Shown: piece after piece, positions 1-64,000 of the stretch | Layout of the letters: each line of letters starts with the position of its first letter | How positions within the stretch are numbered: the first letter of the stretch is position 1 | The notes under the pieces: model-generated | What the model saw: only the letters and a program-made list of their open reading frames with translations | Database searches by the model: none | What the model was told of the DNA's origin: nothing | Assembly (NCBI GenBank): GCA_048937405.1 | Contig: JBHLNF010000001.1 | Location: 848,785-912,784 of the forward strand | DNA: 64,000 nucleotides | Direction: 5' to 3' | Source of the DNA: Promethearchaeota archaeon | Lineage (GTDB): Archaea; Asgardarchaeota; Lokiarchaeia; Sigyniarchaeales; SOKP01 | Position numbers and translations under genes: made by a program

Positions 1-1
1 A

Positions 2-121
2 ATATTGAATAGTGGTTCTTGGCAGCACATGCAACCTTCTTTTATAGAAATTACTTCTGAAGGAAAATTGAATTTAAAGGGATATAATAAGAAAAAAGCA
101 AATTTTTTTAGTTTAACCTAA
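2..121 (+). CDS. C-terminal fragment of a probable metallophosphoesterase (runs in from window edge)
   Basis: Own translation of frame +2: ILNSGSWQHMQPSFIEITSEG...stop; NxGSW resembles the last motif of LpxH-like calcineurin-type phosphoesterases. Confidence 0.45.
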   Translation: MLNSGSWQHMQPSFIEITSEGKLNLKGYNKKKANFFSLT

Positions 122-432
122 AAAATTCATGAATTTATTTATATTCTCATGTCGAATTGTCTTATTTTTTTAAAAATTTTAAATATTAATGAAATTGAAT
201 CATATATTTAATTATGAAAGGTATTAGTAGCAATAATTGAATAATAGTCTGATAAAAATACTTCTTAATTCATGGTTCATTTAATTTAGATTTATTTTTA
301 TATGTTCAAAACTTATAAATCCCAGCTTTTATTTTTAATAATTATTAATTTTAAAATATAAGAATTCAATTATAAAAAACTAAAAATATCTATTACTTAA
401 ATTATATCAAGAATTAGGAGTCTTACCCAATC

Positions 433-1014
433 ATGCAAAAGTCCGAGGAAAAGCCTGTATATATATTTAAGTTTTGCATACTTGGTCAAGAACGTGTAGG
501 GAAAACATGTATTGCAAAAAGATTATGTTTTAATACCTTTGATGTCAATACTAAAGAAACATTAGGAATTGAGTTTTATACAAAAGACCTTCCAATAGTT
601 GTGGATGGTGAGAACTCATTTGTACGAATTAGTATCTGGGATTTTGGTGGACGAGAGCAATTCAAAAAATTATTTCCCTATTATATTAATGGAGCCAATG
701 GTATTTTCATGGTATTTAATTTAATAGACCTTCAAACATTACTAAGATTAGATTGGTGGTATGAAAAATTGGAAGAGTATGAGCAGTATAATACCCCGCG
801 AATGATAATAGGTGCAAAAAATGATCTTGTTATAACTGCAGATGAAAAAACTAGGGTTGATGATTTAGTTATTAAAAGATTTAAAGAAAGACATAAGGAA
901 ACGGATTTTTATAGAACTTCTTCTAAAGAAAACTTTAACATTGAATTAATCTTTAAAGAATTGGTTATTAGAGTTTTAGAGAAAAATAAATTAGATTATG
1001 ATCGATTGTTATAA
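433..1014 (+). CDS. Rab-like small GTPase
   Basis: G1 GQERVGKT, G2 TLGIEF, G3 WDFGG, G4 variant AKND, G5 TSSK; YYxGA motif; no C-terminal prenylation Cys. Confidence 0.9.
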   Translation: MQKSEEKPVYIFKFCILGQERVGKTCIAKRLCFNTFDVNTKETLGIEFYTKDLPIVVDGENSFVRISIWDFGGREQFKKLFPYYINGANGIFMVFNLIDLQTLLRLDWWYEKLEEYEQYNTPRMIIGAKNDLVITADEKTRVDDLVIKRFKERHKETDFYRTSSKENFNIELIFKELVIRVLEKNKLDYDRLL

Positions 1015-1169
1015 AGAAGTTTGTTATATAGTTTTTTTAAGACAAATCTTTTATCTATCATCATATATTTATATTTAGGGATCTAAATAAAAGATAATAC
1101 TAATTTTTCATGAATCAGTTGGAGATCTTTCAATTTTAAACAATCCTGGGAATAATTTAACCTTTTTAT

Positions 1170-2147
1170 TTAAAATAAAATGATAAGAACACCCAAAATT
1201 GTTAAAACTACTCCTAAAAAGCCCCATTTTGGTATTTTTTCCTTATTTATAAAATAAGTTAGCGGAAGTGCAAATAAAGGAGAAGCACTTGCGATTAAAG
1301 ATACAACACTAGCCCCAGCAATATGTACAGCTTCGGTATATAGATATGCTCCAAGTGAAGTACCAATTATAGAAGCAACTAATAAATAGATCCATGAGTT
1401 AAGCGATATCCTTTGCTTTAAGGAATCATTCTCTTTTTTCTTTAAATTATTTTCTCTCAATACCATTAAACCTAAGAGAGATAATGCAAATGGAAACCGG
1501 ATTACATTTCCTACGATAGAACTCAATTCTTCAACATTTATAATTTGATCTATTTGATTAGTTGCATAATCAATTAAGACAGCTCCTACAGCCCATCCTA
1601 GAGCTGCTGTAAGACAAAATGCTAATGCCTTCATAAAATTCTTTTCAAAGACTTTCTGAAATCTGGTTTTTATTGATCCTCGTGATGTCATATCCTTTTC
1701 CATTATTGAATTATCAGATTTATTTTTAGATTTTCCAATTATTATGATTCCAATTCCAATTAAAATTAGAGATAAAAGTAAATTCAGTTTTAAAGATTGT
1801 TTAAGAAAGATCATAGATAAAATAAAGGTAAAAATTGGAAAAATCATGGATATGGCAAGAGCTATTGTGGTCCCTAATTCCTTTTGAGCAGTAAAATAAG
1901 CAGTATCAGCAATTACCTGACCAAAAATGAAACTTAAAATTAATAATAACCACAATTCCCATGGTATAATTAGTATTAGATTGAATTGGTTTAAGAGAAT
2001 TATAATAAGTAGGAAAGTTAAAGTTCCAATTCCTGTTCGAAAGAAATTGATTAAAGTTGGACTAACTTCTTTTTCTGTTTTACGAAAAAGAACATTAGAT
2101 CCTGCAAAAGTTAGTACTGCTGAAATTGCAATAAGTTCCCCAAACAT
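1170..2147 (-). CDS. DMT/EamA family transporter
   Basis: About 10 TM helices in two repeats; GASVVSLIASASPLFA...KEK motif. Confidence 0.85.
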   Translation of the reverse strand: MFGELIAISAVLTFAGSNVLFRKTEKEVSPTLINFFRTGIGTLTFLLIIILLNQFNLILIIPWELWLLLILSFIFGQVIADTAYFTAQKELGTTIALAISMIFPIFTFILSMIFLKQSLKLNLLLSLILIGIGIIIIGKSKNKSDNSIMEKDMTSRGSIKTRFQKVFEKNFMKALAFCLTAALGWAVGAVLIDYATNQIDQIINVEELSSIVGNVIRFPFALSLLGLMVLRENNLKKKENDSLKQRISLNSWIYLLVASIIGTSLGAYLYTEAVHIAGASVVSLIASASPLFALPLTYFINKEKIPKWGFLGVVLTILGVLIILF

Positions 2148-2224
2148 TGAGCATATGAATTAAAGGAAACCTAAATTGTTTAGTATAATATCATACTCTG
2201 CAATAAAAATAAAAATGTTATGTA

Positions 2225-3691
2225 CTAATTATTTTTATTATGCAACATTGCTATTTTCTTTCCAAATTCATATAATTTTAAAAAAGATTTAGCTCCCCGT
2301 TCAATTGAAGGATAAACGATAAACCCATCATCAATAAGAAGTTCATAATAATCGTTGCGAATTTTCATTGGGGTTTCTGATAAAATTAATATCAAAATCT
2401 TATTTAAAGATTCAACATATTCTCTTATCTCCTTTAAATTGACATAATATTCTTTAAATCGTTCCTTATCTTCAAAACCAAAAGCATTTGTGTGCATAAT
2501 TACCAGATTAATATCTTCTGAAATCGCCGCTTTACATAAATCAACATAATGTTCTGATCGTGAAACCCATGGTAAGTCTAATGGATTATTGAGAGATCCT
2601 ATTTTAATTGGGAAGACTTTCATTAACCGTTCTTTAGTTTTTCCTTCAAATAAAGGTAAATTAAGTTTTAACCTTGTTAGAGTATCAGTATCAAGAATTC
2701 CTAATCCACCTGACCACATAATAACTAAGACATTTTTTCCTTTAGGATAATACTTGATCTGTTTTTCAAAAGTTAATTCTCTATATTTTTTAAAAAAACT
2801 ATCAAAAATGAACATATAATCAATCATTTCATCTAAACAGCTTCCTACTTCAATTAGAGATGTTTGATTAAATATTGCTCTCCATATTTTTTCATCTGAT
2901 CCCAAGGAACCAGTATGTGTTTGAACAGCAGATTGAGCGCGCTTAGTCATACCACCACGTAAAAATAATATTGGTTTTTTCACTTTCTTTAACCTCTTAA
3001 GTAATTCTTTTCCTGCTGATTTTTGATATTTTGAAAAACCTTCAAAATAAATACTAATTAAGTCAATTTCATCATCTTTCTCGAAATAATCTAAAAAATC
3101 GGTTACTTGCAAACTTACACAATTTCCTATACTAGCTCCTTTCGAAAATGTAAGGCGATATCTACTATATCCATAGTTTATAGCTCTTGAATGTAAATCA
3201 CCAGAATGATAAATTAAACCTATATTCCCCTTATCTAGGGGGAATCTAGGAAGGTATGCTGTTTTCCCACTGGGACAATACACACCCATGCAATTTGGAC
3301 CTATTGCTTTTATACTAGGGTGATTATCAAAAAAGTTTTTCAATTGTTTTTCAATATTTGCTCCAATTTCATCAAATTCTCCTGTTCCTGCAGTAAAAAT
3401 GTGTATAAATTCAATTTTCTTTATGTCTGTAATTTCTTCTAAAGTTCTTAAAAGAATATCTCTTCTAACAGCTAAAATCAGTAAATCAATTGTATCATCA
3501 GGTATATCTTCAATCTTTTTATAACACTCAATTCCAAAGATTTCTCTCTCAGTTGGTGATATTAGATATAATTTCTCTAAATCATATCCTTGCATTTTAA
3601 AGCCCTCAATAAAAAACTTATATCTCTCTTTTGCTTCAAATATTACTACATTTCGGGGTTTAAATAAAAGATCTAATGATTTTTTTTCCAC
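2225..3691 (-). CDS. Acyl-CoA synthetase (NDP-forming) alpha-subunit-like CoA-binding protein
   Basis: IGPNCMG, SIGN, HTGSLG (phospho-His), SGGLG, NNPLD motifs; TTG start. Confidence 0.8.
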   Translation of the reverse strand: MEKKSLDLLFKPRNVVIFEAKERYKFFIEGFKMQGYDLEKLYLISPTEREIFGIECYKKIEDIPDDTIDLLILAVRRDILLRTLEEITDIKKIEFIHIFTAGTGEFDEIGANIEKQLKNFFDNHPSIKAIGPNCMGVYCPSGKTAYLPRFPLDKGNIGLIYHSGDLHSRAINYGYSRYRLTFSKGASIGNCVSLQVTDFLDYFEKDDEIDLISIYFEGFSKYQKSAGKELLKRLKKVKKPILFLRGGMTKRAQSAVQTHTGSLGSDEKIWRAIFNQTSLIEVGSCLDEMIDYMFIFDSFFKKYRELTFEKQIKYYPKGKNVLVIMWSGGLGILDTDTLTRLKLNLPLFEGKTKERLMKVFPIKIGSLNNPLDLPWVSRSEHYVDLCKAAISEDINLVIMHTNAFGFEDKERFKEYYVNLKEIREYVESLNKILILILSETPMKIRNDYYELLIDDGFIVYPSIERGAKSFLKLYEFGKKIAMLHNKNN

Positions 3692-3936
3692 AATACTTAC
3701 CTTTTATAATATCCATCAATTAACTGGGATTATAATGATTTAATATTAAGTTAAAATATCTTATTAAGCATTAGATTTAGAGTTTTGGATTTTTTTATAT
3801 ATAATAAATGAGATTTGATGTAGATTTACTATGTTGAGAATTTCAAGAAAAGAGTAAAAATTTGAATATATATGACTTTTTCTTGTAATTATTATAATTT
3901 CAAAAATAGATTGTCCCTAATACCAATGTATACATT

Positions 3937-4545
3937 CTACTTTTTTTTTTTACTCTCATTGTTACTTGACATTGTTAAATCCATATTACAATTATAGCAA
4001 AATTTGGGGATAGAATCAAATATGGTTCCACAATTAGGACATTCACTTTTATTTTTGTTTGCTACAATAAATAAATCTTCAATCTGAGATTCAATTTCAA
4101 TCTTTTTAAGTTTTTTCAATAGTAAAGAAAGGAAAATTGAGAATCCAATAATTACAATCCCAAGTATGATTGATTGACCAAGAAGAGGATAGAAATTTGA
4201 TTTAAAATATAATTTTGACTTTTTTTTTAAAAATACGTAAAAAAAAAAGCAGGGAAAGAATAATGTTGAGAGATTCATTGAAGAAGCCTTTTTGAAATTG
4301 TTAAATAGAAATATTGGAATTAGTGATATTAAAAGCCAGCTTATGTATATAAAATAAAAACCTTGTAAATTATCAAACAAAGTTAAGTTTGCTAAGTATT
4401 GTATTATAAATTCTTGAGCTTTTGTGGTTTCATCATCAAAATTTATAGTCGTCTCATTTCCAACTATAAAAAATAAAATATTTAGAAGGAGTATTTGAAG
4501 AGTAAATATGATTATTCTATTTCTTAAAATATCAATTATCTTCAT
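3937..4545 (-). CDS. Membrane protein with C-terminal zinc ribbon
   Basis: About 4 hydrophobic segments then CPNC...CYNC. Confidence 0.7.
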   Translation of the reverse strand: MKIIDILRNRIIIFTLQILLLNILFFIVGNETTINFDDETTKAQEFIIQYLANLTLFDNLQGFYFIYISWLLISLIPIFLFNNFKKASSMNLSTLFFPCFFFYVFLKKKSKLYFKSNFYPLLGQSIILGIVIIGFSIFLSLLLKKLKKIEIESQIEDLFIVANKNKSECPNCGTIFDSIPKFCYNCNMDLTMSSNNESKKKK

Positions 4546-4916
4546 TATTATGTAATTAAATTTGTTTATAAATTAAATTCTTTTTTAGAAATTAAAAATT
4601 CGGAGGACAAAATTTTTCAAATATTTATTTTAATTCAAATTTAGACACAAAATCTTTTTAAAATCTAAATTTAGATACATTAAAACTTGGATTTAGAATA
4701 CATTTAATTTTATTAAGTAATAGAATTATATTAGTATTGCCCAAAACAATAAAATTTTTAATATTTCCTTCCTATTATTAATTACAGTGGAAGAATTATT
4801 TTCTTATTTTTTAAAATTAGTATTTTATAATTGTTATAAAGGATGTTTTCTCCCATGATTTGTACTTCTTCTTCAAAATTAATAGGTGAAATAAACATTA
4901 TTGAGGTCTTATTTTT

Positions 4917-7838
4917 ATGAGTTATACCTTTTCAAGAATGAAAATGATTGAAAAAATCAAATTTGGACTTTTAAGCCCTAATGAGATACGTAAAATGTCA
5001 GCAGCCCGTATAATTACCGCGGATACTTATGACGAGGATGGGCTCCCGATACCAAGCGGACTTATGGACCAAAGATTGGGTACCATCGAACCTGGACAAC
5101 GCTGTCAAACCTGTGGTAATCTCGTATCAAATTGTATGGGGCACTTCGGACATATAGAATTGGCAAGACCTGTTATTCACGTTGGATATGCAAAAAAGGT
5201 TTTAAAAGTTCTAAGGAGTATATGTCCTGAATGTAGCAAATTAATGCTTACTGAAGAGGAAAAAGAAAAATTCAGACAAGAACAACAACAGCATCGGAAA
5301 ATATTTTTTGAAGGTGATGAGGATGCTGCAAAGATTGTATTTAAAAGGGCTAGAAAAACTAAAATTTGTCCATATTGTGAATCAAAAAAGAAGAAGATAA
5401 TTATCGAAAAACCAACTACTTTTTATGAAGAAGAAGAAGGAAAAGGTTCACGGAGAATAACACCAATTGAGATTTTAGAACGCTTAAAAAAAATTGGTGA
5501 TGCTGATCTTAGAATACTTGGTATTTCTCCTGAAAATGCACGTCTTGAATGGGTTGTATTTACAGTATTACCAATTCCTCCAGTGTGTGCGAGACCGTCA
5601 ATTACTTTAGATAGTGGTATTCGTTCTGAAGATGATCTAACTCATAAATTGGTTGATGTTATTCGAATTAATCAAAGATTGAGAGAAAATATTGATGCTG
5701 GAGCTCCACATTTAATAGTTGAAGATCTCTGGGAATTATTACAATATCATATCACAACTTATTTTGATAATCAAGTTTCTGGGATTCCTCCTGCTAGACA
5801 TCGTTCTGGGAGAGCTCTTAGAACATTAACTCAGAGATTAAAAGGCAAGGAGGGCAGATTTAGGAGCAATCTCAGTGGAAAGAGAGTTGATTTTTCTGCT
5901 CGTAGTGTTATATCACCAAATCCTTATATAAGCATTAATGAAGTGGGAGTACCAATTGAAATCGCAAAAATTTTAACGATCCCTACTAATGTTAATGATT
6001 GGAATATTGAAGAAATGAAACAAATGGTCTTAAATGGACCCTTTAAACATCCTGGCGCAAATTATATTATTCGTAATGATCGGAGAAGAATCGATCTTAG
6101 ATATGTAAAAAACAGGAAAATTATTGCTGATATGTTAGCACCAGGATTTACTATTGAACGGCATCTAAATGATGGAGATTTAGTGCTATTCAATCGTCAA
6201 CCTTCACTTCATAGAATGTCAATAATGGCTCATGAGGTAAGAATCATGGAAGGAAGAACTTTTCGATTAAATTTAACTGTATGTCCACCATATAATGCTG
6301 ATTTTGATGGAGATGAAATGAATTTACATGTACCACAAAGTGAAGAAGCTCGTACAGAAGCAGAGTTACTTCTTAAAGTTCAAGAACATATCTTATCTCC
6401 GCGATTTGGAGGTCCAATTCTTGGGGGTATCCAAGACTTTATTTCAAGTGTGTTTCAATTTACTAGTAAGGATTCATTATATAGTAAAAAGGATACTTTA
6501 AAACTTTTATATATTGGTGACGTATATAAAAATAATCCAAATTTTAATTTTAATCAACTTATTCCAGTAACAACTGATCCAGAACCTAAATATTCTGGAA
6601 AACAAATTTTCAGTACATTATTTCCTGATGATCTTAATATTAAAGTAAAATCAAAATTTTGCAAGAAATGTGAGGTATGTGAGGAAGAGGATTGTCCTTA
6701 TGATGCATATGTTGTTATAAGAAATGGTCAATTGATAAAAGGAACAATCGATGAAAATTCATTTGGTGCTATGCAATCAAATAGTATTTTGCAGCGTATC
6801 ATAAAAGATCATGGTAATGCTCTAGGTAGACAATTCTTGGATAGCGCCACTAAAATGCTCTTGTATGTTATTAGACAAAATGGAATGACTATGGGATTAG
6901 ACGAGGTTTATGTACATGGACATGCATATGAAGAAATTCAAAGGATTCTACAAGAAGCAAATACTGAATCTGAGAAGTTAATTGACGCCTTCTATAACAA
7001 TGATACGAAAACTTTAAGAAGAGCGCCAGGACGTTCAATGAGGGAGACATTAGAATTAAGGATCAGACAGGTATTAGCAGAAGCCAGAAAAAAAGCAGAA
7101 GAAACTGCAGCCGAATTCATTGGAGATGAAGCTCATTCGGTTATTATGACTAAATCTGGAGCGCGAGGTAATATTTTAAATTTGGGACAAATGTCTGCAG
7201 TTGTTGGACAACAGGCAATTAGGGGCGAAAGAATTAATCGAGGATATAGTATGCGAACTTTACCTCATTTTAAGATTAACGATCTGACTCCTAAATCTAG
7301 AGGTTTTGTTTCTTCTTCTTATAGAAATGGATTAAAACCGGTAGAATTCTTTTTTCATGCAATGGGAGGAAGAGAAGGATTAGTTGATACGGCAGTAAGA
7401 ACATCTACATCTGGTTATATGCAACGAAGATTAGTAAATGCATTACAAGATATGGTAATAGAGAATGATGGTACTGTCAGAAATTCGGATAAAAATGTTA
7501 TCCAGTTTACATTTGGAGATGATGGCGTGGAACCTACTCATACAGATCATGGAAAAGCAGTAAATCTAGATGTATTATTGCTTAAAGCAAAAGCTCTTGA
7601 TGTAGACGCAATTCGCGAAGAAATTAAAAAAGATTCCAAAACAACTAAATCAACTTCAAAAAAAGAAAAAATCTCTGAAGAAAAACCAGTTAAAACTACT
7701 AAAACAAAACCACAAAAAAAAGAATTAAATGAAGAAGACTTGATAAAACAATTTAGTGATGAAACTGGTAAAAATGCTATATGGCGAGGGAAAGAAACCA
7801 AGGCTTATTTAGATTGGAAAACCGAAAAATTTGGATAA
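4917..7838 (+). CDS. rpoA1: DNA-directed RNA polymerase subunit A' (Rpo1N)
   Basis: NADFDGD catalytic motif, CxxC...C.GH.GH clamp Zn site, GKRVDFSAR, TAVRTSTSGY. Confidence 0.98.
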   Translation: MSYTFSRMKMIEKIKFGLLSPNEIRKMSAARIITADTYDEDGLPIPSGLMDQRLGTIEPGQRCQTCGNLVSNCMGHFGHIELARPVIHVGYAKKVLKVLRSICPECSKLMLTEEEKEKFRQEQQQHRKIFFEGDEDAAKIVFKRARKTKICPYCESKKKKIIIEKPTTFYEEEEGKGSRRITPIEILERLKKIGDADLRILGISPENARLEWVVFTVLPIPPVCARPSITLDSGIRSEDDLTHKLVDVIRINQRLRENIDAGAPHLIVEDLWELLQYHITTYFDNQVSGIPPARHRSGRALRTLTQRLKGKEGRFRSNLSGKRVDFSARSVISPNPYISINEVGVPIEIAKILTIPTNVNDWNIEEMKQMVLNGPFKHPGANYIIRNDRRRIDLRYVKNRKIIADMLAPGFTIERHLNDGDLVLFNRQPSLHRMSIMAHEVRIMEGRTFRLNLTVCPPYNADFDGDEMNLHVPQSEEARTEAELLLKVQEHILSPRFGGPILGGIQDFISSVFQFTSKDSLYSKKDTLKLLYIGDVYKNNPNFNFNQLIPVTTDPEPKYSGKQIFSTLFPDDLNIKVKSKFCKKCEVCEEEDCPYDAYVVIRNGQLIKGTIDENSFGAMQSNSILQRIIKDHGNALGRQFLDSATKMLLYVIRQNGMTMGLDEVYVHGHAYEEIQRILQEANTESEKLIDAFYNNDTKTLRRAPGRSMRETLELRIRQVLAEARKKAEETAAEFIGDEAHSVIMTKSGARGNILNLGQMSAVVGQQAIRGERINRGYSMRTLPHFKINDLTPKSRGFVSSSYRNGLKPVEFFFHAMGGREGLVDTAVRTSTSGYMQRRLVNALQDMVIENDGTVRNSDKNVIQFTFGDDGVEPTHTDHGKAVNLDVLLLKAKALDVDAIREEIKKDSKTTKSTSKKEKISEEKPVKTTKTKPQKKELNEEDLIKQFSDETGKNAIWRGKETKAYLDWKTEKFG

Positions 7839-7870
7839 ATATTTTATTTTAAAAAGAAGGGATTTTAATA

Positions 7871-9073
7871 ATGGTTAAAACAACTACAAAATATTTGGAT
7901 GAACAACTTGCTATTCTTAAAGAGGATGGAATTCCTGAAGATTTAATAAATCTAATAAGAGAAAGAGTAATCGATGAGGATTTAGAGGAAGAGCAACTTG
8001 AATATCTATTAAATAAGATCTATATTAATTTTAGTAATGCTCTTGTAGAAACTTCAGAACCAGTAGGAACAGTTGCTGCTCAATCTATTGGTGAACCTGG
8101 AACACAAATGACACTAAGAACTTTTCATTACGCAGGTGTAGAAGAATTCTCTGTCACTCAAGGGTTACCTCGTCTTATTGAAATTGTGGATGCTCGTCGT
8201 TTTCCTAGTACTCCTCAAATGACAATTTATTTAGAAAACCCATATAATGAAAGCGAAGTTAAAGCAATTGAAGTTCATAATCGAATAGAACAAATTCGTA
8301 TACAACAAATAACCCATGATGTTGATCTTGATTTTGTCAATTGGAATATAGTAATTAACTTAATCCCAGAAATTTGTAAGAAAAAAGGAATTGAAATTGA
8401 CGAAATTCCTGATATTTTAAAGCGCTATAAAAAAAAGGGAACAATTAAACGTGAAGGAAATTCGATAATTATTGATCCAGGAATAGAAGATCTGCAAAGT
8501 TTACAAAAATTAAGGGAAAAAATTCTTAAAAAAGTTGTAAAGGGTATTAGAGGTGTAAAAAGAGGATTATTGACTCCTTCTGACAATGGAAAAGAATGGA
8601 TAATAAAAACTGAAGGTACTAACATGCAAGGTGTAATACAAATTGAAGGAGTAGATGTTACAAGAACAACCTCAAACCATATTCATGAAATTGAAAAATT
8701 ATATGGTGTTGAAGCAGCACGACAAATGATAATAATAGAATCTCAAAAAGTACTTGAGCAACAAGGTTTAGATGTGGATTTAAGACATTTATTAATTTTG
8801 GCTGATTTAATGTGTTATTCTGGATCTATTCAATCTATTGGTAGACATGGAATATCAGGCTCAAAATCAAGTGTATTCGCTCGGGCGGCTTTTGAGGTCA
8901 CTGTGAATCAATTACTTGATGCTGGATTATATGGTGAAGAAGAACGATTACTTGGGATTCCAGAAAACGTTATAGTAGGACAGATTTCACCAATTGGTTC
9001 GGGACGTGTAAACGTAATGTTTGATCTGGATGCTAACCTAGATTTATTAAAAAAGAAAAAGAAAAAGACTTAG
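7871..9073 (+). CDS. rpoA2: DNA-directed RNA polymerase subunit A'' (Rpo1C)
   Basis: [30 protein letters not shown] motifs. Confidence 0.98.
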
Positions 9074-9179
9074 TTAATCAAAAACTTTTATTTATCAAAA
9101 AATAACATTAATAAGCTTTAAAAAAAAGTTAAAAAGTATTATATGTTTACTAATTATATAGATACTGATTGAAATTACT

Positions 9180-9554
9180 ATGGCAAAAAGAAAAACCAAA
9201 ACAGATACTACGAAACTTGATCTAAGCAGGAAAAAAACTAAGGAATTTGATATTGATACCAATATTAAAGTTGCTTATAAAACCGGTAAAATCTTATATG
9301 GAAAAAATCAAGTAATGAAAAACCTGTTTAGAGATAATCCTTTTAAAATGCTTATTATTAGTAATAATTGTCCAATAGAATTACTGAATCAAATAAATCA
9401 TTTTAATTCTCTCTTAAAAGATAAACTTTTTATCTATAAATATAATGGATCGAGTTGGGATTTAGGATTAGCTTGTGCCAAACCTTATATGATTTCTCTT
9501 ATTGGTGTAATTAATTTTGGAGATTCCGACTTAAAAGCATTAAAAACTAAATGA
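9180..9554 (+). CDS. rpl30e: 50S ribosomal protein L30e
   Basis: KTGK..YG, NNCP, GSSWDLGLACAKPY; canonical position after rpoA2. Confidence 0.92.
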   Translation: MAKRKTKTDTTKLDLSRKKTKEFDIDTNIKVAYKTGKILYGKNQVMKNLFRDNPFKMLIISNNCPIELLNQINHFNSLLKDKLFIYKYNGSSWDLGLACAKPYMISLIGVINFGDSDLKALKTK

Positions 9555-9582
9555 TTTAAATTAGATTTAACTTGAGATCGGC

Positions 9583-10059
9583 ATGCTAAAGAAGAATATT
9601 AAAATTGATCGGGAATCAATGGAACTTATTTCCTTATTCAATAATATTTCAGGTGCTATAATCAAAGATTGTTTGATTTTTAAATCAAACGATAATGGAA
9701 CTGAAATTATTATTTTTCTAGTAAAGGAAGAGGATGTTGGGAAAGCTATAGGAAAAGCTGGTGAACATGTCAAAGATCTGAAATCAAAACTTAATAAAAA
9801 GATAGACGTCATTGCCTTTTCTGAGAATCTCAATAAATTTATCCAAAACATCTTGCAAACTTCTAAAAATTCTGTTATAGTTCAAAATATTGAAATAAAA
9901 GAAAGTAAAACCCAAAAAAAGACAGTGATTATAAGTGTACGACCCCAAGATCGTGGAAAAGCCATTGGAAAAGATGGTTCAATGATAAGAAAAATAAAAG
10001 AATTGGTTTTAAGACATTTTGAAGTGGATAATGTAATTATTAACACTAAGAATATCTGA
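9583..10059 (+). CDS. nusA: Archaeal NusA (two KH domains)
   Basis: Two GKAIGKxG KH motifs; operon position. Confidence 0.93.
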   Translation: MLKKNIKIDRESMELISLFNNISGAIIKDCLIFKSNDNGTEIIIFLVKEEDVGKAIGKAGEHVKDLKSKLNKKIDVIAFSENLNKFIQNILQTSKNSVIVQNIEIKESKTQKKTVIISVRPQDRGKAIGKDGSMIRKIKELVLRHFEVDNVIINTKNI

Positions 10060-10142
10060 TTGGCGTGCTTAAAAGTCATACTTATAATTTAATACTAATT
10101 TAATCATTAAATTACTCATTAGAGGACATTATTATTTCAAAA

Positions 10143-11381
10143 TTGAATCTATATGAGGAAAATGCTGCTATAAATCATATAAAATCATTAAGGTTTCCAC
10201 GTTATGCTGCAACTGAGGGAGAAACCAAAGCTATAAATTACATCCGAAAGCAACTAGATAAAGAAAATATTGAAATTAATATAGAATCTTTTGAATGGTC
10301 AAAATCATTTATTATTTTAAGAAAATTGATTTTTTTGTGGATATTCTTATTTATTTTGGGAAGTGAGATATTGTTGTTATTTCCTGATTTTTCATGGCTA
10401 ATTTTACCTCTTGATGGTTTGTTTTTTCTTGTTTTATTTTTAGTAGGTAAAAATTTATTTGATTATTCAAGGAATATATCCTTTGGAAAGAAGAAAGAGT
10501 CAAAAAATATTATAGCTATCATACGGGCTAAAAATTTATATCCCAAAAGACCTGTTATTATTTTTTCAGCTCATTATGATTCTGTTTCTAATAATTTTCC
10601 ACACAAGTTGACAAAAATATTGCTTCTTTCTGCAGTGTTTTTATTACTCTCATATATAATAATTAACTTAACCCTTTCAATTTGGTCTATTATTATTTTA
10701 TCAAATATAATTCAAATTGAATTTATTTATTTAGGAATAAGAATGATTTCCTTAATCATAGGAATCATATTGCTTGTAGAAATACTGATATCATTTTTTA
10801 TGAAATCTACCAATATATCTGTTGGAGCTATTGATAACGCATCTGGAATAGCAATTCTTATTGAATTAGCGAAATTAATCAAAAAAAATCCTCTCGAAAA
10901 AATCGATGTGGTCTTTTTATGGTGTGGAGCCGAGGAAATGGGACTTTGTGGTTCGAAAAGTTATTGCTCTAACCATTTTGAAGAATTAGATTATGATTAT
11001 AACTTGAATAAATCATTCAATATAAATATAGATATGGTTGGTACTTACATAGGATTAATTGATGAAACGGGGTTATTTAAAAAGAAGAAATTAAATAAAA
11101 ACTTAAATTATGTTTTAAAAGCATCTGACACGCACAAAAGAATCCCTTCTGAAAAATCAAAACTCTCTTTTGGAACTGGAAGCAGTCATTTAGTTTTTAA
11201 AACCATTACAAAAAAAGAGGACAAGAAAGGGTTCCAAGTAACTTGTTTTTTATCAAAAAAAGATTCAAAATATATACATTCCAAGAAGGATATTCCTGAG
11301 TTATGTTCTGCTGAAAACCTAAATGGATGTATTGATATTTGCTATAATGCTATAAGAAGTCTCGATTCGAGAGTAGAATAA
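10143..11381 (+). CDS. M28 family metallopeptidase with TM segments
   Basis: SAHYDS, GAIDNASG, GAEEMG, NIDMVG, IHS..D motifs; TTG start. Confidence 0.85.
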   Translation: MNLYEENAAINHIKSLRFPRYAATEGETKAINYIRKQLDKENIEINIESFEWSKSFIILRKLIFLWIFLFILGSEILLLFPDFSWLILPLDGLFFLVLFLVGKNLFDYSRNISFGKKKESKNIIAIIRAKNLYPKRPVIIFSAHYDSVSNNFPHKLTKILLLSAVFLLLSYIIINLTLSIWSIIILSNIIQIEFIYLGIRMISLIIGIILLVEILISFFMKSTNISVGAIDNASGIAILIELAKLIKKNPLEKIDVVFLWCGAEEMGLCGSKSYCSNHFEELDYDYNLNKSFNINIDMVGTYIGLIDETGLFKKKKLNKNLNYVLKASDTHKRIPSEKSKLSFGTGSSHLVFKTITKKEDKKGFQVTCFLSKKDSKYIHSKKDIPELCSAENLNGCIDICYNAIRSLDSRVE

Positions 11382-11482
11382 CTTATTTAAATTCTAGAAA
11401 AAATACTCTTTAACAATTTTACCTTATATACATAAATTTTAAGTTCTAGGAGATATTTTTACACATTATATTAAATATTATT

Positions 11483-11926
11483 TTGGTGACAAAAGAAGTG
11501 CCAAAAGGATTATACTCTGCAAGAAAACTTAAAGCAAATCGAAAAAAATATCGTTGGTCCAAAACAAAATACAAAAGAAGAAAACTCCAATTAAAGAAAA
11601 AGGTTGACCCTCTTGAGGGTTCTTGCCAAGCTCTTGGAATTGTACTTCAAAAGGTTGGACGAGAGAGTAAGCAACCAAATTCAGCAATTAGAAAATGTGT
11701 AAGGGTTCAGTTGAAAAAGAACGGAAAAGGTGTGACTGCCTTCCTTCCGGGAGATGGAGCTCTTAACTTCATCGAGGAACATGATCGAGTAATAGTCGAA
11801 GGAATCGGAGGCGCAAAAGGTAGAAGTATAGGTGACCTTCCTGGTGTAAGATATAAGGTTGTGAAAGTAAATGGTGTAAGTCTTGAAGCACTTTTATCTG
11901 GAAAAAAAGAGAAACCATTACGATAA
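11483..11926 (+). CDS. rps12: 30S ribosomal protein S12 (uS12)
   Basis: [20 protein letters not shown]. Confidence 0.98.
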
Positions 11927-11940
11927 AAAGGTTAATATAT

Positions 11941-12558
11941 ATGAGTAAAACAAAGAAGGAAATAAGACTCTTCAACAAATGGCCATTTGATGATATTCAA
12001 ATTAAAGATATAACACTTAAAAATTATATAAATTTAAAACCTATTATTATTCCTCATTCTGCTGGTAGACATGAGCACAAAAGATTTTGGAAAACTTCTA
12101 AAGTCTCTATAATTGAAAGATTCGCAAATAGATTACTATCTCCAGGATACATAGGGAGTAAAATTAAAGGTCATAAAAGTTCTTATAATTCAGGTAAAAA
12201 AAGTAAACTAATTAAGAGTATAAAAAATGCGTTTATCTTGATCGAATTACTAACCAATCAAAATCCTATTCAAATCCTAATAGATGCTATAGTTGCAACT
12301 GCACCTCGAGAAGAGACCACTAAAATTGCAATGGGAGGAATTAGTTATGCATCAGCTGTGGATATTGCTCCACAACGCAGAGTTGATCTTGCTATCAAAT
12401 ATCTCTCTCAAGCCATAAGTGCTAGGTCTCACTCAAATGAAAGGCAATTCGAAGAAAATTTAGCTCAAGAATTAATCTTAGCATCAAAAAATAGTCAAGA
12501 ATCAAGGGCGATAAAACGCAAAGATGAGATAGAGAGAATAGCTGTTTCTGCTAGATAA
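11941..12558 (+). CDS. rps7: 30S ribosomal protein S7 (uS7)
   Basis: PHSAGRH, PREETT, VDIAPQRRVD, ERIAVSAR. Confidence 0.98.
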   Translation: MSKTKKEIRLFNKWPFDDIQIKDITLKNYINLKPIIIPHSAGRHEHKRFWKTSKVSIIERFANRLLSPGYIGSKIKGHKSSYNSGKKSKLIKSIKNAFILIELLTNQNPIQILIDAIVATAPREETTKIAMGGISYASAVDIAPQRRVDLAIKYLSQAISARSHSNERQFEENLAQELILASKNSQESRAIKRKDEIERIAVSAR

Positions 12559-12611
12559 TAAAATAATTTTATGAAGTTATTTTATTCATATTAGAATAAG
12601 AAAAAAAAATT

Positions 12612-13283
12612 TTATTGTAAGGCACCACAAAATACGCAATATTTAGCTTCAGGTTTCGCAGGTGCTCCACATTGTTCACACGTATTTGTATAACCCTCAA
12701 CACTAAATTTAACATGAGTTGAAGAACCATGGATAACTTCAACTTCGCTTAAATTTGTTCCACATTTTACACAATATTTTGGGTTACCTTTTACTTTCAC
12801 ACCGCAAGAGGGACATTTCATAAGAATACTCGTTCCACATTCTTGACAGTAATCCCTATTTTTTTCGAATTTTCTTCCACATTTAGGACAATATTTTACT
12901 TCCCCAGCACCGTATTCTAATATTGTGGGTACAATCGATAGAATAAATAAAGTACCAACAGGTATTATAGGAATCCAAATCTCATCAATAGTAAACACCT
13001 CTCCAACAATTAAAGCTGCCATAACAATTACAGTTATCCAAAATATTGCCCAAATTCCAATTATACCAATCCTTTTCTTGTTTTCAGAGTTAAAATCTAT
13101 AATTGAAGCAGTAATAGCGATTACTAGAACAACTCCAATAGGAATTATTGGAATCCAAATCTCATCAGTAGTAAACACATCTCCAATAACTAAAGCTGCC
13201 ATAACAATTGAAACAATTCCAAAAATAACCCATAATCCTATTGTTCCTATACTTAATTTCCTCTTAAGTTCTTTAGATGGCAA
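12612..13283 (-). CDS. Membrane protein with duplicated 2-TM unit and three zinc ribbons
   Basis: VMAAL(V/I)xGxVFTxDEIWIPIIP twice; six CxxC pairs. Confidence 0.75.
   Translation of the reverse strand: MPSKELKRKLSIGTIGLWVIFGIVSIVMAALVIGDVFTTDEIWIPIIPIGVVLVIAITASIIDFNSENKKRIGIIGIWAIFWITVIVMAALIVGEVFTIDEIWIPIIPVGTLFILSIVPTILEYGAGEVKYCPKCGRKFEKNRDYCQECGTSILMKCPSCGVKVKGNPKYCVKCGTNLSEVEVIHGSSTHVKFSVEGYTNTCEQCGAPAKPEAKYCVFCGALQ
12970..13210. repeat. Intragenic direct repeat, 180-nt period
   Basis: ggaatccaaatctcatcaRtagtaaacac...taaagctgccataacaatt at ~12971 and ~13151. Confidence 0.8.
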
Positions 13284-13420
13284 AAAATAACCTTTTAGTT
13301 TATAAAATTGTAAAAATTAATTTTTATAATGTTATATTTTCCTTTAGTATTAAATAAAATAGGAGTCTAATTTTTCAATTCTATTAAAATTAGGAATATA
13401 GAATTAAGGAAAAAAACTAA

Positions 13421-14902
13421 TTATTTTCTGAATGTATAATCTAAAACCGTGCCAATAATTACTAATATAAGGAAAGTACTAATAGAAACATTTTGAATCA
13501 AATACTCGCTAGGTGGGAGAATTCCAATGTAAAGTATTGTAAGAATGAATGAATATACTAGAAATGAAGTCCAAAGCGCCAATATTGTTGTTTTAACTGT
13601 TTTTTTTAAGGTAATACTAAGTATTAGTCCAATAGCAGCATAAATAAGAATTATAATTAAAGGGATTGGTACCCAATCAATTAGAGGTGGAGTTAGCCAA
13701 ACATACATAGTATATACTACTACAGGAAATATTAAGAAAAAGTTTACATAATACAACAAACGTCTCATTATCCTTTTTTCTTGATCTATTTTATACCATA
13801 AAACTCCAAAAGGAATAAATATGATCCAAGCATAAATTAAGAGTAATGCATCAAAAAAGGTAAATCCAACATTTATCAGATAATGTGTACCACTCCATGC
13901 AACGATCATTCCGTATCCTAAAATTTGTGTAAGCAAAATATGATATGTTGACTTTCCAATTAATGAAATCATCCGTGAAAATCTATTTTCCGAATATTGA
14001 GGTAATATAATCATTACCATTAGTACTAATACTGCTGAATAAGGGAATACTAAGAAATGATAATCTCCTCTGATTAATGGAATATCATTAATCATAAGAC
14101 GAAATCCAAAAAATTGGTAGTAAATGATATATGTCAAACTAATTGGGAATAAAATCCAAATAAATAAATTACGTCTTGAAAAAGGTTTAGGATTAAATGA
14201 AAACCAAAGCCCTAGACCAATTGCAGATAGATAGAATGGAAAACTTGTCATAAATATGCCAAGTAAATGAAATTCTTCCCAAGATGTAATTTCACCTATA
14301 AAAAAAAATACTATTAATTGAAGTACAATTTCAACAATAAAACATATGATTAATGTAAGGATTTGTTTCTTTGTAAAAGCCCAATAAACTAATGGAAAAA
14401 TTATAATAGATCCAAAAATTACAGGTATAAACCAATTTCCAGGACCCCAAAATGGTAAAATACCAGTAAATAATTGTATAAATCCATGATCCGGATAATA
14501 TTGTCCATGATACATTGCTGTAATATTAAATTGATAAAGAATTAGCCCTATTAATGTAGAGAAAGCATATAATACTAGAAAAGGAATAACATATCTTAAG
14601 ATTTTACTTTTAAAATAACTCCATGAGTATAATTCATTCAACTTAGCAAGTCCTTTCCTCTGAAAAGAAATACCCATATTAAATCCCATTATAACTAAAA
14701 ATACAGGAATTGATATGCGTTCCCATAATGTCACTCCAATCTCACTTTTAATCCCCCAATCTACTATATGATCAAAGATCACTAAAAAGATCATTACTGC
14801 CTTTAAAAAATCTATTTGGAAAAAATTTTTCCCTCTTTCTTCTAAAATTTCTGTATCTTTTTGAATTAAAACTAATTTAGTCAATGGTTTTCTTTTTGAC
14901 AT
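13421..14902 (-). CDS. Acyltransferase-3 (OafA-like) integral membrane O-acyltransferase
   Basis: IDFLKAVMIFLVIFDH, ISIPVFLVIMGF, NWFIP, IGKSTYHILLTQ; extra C-terminal TM helices. Confidence 0.8.
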   Translation of the reverse strand: MSKRKPLTKLVLIQKDTEILEERGKNFFQIDFLKAVMIFLVIFDHIVDWGIKSEIGVTLWERISIPVFLVIMGFNMGISFQRKGLAKLNELYSWSYFKSKILRYVIPFLVLYAFSTLIGLILYQFNITAMYHGQYYPDHGFIQLFTGILPFWGPGNWFIPVIFGSIIIFPLVYWAFTKKQILTLIICFIVEIVLQLIVFFFIGEITSWEEFHLLGIFMTSFPFYLSAIGLGLWFSFNPKPFSRRNLFIWILFPISLTYIIYYQFFGFRLMINDIPLIRGDYHFLVFPYSAVLVLMVMIILPQYSENRFSRMISLIGKSTYHILLTQILGYGMIVAWSGTHYLINVGFTFFDALLLIYAWIIFIPFGVLWYKIDQEKRIMRRLLYYVNFFLIFPVVVYTMYVWLTPPLIDWVPIPLIIILIYAAIGLILSITLKKTVKTTILALWTSFLVYSFILTILYIGILPPSEYLIQNVSISTFLILVIIGTVLDYTFRK

Positions 14903-15214
14903 TGTTTCAGGTCAACCTTTAGTAAAAATTTAAAATTTATTTAATAAATTATTTGAAGCTTATTAAAATATAAAAAATATACAGTCCAATTTTTATAATT
15001 AGAAAATATGTAAAAATTAAATTACCATTTATATAATTTTTACAGGTTAAACTAATCTAAAGAGAAGATTAATCTTTTTAAAATATAGATTCATATCACC
15101 CACATATTATCTAAAATCATTTATAACTTAGAAAAAACCTAAATTTTTAAATAAAATTTGAACACATTATTTATTTAAGTAGATTAAAAAAAGAATATAG
15201 AGAATTATATAAAA

Positions 15215-17203
15215 TTGGGTGCCGACAAAAATCAATCACTTTTAGAAAAACAACTAAAGACATTAGGTCAAAAGATTAGAATTGACATATTAAAAAAATT
15301 AAAAAAAAAACAATCTCCAATATCATTTTCAAAGTTACAAAAAGAAGTTTTAGGTCATAATCTTTCATCCATAAATTTATCTTTTCATTTAAACACATTG
15401 AAGGAGAGTGAATTAATTCTAACTTCTGATGAAGGATACTCCATTTCACTTTTAGGCGAAAAAATAATTGAAAAGATTTTGTCTATTGAAGAAATCCTTA
15501 ATAAGCAAAAAAATGCACAAATGATTCGAACCTCGAAATATTCGAAAGAATTATTTGATACAAGTAAGATTGAGGAATATCTTGTAAACGAGGGAGATTT
15601 AGAGCGATATTTAGCTAAACAAATATCTCATGAAGTAGAAGAACGTCTTTCTAAAACAAATATAGAATATATGACGGCTCCTTTAATGCGTGAATTTATT
15701 AATGTTGTTTTACTTGAAAATGGATTAGAAGAGGTTAGACACAGATTAACTCGATTGGGAACGCCCCCATTTGAAGTATTTCGGCTATTTGAATCTAAAG
15801 AAAAAGAGTTTTCACCAGAAACCTTTATAAAAAGACTAGGATCTGATGTTTCTGAGCAATTTTTACTGTTAAATCTACTTTCTAAAAATTTAGCTGATTT
15901 ATATTTGTCTGGTGAAATTGCACTATTACATTTAAATTATTGGAGCTTAAGACCATTAAGTATTTATATTAATTCTAAAACTCTAATTGATTATTTTTCC
16001 AAAAAGAATTCAATAAATCTCAAAAATGATATTAGTAGGAGTAAAAAAAACAGATTAATTTCTCAATTTATTGATATTTTATATCTTTTGAAACATTTTT
16101 ATTCAGAAGATTTACTATTAGGAGAATTCAACAAATATTTTCTATCGTGTTTTGCTTCACCTAAAATAAAACAATCCCATTTCAATATATTAGCATCCCA
16201 ATTACTCCGATTCAATACTTTTCTTAATGATGGTAAATCCCATTTATCTTTAGGATTCAATAACAATGGAAAAATCCCTGAAAATATTTTTAATCTTTCT
16301 CGTGTTGATAAGGAATTTTACAATTCCATGGTGTTTCAAAGCAAAGATCGCATTATGCCCTTATTACTTTCAAATATATTTGATAATAATTTATTGGATC
16401 CACAAGATAGTCTTTTAAAAAATTATATTGCAGAAAAAAATAATGGAGATCTCTTTCTGTGCAATTCAAATAATGAAACATTGTTGAATTCCTCTATAAT
16501 TCAAATACCTGACACTTACAATAACATGATTATATTAGATAAAATTCTAATAAATTTACACAGAATATCTGAAGAAGCAAAACAAAATGATGATAAATTT
16601 TTAGAATTATTGGAAAACAAGTTGAATTCTGTATTTGAATTCTTTAAATATAAAGAAAAATTGGTAAGAAAAAAGTTATATCCTCTTAAACAGTGGATAT
16701 TCTTTGTTTCAGAAATTCTAAATGAACAATGCGAGGATCTACTAAGGAAATCCCTGAAATCTATCAGTTTTTTCGGATTAAATGAAGCCATCCTTAATCA
16801 TTGTGGAATCGAACTCGACAGGACAGAAAATAGTAAGAAATTCGCATTTAATATTTTATCATTAATGAAAGAATTAATTGAGGAAAAAAATGAATTGGAT
16901 GATAATAATTTTATTCTGAGTCAACCTCATTACGATTCATATCTAAAAGATACATGGTATAATGGTAATTTACAATTAAATAAAGAAAAAAACCAATATT
17001 CCTCAAAATTGATAAGGGGAGGAACAAATCTTTCTCTGAATAAAAAGATATCCCTCTTTAAAAAGTTTCAAAAAATTATCAATGGTGGTACATTGTTTAT
17101 AGAAAAAATTAATAGAGATGAATTATCAGTTGAGGAATTATTAAAAAATCTTTTTAAATCTGAAGTAAAGGTTATATCTATTAAGGATTGTTTTTTTGGA
17201 TAG
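15215..17203 (+). CDS. ArsR-type wHTH + ATP-cone + degenerate NrdD (class III RNR)-like domain
   Basis: LSFHLNTL wHTH; IRTS...FDTSKI...LVNEG...TAPLMREFIN ATP cone; RLTRLG.P, INLHRI, ISFFGLNEA NrdD-like segments; no C-terminal glycyl-radical motif. Confidence 0.75.
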   Translation: MGADKNQSLLEKQLKTLGQKIRIDILKKLKKKQSPISFSKLQKEVLGHNLSSINLSFHLNTLKESELILTSDEGYSISLLGEKIIEKILSIEEILNKQKNAQMIRTSKYSKELFDTSKIEEYLVNEGDLERYLAKQISHEVEERLSKTNIEYMTAPLMREFINVVLLENGLEEVRHRLTRLGTPPFEVFRLFESKEKEFSPETFIKRLGSDVSEQFLLLNLLSKNLADLYLSGEIALLHLNYWSLRPLSIYINSKTLIDYFSKKNSINLKNDISRSKKNRLISQFIDILYLLKHFYSEDLLLGEFNKYFLSCFASPKIKQSHFNILASQLLRFNTFLNDGKSHLSLGFNNNGKIPENIFNLSRVDKEFYNSMVFQSKDRIMPLLLSNIFDNNLLDPQDSLLKNYIAEKNNGDLFLCNSNNETLLNSSIIQIPDTYNNMIILDKILINLHRISEEAKQNDDKFLELLENKLNSVFEFFKYKEKLVRKKLYPLKQWIFFVSEILNEQCEDLLRKSLKSISFFGLNEAILNHCGIELDRTENSKKFAFNILSLMKELIEEKNELDDNNFILSQPHYDSYLKDTWYNGNLQLNKEKNQYSSKLIRGGTNLSLNKKISLFKKFQKIINGGTLFIEKINRDELSVEELLKNLFKSEVKVISIKDCFFG

Positions 17204-17773
17204 TGAACTACACACAGCCTAAAAGCTGTGGCTTCCTACGAGTACACAACCGCTTCTAGTACGGGTTGGTCTGTATATCGTAGAAAACCATTCCATCGTG
17301 TCAGGAATGATTCCTCGTCCACAGAGGGTTTATGCGATAGGAATTCATAGTAATACTTAAAAGTTAAAAATTAAGTCATGATATTGAGTACTGAGTTGAG
17401 ATCTCGGTCTACATGAGTTCCACAGTCACATATAATATTTCTTTTGAAGAATAACCTTATTTTCAGTTTTTTGCTTTTACAACAGGCTTTTGTATTCTTG
17501 GACTCATCAATTCTTATTACTCTTTTACCTATTTTTTCAGCTTTATAGGTTAAGAATTCGACAATCCTAGATATAAAACCTGTACTGTGAATCAAATTGT
17601 CAAGGATTTTGTGTGTTTTATTCTTTTTAGTATCACCTATTTCTTTTTTTTAAAGTTAGGTTCATTTTAATATATTAGAGAACAATTAGTTTAAAAAAAG
17701 GAGTGTTTAATCATTTAATGATTTCTTATCTTATCCTCAAATCAATCTTTCCTTAAAGAGAGGGATTTTTTTG
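17203..17773 (-). mobile_element. Internally deleted IS200/IS605 (tnpB) element with both ends
   Basis: Reverse complement matches the left-end region, start codon, 3' part and right end (GAAGCCACAGC-TTTTAG-GCTGTG..TAGTTCAC) of the element at 18875-20314. Confidence 0.85.
17371..17640 (-). pseudogene. tnpB: tnpB fragment (RuvC-II region, Zn finger, RuvC-III)
   Basis: VEFLTYKAEK..IDESK.TKACC...CDCG..DRDLNS closely matches the intact TnpB; N-terminal ~290 codons absent. Confidence 0.85.
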
Positions 17774-17810
17774 GATAATAAAATAAGAGATTTTTCAACT
17801 ATTTTTAGAA

Positions 17811-18728
17811 TTATTCAGTCATTAACTCAGTTAATAAAGCTTTTCTCATAGGTATCCCATAAAAAGTCTGTTTAAAGTAGATAGCCTTCTCTGAAGCGTC
17901 AACATCAGGAGATATCTCTAAAACTCGAGGTAAAGGATGTAATAACCTGAAATTATCTTTTGTGTCTTTTAGATCATGTTCTCTAAATATATAAAAATCT
18001 TTTAACTTCTCGTATTCTTCAATATCCACAAATCTCTCTTTTTGGATTCTTGTCATATAAAGAACGTCTAATATATCTAATATTTTCCTATAATTCATTA
18101 TTTCTTTATATGGAACTTGTCGTTGTTGCAAAAAATCTTTATCTCGATTTCTCATCCTTAAGCTTTCTGGACTAATGAAATAAATATTTACATCAAAATT
18201 TGATAATAAAATTGAGAGTGAATGTACTGTCCTTCCATATTTAAGATCACCCATTATTCCAATATTCAAACCATCTAATGGGCCAATTTCTTCAGTGATG
18301 GTTAATAAATCTAATAATGCTTGGCTAGGATGTTCTCCACTTCCAGATCCTGCATTTATAATAGGAACTTTTGAAAATTTAGAGGCCATTCTAGCGGCTC
18401 CTTCAAGTGAATGCCTCATCGCTATACAGTCGCTATAATTTTCTACAGTTCTTATTGTATCTGCAATAGTTTCGCCCTTTTTTATAGAAGATACATCGCC
18501 TGAGTGGAATCCGATAACACTTCCTCCTAATCTATACATAGCAGATTCAAAACTAAGACGAGTACGAGTAGATGGCTCAAAAAATAATGTAGCCAAAATT
18601 TTCCCCTGAAGGAGATTTGAATTTTTAATGTGAATCATTTCACTGGCCTTCTTTAGTATATATTCAATATCTTCTCGATCAAATTGCTTCGCACTTATGA
18701 TACCTTCGCTAAATTTCTCTTTGAACAT
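17811..18728 (-). CDS. pyrB: Aspartate carbamoyltransferase catalytic subunit
   Basis: FFEPSTRTRLSF, HPSQALLD, GDLKYGRTVHS, HPLPR. Confidence 0.97.
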   Translation of the reverse strand: MFKEKFSEGIISAKQFDREDIEYILKKASEMIHIKNSNLLQGKILATLFFEPSTRTRLSFESAMYRLGGSVIGFHSGDVSSIKKGETIADTIRTVENYSDCIAMRHSLEGAARMASKFSKVPIINAGSGSGEHPSQALLDLLTITEEIGPLDGLNIGIMGDLKYGRTVHSLSILLSNFDVNIYFISPESLRMRNRDKDFLQQRQVPYKEIMNYRKILDILDVLYMTRIQKERFVDIEEYEKLKDFYIFREHDLKDTKDNFRLLHPLPRVLEISPDVDASEKAIYFKQTFYGIPMRKALLTELMTE

Positions 18729-18874
18729 TTAAAATCTCATTCAATATGTTTTTATTAACATTATGTAAATAAGATTTAAATTATTTTTTATTATGTGATG
18801 TTTATTCGAATAAAACCAATAGAACTAAAAAAATTTAAAATTTATGAATAATTATTATTTTTTTCATAAAAGCT

Positions 18875-20314
18875 CAAGGATACAGCTCCCTTTAGGGAGG
18901 TGATAAATTGAGCATTAACAGAAAATCACTAAATCCTTATCCACATCTCTTTTTTACTTCCCGAATTACTATCCTTCTAGAAATGAAGCTAACGCAAAGA
19001 ATTAGAATATTTCCCACTCACAAGCAAGAATTCCTTCTTTGGATCTTATCGGAGAAATGTCGTCTTTTATATAATTTTGCGTTAGCGGAACGAATGGAAA
19101 ATTGGCACAAAAATAAAAATCTACCAAGAGAAAAACGTCATTGTGTTGATTATCTTATCCAATCAAGAGCATTACCGGGGTTAAAAGAGAAATATCCAGA
19201 ATATAAATGGGTATATTCGAAGGTTCTCCAAACAATCCTTAAAAAACTCGAGCTAAACTATAAATCTTTCTTTGCATTATGGAATAAGGGAGATCAAAAT
19301 GCAAGACCCCCCCGATTTAAAGGGAAGAAGCATTTCACTACTCTTTGTTATAATCAGTCTGGCTTTAAATTACAAGAGAGATCAATCATCTTCTCTCATA
19401 AACATCCTTCAAATATCATACTTAAGTTTGAATTTCCCTCTCATCTTATTCCTCAAGGGATTATTAAGCATGTAGAACTCTTTCAGTCTGATGAGAGATG
19501 GTATATTTCCCTTACATATGATCTCAAAGTGCCTGAATATCATGATAATCACTCATATCAAGCATTTGATTTAGGAATAAATCAGACTGTAGGAGTAAAC
19601 CTTTCTGGAAACTCAATACAATTCACTCACAGAAGAGCAGACCTCTATTGGAAAAAAAAGATAGAGGAGGTACAGTCAAAACGAGATCATTGTAAGAAAT
19701 ATAGTAATAAATGGCATTGGTATCACAAAAAACTGCTTCAGATGATTAAAAAGTGCGCGTATCAACTGAAAGATTTCCAGCATTGGCTTTCAAACCAAAT
19801 TGTATCTAATACAAAAGCGAATACGATTATTGTTGGAGATTTAAAAGTAAAACAGATGGCTCAAAAGAAGAAAGGAACAAGTATTGCTAAAAAGAATAGG
19901 GTAAATAACACACTTAACCATTCAGTTCACAACACAGGTTATTTGTCACGATTTGTCGAATTCTTAACCTACAAAGCAGAAAAAAGAGGTAAAAAAGTAA
20001 TAAAAATTGACGAATCCAAGACTACAAAAGCCTGTTGTAAATGTGGAAAGCTCGAAAAGAGGACAATTTTCGAGAGAATTATTACTTGCGACTGTGGAAA
20101 TCGGATTGACCGAGATCTCAACTCAGCAATCAATATCATGATACGCTTTTTGTCAGAGAAACATAAATTCGATTTCTTATCGCATGAATCCTCTGTGAAC
20201 GAGGAATCATTCCTAACACAATGGAATGGTTTTCTACGACATACAGGTCAACCCGTACTAGAAGTGGTTGTACACTCGTAGGAAGCCACAGCCTTTAGGC
20301 CGTGTTTAGTTCAC
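18875..20314 (+). mobile_element. IS200/IS605-family element, tnpB only (IS1341-like)
   Basis: Left hairpin CTCCC-TTTA-GGGAG (18886-18899); right hairpin CACAGCC-TTTA-GGCCGTG (20287-20304) then TAGTTCAC; no tnpA; exact left boundary uncertain. Confidence 0.85.
18983..20281 (+). CDS. tnpB: RNA-guided endonuclease TnpB
   Basis: RIFP...CRLLYNFAL N-terminus, PRFK, AFDLG, CCKC..CDC, DRDLNSAINI; ATG 18983 preferred over the TTG at 18908, which lies in the left end. Confidence 0.93.
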   Translation: MKLTQRIRIFPTHKQEFLLWILSEKCRLLYNFALAERMENWHKNKNLPREKRHCVDYLIQSRALPGLKEKYPEYKWVYSKVLQTILKKLELNYKSFFALWNKGDQNARPPRFKGKKHFTTLCYNQSGFKLQERSIIFSHKHPSNIILKFEFPSHLIPQGIIKHVELFQSDERWYISLTYDLKVPEYHDNHSYQAFDLGINQTVGVNLSGNSIQFTHRRADLYWKKKIEEVQSKRDHCKKYSNKWHWYHKKLLQMIKKCAYQLKDFQHWLSNQIVSNTKANTIIVGDLKVKQMAQKKKGTSIAKKNRVNNTLNHSVHNTGYLSRFVEFLTYKAEKRGKKVIKIDESKTTKACCKCGKLEKRTIFERIITCDCGNRIDRDLNSAINIMIRFLSEKHKFDFLSHESSVNEESFLTQWNGFLRHTGQPVLEVVVHS

Positions 20315-20334
20315 TCTTAAAGATAATGGTTATT
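20175..20334 (+). ncRNA. Predicted omegaRNA/reRNA (scaffold to 20314, guide ~20315-20334)
   Basis: Established TnpB architecture; this interval is also the best-conserved part of the deleted copy; ends approximate. Confidence 0.6.
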
Positions 20335-20447
20335 ATTTAATGAAGTACCCTAGAACTGTGTCCTCTTTGATTGTTTATTTTAAATTAATAAAATTTAAAA
20401 TTTTTAATATGTTATTAGTATTAATAATAAATAAAAAGAGTATAACA

Positions 20448-20729
20448 TTGAAGTACCCGAGAACTGTCAATCGATATTGTCCATCTTGTAGATCACATAC
20501 TACACATAATGTATCACTATATAAGAAAGGAAAGGAGCGTATGCTAAATCATGGACGGAGAAGAGTCGAAAGGAAAAAAAAGGGATATGGTAGCTTTCCT
20601 AAAGAAATATTCCATAAAAATGCTAAGTTAAATAAGAGATCAACACCTTTGTTAGAATGTTCTGAATGTGGTAAAAAACAATATGCTAAATCTTATCGTG
20701 TAAAACGTCTCGAATTACAGGAAGTATAA
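20448..20729 (+). CDS. rpl44e: 50S ribosomal protein L44e (eL42)
   Basis: KYPRTVNRYCPSCRSHT...KKGYG...ECSECGK; TTG start at 20448 gives normal length. Confidence 0.93.
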   Translation: MKYPRTVNRYCPSCRSHTTHNVSLYKKGKERMLNHGRRRVERKKKGYGSFPKEIFHKNAKLNKRSTPLLECSECGKKQYAKSYRVKRLELQEV

Positions 20730-20743
20730 AAAAGTGAAAAATT

Positions 20744-20947
20744 ATGGCTAATAAGAAAGAAAAACAACTTATCCCACAAGCAAAAAGTAGGTTCTTACGT
20801 GTAAAATGTTTAAACTGTGGTAATCAACAAATAATTTTTGGTTGTTCTGCGACGGATGTAGAATGCTTAGTTTGTGGGAAAACGTTACTCCAATCAACTG
20901 GTGGTAAAGCTCGTATTCTTACTAAAATTTTAGAAGTACTTTCTTAA
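20744..20947 (+). CDS. rps27e: 30S ribosomal protein S27e
   Basis: [13 protein letters not shown]...CLVCG..L..STGGKA. Confidence 0.96.
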
Positions 20948-21022
20948 TTTCTGTTATATTCTTCTTTGATATATTTATTTCAAAAAAGAAAAATAGAATT
21001 TTAGTTATTATATCTTATTTAT

Positions 21023-21499
21023 TCATTTATTACCCAATATTTCTTTAGCAGGAAGTGCTATACCAATCACATAAAGAGCAGCTCCAAGGGCAAATATAAT
21101 CATACTTACTCCAATATATCCAATTATTATCTTATAAATAATAAAAGTTAACCATGGTATACCTCCTATAACCAAAAGGGTAAACCAAGCCCATTTCTCT
21201 CCTTTTTTATAACCATGATGTGTTATTATAACAATAGAAATAGCGATCCCACATAGCATTAATCCTATCATTTTTTTTGTCATTATATACAGCTCAGCCA
21301 TTCTACGGTCAACGAGTAAGTAATCACTATAAGATGTTCCTACGTATGCTTCAAAATCACTTACAAACATTATTTCTGTTACAAATATCCAAAATAGTGA
21401 TAGTACTAAAGTGTACATCCCCATTGTAAGCATAGCTTTCCAGCCAATTTTGCTTAGCGATTCTTCCATATTTTTTACCAATAAATTTGATATTAACAA
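21023..21499 (-). CDS. Hypothetical 4-TM membrane protein
   Basis: Hydrophobic helices, KKGEKWAW motif; start may be the ATG of MEESLSK. Confidence 0.6.
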   Translation of the reverse strand: MLISNLLVKNMEESLSKIGWKAMLTMGMYTLVLSLFWIFVTEIMFVSDFEAYVGTSYSDYLLVDRRMAELYIMTKKMIGLMLCGIAISIVIITHHGYKKGEKWAWFTLLVIGGIPWLTFIIYKIIIGYIGVSMIIFALGAALYVIGIALPAKEILGNK

Positions 21500-21629
21500 A
21501 ATATTTTTATTACTTATTTATAAATAAAGTTATTGGAAAATCACTAAATAGAATAGGATGAACGTGAAACTATTCTTTTACGATGATTCCTATATATCTC
21601 AATAATATATTAAGATTAATTATAATTAT

Positions 21630-21968
21630 TTAATATTCACGCCAAGTATGTTTACACTCAGTGCATCTAAAAAAATGAGTACTTGGCTCATCTGCACTTC
21701 TCATTTGTTTTTGCCAAGTTTCGGCTTCCTTATTACCACATTTTGGGCAATCTTTTTTTGTTTTAGGGAATACTGAAATTTTATCGTCTTCACTTACAAT
21801 TACTAAATTCTTTTCTAAATCCTTCTTCTTTTTTTGAACATGACTTTCTATTTTATCATTATCAGGTAAAATTTCTTTTTGATAACCACATTTACATACT
21901 AAAAATGATTGGTCATTATCTTTTCTTTTACGCAATAAGTTTGAGCATTCGGGGCAAAATTCGACCAT
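21630..21968 (-). CDS. tfs: Transcription factor S
   Basis: FCPEC, CPKC, QMRSADEP, CTEC.HTWREY. Confidence 0.95.
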   Translation of the reverse strand: MVEFCPECSNLLRKRKDNDQSFLVCKCGYQKEILPDNDKIESHVQKKKKDLEKNLVIVSEDDKISVFPKTKKDCPKCGNKEAETWQKQMRSADEPSTHFFRCTECKHTWREY

Positions 21969-22242
21969 ATTGATTACTATTTCTATGATTTTTAATTATA
22001 ACTTTTAAAAATCATATTCTTTAAAAAATTTTGTTTTAGCTATAAAAAAATATTAATTTTTAAACCCTTTATAATAACCAATTATCTATATATAAGTTCT
22101 GTACTATTTAAAGAGTTTGTTGTTTTTTTAGTGCCAAATGTTTTCAAAGGTATATCTAATTTCCATTAACATCTTATAGGATTAAGAAAATCTAAGGAAT
22201 ATGGTATTTATTCAATCCTTAACATTAATAATCAAAATAAAA

Positions 22243-22563
22243 CTAACTCATTTCCTTTTTAATGAAATAAATTTTTTGGTAATATTCAAAATTAAGTTTA
22301 TTCATATCTTGGACTATATCAGCTATGATTGATTTTTCTCCAGTAGATTGAATCTCAAGGTCTCCTATAACATTAATCAAGTCATTTTCTTTAAACTTTA
22401 ATTTCTCAATGTTTTTAAGGTTAACATTTATCTGACCAGTTTTATCATCTAAAACAATCTGATTGTCATTGACTCTCTTCTTTACATATCCAGTTACTTG
22501 GATTCGCTCATCATCACTAGCAATATCTTTAATTATTCTTTGCTTTGCGTAGGGAATAGACAT
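22243..22563 (-). CDS. Small OB-fold protein, RPA small-subunit-like
   Basis: RIQVTGYV...LDDKTGQI...INVIG OB-fold pattern; ATG at 22563 (MSIPY) preferred; divergent from pcn. Confidence 0.65.
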   Translation of the reverse strand: MSIPYAKQRIIKDIASDDERIQVTGYVKKRVNDNQIVLDDKTGQINVNLKNIEKLKFKENDLINVIGDLEIQSTGEKSIIADIVQDMNKLNFEYYQKIYFIKKEMS

Positions 22564-22746
22564 TTTTTTTTTATATATGAATGATCTAGTTATTTTCTTA
22601 TTACAAAATTGAAAATTTAAGAGAGTATAAATAATTAATTTAAAACCTAATATTAGAATTATTAAAAGACTAATATCAAACATTATTAATAAAGGGAATC
22701 AAACATTATTATCTTAAATATGATTGAATAAATTTGCTGAAAGAAA

Positions 22747-23550
22747 ATGACTTTTACATTAAAATTAGAAAATAGTCGGATTTTGAAAGGAATAGTTGAA
22801 ACTCTTGCAAGTATAATAGATGAAACTGAATTTCGAGTAACTCCTAAAGAGTTTACTATCTCTGCGATGGATCCAAGCAGAATCTGTTTATTAAAACTAT
22901 CAATTAAAAAGGATGGTTTTGATGAATATAAATGCGATAAAGAATCAAAAGTTGGTCTCAATTTGGATGATTTAGATAAGATCTTAAAAAGAAGTGCAGC
23001 TAGTGATTCCGTAGAAATTGATTTTAATGAATCAGAACAGAAAATAAAAATAAAAATGCAGAGAGAAGGTATGACGCGTACAAGAACATTTAGTTTAGCG
23101 TTGTTGGATATCGATATCGAAGAAATTCCAATGGACAATTTATTAAAAATTGAGTATCCTTCAAAATGGGTTATTGAACCAGATTTCTTGGTTGAAGCAA
23201 TAAAAGATGCTGAAATATATTCTGAAATTCTTAATATGACGGCTACTGAGGGAAAGGGATTAGTATTTAGCTCAACAGGACAAATTGGTGAGATGGAATA
23301 TGATTTGAGTGAGGATGATTTAATTGAGACTGATATTAGCGGAACTAGTAGTGGAGCATACTCATTAACATTTCTGAAAGCAATCTTAAAAATAGCCTCA
23401 ATTACTGAGAAGTTAGAGATATCATTAAAAACAGATCATCCATTAAAAATGATCTTTAATATTCTTGAGGGTGGGGAACTAAGTTACTTCCTAGCACCAA
23501 GAGTAGAAGAAGCTGAATTTGAAGATGATGATGACATGGATGAATTCTAA
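22747..23550 (+). CDS. pcn: PCNA sliding clamp
   Basis: AMDPSRI, YSLTFL, PLK, YFLAPR. Confidence 0.96.
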   Translation: MTFTLKLENSRILKGIVETLASIIDETEFRVTPKEFTISAMDPSRICLLKLSIKKDGFDEYKCDKESKVGLNLDDLDKILKRSAASDSVEIDFNESEQKIKIKMQREGMTRTRTFSLALLDIDIEEIPMDNLLKIEYPSKWVIEPDFLVEAIKDAEIYSEILNMTATEGKGLVFSSTGQIGEMEYDLSEDDLIETDISGTSSGAYSLTFLKAILKIASITEKLEISLKTDHPLKMIFNILEGGELSYFLAPRVEEAEFEDDDDMDEF

Positions 23551-23741
23551 TTAAATTAAGTATAATATAGATTTTTTAAAAAAAATTTATAAATTTCAAA
23601 AAAGATTAGAAAAACACCAAATTATATTAGAAATCTTAAAATTTTCCCTCATAACTTTTAATTTGGGAAAGCTGGTTCAGTTTCTATTAATTTGAATCCT
23701 TTTATTTCTGGATTTTGAAAAAAAAAAATATTACATTAAAT

Positions 23742-24497
23742 TTATGATTCGGCTGTATTTTTGGACCTTAATCTATTTGATATTGCTTTTGGTAGGAACC
23801 AACCCAAATAATAAAATATTGCACTCAATATTAGTATTAACCTTACCAAAACTAATGATAGTTCTGTGGGTTTTCCTAACCCTGTATCCATATATGCACC
23901 TATAGTAAATAAAAACCAAGCAATTAATAAGAAATATGCCTTCAATTTAATTTCAGGATCTCCAATTCTAATTGATCTAATCGAAAAGATAATTCCTGTT
24001 ATTAGAAAAGTTGCTATCGCTGAATATGTAAAAATATCTGAAACAGCGCTGTGTTGCGAATCAAAACCTTCTGGTTCTACAGTTCCAATCCAATGAATAT
24101 TTTCTGTTGTTAATGCTGTAATAACAATTATCAACCAAATGGTATTGAAGATGATAAAAGCAATTACAAGAATATTACCTCTCTTAAGATCCATGATCAT
24201 TACAAATGCGTACATCCAAATCATTATTGTAAAAGGAAGAACAAGATTTCCAAATGCTAAATATTGGGCATCACTCAATTTATAGTCAAAAAATCCATAG
24301 GTAATAAATTGAGTTGCAACTCCCCACCAACCTGAACTCATTAGGAGCCATGTTATTCCTACAGCGACTAAATCCTTTCTCTTTAGGGAAATTGCTTTTA
24401 TCATGATCCTTACACCTATGATTATAGCAATAATTACCCATATAAGACTAAAACATCCTTTGAAAAAATTAATTGTCCCTAAATCCTCAAGTGCCAT
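23742..24497 (-). CDS. Hypothetical 7-TM membrane protein
   Basis: Seven hydrophobic segments by eye, no soluble domain. Confidence 0.7.
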   Translation of the reverse strand: MALEDLGTINFFKGCFSLIWVIIAIIIGVRIMIKAISLKRKDLVAVGITWLLMSSGWWGVATQFITYGFFDYKLSDAQYLAFGNLVLPFTIMIWMYAFVMIMDLKRGNILVIAFIIFNTIWLIIVITALTTENIHWIGTVEPEGFDSQHSAVSDIFTYSAIATFLITGIIFSIRSIRIGDPEIKLKAYFLLIAWFLFTIGAYMDTGLGKPTELSLVLVRLILILSAIFYYLGWFLPKAISNRLRSKNTAES

Positions 24498-24825
24498 AAT
24501 TATCCCAATTATTATTTTATGATAGATACTTCTTATTCGATTTATTTAAATATATCTTTTTTAATATTGCTTAATTAAACAAAAATACTTCTAACAACCT
24601 GATTCATTTCTTTTATTTTAAGGTTCTTCTTAATTGAAATTATGACATCTTTTAAAAAAATCAAGTAATTTAAACATCACTTATTTGTGAAAGCTAATAT
24701 GGTTATTTGAATTAAAATTATGATACTCTTAGTAATTCTTTATTAATTGTCTTTTTTTTGAAAAAGTGCTCTATTATTTACTGAGTATAATTTTCTTAAA
24801 TTCATTTATAATGGATATTCAATCT

Positions 24826-24848
24826 TTTCCCACATAGCTTTATAAATC
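24826..24848 (+). promoter_or_regulatory. Putative BRE/TATA promoter of binding-protein gene 1 (similar at ~26851, ~29075, ~32203)
   Basis: ttcc(c/a)(c/a)atagctttataaat-like block at a similar distance upstream of all four paralogues. Confidence 0.4.
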
Positions 24849-24982
24849 AAAAAAACAATATGATAGATGTCTCTCTATAAATTTTATAAATTCGTGAATT
24901 CAAATAAGATTTCAAGAAAAATTTAATAATTACTAAATGAATTGTCAAATCTAAAATTCAATTTTTAAATACAACATAATAA

Positions 24983-26416
24983 TTGATTAAATCCATGATA
25001 AATTTGTCAAAAAGAACTTTAGCTATTTTACTTATTGCGATTATAGGTATTGGAAGTGGAGTAGGGCTTCTTTATCTTTATCTTGGTGGATGGATTTTCC
25101 AAGATGGAAATAAATATTCTGGATGGACTTCGTGGAGAGTCCCAGGAGTCTCAGGTATATATGAATGGCAATGGATTAAGATCGGAATGATGGGTGATAT
25201 AGGTGATATAAGAGGGGATGCAAATTATCAGGGAGGTTACCTGGCTGCTAAGGAATTAAATGAAGCAGGGGGTGTTATCGTTAATGGCACTCCTTATTAC
25301 GTTGCCATTGCTGGTGAAGATACAGATGAATGTGCAACAGATATTGTTATACCTAGACCTATCACACCACAAAAGATGGTTTATGAACTTAAGTGTCAGT
25401 ATGGTGTTGGAGGCTATAGAACAGAATTCCTCTTAGCTTATCGGGAACCTTTTATGGCTAATAAAATACCCTTTTTGGGCACAGGAGCAATGTCAGATAT
25501 TTTCTGTGAAAATGTTGGAAGTGATTATTCGCGTTATAAATACTTCTGGAGAGTTAGTCCTTATAACTCCTCATGGTCGAGTACTGTTTTTACAACTTCT
25601 ATAAAGGGAATGTATCAATCACTCCTAAATAAATATGGATCTGATGATATTGATCATATGGGTATATTAGCTGAAGATCTAACCTGGACAACTGGCATAC
25701 GATCTATAATCCCTGATTTAATAAATACTGAATTCGGGGGAGGGACTGTAACAAATGATTCAGTAATCGCTTTTGCTCCAGATGCTGATTCATCATCTAT
25801 GAATGGCCATTTGCAAACTTTAGAGGATGAAGGATGTGACTTAGTACTTATAGCAATTTCATTGGACGCAGGACTTGTAATGGCACAGCAATGGGCACAA
25901 TATGAACACAAATTCTTGCTCTTTGGTTCTAATTTTCAAGCTCAAACCGCGGGATATTGGGACGAAACTGATGGAGCCTGTGAATATGAAATAGGTACAT
26001 CATATACAGTAAGATGTAATAAAACAGAATTTACAATCCCCTTCTGGGATGCTTATTATGAAATGTGGGATGAAGATCCTCTTTATATGGCAATCGGTGC
26101 ATATGATGCCGTAAATCTTATCGTGGATTCAATTAACAAAACACAATCATTTGATCCAGATGTCTTTGTGGCAGATATGGAGACATATACACCCGCCAAC
26201 CCTAAACATGGTTGTGTTGGAGGTGATCCCCTCGCTTGGGACGATAATCATGACATTTTTGCAGGTTATCCTTTTTCATATGATATCTGGTTTCAGTGGC
26301 AAAACGGAACGAAAGTGCTCATTCCTTCATTCACAGACCCTGAACAATATCCCAACACACTATCACCAATAGAAGAATTGAAAATCCCTCCTTGGTTTGA
26401 CTGGGACGAACTCTAA
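24983..26416 (+). CDS. Membrane-anchored LivJ-type (type I) substrate-binding protein, copy 1
   Basis: N-terminal TM anchor, KIGMMGD, LAAKELNEAGG, AYDAV; real start may be ATG 24995. Confidence 0.85.
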   Translation: MIKSMINLSKRTLAILLIAIIGIGSGVGLLYLYLGGWIFQDGNKYSGWTSWRVPGVSGIYEWQWIKIGMMGDIGDIRGDANYQGGYLAAKELNEAGGVIVNGTPYYVAIAGEDTDECATDIVIPRPITPQKMVYELKCQYGVGGYRTEFLLAYREPFMANKIPFLGTGAMSDIFCENVGSDYSRYKYFWRVSPYNSSWSSTVFTTSIKGMYQSLLNKYGSDDIDHMGILAEDLTWTTGIRSIIPDLINTEFGGGTVTNDSVIAFAPDADSSSMNGHLQTLEDEGCDLVLIAISLDAGLVMAQQWAQYEHKFLLFGSNFQAQTAGYWDETDGACEYEIGTSYTVRCNKTEFTIPFWDAYYEMWDEDPLYMAIGAYDAVNLIVDSINKTQSFDPDVFVADMETYTPANPKHGCVGGDPLAWDDNHDIFAGYPFSYDIWFQWQNGTKVLIPSFTDPEQYPNTLSPIEELKIPPWFDWDEL

Positions 26417-27014
26417 TCTTTTTATTTAATATTAACAAATCTTTAGCGATTAAACTAACTATAATCTTTAAATAATGGGATTTTTATCAATAATATTTCT
26501 TAATTTTTAAAAAAAAATCCTAACATTTATCTTTTTTACCATTGCCTAATAGTGTAATAATAACTTAAAAGAGTTTAATTGAGTTGATTTACTTTACAAT
26601 TTTCCTTAGTTGAGGTTAACATTCATTTTAAAAATGATATTGAAAATTGATGGAGCTTAATGAAAAAAAGACATATAAATATATTTATCAAAAATGACTT
26701 TACTCTTGTGATTTATTTAGATTCTCTTTCTCTAAAAAAAAAATTCCTTATCAAATTTATAATATTCTTCTTTTGGTAAAATACTTCTAAGTTTTTCAAC
26801 ATTTTCTTTTCTTATTTCGAAGGCTTTTTCAACTCTATTACAAGGCTAGTCTTTCCAAATAGCCTTATTTTTCAGAAAAGTAACTTTTGACACTAAAGTA
26901 AATATTTATATTAAATGTTATTTTACAAGAGACTTAAAAATCTAATTTCTTAAAAAAAATTAAGAAGCTAAATCAAAAATAAAAATAAAATATATTATCA
27001 ATTCAAATAAAGAG

Positions 27015-28736
27015 TTGATTAAATCCATGATAAATTTGTCAAAAAGAACTTTAGTGATTTTGCTTATTGCGATTATAGGTATTGGAAGTGGAGTAGGAAT
27101 AGGAGTTTATTTCCTTTTTTTTAATAGAGAATCTCCTTCAAATGAGCCTCCTGGAGCTTTTACTTTATCTTCCGACGCTGATAATCCTGATGATGATGGT
27201 ACTTTCACACTCACATGGGATGCTGCTGATAGGGCTATGAATTATTCCGTATATAGATTCTCTAGTAATATTACTGTTATAAATAGCAGTTTAACTACAT
27301 TAGCGACCAGCATTACGAATCTTTCACGTTCATTATCAGGATATAGTAATGGAACCTATTATTTTATTGTTGTTGCTCACAATGCTCAAGGCAATACTCT
27401 CTCCAATTGTCATAGAGTTATTGTCGCAGTCCCTCCTGAAAATTGGATAACCCCAGGAGTAATTGGTATATCTGAAGAAAAATGGATTAAAATTGGATTA
27501 ATGGGTGATAAAGGTAAACTTGAAGGGGATCAAAACTACATGGGTGGTTACCTAGCAGCGAAAAAAATAAATCAAGAGGGTGGTGTTGTTGTGAATGGTT
27601 CTACTTATTATATTGCCATTGCAAGTGGAGATACGGACGAACAGGCTGAAGATTTCTCTGCAGCCGCAGGTGTTGCCGCAGCGGTGAAAATGATCAACGA
27701 AAGTGGGGTTCAATTTGCTATTGGAGGTTTCAAATACGAAGCCTTGGTTGCATATCGGGACCCTTTTATGGACAATCACATACCATTTTTGAGCACAGGA
27801 TCAATGAATGATTATTTATGTGTAGATGTTGGAAATGATTACCCACATTATAAATATTATTGGAGAGTTACTCCTTATAACTCATCATATTCGAGTATTA
27901 CTTTTGTAAGTAATACATTGGGTATGTATCAAACACTCCAAGCAACATATGGATCTGATGATATCAATCACATAGGTATATTAGCAGAAAATTTACCTTG
28001 GACGCAGGGCATACGAATGGGAATCCCTGGTATTATAGATTCGACTTTTGGCCCCGGAACTGTACCGTCAGGGGGAATCATTGCTTTTGATCCAGAGGTT
28101 TCTCCTATAGTTATGAATGCTCATTTACAACAATTAGAAGATGTAGGATGTGATGTAGTACTTATAGCGATTTCATTAGGTGCTGGACTCACAATGACCC
28201 AACAATGGGCACAAGCAGAAAGACCATTTTTACTATTTGGTTCTAATATTCAAGCCCAAACAGCGGGATACTGGGATAAAACTAATGGAGCCTGTGAATA
28301 TGAAATAGGCTCAACGACAGCAACAAGATGCAATAAAACCCCACATACTATCGAATTTTATGATATGTTTTTTACTGAATTCAATGAACATCCTATTTAT
28401 ATAGGATTTGGTGCTTATGATGCCGTAAATCTAATTGTAGACTCAATTGAAAAAACACAATCATTTGATCCAGATGATTTTGTAGCAGATATGGAAACTT
28501 ATACGCCAAGTAACCCTAAACATGGCGGCGCTGGTGGTGACCCCGTCGCTTGGAACAGTAATCATGACCTTATCGCAGGGTATCCTTTCTCTTATGGTGT
28601 TTGGTTTCAGTGGTACAACGGTACTAAAACACTCATACCCTCATTCGCATATAATAATCCAGAATATCCTAGCACTCTAGCACCAATGGGCACAATGAAA
28701 ATACCTGATTGGTTTGGTTGGGATCTTGTACCATAA
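27015..28736 (+). CDS. Substrate-binding protein copy 2 with one FN3-like domain
   Basis: PGAFTLSSDA..PDDDG.FTLTW..NYSVY..GTYYFIVVAHN, then the binding domain. Confidence 0.85.
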   Translation: MIKSMINLSKRTLVILLIAIIGIGSGVGIGVYFLFFNRESPSNEPPGAFTLSSDADNPDDDGTFTLTWDAADRAMNYSVYRFSSNITVINSSLTTLATSITNLSRSLSGYSNGTYYFIVVAHNAQGNTLSNCHRVIVAVPPENWITPGVIGISEEKWIKIGLMGDKGKLEGDQNYMGGYLAAKKINQEGGVVVNGSTYYIAIASGDTDEQAEDFSAAAGVAAAVKMINESGVQFAIGGFKYEALVAYRDPFMDNHIPFLSTGSMNDYLCVDVGNDYPHYKYYWRVTPYNSSYSSITFVSNTLGMYQTLQATYGSDDINHIGILAENLPWTQGIRMGIPGIIDSTFGPGTVPSGGIIAFDPEVSPIVMNAHLQQLEDVGCDVVLIAISLGAGLTMTQQWAQAERPFLLFGSNIQAQTAGYWDKTNGACEYEIGSTTATRCNKTPHTIEFYDMFFTEFNEHPIYIGFGAYDAVNLIVDSIEKTQSFDPDDFVADMETYTPSNPKHGGAGGDPVAWNSNHDLIAGYPFSYGVWFQWYNGTKTLIPSFAYNNPEYPSTLAPMGTMKIPDWFGWDLVP

Positions 28737-28789
28737 GTTAAAAAACATCAAACAATAATACAATTAAATAATTAAAAAAATCTTTATTT

Positions 28790-28980
28790 TCTTTAATTTT
28801 TAACAATACTCCCTTGAAACTGAAATCTAAATTCTTCAAGGTAAAATGAAATTATTCCTCAAAAAAGCAAATTGATGTGGTATCATATCATATATTGACT
28901 TTATTAAGTTAGATTAATTTATTTTTAAAAATAGTAAAAAATCAATATTATCTATCCAGCAAAAAAACTTTAAATGAATT
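28790..28980 (+). repeat. Duplicated intergenic block (second copy ~31320-31511)
   Basis: ctttaatttttaacaa.actcccttgaaac...aaaaaagcaaattgatgtggta.catatca...tatctatccag...tttaaatgaatt in both. Confidence 0.8.
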
Positions 28981-29227
28981 CCATTCTCTTTCTTTTGATA
29001 AAATACTTGTAAAGTACTTGATTATTTACAGAGTATAATTCTCTTAAAACCATTTATAATATAAATTTAAATTTATTCCAAATAGCTTTATAAATAAAAA
29101 AAAACAATATGATATACATCTATCTATAAATTTTACTAATTTGTGAAATCAAATAACATTTCAAGAAATTAAATATTCAATGGAAATTGAAATCCAAAAA
29201 AAATAAATTCAATGAATAAAAGAATAG

Positions 29228-31264
29228 TTGATTAAATCCATGATAAATTTGTCAAAAAGAACTTTAGCTATTTTACTTATTGCAATTATAGGTATTGGAA
29301 CTGGTATAGGAATAGGAGTTTATTTCTTTTTTTTTAATAGAGAGAATCCTCCAAATGAACCTCCTGGAGCTTTTACTTTATCTTCCGACGCTAATGATCC
29401 TGATGATGATGGTACTTTCACTCTCACATGGGGAGCTGCTGATGGGGCTGTGAATTATTCTGTATATGAATATTCCAGTTATATTACTGTTATAAATAGC
29501 AGTTTAATCACATTATCGACCAGTATTACAAGTCTTTCACGTGCATTAACGGGATATAGTAATGGAACCTATTATTTTATTGTTGTTGCTCATAATGCTC
29601 AAGGCGGCACGCTCTCCAATTGTCATACAGTTATTGTCGCAATCCCTCCTGAAGAAGATCAACCTCCTGGAGCTTTTACTTTATCTTCCGACGCTAATGA
29701 TCCTGATGATGATGGTACTTTCACTCTCACATGGGGAGTTGCTGATGGGGTTGTGAATTATTCTGTATATGAATATTCCAGTTATATTACTGTTATAAAT
29801 AGCAGTTTAACCACGTTATCAACTAATATTATAAGTCTTTCACGTGCATTATTAGGATATAGTAATGGAACCTATTTTTTTATTGCTGTTGCTCACAATG
29901 CTCAAGGCGATACTCTCTCTAATTGTCATACAGTTATTGTCGCAATCCCTCCTGAAGAACCGATTTGGATAACCCCAGGAGTAACTGGTATACCCGAAAA
30001 TCAATGGATTAAGATTGGTATGATGGGAGACATAGGTGAGATTCAGGGTGATGCCAATTATCAGGGAGGGTACTTAGCAGCATATGAAATCAATCAAGCG
30101 GGTGGTGTCGAAATTGACGGTACCACCTATTATGTTGCTATTGCGAAAGAAGATACAAATGAAACTGCTTCTGAAATTTCCTCCTCTAGTGCTGTTGCTG
30201 CAGCAGAAAGAATGATATATAGTCATGGGTGTCAATTTGCTGTAGGGGGCCATGAAACAGAATCTTTACTGGCTTATCGGGAACCTTTTATGGCTAATAA
30301 AATACCCTTTTTGAGTACAGGAGTAATGACAGATAAGTTCTGTGAAGATGTTCGGAATTATTATCCCCGTTATAAATATTATTGGAGAGTTAGTCCTTTT
30401 AACTCATCATATTCATCCTTCACTTTTGTACCTTCTGTACTTGCGATGTATTCATATCTCCTAGCTGAATATGGACCTGATGATATTGATCACGTAGGGA
30501 TATTGGCTGAAAACCAAACTTGGACAGAGGGTATACGAACTGTACTCGATGATTATTTAAATGCTGTATTCGGAGCAGGAACTGTAACACCCAATTCGGT
30601 TATAGCTTTTGATCTAGAGGTTACTCCATCAGTTATGGATAGTCACCTACAACAATTAGAGGATGAAGGATGTGATTTAGTACTCATCGCAATTTCAGGA
30701 GAAGCAGGGATTGTAATGTCTCAAGTATGGGAAGAACATGAACGACCATTTCTATTATTTGGATCTAATATTCAAGCACACACAGCTGGCCATTGGAATA
30801 GAACTAATGGAGCCTGTGAATATGAAATAGGATATACAACTACTGTAAGATGCAATAAAACAGAAAAGACGATCCCCTTTTATGACGCATTTTATGGAAT
30901 GTGGAATGAACACCCTCTTTCCATAGCAGTTGGTGCTTATGATGCTGTTAACTTTATTGTAGAATCAATCAATACAGCACAATCATTTGATCCAGACGTT
31001 CTTGTAGCAGAAATGGAAACTTGGAATAGAAGCAACCCACAAACTGGTGCTGGTAATCAATACGCTTGGTGGTCAGGAACTCATGATCTTGTTGGGGGAT
31101 ATCCTTATGGTTATGATGTTTGGTTTCAGTGGCAAAATGGTGTTAAAATATTAATTCCTTCACTCACACCTTACTTATCGCAGCCACCACAATATCCTGA
31201 TACTTTATCCCCAATGGGATCAGTGCAAATACCAGATTGGATAACTTGGGACGTAGGGCCATAG
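29228..31264 (+). CDS. Substrate-binding protein copy 3 with two FN3-like domains
   Basis: Two near-identical 101-aa FN3-like units then the binding domain. Confidence 0.85.
   Translation: MIKSMINLSKRTLAILLIAIIGIGTGIGIGVYFFFFNRENPPNEPPGAFTLSSDANDPDDDGTFTLTWGAADGAVNYSVYEYSSYITVINSSLITLSTSITSLSRALTGYSNGTYYFIVVAHNAQGGTLSNCHTVIVAIPPEEDQPPGAFTLSSDANDPDDDGTFTLTWGVADGVVNYSVYEYSSYITVINSSLTTLSTNIISLSRALLGYSNGTYFFIAVAHNAQGDTLSNCHTVIVAIPPEEPIWITPGVTGIPENQWIKIGMMGDIGEIQGDANYQGGYLAAYEINQAGGVEIDGTTYYVAIAKEDTNETASEISSSSAVAAAERMIYSHGCQFAVGGHETESLLAYREPFMANKIPFLSTGVMTDKFCEDVRNYYPRYKYYWRVSPFNSSYSSFTFVPSVLAMYSYLLAEYGPDDIDHVGILAENQTWTEGIRTVLDDYLNAVFGAGTVTPNSVIAFDLEVTPSVMDSHLQQLEDEGCDLVLIAISGEAGIVMSQVWEEHERPFLLFGSNIQAHTAGHWNRTNGACEYEIGYTTTVRCNKTEKTIPFYDAFYGMWNEHPLSIAVGAYDAVNFIVESINTAQSFDPDVLVAEMETWNRSNPQTGAGNQYAWWSGTHDLVGGYPYGYDVWFQWQNGVKILIPSLTPYLSQPPQYPDTLSPMGSVQIPDWITWDVGP
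29358..29958 (+). repeat. Tandem 303-bp repeat encoding FN3-like domains (third copy ~27145-27440)
   Basis: aacctcctggagcttttactttatcttccgacgct at 29358 and 29661. Confidence 0.9.
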
Positions 31265-31517
31265 GTTAAAAATCGTTTGAAACCAATAATTAAATATTTT
31301 ATAAAAAATTCTTTTTTTTCTTTAATTTTTAACAACACTCCCTTGAAACAGATCTTTAGATTGTTTAAGATAAAATGAAAAGATTCCTCAAAAAAGCAAA
31401 TTGATGTGGTACCATATCATATATGACTTTTCTTAAGTTAGATTATTTTACTTTTAAAAATAGTAAAAAAATCAAAATTATCTATCCAGTAAAAAAATCT
31501 TTAAATGAATTGTTTTA

Positions 31518-31931
31518 TCAATATTTATGATCTTTTCCTATGTTCTCTAAATTCTCTTTCTTTTGAAAAAATGCCTTGTTAAATATGTCATAATCTTCTT
31601 TCGATAAAATAGTTTTAAATTTCTCAGTATTCTCTTTTGTTATTTTGAAAGCTTTTTTCACTCTATAGCAAGGATAATCCTCACAAATTCCACAATTCTT
31701 AATTCTTTTTTCTAAACAGCATTCTCTGATATTATATTCACAAATTCCATTAAATTGATCACATCCCATGCATCTTATCGTTTCTACAGGTTCTATATTT
31801 TCTCTCCATCCAACTTTCATAAATAAAGTAGCGATTTTTGTGAGGTCTTTTTTAGTATTTTTTAAATTCAGATGATATCTTGGGCAATAACTACAATCAT
31901 CTCCACAACAGGCTAAATTAATATTATCTAT
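31518..31931 (-). CDS. DUF3795-like cysteine-rich protein
   Basis: Frame stays open upstream of the track's ATG and encodes ACCGDDCSYCPRY; then CMGC, IRECC, NCGICEDYPC; start inferred at ATA 31931. Confidence 0.7.
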   Translation of the reverse strand: MDNINLACCGDDCSYCPRYHLNLKNTKKDLTKIATLFMKVGWRENIEPVETIRCMGCDQFNGICEYNIRECCLEKRIKNCGICEDYPCYRVKKAFKITKENTEKFKTILSKEDYDIFNKAFFQKKENLENIGKDHKY

Positions 31932-32360
31932 TAGTTCTCGTATTAGTTCTAAAATTAAATTTAGAGAATATGATAAACATCCTTATTTTTTTTACCTTAA
32001 AAAGATATCTTGGAAAGTTTGAAAAAAACCAACAAATATTTTTAGAAGAGACATAATTTCTAACAGAAATTTTACTTTTAGCCTTATTTATTAAATCCTC
32101 ATCTAAATTTTGTCAAAAAAGAACCAGTTTATCAAAAAATTAATAGCTTTATTAATTTAATCTTTGATTTTTAAAATTTTATTAAAAGCTAAATATTCAG
32201 AGTTTTCCCATATAATATTTATAATTAAAACTACAATTTTTGAATTGAATGTAAAATTTTTAAATATTCAATTCTAATAATTACAAAGTAATTTATTTTG
32301 AATGGAATATCGAAATCTAAATGTATAAATTTTTAATATAACATAAAAGTTGATAAATTA

Positions 32361-35105
32361 ATGACCGATTGGACAAAAAAGAATATAGCCATTTTACTTA
32401 TTGTAATTATAGGTATTGGAAGTGGAGTAGGAGTAGGGATTTTTCTTCTTTTTTTTGATGGATGGCAATCACAAGAGGAGGAGGTATATCCCTGGAGTGC
32501 CTCAGACTGTCCAGGTGCTCCAAGTTCTATTACTAGCGATCAAATAATTAAGATTGGATGTGCTGGTGATACAGGAACAATACAAGGTGATGCTAATTAT
32601 AATGGAACTTTGTTTGCAGCACAAGAAATAAATGAAGCTGGAGGTATCGATGTTAATGGCGAAACATATTATTTTGGAGTTACCAGTGAAGATACAGATG
32701 AATGCAATGTAACCCTCGATATCTCAAGGTCAGTTTCAGCAGCAAAAAGACTTATAAAATATAAAAAAGTTGATTTTGTAACTGGTGGGTTTCGTTCAGA
32801 AGCATTAACAACATATGTAGAAGAATTTATGGATGCAAAAACAATTTTTTTTGGTACTGGAGCGCTAGATGATATTTTGTGTAAAAATGTTATTGATGAT
32901 TATGACACTTATAAATATTTTTTTAGATTCATGCCCATCAATTCAACTGAATTAGCTTTTCAAATAATAGAAACACTAGTCGATTTTATAATAGAAATTG
33001 AAAATACTTATCCAGAATATGATGTTAGAGAGATTGGCGTCTTAGCAGAAAATTCAGATTGGACAGATCCTATAATAACATTGATAGAAACCTATTTACT
33101 TTATTATTATACCTTAAAAACTGGAATTCCTTTTTGGGAAATGGATGTATTAACACCAATATTATTTGATACTAACATTAATGGATCTGATATGAATATG
33201 CATTTACAATCACTCGAATCAGATGGAGCAGATATTGTAATTCCACTAATTTCTGGCTCAGGTGGCATCTCTATGATGCAACAATATGAACTTAACCAAT
33301 ATGACTATCTTATTTTTGGTGTCGATGAACAATCACAATTAGATACATTTTGGGAAGATAGTGGAGAATCATGCGCATATGAAACAATAATCCAAGGGAT
33401 ATACAGAACCAATATGTCAAACACTACAATTGCTTTTTGGGACGCATTTATCGCAGAATATCCCCATGAACCACTTTATAATGCAGCAGGAGCTTATGAT
33501 GCGGTAAATTGCCTAAAAGATGCGATTGTAGAAACGCAATCATTGGAAACAGATGATATTATTGCTCATATAGAAACATGGACGCCTTCTAATCCCCGTT
33601 CAAGTGTCTTAGGAGTAGGTGCATGGTGGTCAAATTCCCATGACCTGGTTGGCGGATATCCTTATAGATATCCCTTATGGTGTCAATGGCAACCCGATGG
33701 AACTAAGATAGTAATCCCGACTTCCATCTATCCAAATTCTTTAGCAACAGGGAATTATACTATGCCTCCATGGGTTCTCTATAAAGGTATTATACCCGAA
33801 ACATGGGTAACTCCTGGAGTATCTGGTATACCTGAAGAACAATGGATTAAGATCGGGATGATGGGTGATATCGGTGAACTCCAAGGTGATCAAAATTATC
33901 AAGGAGGTTATTTGGCTGCACGAAAAATAAATCAAGAGGGTGGTATTGTTGTTAATGGCACTAGCTATTATGTTGCTGTTGCAGCTGCAGATACAGATGA
34001 GGCTGCTCAAGATTTTTCTACAGCCGCAGGTGTTGCCGCAGCAGATCGGATGATCTACAGTCTGAAATGTCAGTACGCTGTTGGTGGCTCCACAACAGAA
34101 TCCCTCCTTGCTTATCGTGAACCTTTCATGGACAATGATATACCCTTTTTAAGCACTGGAGTAATGGCAGATATCTTCACTGAAAATGTTAGAGATAATT
34201 ATGCACGTTATAATTATTATTGGAGAATTAGTCCTTATAACTCATCATATTCGAGTAGTAGTTTTGTAATAAATACATTATCGTTGTATTCATATCTTCT
34301 AACAATATATGGACCTGATGATATCAATCACATAGGTATATTGGCAGAAGATTTACCTTGGACGGAGGGCATACGAATGGTAATCCCTAGTTATATAGAT
34401 GGTGCGTTCGGAGCAGGAACTGTACCAGCAGGAGGAGTTATTGCTTTTGATCCAGAGGTTACTCCATCAGTTATGAATAGTCATCTTGAAACATTGGAGA
34501 TCGCTGGATGTGATGTTGTACTTATAGCAATTTCAGGAGAAGCAGGGATTGTAATGTCTCAAATGTGGGCAGCAGCAGAACGACCTTTTCTATTATTTGG
34601 TTCTAATCTTCATGCTCAAACAGCGGGATACTGGGAAAAAACTAATGGAGATTGTGAATATGAAATAGGACAAACGACAGCCACAAGATGTAATAAAACC
34701 GTTCATACTATCGAATTTTATGATACGTTTTTTAATGAATTCAATGAACATCCTATTTATATAGGATTTGGTGCTTATGATGCCGTAAATCTAATTGTAG
34801 ACTCAATTGAAAAAACACAATCATTTGATCCAGATGATTTTGTGGCAGATATAGAAACTTATAATACATCCAACCCTAAGCATGGTGGCGCTGGTGGTGA
34901 CCCCGTCGCTTGGAACAGTAATCATGACCTTATTGCAGGGTATCCTTTCTCTTATGGTGTTTGGTTTCAATGGCAAAGTGGAATTAAAACACTCATTCCC
35001 TCATACACACCTTACCTAGCTTTGCCTCCAGAATATCCTAGCACTCTAGCACCAATGGGCACAATGCAATTACCAGATTGGATAACTTGGGACGTAGGGC
35101 CATAG
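32361..35105 (+). CDS. Substrate-binding protein copy 4, two tandem binding domains
   Basis: Two complete KIG..GD...AYDAV...WxQWQ units. Confidence 0.85.
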   Translation: MTDWTKKNIAILLIVIIGIGSGVGVGIFLLFFDGWQSQEEEVYPWSASDCPGAPSSITSDQIIKIGCAGDTGTIQGDANYNGTLFAAQEINEAGGIDVNGETYYFGVTSEDTDECNVTLDISRSVSAAKRLIKYKKVDFVTGGFRSEALTTYVEEFMDAKTIFFGTGALDDILCKNVIDDYDTYKYFFRFMPINSTELAFQIIETLVDFIIEIENTYPEYDVREIGVLAENSDWTDPIITLIETYLLYYYTLKTGIPFWEMDVLTPILFDTNINGSDMNMHLQSLESDGADIVIPLISGSGGISMMQQYELNQYDYLIFGVDEQSQLDTFWEDSGESCAYETIIQGIYRTNMSNTTIAFWDAFIAEYPHEPLYNAAGAYDAVNCLKDAIVETQSLETDDIIAHIETWTPSNPRSSVLGVGAWWSNSHDLVGGYPYRYPLWCQWQPDGTKIVIPTSIYPNSLATGNYTMPPWVLYKGIIPETWVTPGVSGIPEEQWIKIGMMGDIGELQGDQNYQGGYLAARKINQEGGIVVNGTSYYVAVAAADTDEAAQDFSTAAGVAAADRMIYSLKCQYAVGGSTTESLLAYREPFMDNDIPFLSTGVMADIFTENVRDNYARYNYYWRISPYNSSYSSSSFVINTLSLYSYLLTIYGPDDINHIGILAEDLPWTEGIRMVIPSYIDGAFGAGTVPAGGVIAFDPEVTPSVMNSHLETLEIAGCDVVLIAISGEAGIVMSQMWAAAERPFLLFGSNLHAQTAGYWEKTNGDCEYEIGQTTATRCNKTVHTIEFYDTFFNEFNEHPIYIGFGAYDAVNLIVDSIEKTQSFDPDDFVADIETYNTSNPKHGGAGGDPVAWNSNHDLIAGYPFSYGVWFQWQSGIKTLIPSYTPYLALPPEYPSTLAPMGTMQLPDWITWDVGP

Positions 35106-35474
35106 GTTAAAAATCATTTGAAACCAATAATAAAATATTTTATAAAAAATTCTTTTTTTTTTCCATTTTAAGTAATAACCACCTTACAAAAATACATAAG
35201 TTCATTAAGGTAATAGAAAATTTTATCTTGGCTAAATCCTTTTTTTATTTAATATCTCAACTCCTTATATAAATTAAAATAGCTCCAAACTCTACTTATA
35301 CGGCTAATTATTAGAGTATTTTATCAAATTTTTAAAAAAAACGAGTATATTTGCTAATTAATAGTTCTATTAAAATTATTAGAAAACTTTTTTACTCTTA
35401 ATCTATTAAAATGTAAGGTAATCATTTTTTTATAATTCAAACAAATAGCTTTAAAACTAGGGTATTTACGGGCA

Positions 35475-36662
35475 ATGAGTGATATTTATGAATTAGTAAA
35501 ACGATATCCTTGGCTCCCTTCTCTAAAAAAGTACTATTCTGATATAGCTTCAAGAAATCCTTTAGATTTTATTAATGACGTTTTTACATCTGATAAATCT
35601 GAGGATCTACAATCTAGAGTTTTAACTATATTCAACGATGCATTTAATAATATTGAACAGCTATCGGAATATGAGCTCGATGAGACAAATATTTATGTTT
35701 ACTTAATATTAAGAATTATCCTTTATATTTTAAATAACAAAATAATTTCTAATCGAATAGCAAACATCTATTCAAAAACCACATTCAATGAGTTAAATAA
35801 AGAAAATGAATATAATCTATATTATATTTACCAAGATCTAAATTTAGAAGTAATTTATGAAGAACACCCAATAGTCTATAAAAAACTAGTCATAAAAGAA
35901 CAACAAGAACTATTTAAAACGAATTTTAAGATATCTTATTTAGATTATTTAAAACTTGCTTCTAATCTAAAGGATGAATATCGAAAATTAGTAAATAATG
36001 CACTTCTAAAGGGTTATTTATATACTAAACCTGAAAATATTAATAGATTGTTGCAGGAATATGTTCGTTTAAAATTTTTAACTCAAAATAATGAAATTTC
36101 TGCGGAAATTAAAAATTTAAAAGAAACTCTATTAAAAATTCAGGAGTTCAAAAAACTATTTGATAATATAACAGCTATTTGGGATTTAAAAAAAGAAGAT
36201 TTTGAATACGCAGTTAATATTACCTTTAAAGAAGGAAAAGATATTTCAAATTTATTTCCACCTTGTGTAAGAGAAATACTTTCAAAAGCCCAAGAGGGTC
36301 AAAATTTAATACATACTGAAAGACTTTATATTTTATGGATCTTAAATTCACTTGAATATCCTCAGGATAAGATAGTCAATGTATTTTCTACATTACCTGA
36401 TTTTGATGAAGAAAAAACTATTTACCAAGTTAAATATGCTATGAAAAAAGGATATACTCCCTATTCATGCAAATCGTTAAAATCCTATAATTTATGCTTA
36501 GCAAAAAAGTATAATGATGAATTATGTCTAAAGGGGTATTTTTCAAGATTACAAGATACACAAAAAGAAATTTCACATCCTCTTAAATATATAGAAGTCA
36601 AACAATATCGTGACTCTAAGAAATTAAAAAATACAAAAGAACAAACTCTAGATAAACAATGA
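35475..36662 (+). CDS. priL: DNA primase large subunit
   Basis: YPWL, FPPCV, HTER, YQVK, YTPYSC...LC Fe-S cysteines; overlaps priS start. Confidence 0.88.
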   Translation: MSDIYELVKRYPWLPSLKKYYSDIASRNPLDFINDVFTSDKSEDLQSRVLTIFNDAFNNIEQLSEYELDETNIYVYLILRIILYILNNKIISNRIANIYSKTTFNELNKENEYNLYYIYQDLNLEVIYEEHPIVYKKLVIKEQQELFKTNFKISYLDYLKLASNLKDEYRKLVNNALLKGYLYTKPENINRLLQEYVRLKFLTQNNEISAEIKNLKETLLKIQEFKKLFDNITAIWDLKKEDFEYAVNITFKEGKDISNLFPPCVREILSKAQEGQNLIHTERLYILWILNSLEYPQDKIVNVFSTLPDFDEEKTIYQVKYAMKKGYTPYSCKSLKSYNLCLAKKYNDELCLKGYFSRLQDTQKEISHPLKYIEVKQYRDSKKLKNTKEQTLDKQ

Positions 36663-37942
36663 ATTCTAACGATTACCTAAAACGCAGATTTAAGGAATAT
36701 TATAAAGATAATAGAGATAAGATTCCTTTTGTCAGTTTGTTTAATAAAAGAGAATTTGGATTTATTCCATGGGATCATCAAATAAGAATGATAAGACATA
36801 TGGGTTTTGCAAATGGAGAAAATTTTATACAACATTTAATAAATAACGGACCCAGACATGTTTATTCGAGTGGTTCTATTTATAACAATCCGGAGAACCA
36901 GGATATGATAAAGAAAGGATATGAAGGTTGTGATTTCATTATTGATATTGATGTTGATCACTTTTATACTCCATGTAAAGAAGATCATGATATATGGTAT
37001 TGTAAAGAATGTGGGAAAAATGGTAAGGGAATGATAAAAAAATGTCCAAAATGTGGGAAGTCAAAACTTAAGAAAATAGCGTGGATATGTGAAGATTGCT
37101 TAAATGCGGCCAAAAACGAGATAATCAAGTTAATTTATGATTTTTTATTACCTGATTTCAACATCGATCTTAAAAAAATAAAAATTGCTTTTTCTGGACA
37201 TAGAGGATATCATATGAAAATTGAAGATCATAATCTTAGATTACTATCAAGTGATGAACGTAGAGAAATAATTGACTATATTACAGGAGAAGGTATTTCT
37301 TTTGAAATTTTAGGTTTAAGAAAAATTGGAGATATTGTTTTTGGCTTTTCAAAAGAAACAATTGGTTGGTCTCAAAAAATTACCAGAGAAATTGAAAAGA
37401 TTTTAAAAATGTCGAGTGTTGAAATTGAGACTCTATTATCAGATAAAAGAAAGTTTAAGCTAAATCAAAATTTTATTGAAAATTTTCTTAACTATAAAGA
37501 TAATTTCCTCAAGATAATTAAGAGTAGTAACATGAATAATTGGACTCTTGTAAGTTCAAACATAAATACTTGGTATAATTTTCTGAAACCAATTGCTGAT
37601 CAAATTGGAATTGAAGTTGATGTACCCGTATCAATAGATATCCATAGACTTATCAGGTATCCTGGATCTTTACATGGGAAAACAGGTTTTAAAGTTCAAG
37701 AGTTATTACTTGATGAAATCGAGATATTTAATCCCTTAGATGAACAAACTGAGAAATTAGATCCAATCGTTTTTGTTAGTAAAGTAAAAACAACTCAAAA
37801 ATTAGAAATTATTGAATCTGATGTACCAGCAACAAAAATTAAAGGTGAAACCTATGGACCATATCAATTAGGTGAGAAAATAGAGGTTCCTCATCATATT
37901 GCAGTTTTTTTATTATGCAAGGGAGTTGCCAAATCGAATTAA
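36659..37942 (+). CDS. priS: DNA primase small subunit
   Basis: REFGF, DIDVD, FSGHRGYH, D.HRLIRYPGSLHGKTG. Confidence 0.95.
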   Translation: MNSNDYLKRRFKEYYKDNRDKIPFVSLFNKREFGFIPWDHQIRMIRHMGFANGENFIQHLINNGPRHVYSSGSIYNNPENQDMIKKGYEGCDFIIDIDVDHFYTPCKEDHDIWYCKECGKNGKGMIKKCPKCGKSKLKKIAWICEDCLNAAKNEIIKLIYDFLLPDFNIDLKKIKIAFSGHRGYHMKIEDHNLRLLSSDERREIIDYITGEGISFEILGLRKIGDIVFGFSKETIGWSQKITREIEKILKMSSVEIETLLSDKRKFKLNQNFIENFLNYKDNFLKIIKSSNMNNWTLVSSNINTWYNFLKPIADQIGIEVDVPVSIDIHRLIRYPGSLHGKTGFKVQELLLDEIEIFNPLDEQTEKLDPIVFVSKVKTTQKLEIIESDVPATKIKGETYGPYQLGEKIEVPHHIAVFLLCKGVAKSN

Positions 37943-37996
37943 GTTAAAAGATTTAAACTTAAGAATACTGTTAATTATAATAAAGTAATAAATTCG

Positions 37997-38668
37997 ATGT
38001 TTATGGATTTAAAAATAGACTATGAAAAATTATATCAACAATGGCTTGATGAATTCCATCAAACCAATTTAACTGAGTTAAATCAGGAAATTTTTAGCTA
38101 TTACAAGAATAATTTGAATCTTATCAACGATTATAAGGAAGAAAATCCTAATGAACTAAAAGAAGATATACTAAGGGTTTATAAAGATAATTTTACCTTT
38201 TTATTTAACGATTTATTAAAGCTGAGGGAAGTAAAAATCATAAATTCTGCCTTGAATTTAAAAGAAATTAATTTAAAGAATGTTATTGAATCAGAAAAGT
38301 TACTTTATCAGAATTTGGTTGCCGCAATCAAGGGATTTAAAAAAGTACAAGCTCTCTCTATTTTAGAAGAAGAAAAAAAGAATCTTGATGATTTAATTAA
38401 ATCAGAAATAAGGAAAAAAGAAGGAATTGTAGAAGAATCACTTTCTATTGAGAAAGAAAAAACCATCATTTCGGAATCAGACGAAGTTATTAATAAAAGA
38501 AAAACTGAATATACTTTAGTTAGGTTCTTAAAAAAGACCCCTCCTTTAGTAGGTATTGATCTTATTAATTATGGACCATTTGAGAAGGAAGATATTGCGA
38601 ACCTGCCTAAAGAAAATGTAAATATACTTTTATCCGAAAGTGTTGTAGAAGAAATAGAACTTCCCTAA
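37997..38668 (+). CDS. gins51: GINS subunit, Gins51 type (A then B domain)
   Basis: LREVKII helical A domain; VRFLK..P.LVGID..YGPF..EDIA.LP B domain; follows priS. Confidence 0.85.
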   Translation: MFMDLKIDYEKLYQQWLDEFHQTNLTELNQEIFSYYKNNLNLINDYKEENPNELKEDILRVYKDNFTFLFNDLLKLREVKIINSALNLKEINLKNVIESEKLLYQNLVAAIKGFKKVQALSILEEEKKNLDDLIKSEIRKKEGIVEESLSIEKEKTIISESDEVINKRKTEYTLVRFLKKTPPLVGIDLINYGPFEKEDIANLPKENVNILLSESVVEEIELP

Positions 38669-38856
38669 CTATTTTTGAATTTTTTATCAAATTCTTCCTT
38701 AAAATATTCCAATCGATACTTCCCATATTTATCAATAGGAGAATACTTCGGAGGTCTAGGATTAATTAATCTCCCTCCACAATGATGACATTTTGATTCA
38801 GGATTCTGTAATCCATATCTATTACAATTTTCACACTTTTGAAGGTATTTTGTCAT
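38665..38856 (-). CDS. nop10: H/ACA RNP protein Nop10
   Basis: CENC..Y...CHHCGG...PPKYSPIDKYGKYR. Confidence 0.95.
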   Translation of the reverse strand: MTKYLQKCENCNRYGLQNPESKCHHCGGRLINPRPPKYSPIDKYGKYRLEYFKEEFDKKFKNS

Positions 38857-38880
38857 CTCTCACTATAAGATATGTTAAAA

Positions 38881-39702
38881 TTAATCTCTTATGAATTCAA
38901 ATTGACCATTATATTTTTCTGCTTTCTGTTCAATAATCTCCAAAGCATCGGATAAGATATTTTCAGCATCTAAATAATCCTTTGAAACCACTTCTAATCG
39001 ATAAAAGGGAGCTGCTATATAGTTTATATTTATATTTCTAGATGGCTTTTGCTCTATTACATTCTTAGCTTCTGTTAATGATTCTTTGATTTGATTTATC
39101 CCATTTTCTGAGGTAAAAGTAAGTTTAACTTTACCAGATATGCTTACTGTTGAAATACTAACATTTTCCTCAATTATTTTTAATAATGCTAATTTAATAT
39201 CATCAGTTATCCCTTCTAAATGAGATAAAATTTCTTCCCCACTTTCTTTAAGACTTTCAATAGTCTCTTGATAGGAATTAAAAAGGTCGAGAACTGGAAA
39301 ACCAATTAATTCATAAGCTTCATCTAGCGTTAAATTGATTCCTTCTGTCTCAGTAAGAAACTGTAGTAAATTCTCATATTTTAAGGCATACTTCCATTCT
39401 TTTATTCGATTTTCCCTTTGAGCAGAATTAACTCTTCTTAATGATAAATCAACATGTCCTTTATGGGCATCAACTCTCAATACTCGAAGAACAATTCTCT
39501 GACCAATCCGAGCATAATTACGAATATTCTTTATCCATCGAGAACTTATTTCTGAAATATGTATCATCCCCCTAGCGTTCTCTTCAGAATCCAAACCTTC
39601 AAAATCAATTAAATTAACATATACATATTGATCTTGTACTTCGGTTACCTTAGCTACGACGAATTCACCTTCCCGAGGGAATCTTGTTTTACTTTTTACC
39701 AT
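38881..39702 (-). CDS. eif2a: Translation initiation factor aIF2 alpha
   Basis: S1 domain IHISEIS, HVDLSLRRV, AAPFYR. Confidence 0.96.
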   Translation of the reverse strand: MVKSKTRFPREGEFVVAKVTEVQDQYVYVNLIDFEGLDSEENARGMIHISEISSRWIKNIRNYARIGQRIVLRVLRVDAHKGHVDLSLRRVNSAQRENRIKEWKYALKYENLLQFLTETEGINLTLDEAYELIGFPVLDLFNSYQETIESLKESGEEILSHLEGITDDIKLALLKIIEENVSISTVSISGKVKLTFTSENGINQIKESLTEAKNVIEQKPSRNININYIAAPFYRLEVVSKDYLDAENILSDALEIIEQKAEKYNGQFEFIRD

Positions 39703-40033
39703 TATATCTAGAAAACTATAGTTTATTATTTAATTTTTATAAATTCTTATTTCTAACTAAGGAACTATAATTTTTTATCTTTTTCATCTTTCAAACAAAA
39801 ATAATATAAAATCTATAGTTACAAAATTCCCAATAGATTTATTCACAATAAATAAGCTAAAAAAGAGGATTTTGAGAATAAAATTGTGAATTTGCTAAAA
39901 AGAACATTAAAACTTGCTCTTAATTAGATTTTCTGTCAATAATATGATAAGGATTTTGAAGATATAATGTTAAAATTTTAGATCAACAACGTTGGCATTA
40001 TATTTAAAAGGAAAAAATAAATGAGCTTATATT

Positions 40034-41899
40034 CTAAACATATTCAGATATCCACTCTACGTCTAATTCATCTAATTTAGCCTTTGTAGGTATCCCTTCA
40101 TCTGTCCAGCCCATCATCTTATAATACATCAAAATCGCATTCTTTAGTTTTTCTGGCTCAATAATTATTTCTGCAAGTGCTCCTGATGTATGAGGTTGGA
40201 AAAATCTCTCAGGTAGCCAATCATCATTTTTAGAAAACCCTTCTCTTATATTAAAAACCCTCGCCATTGTGGTAATTCTCTCTCCGACTTTCATTAATTC
40301 CCAAGATGAATTATACCAACCAGTTACAGCTCTAACAATCTCTGGTATATCAAGATAATCCCAAGGCAAAAAATAACAAATTAATAAGGCATTAAATACA
40401 TTTCTCCAATTCGAGTAATATACAAGAAGACGAATTTTTTTTGCACTCAAGTCATTTAGCTCCATTGGCTCTAATATCCCTATCGTATTATGAAGTGCTA
40501 TAGCTCTATCAGTGGTGAAAGAATTATCATGCATATTTGTCATATGTTCAGCTCCAGTCGGTGAAATTGTGTATCCAACTCCTAATCCCTGTTTATATCG
40601 AGGCTCATGCATGGGAATTTCTTGCCCCTTAACATGCATAGCAAAATTTTCAGCACCATTTTTTATTATCTCTGCTGCTTTTTTGACACCTTCAGCTAGA
40701 ATATTTCCTAAACCTTTACGTTTAGCAATCATTTCAACCAATTGAATCATTGCTTCAGCATCTCCAAAATCCAATTTTATTCCATTTATATCTTTATCAG
40801 TCAGAATTCCATTCTCATAACACTCCATTGCAAATCCTATAGAAACACCTGTAGAGATAGTATCTAATGAATATTTATTACAGAGTTCATTTGCTTTACA
40901 AACTGCCTTTAAATCATCTATTCCGCAATTAGAACCAAACGCAGCTATTGATTCATATTCAGGACCCCCATAAAGTGGATCCACCTCCCAAGGCTCTTTA
41001 ATATATACATTTTTTTTACATCGTAGAGAACAAGCATAGCACGCATCCATAGTAAGATTAATTTCTTCTTTCATAATTCCAGGATCTAAAGTTTTTGCTC
41101 CTGAAAAATTACCATCTCGAAAATTTCTTGTGGGAAGATTACCTGTATTTGCAAACATTTCCATTATCCCTCCTCCTGTACCATGCTCAAAATAACGAGC
41201 ACTAGTTTTATACCCTACATCATGATATTCTTTAATTTTAGCTCTCAGTTTCTTTTTATCACTTACTTCAAGTCTATTATGTCCTCTAACAGCTATTGCT
41301 TTTAAGTTCTTAGAACCCATTACCGCACCCATACCACCTCGACCAGCAGCATTTCTTAAATCATTTATAACACATGCATAACGGACTAATCGTTCTCCTC
41401 CAGGTCCGATTTGCGCAACACGGATCAGATTATCCCCTAATTCTTTTTGAATATTTTTTTGTGCTTCTCCAGTTGTCATGCCCCAAAGATAAGTTGCATC
41501 TCTTATTTCTACAACGCCATCATTTATCCATAAATAAACTGGATTTCTTGCTCTTCCTTCTACAATTATTGCATCAAATCCAGCATGCTTAAGCTCAGCT
41601 CCCCAATGACCACCAACTTCCGCTTCACCAAATCCTCCTGTTAGAGGAGATTTTGCTCCAACGCTATTTCTACCCGTGCCAGGTATTGCAAATCCAGTTA
41701 AAGGACCAGTAGCGAAGATAAGTTTATTTTCTGGAGATAAAGGGTCAATATCTACTTTTAGTTCCTTCAGAAGGTAATATGCTACAAATCCTTCCCCTCC
41801 AATATATCTTCGACAGAAAATTTCATCAAGATTTTCGGTAGAAGTTTCTTCTTTTGTTAGATTTACCCTTAAAAGCTTTCTAGCATATCCATTTACCAT
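40034..41899 (-). CDS. aor: Tungsten-dependent aldehyde:ferredoxin oxidoreductase family
   Basis: KSPLTG, GRGGMGAVMGSKNLKA, CYAC..RC, PEYE, DTIS. Confidence 0.93.
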   Translation of the reverse strand: MVNGYARKLLRVNLTKEETSTENLDEIFCRRYIGGEGFVAYYLLKELKVDIDPLSPENKLIFATGPLTGFAIPGTGRNSVGAKSPLTGGFGEAEVGGHWGAELKHAGFDAIIVEGRARNPVYLWINDGVVEIRDATYLWGMTTGEAQKNIQKELGDNLIRVAQIGPGGERLVRYACVINDLRNAAGRGGMGAVMGSKNLKAIAVRGHNRLEVSDKKKLRAKIKEYHDVGYKTSARYFEHGTGGGIMEMFANTGNLPTRNFRDGNFSGAKTLDPGIMKEEINLTMDACYACSLRCKKNVYIKEPWEVDPLYGGPEYESIAAFGSNCGIDDLKAVCKANELCNKYSLDTISTGVSIGFAMECYENGILTDKDINGIKLDFGDAEAMIQLVEMIAKRKGLGNILAEGVKKAAEIIKNGAENFAMHVKGQEIPMHEPRYKQGLGVGYTISPTGAEHMTNMHDNSFTTDRAIALHNTIGILEPMELNDLSAKKIRLLVYYSNWRNVFNALLICYFLPWDYLDIPEIVRAVTGWYNSSWELMKVGERITTMARVFNIREGFSKNDDWLPERFFQPHTSGALAEIIIEPEKLKNAILMYYKMMGWTDEGIPTKAKLDELDVEWISEYV

Positions 41900-42261
41900 A
41901 TGAAACCCATTTGTCAGGTTTAATTTTTTATAGTTGGTTAAATTTCGACTTATTTATAACTCTTGTTTCAATGAAGTCTAGATGTTAAAATAATTGTCTA
42001 GAATTATAATTAATAATGAAATTTGCTAATTTATAGTTTGAAACATTGTATTTTTTCTGAAGTATAAAATGATTTCAAACTACTGAAAATACTTTGCTAT
42101 TTAAAGCATTGATAATATTTCAATACAATAGTTATTAATAATTGATAATTTCGCTGAAATATAGTAAAAAATATAAATTCAACAACATTTACAATTAACA
42201 TCTAATAAAAATTTTCATGCAAAATTAAATAAAATATAGTTAATAATTAATGTGATTTAAA

Positions 42262-43560
42262 ATGAGTTCTAAAACAAAGGACCATTTAAACTTGGTAATT
42301 ATTGGACACATTGATCACGGGAAATCTACAATGATGGGAGCAATGCTCATTGAAACAGGAGCGGTAACTGATAGAGAAGCTCGTGAGTTGGAAAAACTCG
42401 CAAAGGAATATGACAGAGATTCCTGGTCATACGCTTTTGTTTTTGATAGACTAAAGGAGGAAAGACAAAGAGGGATAACTATCGATCTTGCCTTCCGCAA
42501 ATTTGAAACTAAAACAAAATATTTTACAATTATCGACGCACCAGGTCACGCTGATTTCGTTAAAAACATGATCACAGGTGCTTCGCAAGCTGATGCAGCT
42601 ATCTTAGTCGTTTCTGGAAAGAAAGGTGAAATGGAAGTTGGAATCGCTGCTAATGGGCAAACTCGAGAACATGCATACTTAGCTCAAACCTTAGGAATAA
42701 AACAACTTGTAGTAGCGGTTAATAAAGCTGATGTTTATGAATATTCACAAGATCGATTTAACGAATGTAAAGAATCTGTTGGTGATCTTCTTAAAAGTAT
42801 TGGATTTAAAGATGTTAAATTTATTCCAACTAGTGGAATGGCAATGGAGAATTTATCAAAGAAAAGCGATAAATTGTCTTGGTATGACGGACCAACATTA
42901 ATAGATGCAATTGATCAATTTACTCTTCCTGAGAAACCAACTGGCAAACCTTTAAGACTTCCAATTCAAGATGCTTATAGGATTAAAGGAACTGGAGTAG
43001 TGCCTGTTGGTCGGGTAGAAACAGGAATCTTAAAGAAAGGAGATAAAATAATTATCATGCCAACTGGATTTCAAGGAGAAATTCGATCTATTGAAATGCA
43101 TCATGAAGAAATTCCACAAGCAATTCCTGGTGACAACGTAGGTTTCAGTATTAGGGGTATTACTTTAGCAGATGCAAGTCGCGGCGATTGTTTAGGTCAC
43201 CCGTCTAATGTACCAACAGTGATTACTCCTAATGGAAAGTGGACAGGACAGATCATTGTTATTTGGCATCCTACAGCACTAGCTCAAGGTTATACTCCAG
43301 TAATTCACGCACATACAGCACAAGTAGCTGCAAAATTCTCTAGCTTAGTTAAAAAATTAGATCAGAAGACTGGTGCTGTTATTGAAGATTCGCCAAAATT
43401 TCTTAAGAAAAATGAATCCGCTATTGTAGAGTTAACTCCGATTAAGAAAATGTGTCTTGAAAAATATGAAGATATTCCCGAAATGGGTCGATTTGCTGTA
43501 CGAGATATGGGAAGAACTGTAGCAGTGGGTATAGTTAAAGATATCGACACTGGCGCATAA
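42262..43560 (+). CDS. tuf: Elongation factor 1-alpha
   Basis: GHIDHGKST, RGITID, DAPGH, NKAD, GRFAVRDM. Confidence 0.97.
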   Translation: MSSKTKDHLNLVIIGHIDHGKSTMMGAMLIETGAVTDREARELEKLAKEYDRDSWSYAFVFDRLKEERQRGITIDLAFRKFETKTKYFTIIDAPGHADFVKNMITGASQADAAILVVSGKKGEMEVGIAANGQTREHAYLAQTLGIKQLVVAVNKADVYEYSQDRFNECKESVGDLLKSIGFKDVKFIPTSGMAMENLSKKSDKLSWYDGPTLIDAIDQFTLPEKPTGKPLRLPIQDAYRIKGTGVVPVGRVETGILKKGDKIIIMPTGFQGEIRSIEMHHEEIPQAIPGDNVGFSIRGITLADASRGDCLGHPSNVPTVITPNGKWTGQIIVIWHPTALAQGYTPVIHAHTAQVAAKFSSLVKKLDQKTGAVIEDSPKFLKKNESAIVELTPIKKMCLEKYEDIPEMGRFAVRDMGRTVAVGIVKDIDTGA

Positions 43561-43814
43561 TTAATTCTATTCTTGAAATTTTTTCTTATATTCTTATTTT
43601 TAATCGATAATTTTTTTAAAAAAATTCAACTATTTTACAGCTTTATTATTTCTGTAAATAAAGGGAATTTATAATCTTTATATATAGTTAAAATTTGACC
43701 AATCTCAGAATTTTATTAGAATACACCCATGACACAAGAATATTATTTTGATTTTTGTAGCATACTTTGCCTTTTCTACTTAACAAGGTTTTACTCAGAA
43801 AAGGTTGATTTAAA

Positions 43815-44288
43815 GTTCATACAACAAAACAAAAAATTTGTGTATTAGGATTAAGTAGTGTTGGAAAATCATCATTAGTATCTTTACTTCAAGGTAGAGA
43901 AATTCCGAAGCAAAGAAATCCTACTGTAGGATTGGACATTGAAAATTCTGTACTCAATGGAAAAAAAGTAAATATTTGGGACTTCGGTGGTCAAGAACGT
44001 TATCATTTTATGTGGCAGGATTTTTTAAAAGGAGCTGGTTTGACTGTTTTGGTATGTGATTCGACAGAAGATAATATTGAAAAGACAAAAGATATATTTA
44101 ATAAGTTCTCAAGATATATGACCTCTAAAATTATTGCTATTGCAAATAAACAGGATCTCCCTGGTGCATTAAAAGCAAAGAAAGTACAGAAAAAGTTAGG
44201 TTTACCAACATATGGTATGTCTGCCATTAGATTGGATTTGCGTAAGAGAATGAGGGAAATTTTAGAGTATGAAATTCAAAAAGATTAA
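43815..44288 (+). CDS. Arf/Ras-like small GTPase (start uncertain)
   Basis: In-frame P-loop GLSSVGKSS lies upstream of the track's TTG; PTVG, WDFGGQ, NKQD, SAI. Confidence 0.8.
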   Translation, partial: VHTTKQKICVLGLSSVGKSSLVSLLQGREIPKQRNPTVGLDIENSVLNGKKVNIWDFGGQERYHFMWQDFLKGAGLTVLVCDSTEDNIEKTKDIFNKFSRYMTSKIIAIANKQDLPGALKAKKVQKKLGLPTYGMSAIRLDLRKRMREILEYEIQKD

Positions 44289-44304
44289 ACAAAAATATAA
44301 ATTA

Positions 44305-44865
44305 CTAAAAAATTCTACCAATTAAATGGGCCATTCTTACAGATTCTGGTAATTTGGAATCAATACATAATTTTTTCAAAAGAGATTCAGCGCTTTGAAT
44401 AGTAATACCTTTACAATGAAAAAATATCTTTGATAAACCTCCAGCAGTATTTATTTCTGTTTCGTATAAATTTCCTGCTTCTATTATATATCTTAATTTA
44501 CTTTTATATGTATCAGGGAATTTACTTCTGAGTGCTTTATTAACTGAATCAAGATCTACATCTCGTTCTGTTATGGCAATAATAGGTTTTTTTGTTTTAC
44601 TATAAATTTCAGTTAAATCTATAAGATTGAAACCTCCAAAAGTTATTGTATGAGTTAAAATATATTGCACATGTTTTTCATTGTCCCTAATTAGATTTAT
44701 TATTTTTTCAGTCGCATCGTCTCCGTCTATTGTAATATCATCTCTTACTACTCTTATCATCCTTGTTCCTTGGCAGATCACTCCAATTAATTGAGTCGCT
44801 TTAACACTATTTTTCAAATCAAATGTTGCATCATCAAATCCGATTGATATTGGATGATCTTTCAT
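44305..44865 (-). CDS. DUF99 / endonuclease V-like (endonuclease dU) protein
   Basis: IGFDDA, IDGDDAT, ITFGGFN, KLPESVRMAH. Confidence 0.85.
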   Translation of the reverse strand: MKDHPISIGFDDATFDLKNSVKATQLIGVICQGTRMIRVVRDDITIDGDDATEKIINLIRDNEKHVQYILTHTITFGGFNLIDLTEIYSKTKKPIIAITERDVDLDSVNKALRSKFPDTYKSKLRYIIEAGNLYETEINTAGGLSKIFFHCKGITIQSAESLLKKLCIDSKLPESVRMAHLIGRIF

Positions 44866-44869
44866 ATTA

Positions 44870-45322
44870 TTATAATTCAGGTAAAAATTTTTTAGTATAA
44901 TTTAAAAGATTTGTAAAAGCGATTGTTGCTTTTTCAATTTCTTCATTTCTCTCATAAAGATCCCCTGAAAGATTATCTACTAAAAATTCTATAATTTCTT
45001 TTAGAGACATTTTATTACTAAGCCATACATAAGCTATTAATGATTCTACTGTATCAGCAAGATCATGAGTATTAGCTCTAGTTTTTGTAAAACTCTTCAT
45101 TCTAGCATTTTTTAACGCGTTTCCTAATATTACTTTACCGACTTTTTTTCCAGTCCTAATAATATTATTATTTGGATTGTTTTTTGTGAGAAAAATAGAT
45201 TTAGCTACTGAATAAGCTATGTTTACGATTCCATCACCGATTTTAGCCAAACCCTTATCAGTTCCAATAATCTTTTGTGATTTGTTTAGATTTAAATCAG
45301 AAATTAAAAACTCGTAATCCAT
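44870..45322 (-). CDS. Archaeal ribonuclease III-like protein
   Basis: DKGLAKIGD.IVN..YS, TGKKV...L..AL, DLADTVESLIAY. Confidence 0.75.
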   Translation of the reverse strand: MDYEFLISDLNLNKSQKIIGTDKGLAKIGDGIVNIAYSVAKSIFLTKNNPNNNIIRTGKKVGKVILGNALKNARMKSFTKTRANTHDLADTVESLIAYVWLSNKMSLKEIIEFLVDNLSGDLYERNEEIEKATIAFTNLLNYTKKFLPEL

Positions 45323-45379
45323 TAAGATAAGTTGAATTAGGACTTCTTATAAATTTTTCATAAAAGAAAGAATATAGAT

Positions 45380-45877
45380 CTAAGTAATTTTTTTAAACAA
45401 TTTTTGTACTTCAATAACTTCACTTCTTAGTGACTCAATTCCTTTATGTAATATGTCTTTAATTTGATAATCTTTAGAATTTTCGAGACGGATAAAAATT
45501 TTTGGCAATTCTACATTATTTACTTTATAAGCAGCAATATTAACACCCTCAATTTCCAATAAATGTTTTACAAGAATATTGCAAAATCCATGTGATTGTC
45601 CTTCAACTGATACTTCATAATCATTTTTTCCTAATCCTCTATTTATTGTTACATTGAGATACTTATAATCAGGAAATCTTGCTTCTTCTTCAATCTCAAA
45701 TTCTTCTTCCTCTTCTATTGGTTCTTCGAATGATTCGGGTTCTGGTTCACGTTCCTTTTTTTTTTCTACTTCCGGGAATACTTCCTCGATTTCTTCCTCT
45801 TCTAATAATTCTTCCATTAGTCCATCGATATCATTATCTTCTGTATCTTCTGGTTTAACTGCTTTTTTTTTAGCCAT
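45380..45877 (-). CDS. rpoL: RNA polymerase subunit L (Rpo11) with acidic N-terminal extension
   Basis: EGQSHGFCNIL...GV..AAYK resembles GE.HT..NLL..V.FAAY; located in the csl4 cluster. Confidence 0.8.
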   Translation of the reverse strand: MAKKKAVKPEDTEDNDIDGLMEELLEEEEIEEVFPEVEKKKEREPEPESFEEPIEEEEEFEIEEEARFPDYKYLNVTINRGLGKNDYEVSVEGQSHGFCNILVKHLLEIEGVNIAAYKVNNVELPKIFIRLENSKDYQIKDILHKGIESLRSEVIEVQKLFKKIT

Positions 45878-45972
45878 TCTTTTTACTCCTAATGATTAGG
45901 ATTTGATAATCCTAATAAAAAATATGCAAAATTAAATAAATTTTTTTTGGTTTTCTTGAAAAATCATATATT

Positions 45973-46191
45973 TTAGAAATAACGATTTGCTAGATCTTTT
46001 AACCTTTCAGTTGCTAAATGTTGGAGATCTCTAGAACCAAAGAGGGTGATTTTTATAGTTTTCCCTTCAACGGAAACATTTAGATTAAGGTAATTTATTT
46101 TTTTTTGGACATCTTCAAGAAATTTAATCACGTTTTCCAAAATTCCGCTGTTATTATAGAAATGAATAATTTTTTTTCCAGTCTTTTTCAA
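45973..46191 (-). CDS. Small hypothetical protein, possibly a short DUF2067-like
   Basis: Sits between csl4 and rpoL; beta-alpha-beta-beta-alpha pattern. Confidence 0.45.
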   Translation of the reverse strand: MKKTGKKIIHFYNNSGILENVIKFLEDVQKKINYLNLNVSVEGKTIKITLFGSRDLQHLATERLKDLANRYF

Positions 46192-46228
46192 TAATAAACA
46201 CTTAATTTGTTCTGAATGAAAATGATAA

Positions 46229-46828
46229 TTAAAATCTTAAATTATTAGACACATTTCCATAATCAATAGCTAGTTTTCTGGATTCTTGGTTTCCACATCG
46301 GTCACACTGTAATTTATTATATCCAATTTTTATTAGAGGAAGTCCACAGATGACGCAATCAGCATAAATAACTCCAAGATCTTTTCCCACTGTGCTTAAT
46401 TTATATTCATTATAATTTTGTTCTACTACACGAGCACGTACAATATCAGTTATTTGAAAAGCATCACGAATTTTTTCTACATATTTATCTGAAATTTGTG
46501 ACACATGAATATTACCAAAATAACTGGAATTAAAATGAATTTTTTTGTTTATTGTATAAAAACTAATTCCAACTGAATACTGACGCAAAAAAAGGATTAC
46601 ACCAATAATAATATCCCCAATCTTCACAACTTTACGATCTTTTTCTTGATGGGTACTTATTTCAATTTTCCTTTCTTCATTATTAAAATTAATTAATCCT
46701 GCTTTACTGGCAAATATTTTTCCATCTTTAGTAAAAGTGCATTGTTTATCTGGAAGAAATTCTTCTACAACACCAAGAAATTCACCAGTTAAGACAATAT
46801 CATTATCTTTAAAAGATTTCTTACTCAT
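46229..46828 (-). CDS. csl4: Exosome RNA-binding subunit Csl4
   Basis: GEFLG..EEF, S1 IHVSQI, DIVRARV, LGVIYA.C..CG...C..CG..E.RK. Confidence 0.92.
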   Translation of the reverse strand: MSKKSFKDNDIVLTGEFLGVVEEFLPDKQCTFTKDGKIFASKAGLINFNNEERKIEISTHQEKDRKVVKIGDIIIGVILFLRQYSVGISFYTINKKIHFNSSYFGNIHVSQISDKYVEKIRDAFQITDIVRARVVEQNYNEYKLSTVGKDLGVIYADCVICGLPLIKIGYNKLQCDRCGNQESRKLAIDYGNVSNNLRF

Positions 46829-46942
46829 TAGTATCAACAATAGTTATTTTATTTCTCAAAATCTTTCTATTTTAAGTAAATATTATTAAATAAAATAAAT
46901 AAATTTAATGTATTAATTTAAAAAGAGTAAACATTTTTTTGG

Positions 46943-47587
46943 ATGAGAATTAGCAAAAGAGAATTAATCTCTATTATACAAAACACCGAATCATTCATTA
47001 ATCCGAAAATTCAATTAGAACAATATTGTATTGATGCAAATTGCGCTGTAGATATACTATATTATGCTGGTTTTGAAAATAATGATATCAGAGACGCTTT
47101 AGTTGTTGATTTAGGTGCTGGAACAGGAAGATTATCCATCGCTAGTGCTTTTCTAAATGCCCAATATATAATAAGCGTTGATATTGATATAGAAGCTCTA
47201 AATATTTTAAAAAAGAATATTTATAATCTAGAATTGAGCCAAATTATTTTCCCTATTTGCGCAGATATTGATTTCTTTCGTATTTCACATAGAAATCTAT
47301 CAAAAAAAAAACAAATAACCACAATTATGAATCCTCCATTTGGAGTACAGACTAGGTTCGCAGATAGAACTTTTTTGAAAAAAGCATTTGAATTTTCCGA
47401 TATTGTTTATTCTATCCATTTAGCAAATGAAAAAGTAAAAAAATTCATTTCAACTTATATTAACAATCTTAACTGGAAAATAGATAATATACTTCCTTTT
47501 ACAATGATTTTAGAAAAAAAATTTCCATTTCATACTCAAAAAACAAAGAAAATTAAAGTAAATATATATAGATTTTTAAAAAAATAG
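46943..47587 (+). CDS. METTL5-family N6-adenine RNA methyltransferase
   Basis: PKIQLEQY, DLGAGTG, MNPPFG, YSIH, FHTQK. Confidence 0.9.
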   Translation: MRISKRELISIIQNTESFINPKIQLEQYCIDANCAVDILYYAGFENNDIRDALVVDLGAGTGRLSIASAFLNAQYIISVDIDIEALNILKKNIYNLELSQIIFPICADIDFFRISHRNLSKKKQITTIMNPPFGVQTRFADRTFLKKAFEFSDIVYSIHLANEKVKKFISTYINNLNWKIDNILPFTMILEKKFPFHTQKTKKIKVNIYRFLKK

Positions 47588-47628
47588 TAAAAAAAATATA
47601 AATAAATTACTCAATTTCAACTGAATTG

Positions 47629-48606
47629 TTAGACTCCATCCCAACCTACCAAACGAGCTAACATCCACCAGAACGCTATACCTTTATGCATACAATTTTC
47701 AAGAGAGGTGTGCGCAGCTTCACTGACATTACTGTATTCCCAGTGTCTCTTGGGAACAGTTATTGTCTCATTTCCATTATCATACTGATATGTACTATGG
47801 TCGTAAGGATTTCCATTAGAATCATATAACCAACATTCAATATCAGCAAAATCAAATAAGGTTTTATTATTTTCGATACAATATTGACGAATCAATTGAT
47901 TGTTAATATATCTGTTGTATCCTGCTGCTGGATCTCTTTCTCCCTCATATCCCTCAGCAGTAGGGCCCTCGGGGTAATCTCCTTCGTCACAATTTCCAGT
48001 CATATATACAAAAGTAATATTTCTCCCCTGATTGAGATAATGTTGTTCAAAAGCATTCATTTGGTCTAAATATGTTTGAATATTTTCAATCGGGTAATCA
48101 GTTACTTGACAGCACCAACACCACATTGAAATAACTATTGAAGGATTATGATCAATCACATCATAAGTATCATCAATTCCAGAAGAGGATTCCCAGTATA
48201 ATTGTGGAGTAATGTATGACTCGGATTCTTGACCATCAAAAATACACAATGATCCTTCTTCTGATGGAAGTGAACTATAACCTATTTCTACACTATAGTT
48301 TGAATAAGTATTCATTATTTCGAGCAAACCCCTAGTAATCTGCCCTCCATGTGAAGTGTGGGCATAGTGTACTTTCATTGTATTTTTTACAGTGTTTATC
48401 GATTCCAATGGGATTTGATTTAATTTTACACAATTATGATCGATAATTAAAGAACTCGTTGATGGCGTTATTGGATTTATTGGATCTATTGGATTTGTTG
48501 GATCATTGGAGTCCTTTTTGAATTTCTGATAAAAACCTATAACTAAACCCGTAGTAACTAAACTCCCTAGTATGATTACTCCAATGATAGTAGCTTTTGA
48601 TCTCAT
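47629..48606 (-). CDS. Membrane-anchored extracellular hypothetical protein (possibly SGNH-like)
   Basis: N-terminal TM, Pro-rich linker, [21 protein letters not shown]. Confidence 0.6.
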
Positions 48607-48775
48607 AATTTTTTTATCATTTTTTTAAGTAAATTTCAATATTATTATTCATAACGATATACATATATAAAATTAAATTTAGAACTTTACATTTGTGTCA
48701 GTATTTAGCTCAAAATCCTCCTAATTTCCATCTTTTTTTATGGAATATAAAAAGATAAAAAAATTAAATTAGATT

Positions 48776-50080
48776 TTAGATAAATTTTTTCCATGAATCT
48801 AAATTTTGGGGATATTTTGCATTTTCTCCCAGCAGTTCTTCAATCCTTAATAATTGATTGAATTTTGAAGTCCGATCTGACCTACAGGTCGCCCCAGTTT
48901 TCAATTGACCTGTACAGAGTCCAACTGCTAAATCAGCAATAAACGTGTCTTCGGTTTCTCCAGAACGATGTGATACCATAACATTAAATCCATTATTAAA
49001 AGACATTTTTGCAGCTTTTATAGCTTCAGTTAAAGAACCTATTTGATTCACTTTTAATAATAGAGCATTTCCTGCTTTCTCTTTTATCGCTTTCTCAAGA
49101 ATTTTAATATTAGTCACTGTTATATCATCATCAACAATTTGAATAGATTTATCAACTTTAGCGGATAAATTCGAAAAGTTTCTAAAGTCTTTTTCATCAA
49201 AAGGATCCTCAATAGATTTGAATGGATATTCACGGATTAGGTCCATATAATACTCCAATAATTCTTCTTCAGAAAGTTTTTTACCATCAATATTATAAAT
49301 ACCTTCTTCAAAAAATTCACTAGCGGCGGCATCCATTCCCAATACAAAATCAGTGCCTATTAAAAATCCCGCTGTTTCTATTGCTTCAATAATTATATCT
49401 ACTGCTTCAGATGTTAGAGTTAAATTTGGAGCAAATCCTCCTTCATCGCCCACATTAATTGCAGATGGGCCATACTTCTTAGCTAATAATTTTTTCAATG
49501 TTTGATAAACCTCAGAAACATTTTGTATTGCTTGAGAAAATGAATTAGCACCTACGGGTAAAACCATAAATTCTTGAATGGATAAGTTGTTTCCTGCATG
49601 TTCACCCCCATTTATGATGTTACAGCTAGGAATTGGCAACAAGTAATCATCCCTGGTTTTTCCATATGCTAATTCATACAGATGCTTAAACAATGGAACC
49701 TCAGATAATTGAGAAGCTAATTTAGCAACTGCTAATGAAACAGATAGAATTGCATTCGCACCTAAATTACTCTTATTTTCTGTTCCATCTATAGAGATCA
49801 TTTCTTCGTCGATTTTAGTTTGTTCTCTTACATCAAATCCTATTAATTTTTTAGCTAGAATTTCATTAACATTAGACACTGCTTTTAATACATGTTTTCC
49901 CATGAATGCTTTTCCACCATCTCGCAGTTCAAGAGCTTCCAACTCACCTGTTGATGCCCCTGAGGGAACAGCAGCTCTGGAATATTGTTTTCCAGCGAAC
50001 ACATCACATTCTACAGTAGGATTTCCTCGTGAATCTAAAATCCACCGAGCTTTAATTTTAGTAATTTTATAATCAGTCAT
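48776..50080 (-). CDS. eno: Enolase
   Basis: [37 protein letters not shown]. Confidence 0.98.
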
Positions 50081-50224
50081 ACTAATCTTATTTTTACTAT
50101 TATTATGAATATTAATAAGGAATTAAGCAAATTTAATTCTTAAGATATATTATTTAAAAAAAAAAGACTCGAATATGTTTCAAAAACTGGTATAATAATA
50201 AGATTAATGTCAGATAAATCTAAA

Positions 50225-50593
50225 TTAAGATGAGTTTTCTTTGTATTTCTTCCTCTTTTCCATGAATTTTTTCTTAGGAAGCAACACGATATCTACCTTA
50301 AGACCCTTTAGAGAGAATTTAATAACATTGTTGCTACGTCCCTTTTGTACTTGGCTACCCTTGTAATGATTCCTTAATTTCGGGATAATGTCATCATAAA
50401 CTTTTTGCTTTTGATATGTTTCAGCTATCCAGAAATCCATGTCTAAATCGCTTTTATCCCTAAAAGTTCCTTCCCTGCGAGATCCTTCCTTTGCTACACC
50501 TCCCACTTTCCAACCAGATTTAGTTTTAAGCCAATCAGATATTGATATCCAAAGGTTTTTATACCTTTTGGCATAACTTTCTCGTTCACTCAT
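50225..50593 (-). CDS. Small Pol-beta-superfamily nucleotidyltransferase
   Basis: GSRREGT...SDLD plus third Asp in KVDIV. Confidence 0.75.
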   Translation of the reverse strand: MSERESYAKRYKNLWISISDWLKTKSGWKVGGVAKEGSRREGTFRDKSDLDMDFWIAETYQKQKVYDDIIPKLRNHYKGSQVQKGRSNNVIKFSLKGLKVDIVLLPKKKFMEKRKKYKENSS

Positions 50594-50680
50594 TAAATCA
50601 TATCTTGAATTCTAATTTCACAATTGGAGATCATTCATATCAATATTATTAAGCATTTAATTTTTTTGTAAGTTATATAG

Positions 50681-51679
50681 ATGAAGAAAATTAGAAATGA
50701 TTATTTTGAAGATCTTCCTTCAAATGATAAATTTGAAGTTCCTCATTCAAAAAAGGCATATAATGAGGCTTTGGATCTTTCTAGTGAGATCTTGAAAAAC
50801 ATTGAGTTGAGTGAAATTTCTCTAGCCTTAATTGCATTAAAAACTATTCGACTCACACGTTTATTAAATGATTTTGAGATGGTGAGGATTATGGAATTGG
50901 AAATCTCTGGATATCCAAAAATTGATGTTTACGAAGAAAATATTGAATTCCGTGAATTAGAAAGATTGGCAAGATTTGCAGGAAGGATAAATTTAGAAAT
51001 AAATGGATTTTTAAACTTTATTCCAGATGCAATAGAAAAATTAGAGAATGAGAAAAAAATTATAAGTAAGAGAATTGACACAGCAAGCGATTTAGATGAG
51101 CGTAATAAGTTACAAAAAAGATTTCAGGATGTCTCAGAAATATTAGCACATCGGCGAAAATTTATTCATGAATATATTACAAAAACCTACTTAGAACTAA
51201 ACTATTCTACCATAACTGAAGATATCTTTAGTGTGATAAAACAAAATGTTGATCAAAAAATAGGAGAAATAGTTCCTAAATCTATTGAGAAATTTGTTGC
51301 TATATATGAAAATCTCACTTCTAAAAATCCTGAAAATTGGTCAAACGCAGTACATAGTTGTCGAAGAATTCTGAAGGACTTAGCAGATGCTATTTATCCT
51401 CCAACTATGAATATCAAGAAAGGGATAGATGGGAAATCTCATGAACTTGGTGAGGAACAATATATCAATAGAATTATTGAATTTATTACTCAAAAAAGTA
51501 AATCAGAAACCTATATTAAAATAGTAGGATCGCATCTTAGATTTATAGGGGATCGTTTGAAAAGTATTTTAGAGGGTTCTCATAAGGGTACTCATACAAA
51601 CATTACAGACAGAGAGGAAGCAAATCGCATCGTGGTTTATACTTATCTCCTCTTAGGTGACATTCTTAGCTTAGTATAA
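50681..51679 (+). CDS. AbiTii-like N-terminal domain protein
   Basis: LK..RL.RLLND......LEISGY; helical C-terminus with AVHSCRRILKDLAD and SHKGTH. Confidence 0.65.
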   Translation: MKKIRNDYFEDLPSNDKFEVPHSKKAYNEALDLSSEILKNIELSEISLALIALKTIRLTRLLNDFEMVRIMELEISGYPKIDVYEENIEFRELERLARFAGRINLEINGFLNFIPDAIEKLENEKKIISKRIDTASDLDERNKLQKRFQDVSEILAHRRKFIHEYITKTYLELNYSTITEDIFSVIKQNVDQKIGEIVPKSIEKFVAIYENLTSKNPENWSNAVHSCRRILKDLADAIYPPTMNIKKGIDGKSHELGEEQYINRIIEFITQKSKSETYIKIVGSHLRFIGDRLKSILEGSHKGTHTNITDREEANRIVVYTYLLLGDILSLV

Positions 51680-51697
51680 AGCTTGATGAAGTTCTAA

Positions 51698-53158
51698 TTA
51701 CCCTTCTAAGATTTGGATTTTTACATCTTCTAAATAGGAATACCAATCTTCATTCGACTGGAACTTTTTATTAACCCATATTTTTAATAGATACCATAGA
51801 AACTCTTTAAAATTAATTTGAATTTCTTCCATTAATCTTCCATGATAATAAATCTGAGGAATCCCATCATATAGAAATTCAGGTTGGAAATCGGGTTCTT
51901 TTATTTCTTCTGGATGAGCAATGTTATTTCGTACTGTAAAAGCATCGTTAAGGAATTTCTCTAAATTTTCTTCATATTTATTGTTAATATCAAAGTGAAT
52001 CCACTTCTTACTTTCTATCTCACTCATTTTTTTAAAAACTTTGATAACAGGTTCACGCTTATTTCTTGTATTTCCAACCAAATCTACACCAATGGACTTT
52101 TTATATAACAATCCTTCAAACGTGGATACTAAAATGAATACCTTTAAATCAGCATATTGAATGTTATTCAGCGTACGGATAGTGTTTACTGCATATCGAA
52201 AAATTCGCTTTGATTCTGATTCTCGATCATCCCCATAAAAAGCATGATAGTACCACTCATAATGCGATTGCCAATTAGATTTCCAAAAGATCCATGTATC
52301 AGTGTCATACATTCGTAAATAAGCGTTTGGACGGGGAAATGAATAATGAATGTATCCCTTTACAAATGGAAAATAATCTGAAAAAGCTGGAAGTTTCACC
52401 CAATAATAATGACTTATTGAAAATGGAAAAAATTCATGGCGATCTGAATATAACATAAAGAAATCTGGAATGCTAAGCACTATCTCGTCAAATTCTTCTT
52501 TTCCATTAGGATCTAAGGGATAATATGGCATCGCTGTATAAGGTTCCTCATCGTAAAATCTTTTTGTTTTGTTATAAGAGACTTCGATGCTTGTTGTTGC
52601 ATCTTTAGCCCATTTCTGCTCTTCCTTGCGTTTTGACCAAAAAAATGGAGGATTTCTGAAATCTTTAATATCATAGGGCACTTCATTATCCGCAATATTG
52701 ATAAAAATATGATTAATATCGAGCGAAAGGCTTTTTACATCCTTTAGTATAATATTAAATGCGGGGATGAGAATTTGGTAAGAAAAATAATCGGGAATGA
52801 GAACCTCGGACTCTAATAAAACATACTGTGAATGGAAATGGTCCTTAAGTCCCTGATTAGCTTTTAATTCTGCTTTCTGCATTTTTGTTATTTTTATTGA
52901 TTGATTCTGACAATATATATACATATTTCCTAAAAAATGCATCAAATAAACAGGAAGAATGTTAAATTCTTCACCTGCAACTGCTCTCCATTGAAATTTT
53001 CCAATTTCAGAAGTCTGAGTTAAATTCTCAACGTATTTTTGCCCAATTTTTTCATTAAAGATTTTACTTTCATAACCCCTTTCGAAATTTGCGAGATAAT
53101 GCTGTACTAATTTCCATGTTTCTTCTTTTATTTTTGGTAATTCTACTAAATTTGTCAT
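51698..53158 (-). CDS. HEPN-domain (ApeA-like) protein
   Basis: LVSTFEGLL and Rx4H motif RNNIAH near the C-terminus. Confidence 0.65.
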   Translation of the reverse strand: MTNLVELPKIKEETWKLVQHYLANFERGYESKIFNEKIGQKYVENLTQTSEIGKFQWRAVAGEEFNILPVYLMHFLGNMYIYCQNQSIKITKMQKAELKANQGLKDHFHSQYVLLESEVLIPDYFSYQILIPAFNIILKDVKSLSLDINHIFINIADNEVPYDIKDFRNPPFFWSKRKEEQKWAKDATTSIEVSYNKTKRFYDEEPYTAMPYYPLDPNGKEEFDEIVLSIPDFFMLYSDRHEFFPFSISHYYWVKLPAFSDYFPFVKGYIHYSFPRPNAYLRMYDTDTWIFWKSNWQSHYEWYYHAFYGDDRESESKRIFRYAVNTIRTLNNIQYADLKVFILVSTFEGLLYKKSIGVDLVGNTRNKREPVIKVFKKMSEIESKKWIHFDINNKYEENLEKFLNDAFTVRNNIAHPEEIKEPDFQPEFLYDGIPQIYYHGRLMEEIQINFKEFLWYLLKIWVNKKFQSNEDWYSYLEDVKIQILEG

Positions 53159-53197
53159 TTTACTAAGGCTCTAGTGATTTTATTCTTAATTAAGTGA

Positions 53198-54397
53198 TCA
53201 TAATATTCTACTAATCTGACTATATAATCTTTCGGCATCTTTATTAGTCTTGCCATAAGCGTTTAATACTGGTTCATATAACCTTTTAATTACCTCTAAT
53301 TTACCCGTTGAAAGTTCCCCTATATTTACAATAACTTTTATAGTATCAAGGTTTAACTGCCTAGGATTAGAGGGAGGTTGTAGAAGTGACCAGCTTGAAA
53401 TTCCCATAATTTTCAATTGAATAGTTATTTCTCCAAAATAGAGAAAATTTTTGTACAATTCATGTAAAAAGTCAAAAAATCCCAAATAATAATTAGATAG
53501 ATATACCAAATTTAATTTTTGTTTTTGAGTCAATTCCTCCTGAGAATCAAATGGAACTTCATATCTCAAATTATAAATTATTATTCCATCTTTATGAATT
53601 AAAATATTTTTAAGTCGTTTTGATTCAGAATCGTAAATATAATCTTTCTGTCTAACAATAGGAGTTCCTTCAAACAATTCATCAGTTTTATTCGAATTTA
53701 GAAATAATTTTTTCGTAAGAAAACTAAGAATATCATCATTAAATATCGTTTTTCTAATATCTATAGGTCTAATTATTAAAAAAGTGCTTAAGATTAAATT
53801 TCCATGAGTATCCTTGCCATCAGTGAAGGTATAACCACTTAAATAATTATTTCGACGCAGATAATCTAAAAATTCTCTCTCAATGGAACCTACTAAATCG
53901 TCTTTTTCTTTCTCAAGTGTAAAAAAAGAATCAAAAGCTTGCTCAATTTCACTGTTCACCATAGGACTTGAAGTAAATTCTGTCCGTTTATAATATTTTT
54001 TATAACCTTTGGCTTGATGGATTCGAGGGTATTTTTTTGGTATAAATAATACATAGACATGACCTTCTATTTCATCAGTTTTAACTGGGATAGGAAATAT
54101 TCTTATATTTAATGGTGGATCTATTCCATCCTTAGTAATTAAATCGATTCTTTCTCTTACATCAGTTTGTAATATCGGAGTAATCTTCTTAGGTAGATGT
54201 TCTTTTTCATCAATACCATATATAATATTTCCACCATCTGAATTCGCAAAGGCTGAAATATCTTTTGCGATTTCGTTATTGTTCCCACTGACTTCTCTTT
54301 TATAATCTAGATGATGACTTTCTTGGATTTGATTTTTAATCAAACTTTCAAGATATTCTTGATTAGTGTTTTCGAAATCATTAGGTGTGATTAACAT
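53198..54397 (-). CDS. Schlafen/AlbA_2-domain protein
   Basis: ESHHLDYK...KDISAFANSDGGNIIYGIDE, YYKR. Confidence 0.85.
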   Translation of the reverse strand: MLITPNDFENTNQEYLESLIKNQIQESHHLDYKREVSGNNNEIAKDISAFANSDGGNIIYGIDEKEHLPKKITPILQTDVRERIDLITKDGIDPPLNIRIFPIPVKTDEIEGHVYVLFIPKKYPRIHQAKGYKKYYKRTEFTSSPMVNSEIEQAFDSFFTLEKEKDDLVGSIEREFLDYLRRNNYLSGYTFTDGKDTHGNLILSTFLIIRPIDIRKTIFNDDILSFLTKKLFLNSNKTDELFEGTPIVRQKDYIYDSESKRLKNILIHKDGIIIYNLRYEVPFDSQEELTQKQKLNLVYLSNYYLGFFDFLHELYKNFLYFGEITIQLKIMGISSWSLLQPPSNPRQLNLDTIKVIVNIGELSTGKLEVIKRLYEPVLNAYGKTNKDAERLYSQISRIL

Positions 54398-54915
54398 AAA
54401 AATTACCCTGAAAATACTTTTATCCTTAAATTTGGATTAATAACCTTATATTAGATTATTTCTGATAATTTAAAAGATTGTCCAATCTTTTGTACCAAAT
54501 GAATCCCAAAGAAATAGGATTCAAAAGCCATATCTTGAAATTAAATTTTGTTTTCTTTATAATTTTATTTATATATTCATCATTCAAGCCGAAATTTAAA
54601 GTTTGAAGGTAAAATGAAAAACTAATTTTCTAAATGAGATTAAAAACGCTTATTTAAAGAGTTAAACTTTGTTCCATCTGTTAATTCCGAAATTATTAAA
54701 TAGAAAAGTCTAGTTATATATCCGATTTTTAAATATTTAGCATTTCCTAATTTGTTGCTTATCTTATTGAATATTTCATTCTTAATGGAACTATTCTAGG
54801 AGGGGACAACAGGGGGAAGGGAAAAAAAAGAAAGATTATTCCTTCAATTAGTCTAGTAATTGGAGTTAAATTGGAAAAATGTGTTTTATAAGTCTAATTT
54901 TATCAAAATCTGAGT

Positions 54916-55833
54916 TTAAAAAGGATTTGGGGAATACCTTCCTCCCCCTGATCTCTTCATATCAGATAAACTAAAGATGACTAGACTATGTGAGTGGAAA
55001 AGCCGTTGATCTTCAAGAGCTTGACAAAGTTTTTGTAGAAAACTAATAATACCTTTAATTTGATTTTCTATTGTCAAATCATTAAAGAATCCTTCTCTAA
55101 ATCCCTCTTCTTGCCACATTTGGTTTTCATGCAAGATTATAGGGTAATCTTTAATAAGTTTAGAAGGAAAAAATTGGGGCCAGCGAGGATTATATGGTAT
55201 TTTTCCCCCATATTTTTTTGAGAAATCTACTATACCACTTACTTTATATGGAAGATCCCAATTCAATAATAATCCCTTCCGCATTATATAGAGATAATCA
55301 AATCGTTCACTTGGTTTGATGTCATTCTCAGTTACTACTTTTGTTATATTTTTTAATATTGAACCAAATTTCTTCCAGATTGTATCATACGCGAAAATAA
55401 AACAAAGTGGGGGATGAACCTGCCACCTTGGATCACCATCTAATCTTTTAAAAAAATTCATTCTTCTTAAATCTCTTATTTTTAGAAGGATTTCTTTTAA
55501 ATTTTTATTACTTAAGGTTGTTTTTACTTCAATACACATTGCAACACTCTCAATAAGAAAATATTCCGTTTCTGAATATATACGAGGGTATTTGGTTGAA
55601 TTCCAAATAACTATATCTTGCTCAGTTGATTCATTTCCATCTCGATCAAGTAATACCTTACTTCTAGCCAAATCAAATTTTCCAGGTAAAAACGATTTTA
55701 GGAAGTTGATGAGAACATCCTCATTTTCTCTTCCTTTTATACCCTGATGATTATAAAGAGAATTTAATTCACTAACTCTATTATTAAATTTATCATAAAT
55801 ATATTCCCAAAGGCGATTCTTCTTTGATTTCAT
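54916..55833 (-). CDS. DUF6602-like PD-(D/E)xK nuclease
   Basis: H.G.KG..NE..L..FL..FLP, S.EQDIVI, IEVKTTL. Confidence 0.7.
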   Translation of the reverse strand: MKSKKNRLWEYIYDKFNNRVSELNSLYNHQGIKGRENEDVLINFLKSFLPGKFDLARSKVLLDRDGNESTEQDIVIWNSTKYPRIYSETEYFLIESVAMCIEVKTTLSNKNLKEILLKIRDLRRMNFFKRLDGDPRWQVHPPLCFIFAYDTIWKKFGSILKNITKVVTENDIKPSERFDYLYIMRKGLLLNWDLPYKVSGIVDFSKKYGGKIPYNPRWPQFFPSKLIKDYPIILHENQMWQEEGFREGFFNDLTIENQIKGIISFLQKLCQALEDQRLFHSHSLVIFSLSDMKRSGGGRYSPNPF

Positions 55834-56065
55834 AAAATCCTCCTTACGTAAAACCTATATATAGTATTTGGATCAAAATAATTTAAATTTTGTATTGTTT
55901 TAAATATATTTAAAATCCATTCTACTACTACTTTTTTCATGAGGGGATACATAAAGTGGATTGAAGTGAATTATCATGGAAAATTAGGAAAAAGATATAT
56001 TTCTGGTTTGTCTATTATTTGTAAGACAAAAAATTTAAAAAAGTAATAATAAGATTTTTGCTATA

Positions 56066-56866
56066 ATGAGTAATTCTGAAAAAATAAAGAAGAAAAAAAA
56101 AAAGGCATTAAGAAGTTTATATCAAAGAATTCAGAGAGAAGCAGAGAATGTAATTAATCAATGTCTAGCTTCCTCATCTAAAATAAAATACGCCCAACAA
56201 GCAGCGCCTAGGGAAATAATGATTAGATTATTAGATGAATATAATATAAATTTAAAATTTGTAGAAGAAGCTACAGAATGTAATTTTTTATTTAAAATCC
56301 AACCTTCAAATGATACATGGGATATGTTTGGACAATTATATAGGTTGGTGACAGAGTGTGAAAAAATAGTCCATATATTAGAGGAAGAAAAAACAGATAA
56401 AGGGATAACTCAAAAATTCATAAATCAATTAAAATCATTGAAAGATGATATTGAAAAAGAAAATATAATCGACTATGCTATAAAAAAGAATCTCGAAAAA
56501 TCTATTGATCTTTTTGAAAGAGGAGAAATAATATGTTCAGCTTTATTTTCAAGTAGAGTTATTTCATATACAATTGATCAATTTACTATTGATAAGAAAT
56601 TAATAGAGGAGAATGATGCTAAAAAAAAAAAAGAGAATTTTATTAACTTAATCATAAAAGATTGCATTAATAAAGGATTAATCGCAAAAGATAATAAAAA
56701 TTATATTAATAATTTACTCCAATTCATAAAGTTAGCTAGAAATAAATTAACTCACAATGTTTTATTTTTTCCTGAAGCAGCTGAATGTTTAGGCATTTTA
56801 TCCAATTCAATAGAATTAATCAAATTAAAAAATAAATTTGATGATTATCTTTCAAGAAAGGATTAA
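56066..56866 (+). CDS. Putative HEPN-like protein
   Basis: Helical protein with RNKLTH (Rx4H) near the C-terminus. Confidence 0.5.
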   Translation: MSNSEKIKKKKKKALRSLYQRIQREAENVINQCLASSSKIKYAQQAAPREIMIRLLDEYNINLKFVEEATECNFLFKIQPSNDTWDMFGQLYRLVTECEKIVHILEEEKTDKGITQKFINQLKSLKDDIEKENIIDYAIKKNLEKSIDLFERGEIICSALFSSRVISYTIDQFTIDKKLIEENDAKKKKENFINLIIKDCINKGLIAKDNKNYINNLLQFIKLARNKLTHNVLFFPEAAECLGILSNSIELIKLKNKFDDYLSRKD

Positions 56867-57689
56867 ACATTCAATCTCTTTATTCTTATAATTTCGAAGA
56901 TCATCTTTTTTACAATCATAGAATTAGACTTGGTAACAACTTTTAAGTTGTTAATTTATCCAATATAAATAAGGTTATTAATACTATTAAATCTCTACAA
57001 CTAAGGTTTACATATTTGGAATATAGTTCAATACAATAATTTAAGAAAGAAACTTTGTAGCAATCATTGAGAATGTGGATTAAAAATATATTGATTTATT
57101 AGATAAAACTAAATATGCAAGGAATATTAATTGTCATTTGTACTTCAATTCATACCATTATTGATAAAAGAAAGAGGAAATTAACCTACTTCTAAAAAAT
57201 TAAAAATTATATTGTAAAATCTTTGTGATAAAGAGATCGAATTATATGAAGAGTTTATAAAAATATTAATTTTTTAATTATCCTTTTTTTCAAAGGAATT
57301 TTCATTGAAATCAGACTCTGAATTTACCTTTAGTATTATGTAATAAAAAATAAATATTAGTTATAAAATGAAAAAAATTAATTAAAGTTAAAAATTAAAA
57401 TAATGAGGAATTATTTGGAAAAATAAGAAAACCTAAATTTCAAATAATAATTATATATTGAATAAGCATCTTTTTTCTTTATTAGATTTAAAGAGTCTTT
57501 CCTATTATAATAAAATTTTTCTATTTCTCGGATTGCTTATACTACTATAAGGTATTTAGAGATTTTGAAAAAAAATATAGATTTTTAAAAACAATTGCAT
57601 AAATATTTATTGAGATGTATTATGTTTTAGATCCAAATAATAATTCATAATATAAAATATATTTTAGTTAATAAAATAAGGGTAGATGG

Positions 57690-59564
57690 ATGAATCAAAA
57701 TGAAAAAAAGGGATTAGATTCAAGAGATATGCATAACAGAGTTCTAAAGAAAAATTCTGAATATTATTGCACTAATAATTTCAAAAAATGCCATGATCAA
57801 AATAATACAATTAATAATTTTAATGAAAATGCTCAATTTCAAGAATATAATATTCTCAATAATAAAATTTTAAACTACACTATAAATCCGAATTTTACTT
57901 GCGAAGAAATGAATATAATTCATTACATACTTGAAGAAGCTGAAAATAAAAATATAAAATTAAAAGTATTCAAAAGAATAATTTCAGAAGAGCCTCCTTC
58001 AGGAGGTGAAAGAATTGCTTTAAATAAAGCAATATCCATACTGAAAAATCTCATTGACGAAGGAAGATTACCGATATATAGTAAGATAGATGAAATAGTA
58101 AGTCCTTATAAAGAAATTCTCGGAGATTATATTAATAAAGATCACCCTGAATTTGAATTTTATACTAATCAAACAAATAAGAAATATGTTCAAATCATCT
58201 ATGAAATTATAGCATTATTTGGAATGGGGACAACTACAGATACATACATAGGACATACTGCATTTAATAAGAAGGAAAGAATGATCGCCCATTTACGTGA
58301 ATCTTTAAAGCTATTTGTTGAAATTTATGAATTAAAAACACAAAATTCAATAATTGATTGGTTAGATGTCAAAAAAGATTCTCCATTAAAATCAGTTGAT
58401 TATTATCCTCCAAGATTCATTTTAAAAACATTCTTAGAAGGTTTAAAGAGACTTAAGGGTTTTAATAGTATTAAGGAACTTTACACATTTTCAAGAGGTA
58501 TTATTTCAGCTAAAAATGATTCAACTATTCAAGCCGAATGTGAAGAAATAGTAAATGAATTACTAGAAAATAAATTGATTGCAATGAATATACTAGAAGT
58601 TCACTTTTCTACTAAATTCGTATATGAAAATGAAAATTGGTATAAACTTCCACAGAATTATAAAAAAAAAGGGACTGTCTATCCAGAAGGATTAAATATG
58701 CATAACAATATAGAAGGCAAATCAGATTATAGAATGATACCTTTGTATGATACATCTTTCTTAATTTCTATAGGATATAAACCACCAATTATTGTAGGAA
58801 TACTCAACGAAGTGTATGGAGAAGATTTTAATGAGGTGCTAATTAGAACTAGATTGAATGAATCTTTTAATAATTCTCATTATAAAGAATTATTAAAATG
58901 TGTTTTTGAAGAAGTTTTGGAGAAAAAGCTAACTCTTAATCGGAAATTAATTACAAAAGCAATTAATCGTGGACAAGACTTTTTTTTTAGTGATGAATTT
59001 AAACAATGGTATGGAGAATCCGTTTCATTAAAAGAATTAAAGAAAGTTTTGAGAAGCAAAAAAATACATAATGAAGAATTCAATTGGGATAATATTCAAA
59101 AAGAAATTAATGATTATTATGAAAATAAGCTAATAAAAGGAATTCCTAAATCGCAATGGATTAGTTGGTTTATTGATAAAAGAATCGGAATGGATGATAT
59201 CGGTGAAAAAGCTGGTTACTCTGATGGACGGAGCTTTAGTAATCACTTCTGGAAACTTAATCGTGTTCAAGAAATTTTTGGAGTCTCAAGTATGAGAGAA
59301 GCAGTTGTAAAATATAGACGTAAAAGAGTTATTAAAGAATTAAAAAAGGGACAAACTATTTCAATCAACACTTTAGAAAGAATTTTTGTAGATATCTTTG
59401 GTTATAGAACAAAACAAAATTATTATAAATCTAGTTATTATTGGGCAATTATGAGTAGAGTGTTTAGAGAAATCTTCCCTGAATTTGATAATAACGATAA
59501 TTTATCTCCCAAACAATATCTTCAAGATTTGGTTTTTAAAATTTCATTGGGAGAATTTAAATAA
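57690..59564 (+). CDS. Large protein with a putative GIY-YIG nuclease domain
   Basis: IIY...YIGHT....ERM..H, later ENENWY and YPEGLN. Confidence 0.5.
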   Translation: MNQNEKKGLDSRDMHNRVLKKNSEYYCTNNFKKCHDQNNTINNFNENAQFQEYNILNNKILNYTINPNFTCEEMNIIHYILEEAENKNIKLKVFKRIISEEPPSGGERIALNKAISILKNLIDEGRLPIYSKIDEIVSPYKEILGDYINKDHPEFEFYTNQTNKKYVQIIYEIIALFGMGTTTDTYIGHTAFNKKERMIAHLRESLKLFVEIYELKTQNSIIDWLDVKKDSPLKSVDYYPPRFILKTFLEGLKRLKGFNSIKELYTFSRGIISAKNDSTIQAECEEIVNELLENKLIAMNILEVHFSTKFVYENENWYKLPQNYKKKGTVYPEGLNMHNNIEGKSDYRMIPLYDTSFLISIGYKPPIIVGILNEVYGEDFNEVLIRTRLNESFNNSHYKELLKCVFEEVLEKKLTLNRKLITKAINRGQDFFFSDEFKQWYGESVSLKELKKVLRSKKIHNEEFNWDNIQKEINDYYENKLIKGIPKSQWISWFIDKRIGMDDIGEKAGYSDGRSFSNHFWKLNRVQEIFGVSSMREAVVKYRRKRVIKELKKGQTISINTLERIFVDIFGYRTKQNYYKSSYYWAIMSRVFREIFPEFDNNDNLSPKQYLQDLVFKISLGEFK

Positions 59565-59693
59565 AAATTTTATTGAAATTTAATTTAAAACGCTAAAAAT
59601 ATATAAAAATAATTTGGAATGATATCTTTAATTATATTAATATTTATAAAATTAAATGTTTAGGATTTAATACTATATTATTAATTAAATATA

Positions 59694-60671
59694 ATGATGG
59701 ATAAAGTAGACAATCTTCCATGGGTTGAGAAGTATCGACCTAGAATACTAGATGATGTAGTAAATCAAGTGGGAATTATAAAAAGATTAAAACAATTTGT
59801 TAAAGACAAATCTATGCCTCATCTTATTTTTGCAGGTCCCGCAGGGACGGGAAAGACAACTTCTGCGTTAGCTATGGTAAGAGAATTATATGGGAGGAAG
59901 ATGGCAGTTAATAGGACATATTTAGAATTAAATGCTAGTGATGCTCGTGGAATTGATGTGATCAGGACTTTTATAAAAGATTTTGCAAAAGCACGACCTC
60001 CTGTGGATATTGCTTTTAAAGTATTAATATTAGATGAAGCGGATAACATGACGGCTCCCGCCCAACAAGCCTTAAGGAGAACTATGGAAAAATATACTAA
60101 GAACTGTCGGATGGTTTTAATTTGTAATTATTCAAATAAAATAATCCCTCCAATTCAATCTAGATGTGTAGTGTTTAGATTTGCTTCTTTAAATGCTGAT
60201 GATATTAAAAATAGGATAAAATATGTAGCACAACAAGAAAAAATTACGTTAATTCCTGGAGGATTAAATGCAATAGTAAATGTTTCTCAGGGTGATTGTA
60301 GAAGAGCAATTAATTATTTACAATCTTGTGGTACAATTTCTAAAAAAATAGATGAAGAAATTGTTTTTCGTGTTGCTGGAGAGGTTCCTCCTGAAAAGAT
60401 TAAAGAAATTTTAAATACTGCTATACAAGGACAACTATCCTTATCGATTAAACTTTTAAATGAATTGATTAAAGAATATGGACTTTCAGGACAAAACATC
60501 ATAAAAAATTTGCATAGAGAAATTTATGATTTAAACATAAAAGAAACTTTAAAAATAGAATTGTCAAAATTATTAGCTGAATTTGAATATCGGTTAAGCC
60601 AGGGTGGTACTGAAGAGATTCAACTTCAAGCTTTAATAGCTAAAATTGTCTTGCTGCAAAACCTTGAATAG
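59694..60671 (+). CDS. rfcS: Replication factor C small subunit
   Basis: PWVEKYRP, GPAGTGKT, ELNASD, LDEAD, SRC. Confidence 0.97.
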   Translation: MMDKVDNLPWVEKYRPRILDDVVNQVGIIKRLKQFVKDKSMPHLIFAGPAGTGKTTSALAMVRELYGRKMAVNRTYLELNASDARGIDVIRTFIKDFAKARPPVDIAFKVLILDEADNMTAPAQQALRRTMEKYTKNCRMVLICNYSNKIIPPIQSRCVVFRFASLNADDIKNRIKYVAQQEKITLIPGGLNAIVNVSQGDCRRAINYLQSCGTISKKIDEEIVFRVAGEVPPEKIKEILNTAIQGQLSLSIKLLNELIKEYGLSGQNIIKNLHREIYDLNIKETLKIELSKLLAEFEYRLSQGGTEEIQLQALIAKIVLLQNLE

Positions 60672-61481
60672 ATTATATTTAAGGCCAAATTTGATCTCTT
60701 TTTGTGAGAAAAAAGCATTCATTCTACTCTTAGATTTTAAATCTTCAATAAATTTAATCTTATCATTATATTTAATATCCCAAAGAATTAATCCTCTGGG
60801 ATCTGCTGGTTGGTATGAATAAATTTTTGATGGATCGAATAGTTTGAGAAAATCTTCATAAAGAATTGTACCCATTCCTAACTCTAAAACTTTTTTAATT
60901 ATTCTTCTGATTTGTTGTCTAAGAAACGATTTACTTATAAATTGAAATATTAAATGATCATTTTGAATTGAAAGTATTACAGAATCCATATCTCTCACAG
61001 TATTTATGATTTCCGTTGTTGATTTTGAGAAATTAGAGAAATTGTGTCTCCCTTTCAATTGTAAACATGCTTTTTCCATAATATTGATATTTATATCTGA
61101 AGTCTTTTGAAGTATAGAAACTGGTACAGGCACAATATATATGTAATGTCTTAAGATAGCGCTATTTCTAGATGAGAATGCTAATGGTACTTTTGTATAA
61201 GCCCAAAAACCTATTTCCCTTGGCAATACACTGTTAATTTCCATTAATATTGGTTTTTTTTCAATAATACATGTGAAACATGCCCCTCGAGCAGATACAA
61301 GTCTGTCAGTTCTACTAGCAAATTCAAATTCTGAATTGCTACCTTTTTGAATGTATCCTCTATTCATTAAGGCAGATAGGATTGATTGCTCAATTGTTAA
61401 AAAATTAGGTTGCCTTTGAGAACCATAATATTTTTTTTTTCCAATATAGTATATTTTAAAGAGATATTTAGATTTTGCCAT
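60633..61481 (-). CDS. truA: tRNA pseudouridine(38-40) synthase
   Basis: YGSQRQP, SRTD, HNFSNF, SFLRQQIR; 39-nt convergent overlap with rfcS. Confidence 0.9.
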   Translation of the reverse strand: MAKSKYLFKIYYIGKKKYYGSQRQPNFLTIEQSILSALMNRGYIQKGSNSEFEFASRTDRLVSARGACFTCIIEKKPILMEINSVLPREIGFWAYTKVPLAFSSRNSAILRHYIYIVPVPVSILQKTSDININIMEKACLQLKGRHNFSNFSKSTTEIINTVRDMDSVILSIQNDHLIFQFISKSFLRQQIRRIIKKVLELGMGTILYEDFLKLFDPSKIYSYQPADPRGLILWDIKYNDKIKFIEDLKSKSRMNAFFSQKEIKFGLKYNLFKVLQQDNFSY

Positions 61482-61664
61482 ATTGATCTTATCTTTAATT
61501 TTTTTAGATATTTATACTAAATATCACATACTACTTTCACATTTTTTAGATTTTATTTTCTTGTTTGGTTAAAGAAAAACATTTTAATCTAAAGGATTTT
61601 TTTAATATTCAAATTTTAATATGGTTATTTTATAAGTTAGTTATAAAATTGTTTAAGTAATATT

Positions 61665-64000
61665 ATGGTAAAGATATCTACTTCCCTAAGGAACTTTCGT
61701 GATCGCGTTAGAACATCAATATCAGTGAAAGCTAGCAATATTTTATTTTTTCTAGCATTATTTTTATTAGTAACTTTAGCTATTCTTATTAGATTAAGTC
61801 CACTTATCAGAGGAATAACAGTAATTAAAGCATTTGATCCTTGGATTCAATGGTACAATGCCGAGTACTTAAATGAGCATACTCTTTATGAATATTTTAA
61901 TTGGGTAGATTATAAAAGTTGGTATCCTCAAGGTTATTATAGAGGTGGTTTACGACCAGGATTAACTTTCACAGTAGTAGGGATTTATAAGATATTTAAT
62001 TTTTTGGGATTACCAGTATCCTTATATGATATATGTTTCTATTTTCCAGCATTTATGGGCGGGATAACAATACTTGTGACATATTTCTTAGGAAAAGAAG
62101 TACTTAATCGTGCTACAGGATTATTAGCAGCATTCTTTTTAGCTTTTAATCCAGGATACTTACAGCGGACTACTGCAGGATTTTTCGATAATGAAACAAT
62201 TGGAGTATTTGCTACATTAATGACTTTTTTATTTTTTCTAAAAGCGGTAAAAGGAGGAAAATTTTCTCATTCTGTAATAGGGGGTGTTTTTTTGGGCTAT
62301 TTATCATTAAGTTGGGGTGGATATCAATTTGTATTCTTAATAATACCTATTTTATGTGCCATTTTGATTTTAATAAATAAATACAATGAAAATGTATTAA
62401 TAGCTTATGCTGGAGTTCAAGGAACAGGCTTATTTATATTTTCACTATATAGTAGATTTAATTATGATACTCTATTTTCCGACCTAGATATTGGGGGAAT
62501 CTTCTTTGTTACCATTATTTTAATTATATTCCATATAATTTACACAAAAAAGACTGAACATCCAAAGCTATATAACAATTTAATAAATATAGTAAAATGG
62601 GGATTTATTCCAGTAGCATTAATACTTGCTATGGTAATATGGATTTCTCCTCAAATTTTGCCTTTTAGTTTTGGTTCACGATTCATGACCATCCTTAATC
62701 CTTCATTTCGAAACGAGATTGCCTTAGTTGCTTCAGTTGCGGAACAAATGCCAAGTGCATGGAGTGTGTTTTATTACAATACACTAATTCCTTTAGTACT
62801 TATACCTTTGGGTATTTATTTTTGTTTTAAAAGGTTAAATGCAGCAGACATTTTTATTATTGCCTTTGTTATTTTGATGTATTATTTCACTGGAAGCATG
62901 ATTCGCATAATCCTAATTTTTGCTCCAGCAGCAGCACTAGCGGGAGCATATGGTTTGAGTAGTATTTTAAAAATATTTGGGAGTTTTATAGGAGAAAGGA
63001 AAGTTGGGATTAGCAGAAAACGAAGAAGACAGATAAAGGAAACATTAGGAAGATCAGAAGTTCTTGTTGTATATCTTATTGTAGGTATTTTATGTACCGT
63101 ACAAATTACTCATGCCAGTAATATTGCTATTACTCAAATGTCTCATGCTCAGATGATACCTGGTGATGCATTGCATGACTGGGAGGAATCTTTAACTTGG
63201 ATGAAAAATAATTTAGATGGGACTGATGTCGTGGTGTCATGGTGGGATTATGGGTATTGGCTTACTCCAATCGGGAATGTTACAACAGTAAATGACAATG
63301 CTACTAAGAATTCAACTAGGATAGGCTTAACAGGAATGGCTTTGATGCAAACCAATGAAATTTATAGTGCTAAAGTATTTAAGAGACTTCATGCGGATTA
63401 TGCTTTAGTTTATTGGGGCTTTTTAAATCCTGGATTAGGCGGTGATGAAGGAAAATGGACATGGATGCTTCAGATTTGTAATGATCATTATGCTAAATAT
63501 AAACAGATGGGAATGGAAGAAGATAATTGGGCTGCAAATGCGGTTTTCGATGAAAGTAAATATTATAATGCGTCAAACCAAGGAGCTCGTGAAGATTCAT
63601 GGTTTGATAGTCAACTTGTTAAATTAATGTTTTTTCTTGAACCTACCACACCTCATGATTCACCACAAAGTATCCTTCAACAATTTCAGAATAATTATAT
63701 TTCATACATCAGTCAAGCCAAAGACGATGATGGAGATCCATGGATTTCTCATGTTCCTACTGACGGAAATTATCAATCTATAGTATTTTATCCAACTTAC
63801 TTTTCAGCGAATCATTTAGTAAAGTTATACAAGATTGATTACACTGTATTAGAATCGAGATTTGTTATTAATGATCCAGAAGTTTTTGAAAATGGATATG
63901 GTACATTTAAATTTAAAAATACTGGCACAAAAGATTTACAAATCAATAATGTAGAAATAAATGGAGAAAAATATCCTTTTAGGATAAGTAGTGGAAATAA
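61665..64000 (+). CDS. aglB: Oligosaccharyltransferase AglB/STT3 (partial, runs off window; missing from ORF track)
   Basis: Own translation: FDPW, SWYPQG, AGFFDNE, SVAEQ, SWWDYG (~63238), DN.T.N. Confidence 0.95.
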   Translation, partial: MVKISTSLRNFRDRVRTSISVKASNILFFLALFLLVTLAILIRLSPLIRGITVIKAFDPWIQWYNAEYLNEHTLYEYFNWVDYKSWYPQGYYRGGLRPGLTFTVVGIYKIFNFLGLPVSLYDICFYFPAFMGGITILVTYFLGKEVLNRATGLLAAFFLAFNPGYLQRTTAGFFDNETIGVFATLMTFLFFLKAVKGGKFSHSVIGGVFLGYLSLSWGGYQFVFLIIPILCAILILINKYNENVLIAYAGVQGTGLFIFSLYSRFNYDTLFSDLDIGGIFFVTIILIIFHIIYTKKTEHPKLYNNLINIVKWGFIPVALILAMVIWISPQILPFSFGSRFMTILNPSFRNEIALVASVAEQMPSAWSVFYYNTLIPLVLIPLGIYFCFKRLNAADIFIIAFVILMYYFTGSMIRIILIFAPAAALAGAYGLSSILKIFGSFIGERKVGISRKRRRQIKETLGRSEVLVVYLIVGILCTVQITHASNIAITQMSHAQMIPGDALHDWEESLTWMKNNLDGTDVVVSWWDYGYWLTPIGNVTTVNDNATKNSTRIGLTGMALMQTNEIYSAKVFKRLHADYALVYWGFLNPGLGGDEGKWTWMLQICNDHYAKYKQMGMEEDNWAANAVFDESKYYNASNQGAREDSWFDSQLVKLMFFLEPTTPHDSPQSILQQFQNNYISYISQAKDDDGDPWISHVPTDGNYQSIVFYPTYFSANHLVKLYKIDYTVLESRFVINDPEVFENGYGTFKFKNTGTKDLQINNVEINGEKYPFRISSGN

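Follow-up and report, generated by a model that had tools for sequence, protein, structure and literature searches.

In this study, we analysed a gene in a 64,000-nucleotide stretch of Asgard archaeal DNA (the window), and sequence comparison gives good support to the view that its 662-aa product is a conserved, non-catalytic pseudo-enzyme derived from a class III ribonucleotide reductase (RNR). The residues of radical chemistry have all been lost and a wHTH domain and an ATP cone are fused to the remaining barrel, so that the protein would most likely serve as a nucleotide-responsive gene regulator; whether this non-catalytic descendant of class III RNR indeed acts as a one-component, nucleotide-responsive DNA-binding regulator is in our judgement about evenly balanced. 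We put this role forward as plausible but tentative; it is suggested by the constraint on the wHTH and the ATP cone, by a box in the gene's own promoter and by neighbours from nucleotide metabolism.

Domain architecture and fold

The position of the start codon is common to the orthologues, in which ATG, GTG or TTG is used (Table 1). A preliminary description of the locus recognized a wHTH, an ATP cone and an NrdD-like barrel, and this architecture was confirmed by profile matches and a fold search. The wHTH matched PF24038 (DUF7347) with 40.3 bits (cut-off 27.6), a profile that was also matched by 25 of 25 diverse relatives, and gave weaker matches to the ArsR-type models HTH_20 and HTH_5 and to metalloregulator models. 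Its putative recognition helix reads NLSFHLNTLK, and R22, H58, L62, G74, Y75 and G81 are among the residues that are invariant in the orthologue alignment. From these matches the domain appears to have a standard ArsR-type fold, for which sequence-specific DNA binding is predicted.

Table 1. Features of the gene and its surroundings (positions in the window)
Feature	Position	Strand	Basis
Upstream promoter box, ATATCACC-N4-TATTATC, ~−120 from start codon	15093..15111	+	Orthologous loci
BRE/TATA-like element, CCTAAATTTTTA(A/T)ATAA, 48 bp downstream of box	15138..15156	+	Promoter alignment
Second conserved element, consensus cATATTATTTAGTTAAGCAGA	15162..15183	+	Orthologue alignment
wHTH–ATP cone–pseudo-NrdD gene	15215..17203	+	ORF, 662 aa, TTG start
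wHTH (DUF7347, ArsR/SmtB-like), aa 14–88	15254..15478	+	PF24038
ATP cone, aa 103–174 (MIRTSKYSKELFD..KIEEYL...)	15521..15736	+	Profile; alignment to true NrdDs
NrdD-fold barrel without radical machinery, aa 181–662	15755..17200	+	Profile and fold matches
RPLS in place of the RPxC cysteine of true NrdDs, aa 246–249	15950..15961	+	Orthologue alignment
IS200/605-type remnant at the stop codon of the gene, not part of the system	17204..17778	−	PF07282
pyrB (aspartate carbamoyltransferase catalytic chain), convergent neighbour	17811..18728	−	PF02729, PF00185

Against the ATP-cone profile PF03477, the protein itself scored just 16.6–19.4 bits, below the cut-off of 25.8; among diverse relatives, 24 of 25 matched the profile with E values of 0.01 or lower, the best being 3e-10. 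Residue for residue, the segment can be aligned with the cones of the true NrdDs of the lineage, and the cone and linker blocks (TAPLMRE..N..LLENG.EEVRH.LTRLG.P) are those kept in the lineage's catalytic NrdDs, which likewise have RT at the canonical KR of VxKRDG. Binding of ATP/dATP by the cone is predicted.

The Pfam-detectable part of the barrel comprises aa 441–644 and the former finger-loop region (aa 256–435) is variable, the match to PF13597 (NrdD) covering only profile positions 279–492 of 562. An AlphaFold2 model of the protein (pLDDT 73.8) has the ten-stranded α/β barrel of RNRs and glycyl-radical enzymes, and in structure alignments with Foldseek it matched the class III RNR structures 9dau, 9d3x, 4con, 8p28 and 1h79 over ~650 columns (E 4e-16 to 4e-9, TM 0.5–0.6, probability 1.0).

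Loss of the radical machinery

Where the true NrdD of the same genome reads RPFC, the pseudo-NrdD reads RPLS, and 24 orthologues show no variation at P247, L248 or S249. A finger-loop cysteine is missing both from the 662-aa protein and from the 24 aligned orthologues, the corresponding region of the genome's true NrdD being SQCCRKF, and among more than 100 wHTH-bearing representatives none was found with a catalytic cysteine at either position. The protein stops ~35 aa past the INGGTLF strand, at about profile position 492 of 562, and has neither a C-terminal CxxC Zn site nor RxxGY; the tails of the ~660-aa orthologues were also free of CxxC pairs and of RxxGY, the only exceptions being two RxxG[YF]-like strings that match by chance (P0134 and P0141). 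The losses listed in the preliminary description, namely of the cysteine after RP, of the finger-loop cysteine and of the C-terminal motifs, are therefore all real. The sole invariant cysteine, C530, is family-specific and lies outside the finger loop, and the score against the NCBIfam equivalog TIGR02487 is 64.7 bits, compared with a cut-off of 326.

Conservation, selection and the true RNR genes

Full-length orthologues of ~660 aa, which lack the motifs as well, are present in 130 of the 133 genomes of the source's GTDB family, and the dN/dS of the gene is 0.13–0.26 overall; the fusion is thus near-universal in the family and under purifying selection. By segment, values are lowest in the ATP cone (0.04–0.16), mostly 0.08–0.26 in the wHTH and highest in the barrel interior and aa 256–435 (0.23–0.44). 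It had been envisaged that this copy might merely have decayed while its orthologues keep the cysteine and glycyl-radical motifs; these were looked for and are absent in all 24 aligned orthologues. A decaying pseudogene is ruled out by the number of full-length orthologues and the dN/dS values, and these, together with active-looking NrdD and NrdG proteins encoded elsewhere, are the reasons why we regard the protein as a pseudo-enzyme and not as a decaying copy.

A separate, active-looking RNR is indeed encoded on other contigs of the genome. The true NrdD, on contig C25, scored 477 bits and has the CC finger loop, two CxxC pairs and RVTGYY. The one NrdG above cut-off (contig C19, 164 bits) is unlinked to the pseudo-NrdD gene and presumably serves this true NrdD; no nrdG lies in the window, as had been stated before. 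A second NrdD-like gene, coding for a 602-aa paralogue, is also present. In three closed Asgard genomes, the sole PF13597 match is the dead wHTH-bearing form and each has a separate NrdJ-like gene, and the wHTH–pseudo-NrdD family therefore persists in closed genomes without any class III RNR.

The wHTH-bearing relatives (more than 100 representatives) form one Cys-less clade apart from the true NrdDs, which comprises Asgard and apparently other archaeal phyla and whose older branches retain the Zn ribbon. Longer relatives of 700–890 aa, from further Asgard families and from archaea of other phyla, for example the 769-aa protein WXG45871.1 of Ca. Atabeyarchaeum deiterrae, have the same three-domain order, have lost both cysteines and often have a similar pyrB neighbourhood. 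In many of them, both CxxC pairs are still present and the radical loop survives as a degenerate G-x-Y remnant, whereas the 660-aa form, which branches from among them in the tree, is without the whole C-terminal domain. The named database members that were looked up are all Asgard; an Asgard-only superfamily was not upheld, as clusters of the ESM Atlas in which this set of domains occurs point to other phyla, the commonest being Nitrososphaerota, Bathyarchaeota, Thermoproteota and Nanobdellota. In the literature, we found no description of the wHTH–ATP cone–pseudo-NrdD family, and the only mention of an Asgard nrdD that we found concerns Tn7 attachment sites.

The promoter and the search for a regulon

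The promoter box, in the form ATATCACC-N4-TATTAT, was found in 23 of the 32 orthologous loci, which come from different genera, always with the same spacing. The element downstream of it is near-invariant in an alignment of 20 orthologous promoters and, to judge from the archaeal promoter consensus, would represent the BRE/TATA. The cATATTATTTAGTTAAGCAGA element follows 20 bp past the TATA, and both its sequence and its location at −52 are conserved among the orthologues; it lies near the expected transcription start, and its function is putative. All three elements have a fixed mutual spacing across genera.

With a 24-nt PWM of the box, the gene's own promoter scored 35 bits and one other site in the 4.47-Mb genome scored above 18 bits, namely C7:75368 (27 bits), which precedes a 59-aa ORF. 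When the pattern was scanned across the genus, 79 matches were obtained, compared with 30 in the reversed control, and this excess is accounted for by the own-promoter site. Both by exact search and with the PWM, the box was missing in this genome upstream of pyrB, nrdD, nrdG and the gene of the 602-aa paralogue, and therefore no regulon can be defined; the box may instead be the site of a different factor. No Rfam family matched in 14800–18900 or at the second box-bearing loci.

Gene neighbourhood

The pyrB gene, mentioned in passing in the preliminary description, turned out to be the dominant conserved neighbour and adjoins the gene in convergent orientation in 31 of 32 family loci. Among 24 loci from other Asgard families, 13 showed the adjacency: pyrB and the gene form operons with gaps of 0–42 bp in six of them (L045, L046, L052, L053, L058 and L060), and the other seven have pyrB in convergent orientation or close by. 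The closed genomes G135, G138 and G143 carry relatives of 703–750 aa that lie within a pyrB operon or close to one. The adjacency was absent in families f21 and f26 and in four of the seven distant members checked. The gene also adjoins a true nrdD in three loci (L053, L092 and L096) and dcd in one (L095). Within the order, adjacency to pyrB may be partly inherited synteny.

The IS remnant between the two genes consists of a 74-aa C-terminal fragment of TnpB (17371–17595) and the 3′ end, spans 574 bp, is flanked by the repeat TTTTTTTGGATA and is 81 % identical to the 3′ part of a full element at 18908–20314. It is inserted exactly at the stop codon. In IS-free orthologues, the stops of the gene and of pyrB are ~33 bp apart, and the C terminus of the protein (...DCFFG) resembles those of the orthologues, so that the protein is unaltered by the IS and a truncation caused by it can be ruled out, as had been argued before.

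Discussion

The preliminary description read the protein as a pseudo-enzyme that is an archaeal analogue of NrdR. The conserved pseudo-enzyme in this reading is upheld by the orthologues and the dN/dS values; the NrdR analogue, in the sense of a factor that controls RNR genes, is not, since the box is missing at nrdD, nrdG and the gene of the 602-aa paralogue, and relatives are maintained in closed genomes from which class III RNR is absent. As a regulator, the protein would bind (deoxy)nucleotides through its dimeric NrdD-fold body and its ATP cone, by analogy with NrdD and NrdR, and the resulting change in conformation or oligomeric state would place both N-terminal ArsR-like winged helices on DNA. 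A candidate target is its own promoter, via the box upstream of the TATA and the second element, which putatively covers the start site. Other candidate targets, to go by the neighbourhood alone, are pyrimidine and deoxynucleotide genes, with pyrB in the first place. It is conceivable, though we are rather doubtful, that the whole catalytic subunit of an RNR, now dead, has served over hundreds of millions of years to read the ligands of an archaeal transcription factor, in which the cone senses the ATP/dATP ratio and the retained effector or substrate pockets sense the dNTP balance, and which sets the expression of pyrB, nrdD and dcd. If this were true, it would be an archaeal counterpart of NrdR and PyrR that works on a different principle and is near-universal in a major Asgard family.

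The protein might not be a transcription factor at all and instead be an allosteric partner that modulates PyrB/PyrI or, in heterodimers, the true NrdD by contact, with the wHTH serving in protein contacts or nucleoid tethering. We consider this unlikely, although in four loci (L045, L052, L053 and L058) the gene lies 0–3 bp directly downstream of pyrB, which is the usual position of pyrI, and although NrdD enzymes form dimers and there is a second pseudo-NrdD paralogue, which has no wHTH. It also fits that in six of six gene-bearing genomes checked (G000, G135, G138, G143, G004 and G117) pyrI either has no linkage to pyrB or is divergent to it, while four gene-less genomes (G015, G016, G011 and G082) have the canonical pyrB–pyrI pair. 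However, in five gene-less genomes of family f31 pyrI is unlinked from pyrB as well, so that the anticorrelation is not general, and the evidence that the gene displaced pyrI from a pyrBI operon is mixed. Since a genuine pyrI is still present in the genome (C7:20489–20920), it has not been replaced by the gene. The PyrI domains PF01948 and PF02748 gave no match in the 662-aa protein. When the protein was modelled together with PyrB from paired 24-row alignments, the score was 0.02, which we take as speaking neither for nor against a complex. Two further points against a partner of this kind are that the wHTH has an ArsR-type DNA-binding fold and is under purifying selection, and that the family is found in genomes without a true NrdD.

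The weak constraint on the barrel interior and aa 256–435 could be taken to mean that the protein is associated with DNA or chromatin in a role unrelated to nucleotide pools, the NrdD body being a scaffold or dimerization module and the pyrB synteny being inherited. The order S7, gene, pyrB and L44e is collinear in two related families (f1 and f3), four of the seven distant members checked have no neighbour from nucleotide metabolism, and the regulon search found none, all of which would agree with such a role. Even so, it seems improbable to us, because the constraint is strongest on the ATP cone and linker, the nucleotide-sensing apparatus of real NrdDs, and because pyrB, nrdD and dcd, found as neighbours in differing arrangements and phylogenetic contexts, all belong to nucleotide metabolism. 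We give hardly any credence to the idea that the protein is still an enzyme, that is, an RNR or other radical enzyme that uses other residues or receives its glycyl-radical domain in trans. The NrdD fold and the barrel motifs NL, GLNEA, QP and GG are retained, GRD-less NrdD-like proteins with the first cysteine are known from databases (for example P0251 and P0253), and three closed genomes have the protein as their sole PF13597 match; yet neither catalytic cysteine is conserved among the representatives, C530 is no substitute from the finger loop, the equivalog score is far below its cut-off, no activase is linked, and the same three genomes carry the NrdJ-like gene.

Compared with class III NrdDs that have an ATP cone (Prevotella copri 8P23, Streptococcus thermophilus 9D3X and Thermotoga maritima 4COI), the pseudo-NrdD has the same fold, the same order of cone and barrel and the common motifs NLxR, GLNEA, QP and GG, and its cone and linker blocks are nearly identical to those of archaeal true NrdDs. 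It differs from them in being without the thiyl cysteine, the second cysteine, the Zn ribbon, the glycyl-radical domain and a linked activase, in scoring far under the equivalog cut-off and in having the additional N-terminal wHTH. NrdR is a bacterial repressor of nrd operons composed of a Zn ribbon and an ATP cone (PMC9110341; PMC12176259). Both proteins fuse a DNA-binding domain to an ATP cone, and the proposed logic, in which nucleotides set the oligomeric state and thereby DNA binding, would match. Unlike NrdR, with its Zn ribbon and about 150–170 aa, the 662-aa pseudo-NrdD begins with an ArsR-like wHTH without Cys pairs and carries about 500 more residues of dead reductase; its box is not common to nrd promoters, and its strongest linkage is to pyrB and not to nrd genes. 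With ArsR/SmtB regulators, its N-terminal 90 aa share the recognition-helix pattern S..HL..L. In ArsR proteins, which have about 100–120 aa, the wHTH dimer itself senses the metal, whereas the predicted sensor of the pseudo-NrdD is a 570-aa enzyme-derived module.

To our knowledge, little has been learnt about how archaea regulate nucleotide synthesis, and a candidate regulator that is near-universal in an Asgard family and has relatives in other archaeal phyla offers a concrete protein and a DNA box to study. If the regulator reading is true, it would be a clear case of a whole allosteric enzyme reused as a DNA-binding sensor and would extend the NrdR principle. Public records label proteins of the family 'anaerobic ribonucleoside-triphosphate reductase', an enzyme name that is most likely wrong. 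As the only NrdD-family match in the three closed Asgard genomes is the dead form, a metabolic reconstruction in which they are given a class III RNR would be wrong.

Domain architecture and loss of the radical chemistry

The 662-aa protein had been described preliminarily as an ArsR-like winged helix followed by an ATP cone and an NrdD-like barrel, and this architecture held up. The start codon occupies the same position in the orthologues, as ATG, GTG or TTG, and the winged helix is matched by DUF7347 and, more weakly, by ArsR-type models. The ATP cone is matched by 24 of 25 diverse relatives (best E 3e-10) and, down to the unusual V-R-T start, lines up residue by residue with the cones of true archaeal NrdDs; at the family level it is evidently real. 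The Pfam NRDD match is limited to profile positions 279-492 of 562, and the NCBIfam NrdD equivalog gives 64.7 bits (cut-off 326). An AlphaFold2 model built with 24 orthologues as input (pLDDT 73.8) found its best matches among class III RNR structures (about 650 columns, E 4e-16 to 4e-9, TM 0.5 to 0.6), the matches to class I and II RNRs and to other glycyl-radical enzymes being far weaker.

Features of the wHTH pseudo-NrdD gene, its surroundings and its paralogue
Feature	Position	Strand	Remarks
wHTH pseudo-NrdD ORF	15215-17203	+	TTG start, 662 aa
DUF7347 winged helix	aa 14-88		Pfam, 40.3 bits (cut-off 27.6)
ATP cone	aa 103-174		Pfam, sub-threshold in the 662-aa protein
Promoter box	about -120 from start codon		ATATCACC-N4-TATTAT
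BRE/TATA-like element	-78 to -63		CCTAAATTTTTATATA
Second element	-54 to -35		cATATTATTTAGTTAAGCAGA, near expected start site
Multi-Zn-ribbon protein	12612-13283	-	223 aa, inserted between rpsG (S7) and gene
Acyl_transf_3 membrane protein	13421-14902	-	493 aa, inserted between rpsG (S7) and gene
IS200/605-type remnant	17204-17778		574 bp, exactly at the stop codon
12-bp direct repeat	17190-17203 and 17766-17778		TTTTTTTGGATA, flanks remnant
Second dead NrdD	L002:1183-2991 (contig C26:92323-94128)	+	602 aa, ATP cone, no wHTH

The source genome encodes a true NrdD (contig C25, 710 aa, 477 bits, full profile) with the motifs RPFCQ, SQCCRKF, CTSC...CPQC and RVTGYY, and a single NrdG above cut-off, on contig C19; none was found in the window. 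Thus a separate RNR, by its motifs a candidate active enzyme, does exist, and no nrdG lies nearby. Whereas the true NrdD has RPFCQ, the first cysteine site of the 662-aa protein reads RPLS, invariant across 24 orthologues; the former finger-loop region (aa 256-435), which holds SQCCRKF in the true NrdD, is variable and has no conserved cysteine. The chain stops about 35 residues past the INGGTLF strand, and neither a CxxC pair nor RxxGY was found in its C-terminal tail. Judged by these motifs, the losses proposed earlier are genuine, and no orthologue retains the catalytic apparatus. In public databases the proteins are annotated as 'anaerobic ribonucleoside-triphosphate reductase' or 'HxlR/ArsR regulator'; that they are still active enzymes seems to us extremely improbable.

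It had also been argued that the adjacent IS did not cause the truncation, and we agree, since IS-free orthologues end about 33 bp from the convergent pyrB end and the C-terminus ...DCFFG is unchanged despite the remnant; loss of the C-terminal domain through the insertion is therefore ruled out. Within the remnant, 74 aa of the TnpB C-terminus are still encoded; the 3' part of the remnant (17201-17590) shares 81% identity with 19925-20314 in a full copy of the element (18908-20314).

The 602-aa paralogue matches NRDD profile positions 7-504 only and has no C-terminal domain; RPFT stands in place of RPFC and the finger loop is deleted. Its N-terminal half shares 46% identity with the true NrdD, and its frame of about 600 aa persists across most of the genus and in many genomes of the family. 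A further class of NrdD-like proteins, with the database representatives P0234, P0240, P0251, P0253, P0215 and P0268, combines two ATP cones with a strong NRDD match (227-339 bits) ending near profile position 465-504 of 562, and therefore lacks the glycyl-radical domain. The RPxC cysteine persists in some of them; the class could consist of split enzymes or of additional pseudo-enzymes.

Conservation and phylogeny

A search of 5.8 billion proteins gave 474 matches. Of the best 120, nearly all are 647-671 aa long, two being shorter and probably partial; identity is 51-91%, coverage 98-100%, and the same motifs are missing. In whole genomes, 130 of the 133 species in the gene's GTDB family have a full-length frame. 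By the Nei-Gojobori method (nine pairs), dN/dS was 0.13-0.26 for the whole gene, 0.04-0.16 for the ATP cone, 0.04-0.19 for the first barrel segment, 0.08-0.26 for the wHTH (eight of nine pairs) and 0.23-0.44 for the former finger-loop region. By these measures the gene is conserved and not a wreck; mere decay of this copy is ruled out, as the orthologues are likewise motif-less and full-length at these dN/dS values.

When 1.84 billion cluster representatives were searched exhaustively with HMMER, 718 relatives were found; besides the 660-aa group, these include proteins of 700-890 aa with the same order of wHTH, ATP cone and NrdD. In a 122-sequence alignment, all wHTH-bearing representatives lack the finger-loop cysteines and all except P0130 lack the RPxC cysteine, whereas in many of them two CxxC pairs and a degenerate G-x-Y remnant survive. 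A FastTree phylogeny of the sequence starting at the ATP cone, with true NrdDs as the root and read for topology only, places the wHTH proteins in one clade; within it, the forms with a Zn ribbon diverge basally on short branches, and the Zn-less forms (the window's family and the 700-890-aa type from the sister family) are nested. It is therefore likely that wHTH fusion and cysteine loss came first, and that the C-terminal domain decayed and was lost afterwards. All named database members looked up are Asgard (Loki-, Hel-, Odin-, Atabey- and Promethearchaeota); ESM Atlas clusters that share this set of domains have Nitrososphaerota, Bathyarchaeota, Thermoproteota and Nanobdellota as their commonest phyla, and the superfamily is probably archaea-wide.

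The family is independent of class III RNR. In three closed genomes of the sister family, which belongs to the same order (G135, G138 and G143), the wHTH pseudo-NrdD is the only PF13597 match; neither a true class III RNR nor an above-noise PF02867 match was found there. ORFs of 769-892 aa with a weak NrdJ-like match (E 1e-10 to 1e-13) are the only candidate reductases in these genomes.

Gene neighbourhood and promoter

Within the family (32 loci) the order is S12, S7, the gene, pyrB on the opposite strand and L44e, and pyrB, noted earlier as the neighbour, is adjacent in 31. In most members S7 lies directly upstream; the window differs by the Zn-ribbon and acyltransferase insertions, and IS copies are inserted downstream. 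Among 24 loci of other Asgard families, pyrB is linked in 13: directly upstream on the same strand in six (0-42 bp gap, operon), convergent in four, within 1 kb in the same orientation in two and at a distance of 3.6 kb in one. It is absent nearby in seven (families f21 and f26), and four contigs are too short to judge. Since flanking genes differ between Asgard families, the linkage appears to be more than frozen synteny. True nrdD adjoins the gene in three lineages (L053, L092 and L096), at L092 together with thioredoxin and pyrB, and dCTP deaminase does so in one (L095); around four other distant members no relevant neighbours were found. In the source genome, pyrI (C7:20489-20920, minus strand) and pyrB (17811-18728 in the window) share a contig but are separated by about 846 kb; in G117 some 4 kb separate pyrI from the gene for the wHTH pseudo-NrdD, and all pyrB-like genes are distant from pyrI, and in G004 pyrI and pyrB are divergent.

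The promoter layout is shared at fixed spacing by at least 20 orthologous loci from several genera, whether the upstream gene encodes S7, the Zn-ribbon protein or the acyltransferase. Scanning the 4.47-Mb genome with a PWM of the box gave no more than two strong sites, the gene's own (35 bits) and C7:75368-75391 (L044:2369-2392; 27 bits), and none upstream of nrdD, nrdG, the 602-aa paralogue or pyrB. Autoregulation through its own promoter is a reasonable inference. The second site precedes a 59-aa ORF of unknown function by about 70 bp and is 3' of a TrmB-like wHTH gene, with Zn-ribbon and Sm-like small ORFs alongside.

Possible function

We give about an even chance to the wHTH pseudo-NrdD being a nucleotide-responsive DNA-binding regulator of nucleotide metabolism, in which the dead reductase and ATP cone would act as sensor and a pair of wHTHs as output, the likeliest targets being its own promoter and pyrB. 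Like NrdR, it would be a one-component regulator with an ATP cone; it differs in its DNA-binding domain and in using an entire dead enzyme as the sensor. Control of RNR genes, as implied by the earlier NrdR analogy, is not borne out, given that no box precedes nrdD or nrdG and the family occurs without class III RNR. Full-text literature searches turned up no account of DUF7347, of a fusion between a wHTH and NrdD, or of a dead NrdD acting as a regulator.

That the protein instead partners ATCase or NrdD at the protein level is unlikely in our estimation. The gene holds the usual place of pyrI after pyrB, the two ATCase genes are apart in all six gene-bearing genomes checked, and four gene-less genomes retain pyrB-pyrI, all of which would fit such a partnership; however, pyrI is still present in gene-bearing genomes and is also unlinked in five gene-less genomes of another family. 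A predicted complex with PyrB gave no verdict. We find it equally improbable that the protein is DNA-associated in a role unrelated to nucleotides.

Seven same-genus genomes (L078, L081, L082, L083, L084, L085 and L090) share a conserved, ORF-less intergenic region of about 330 nt, in which a ATATCACC-N4-ATATTAT box stands directly 5' of a TATA-like CTTTAACTTTATA, followed by about 130 conserved nt with a T-run at the end. The region, which has no Rfam match and was not found in the source genome by pattern, is a candidate for a small RNA gene under this box.
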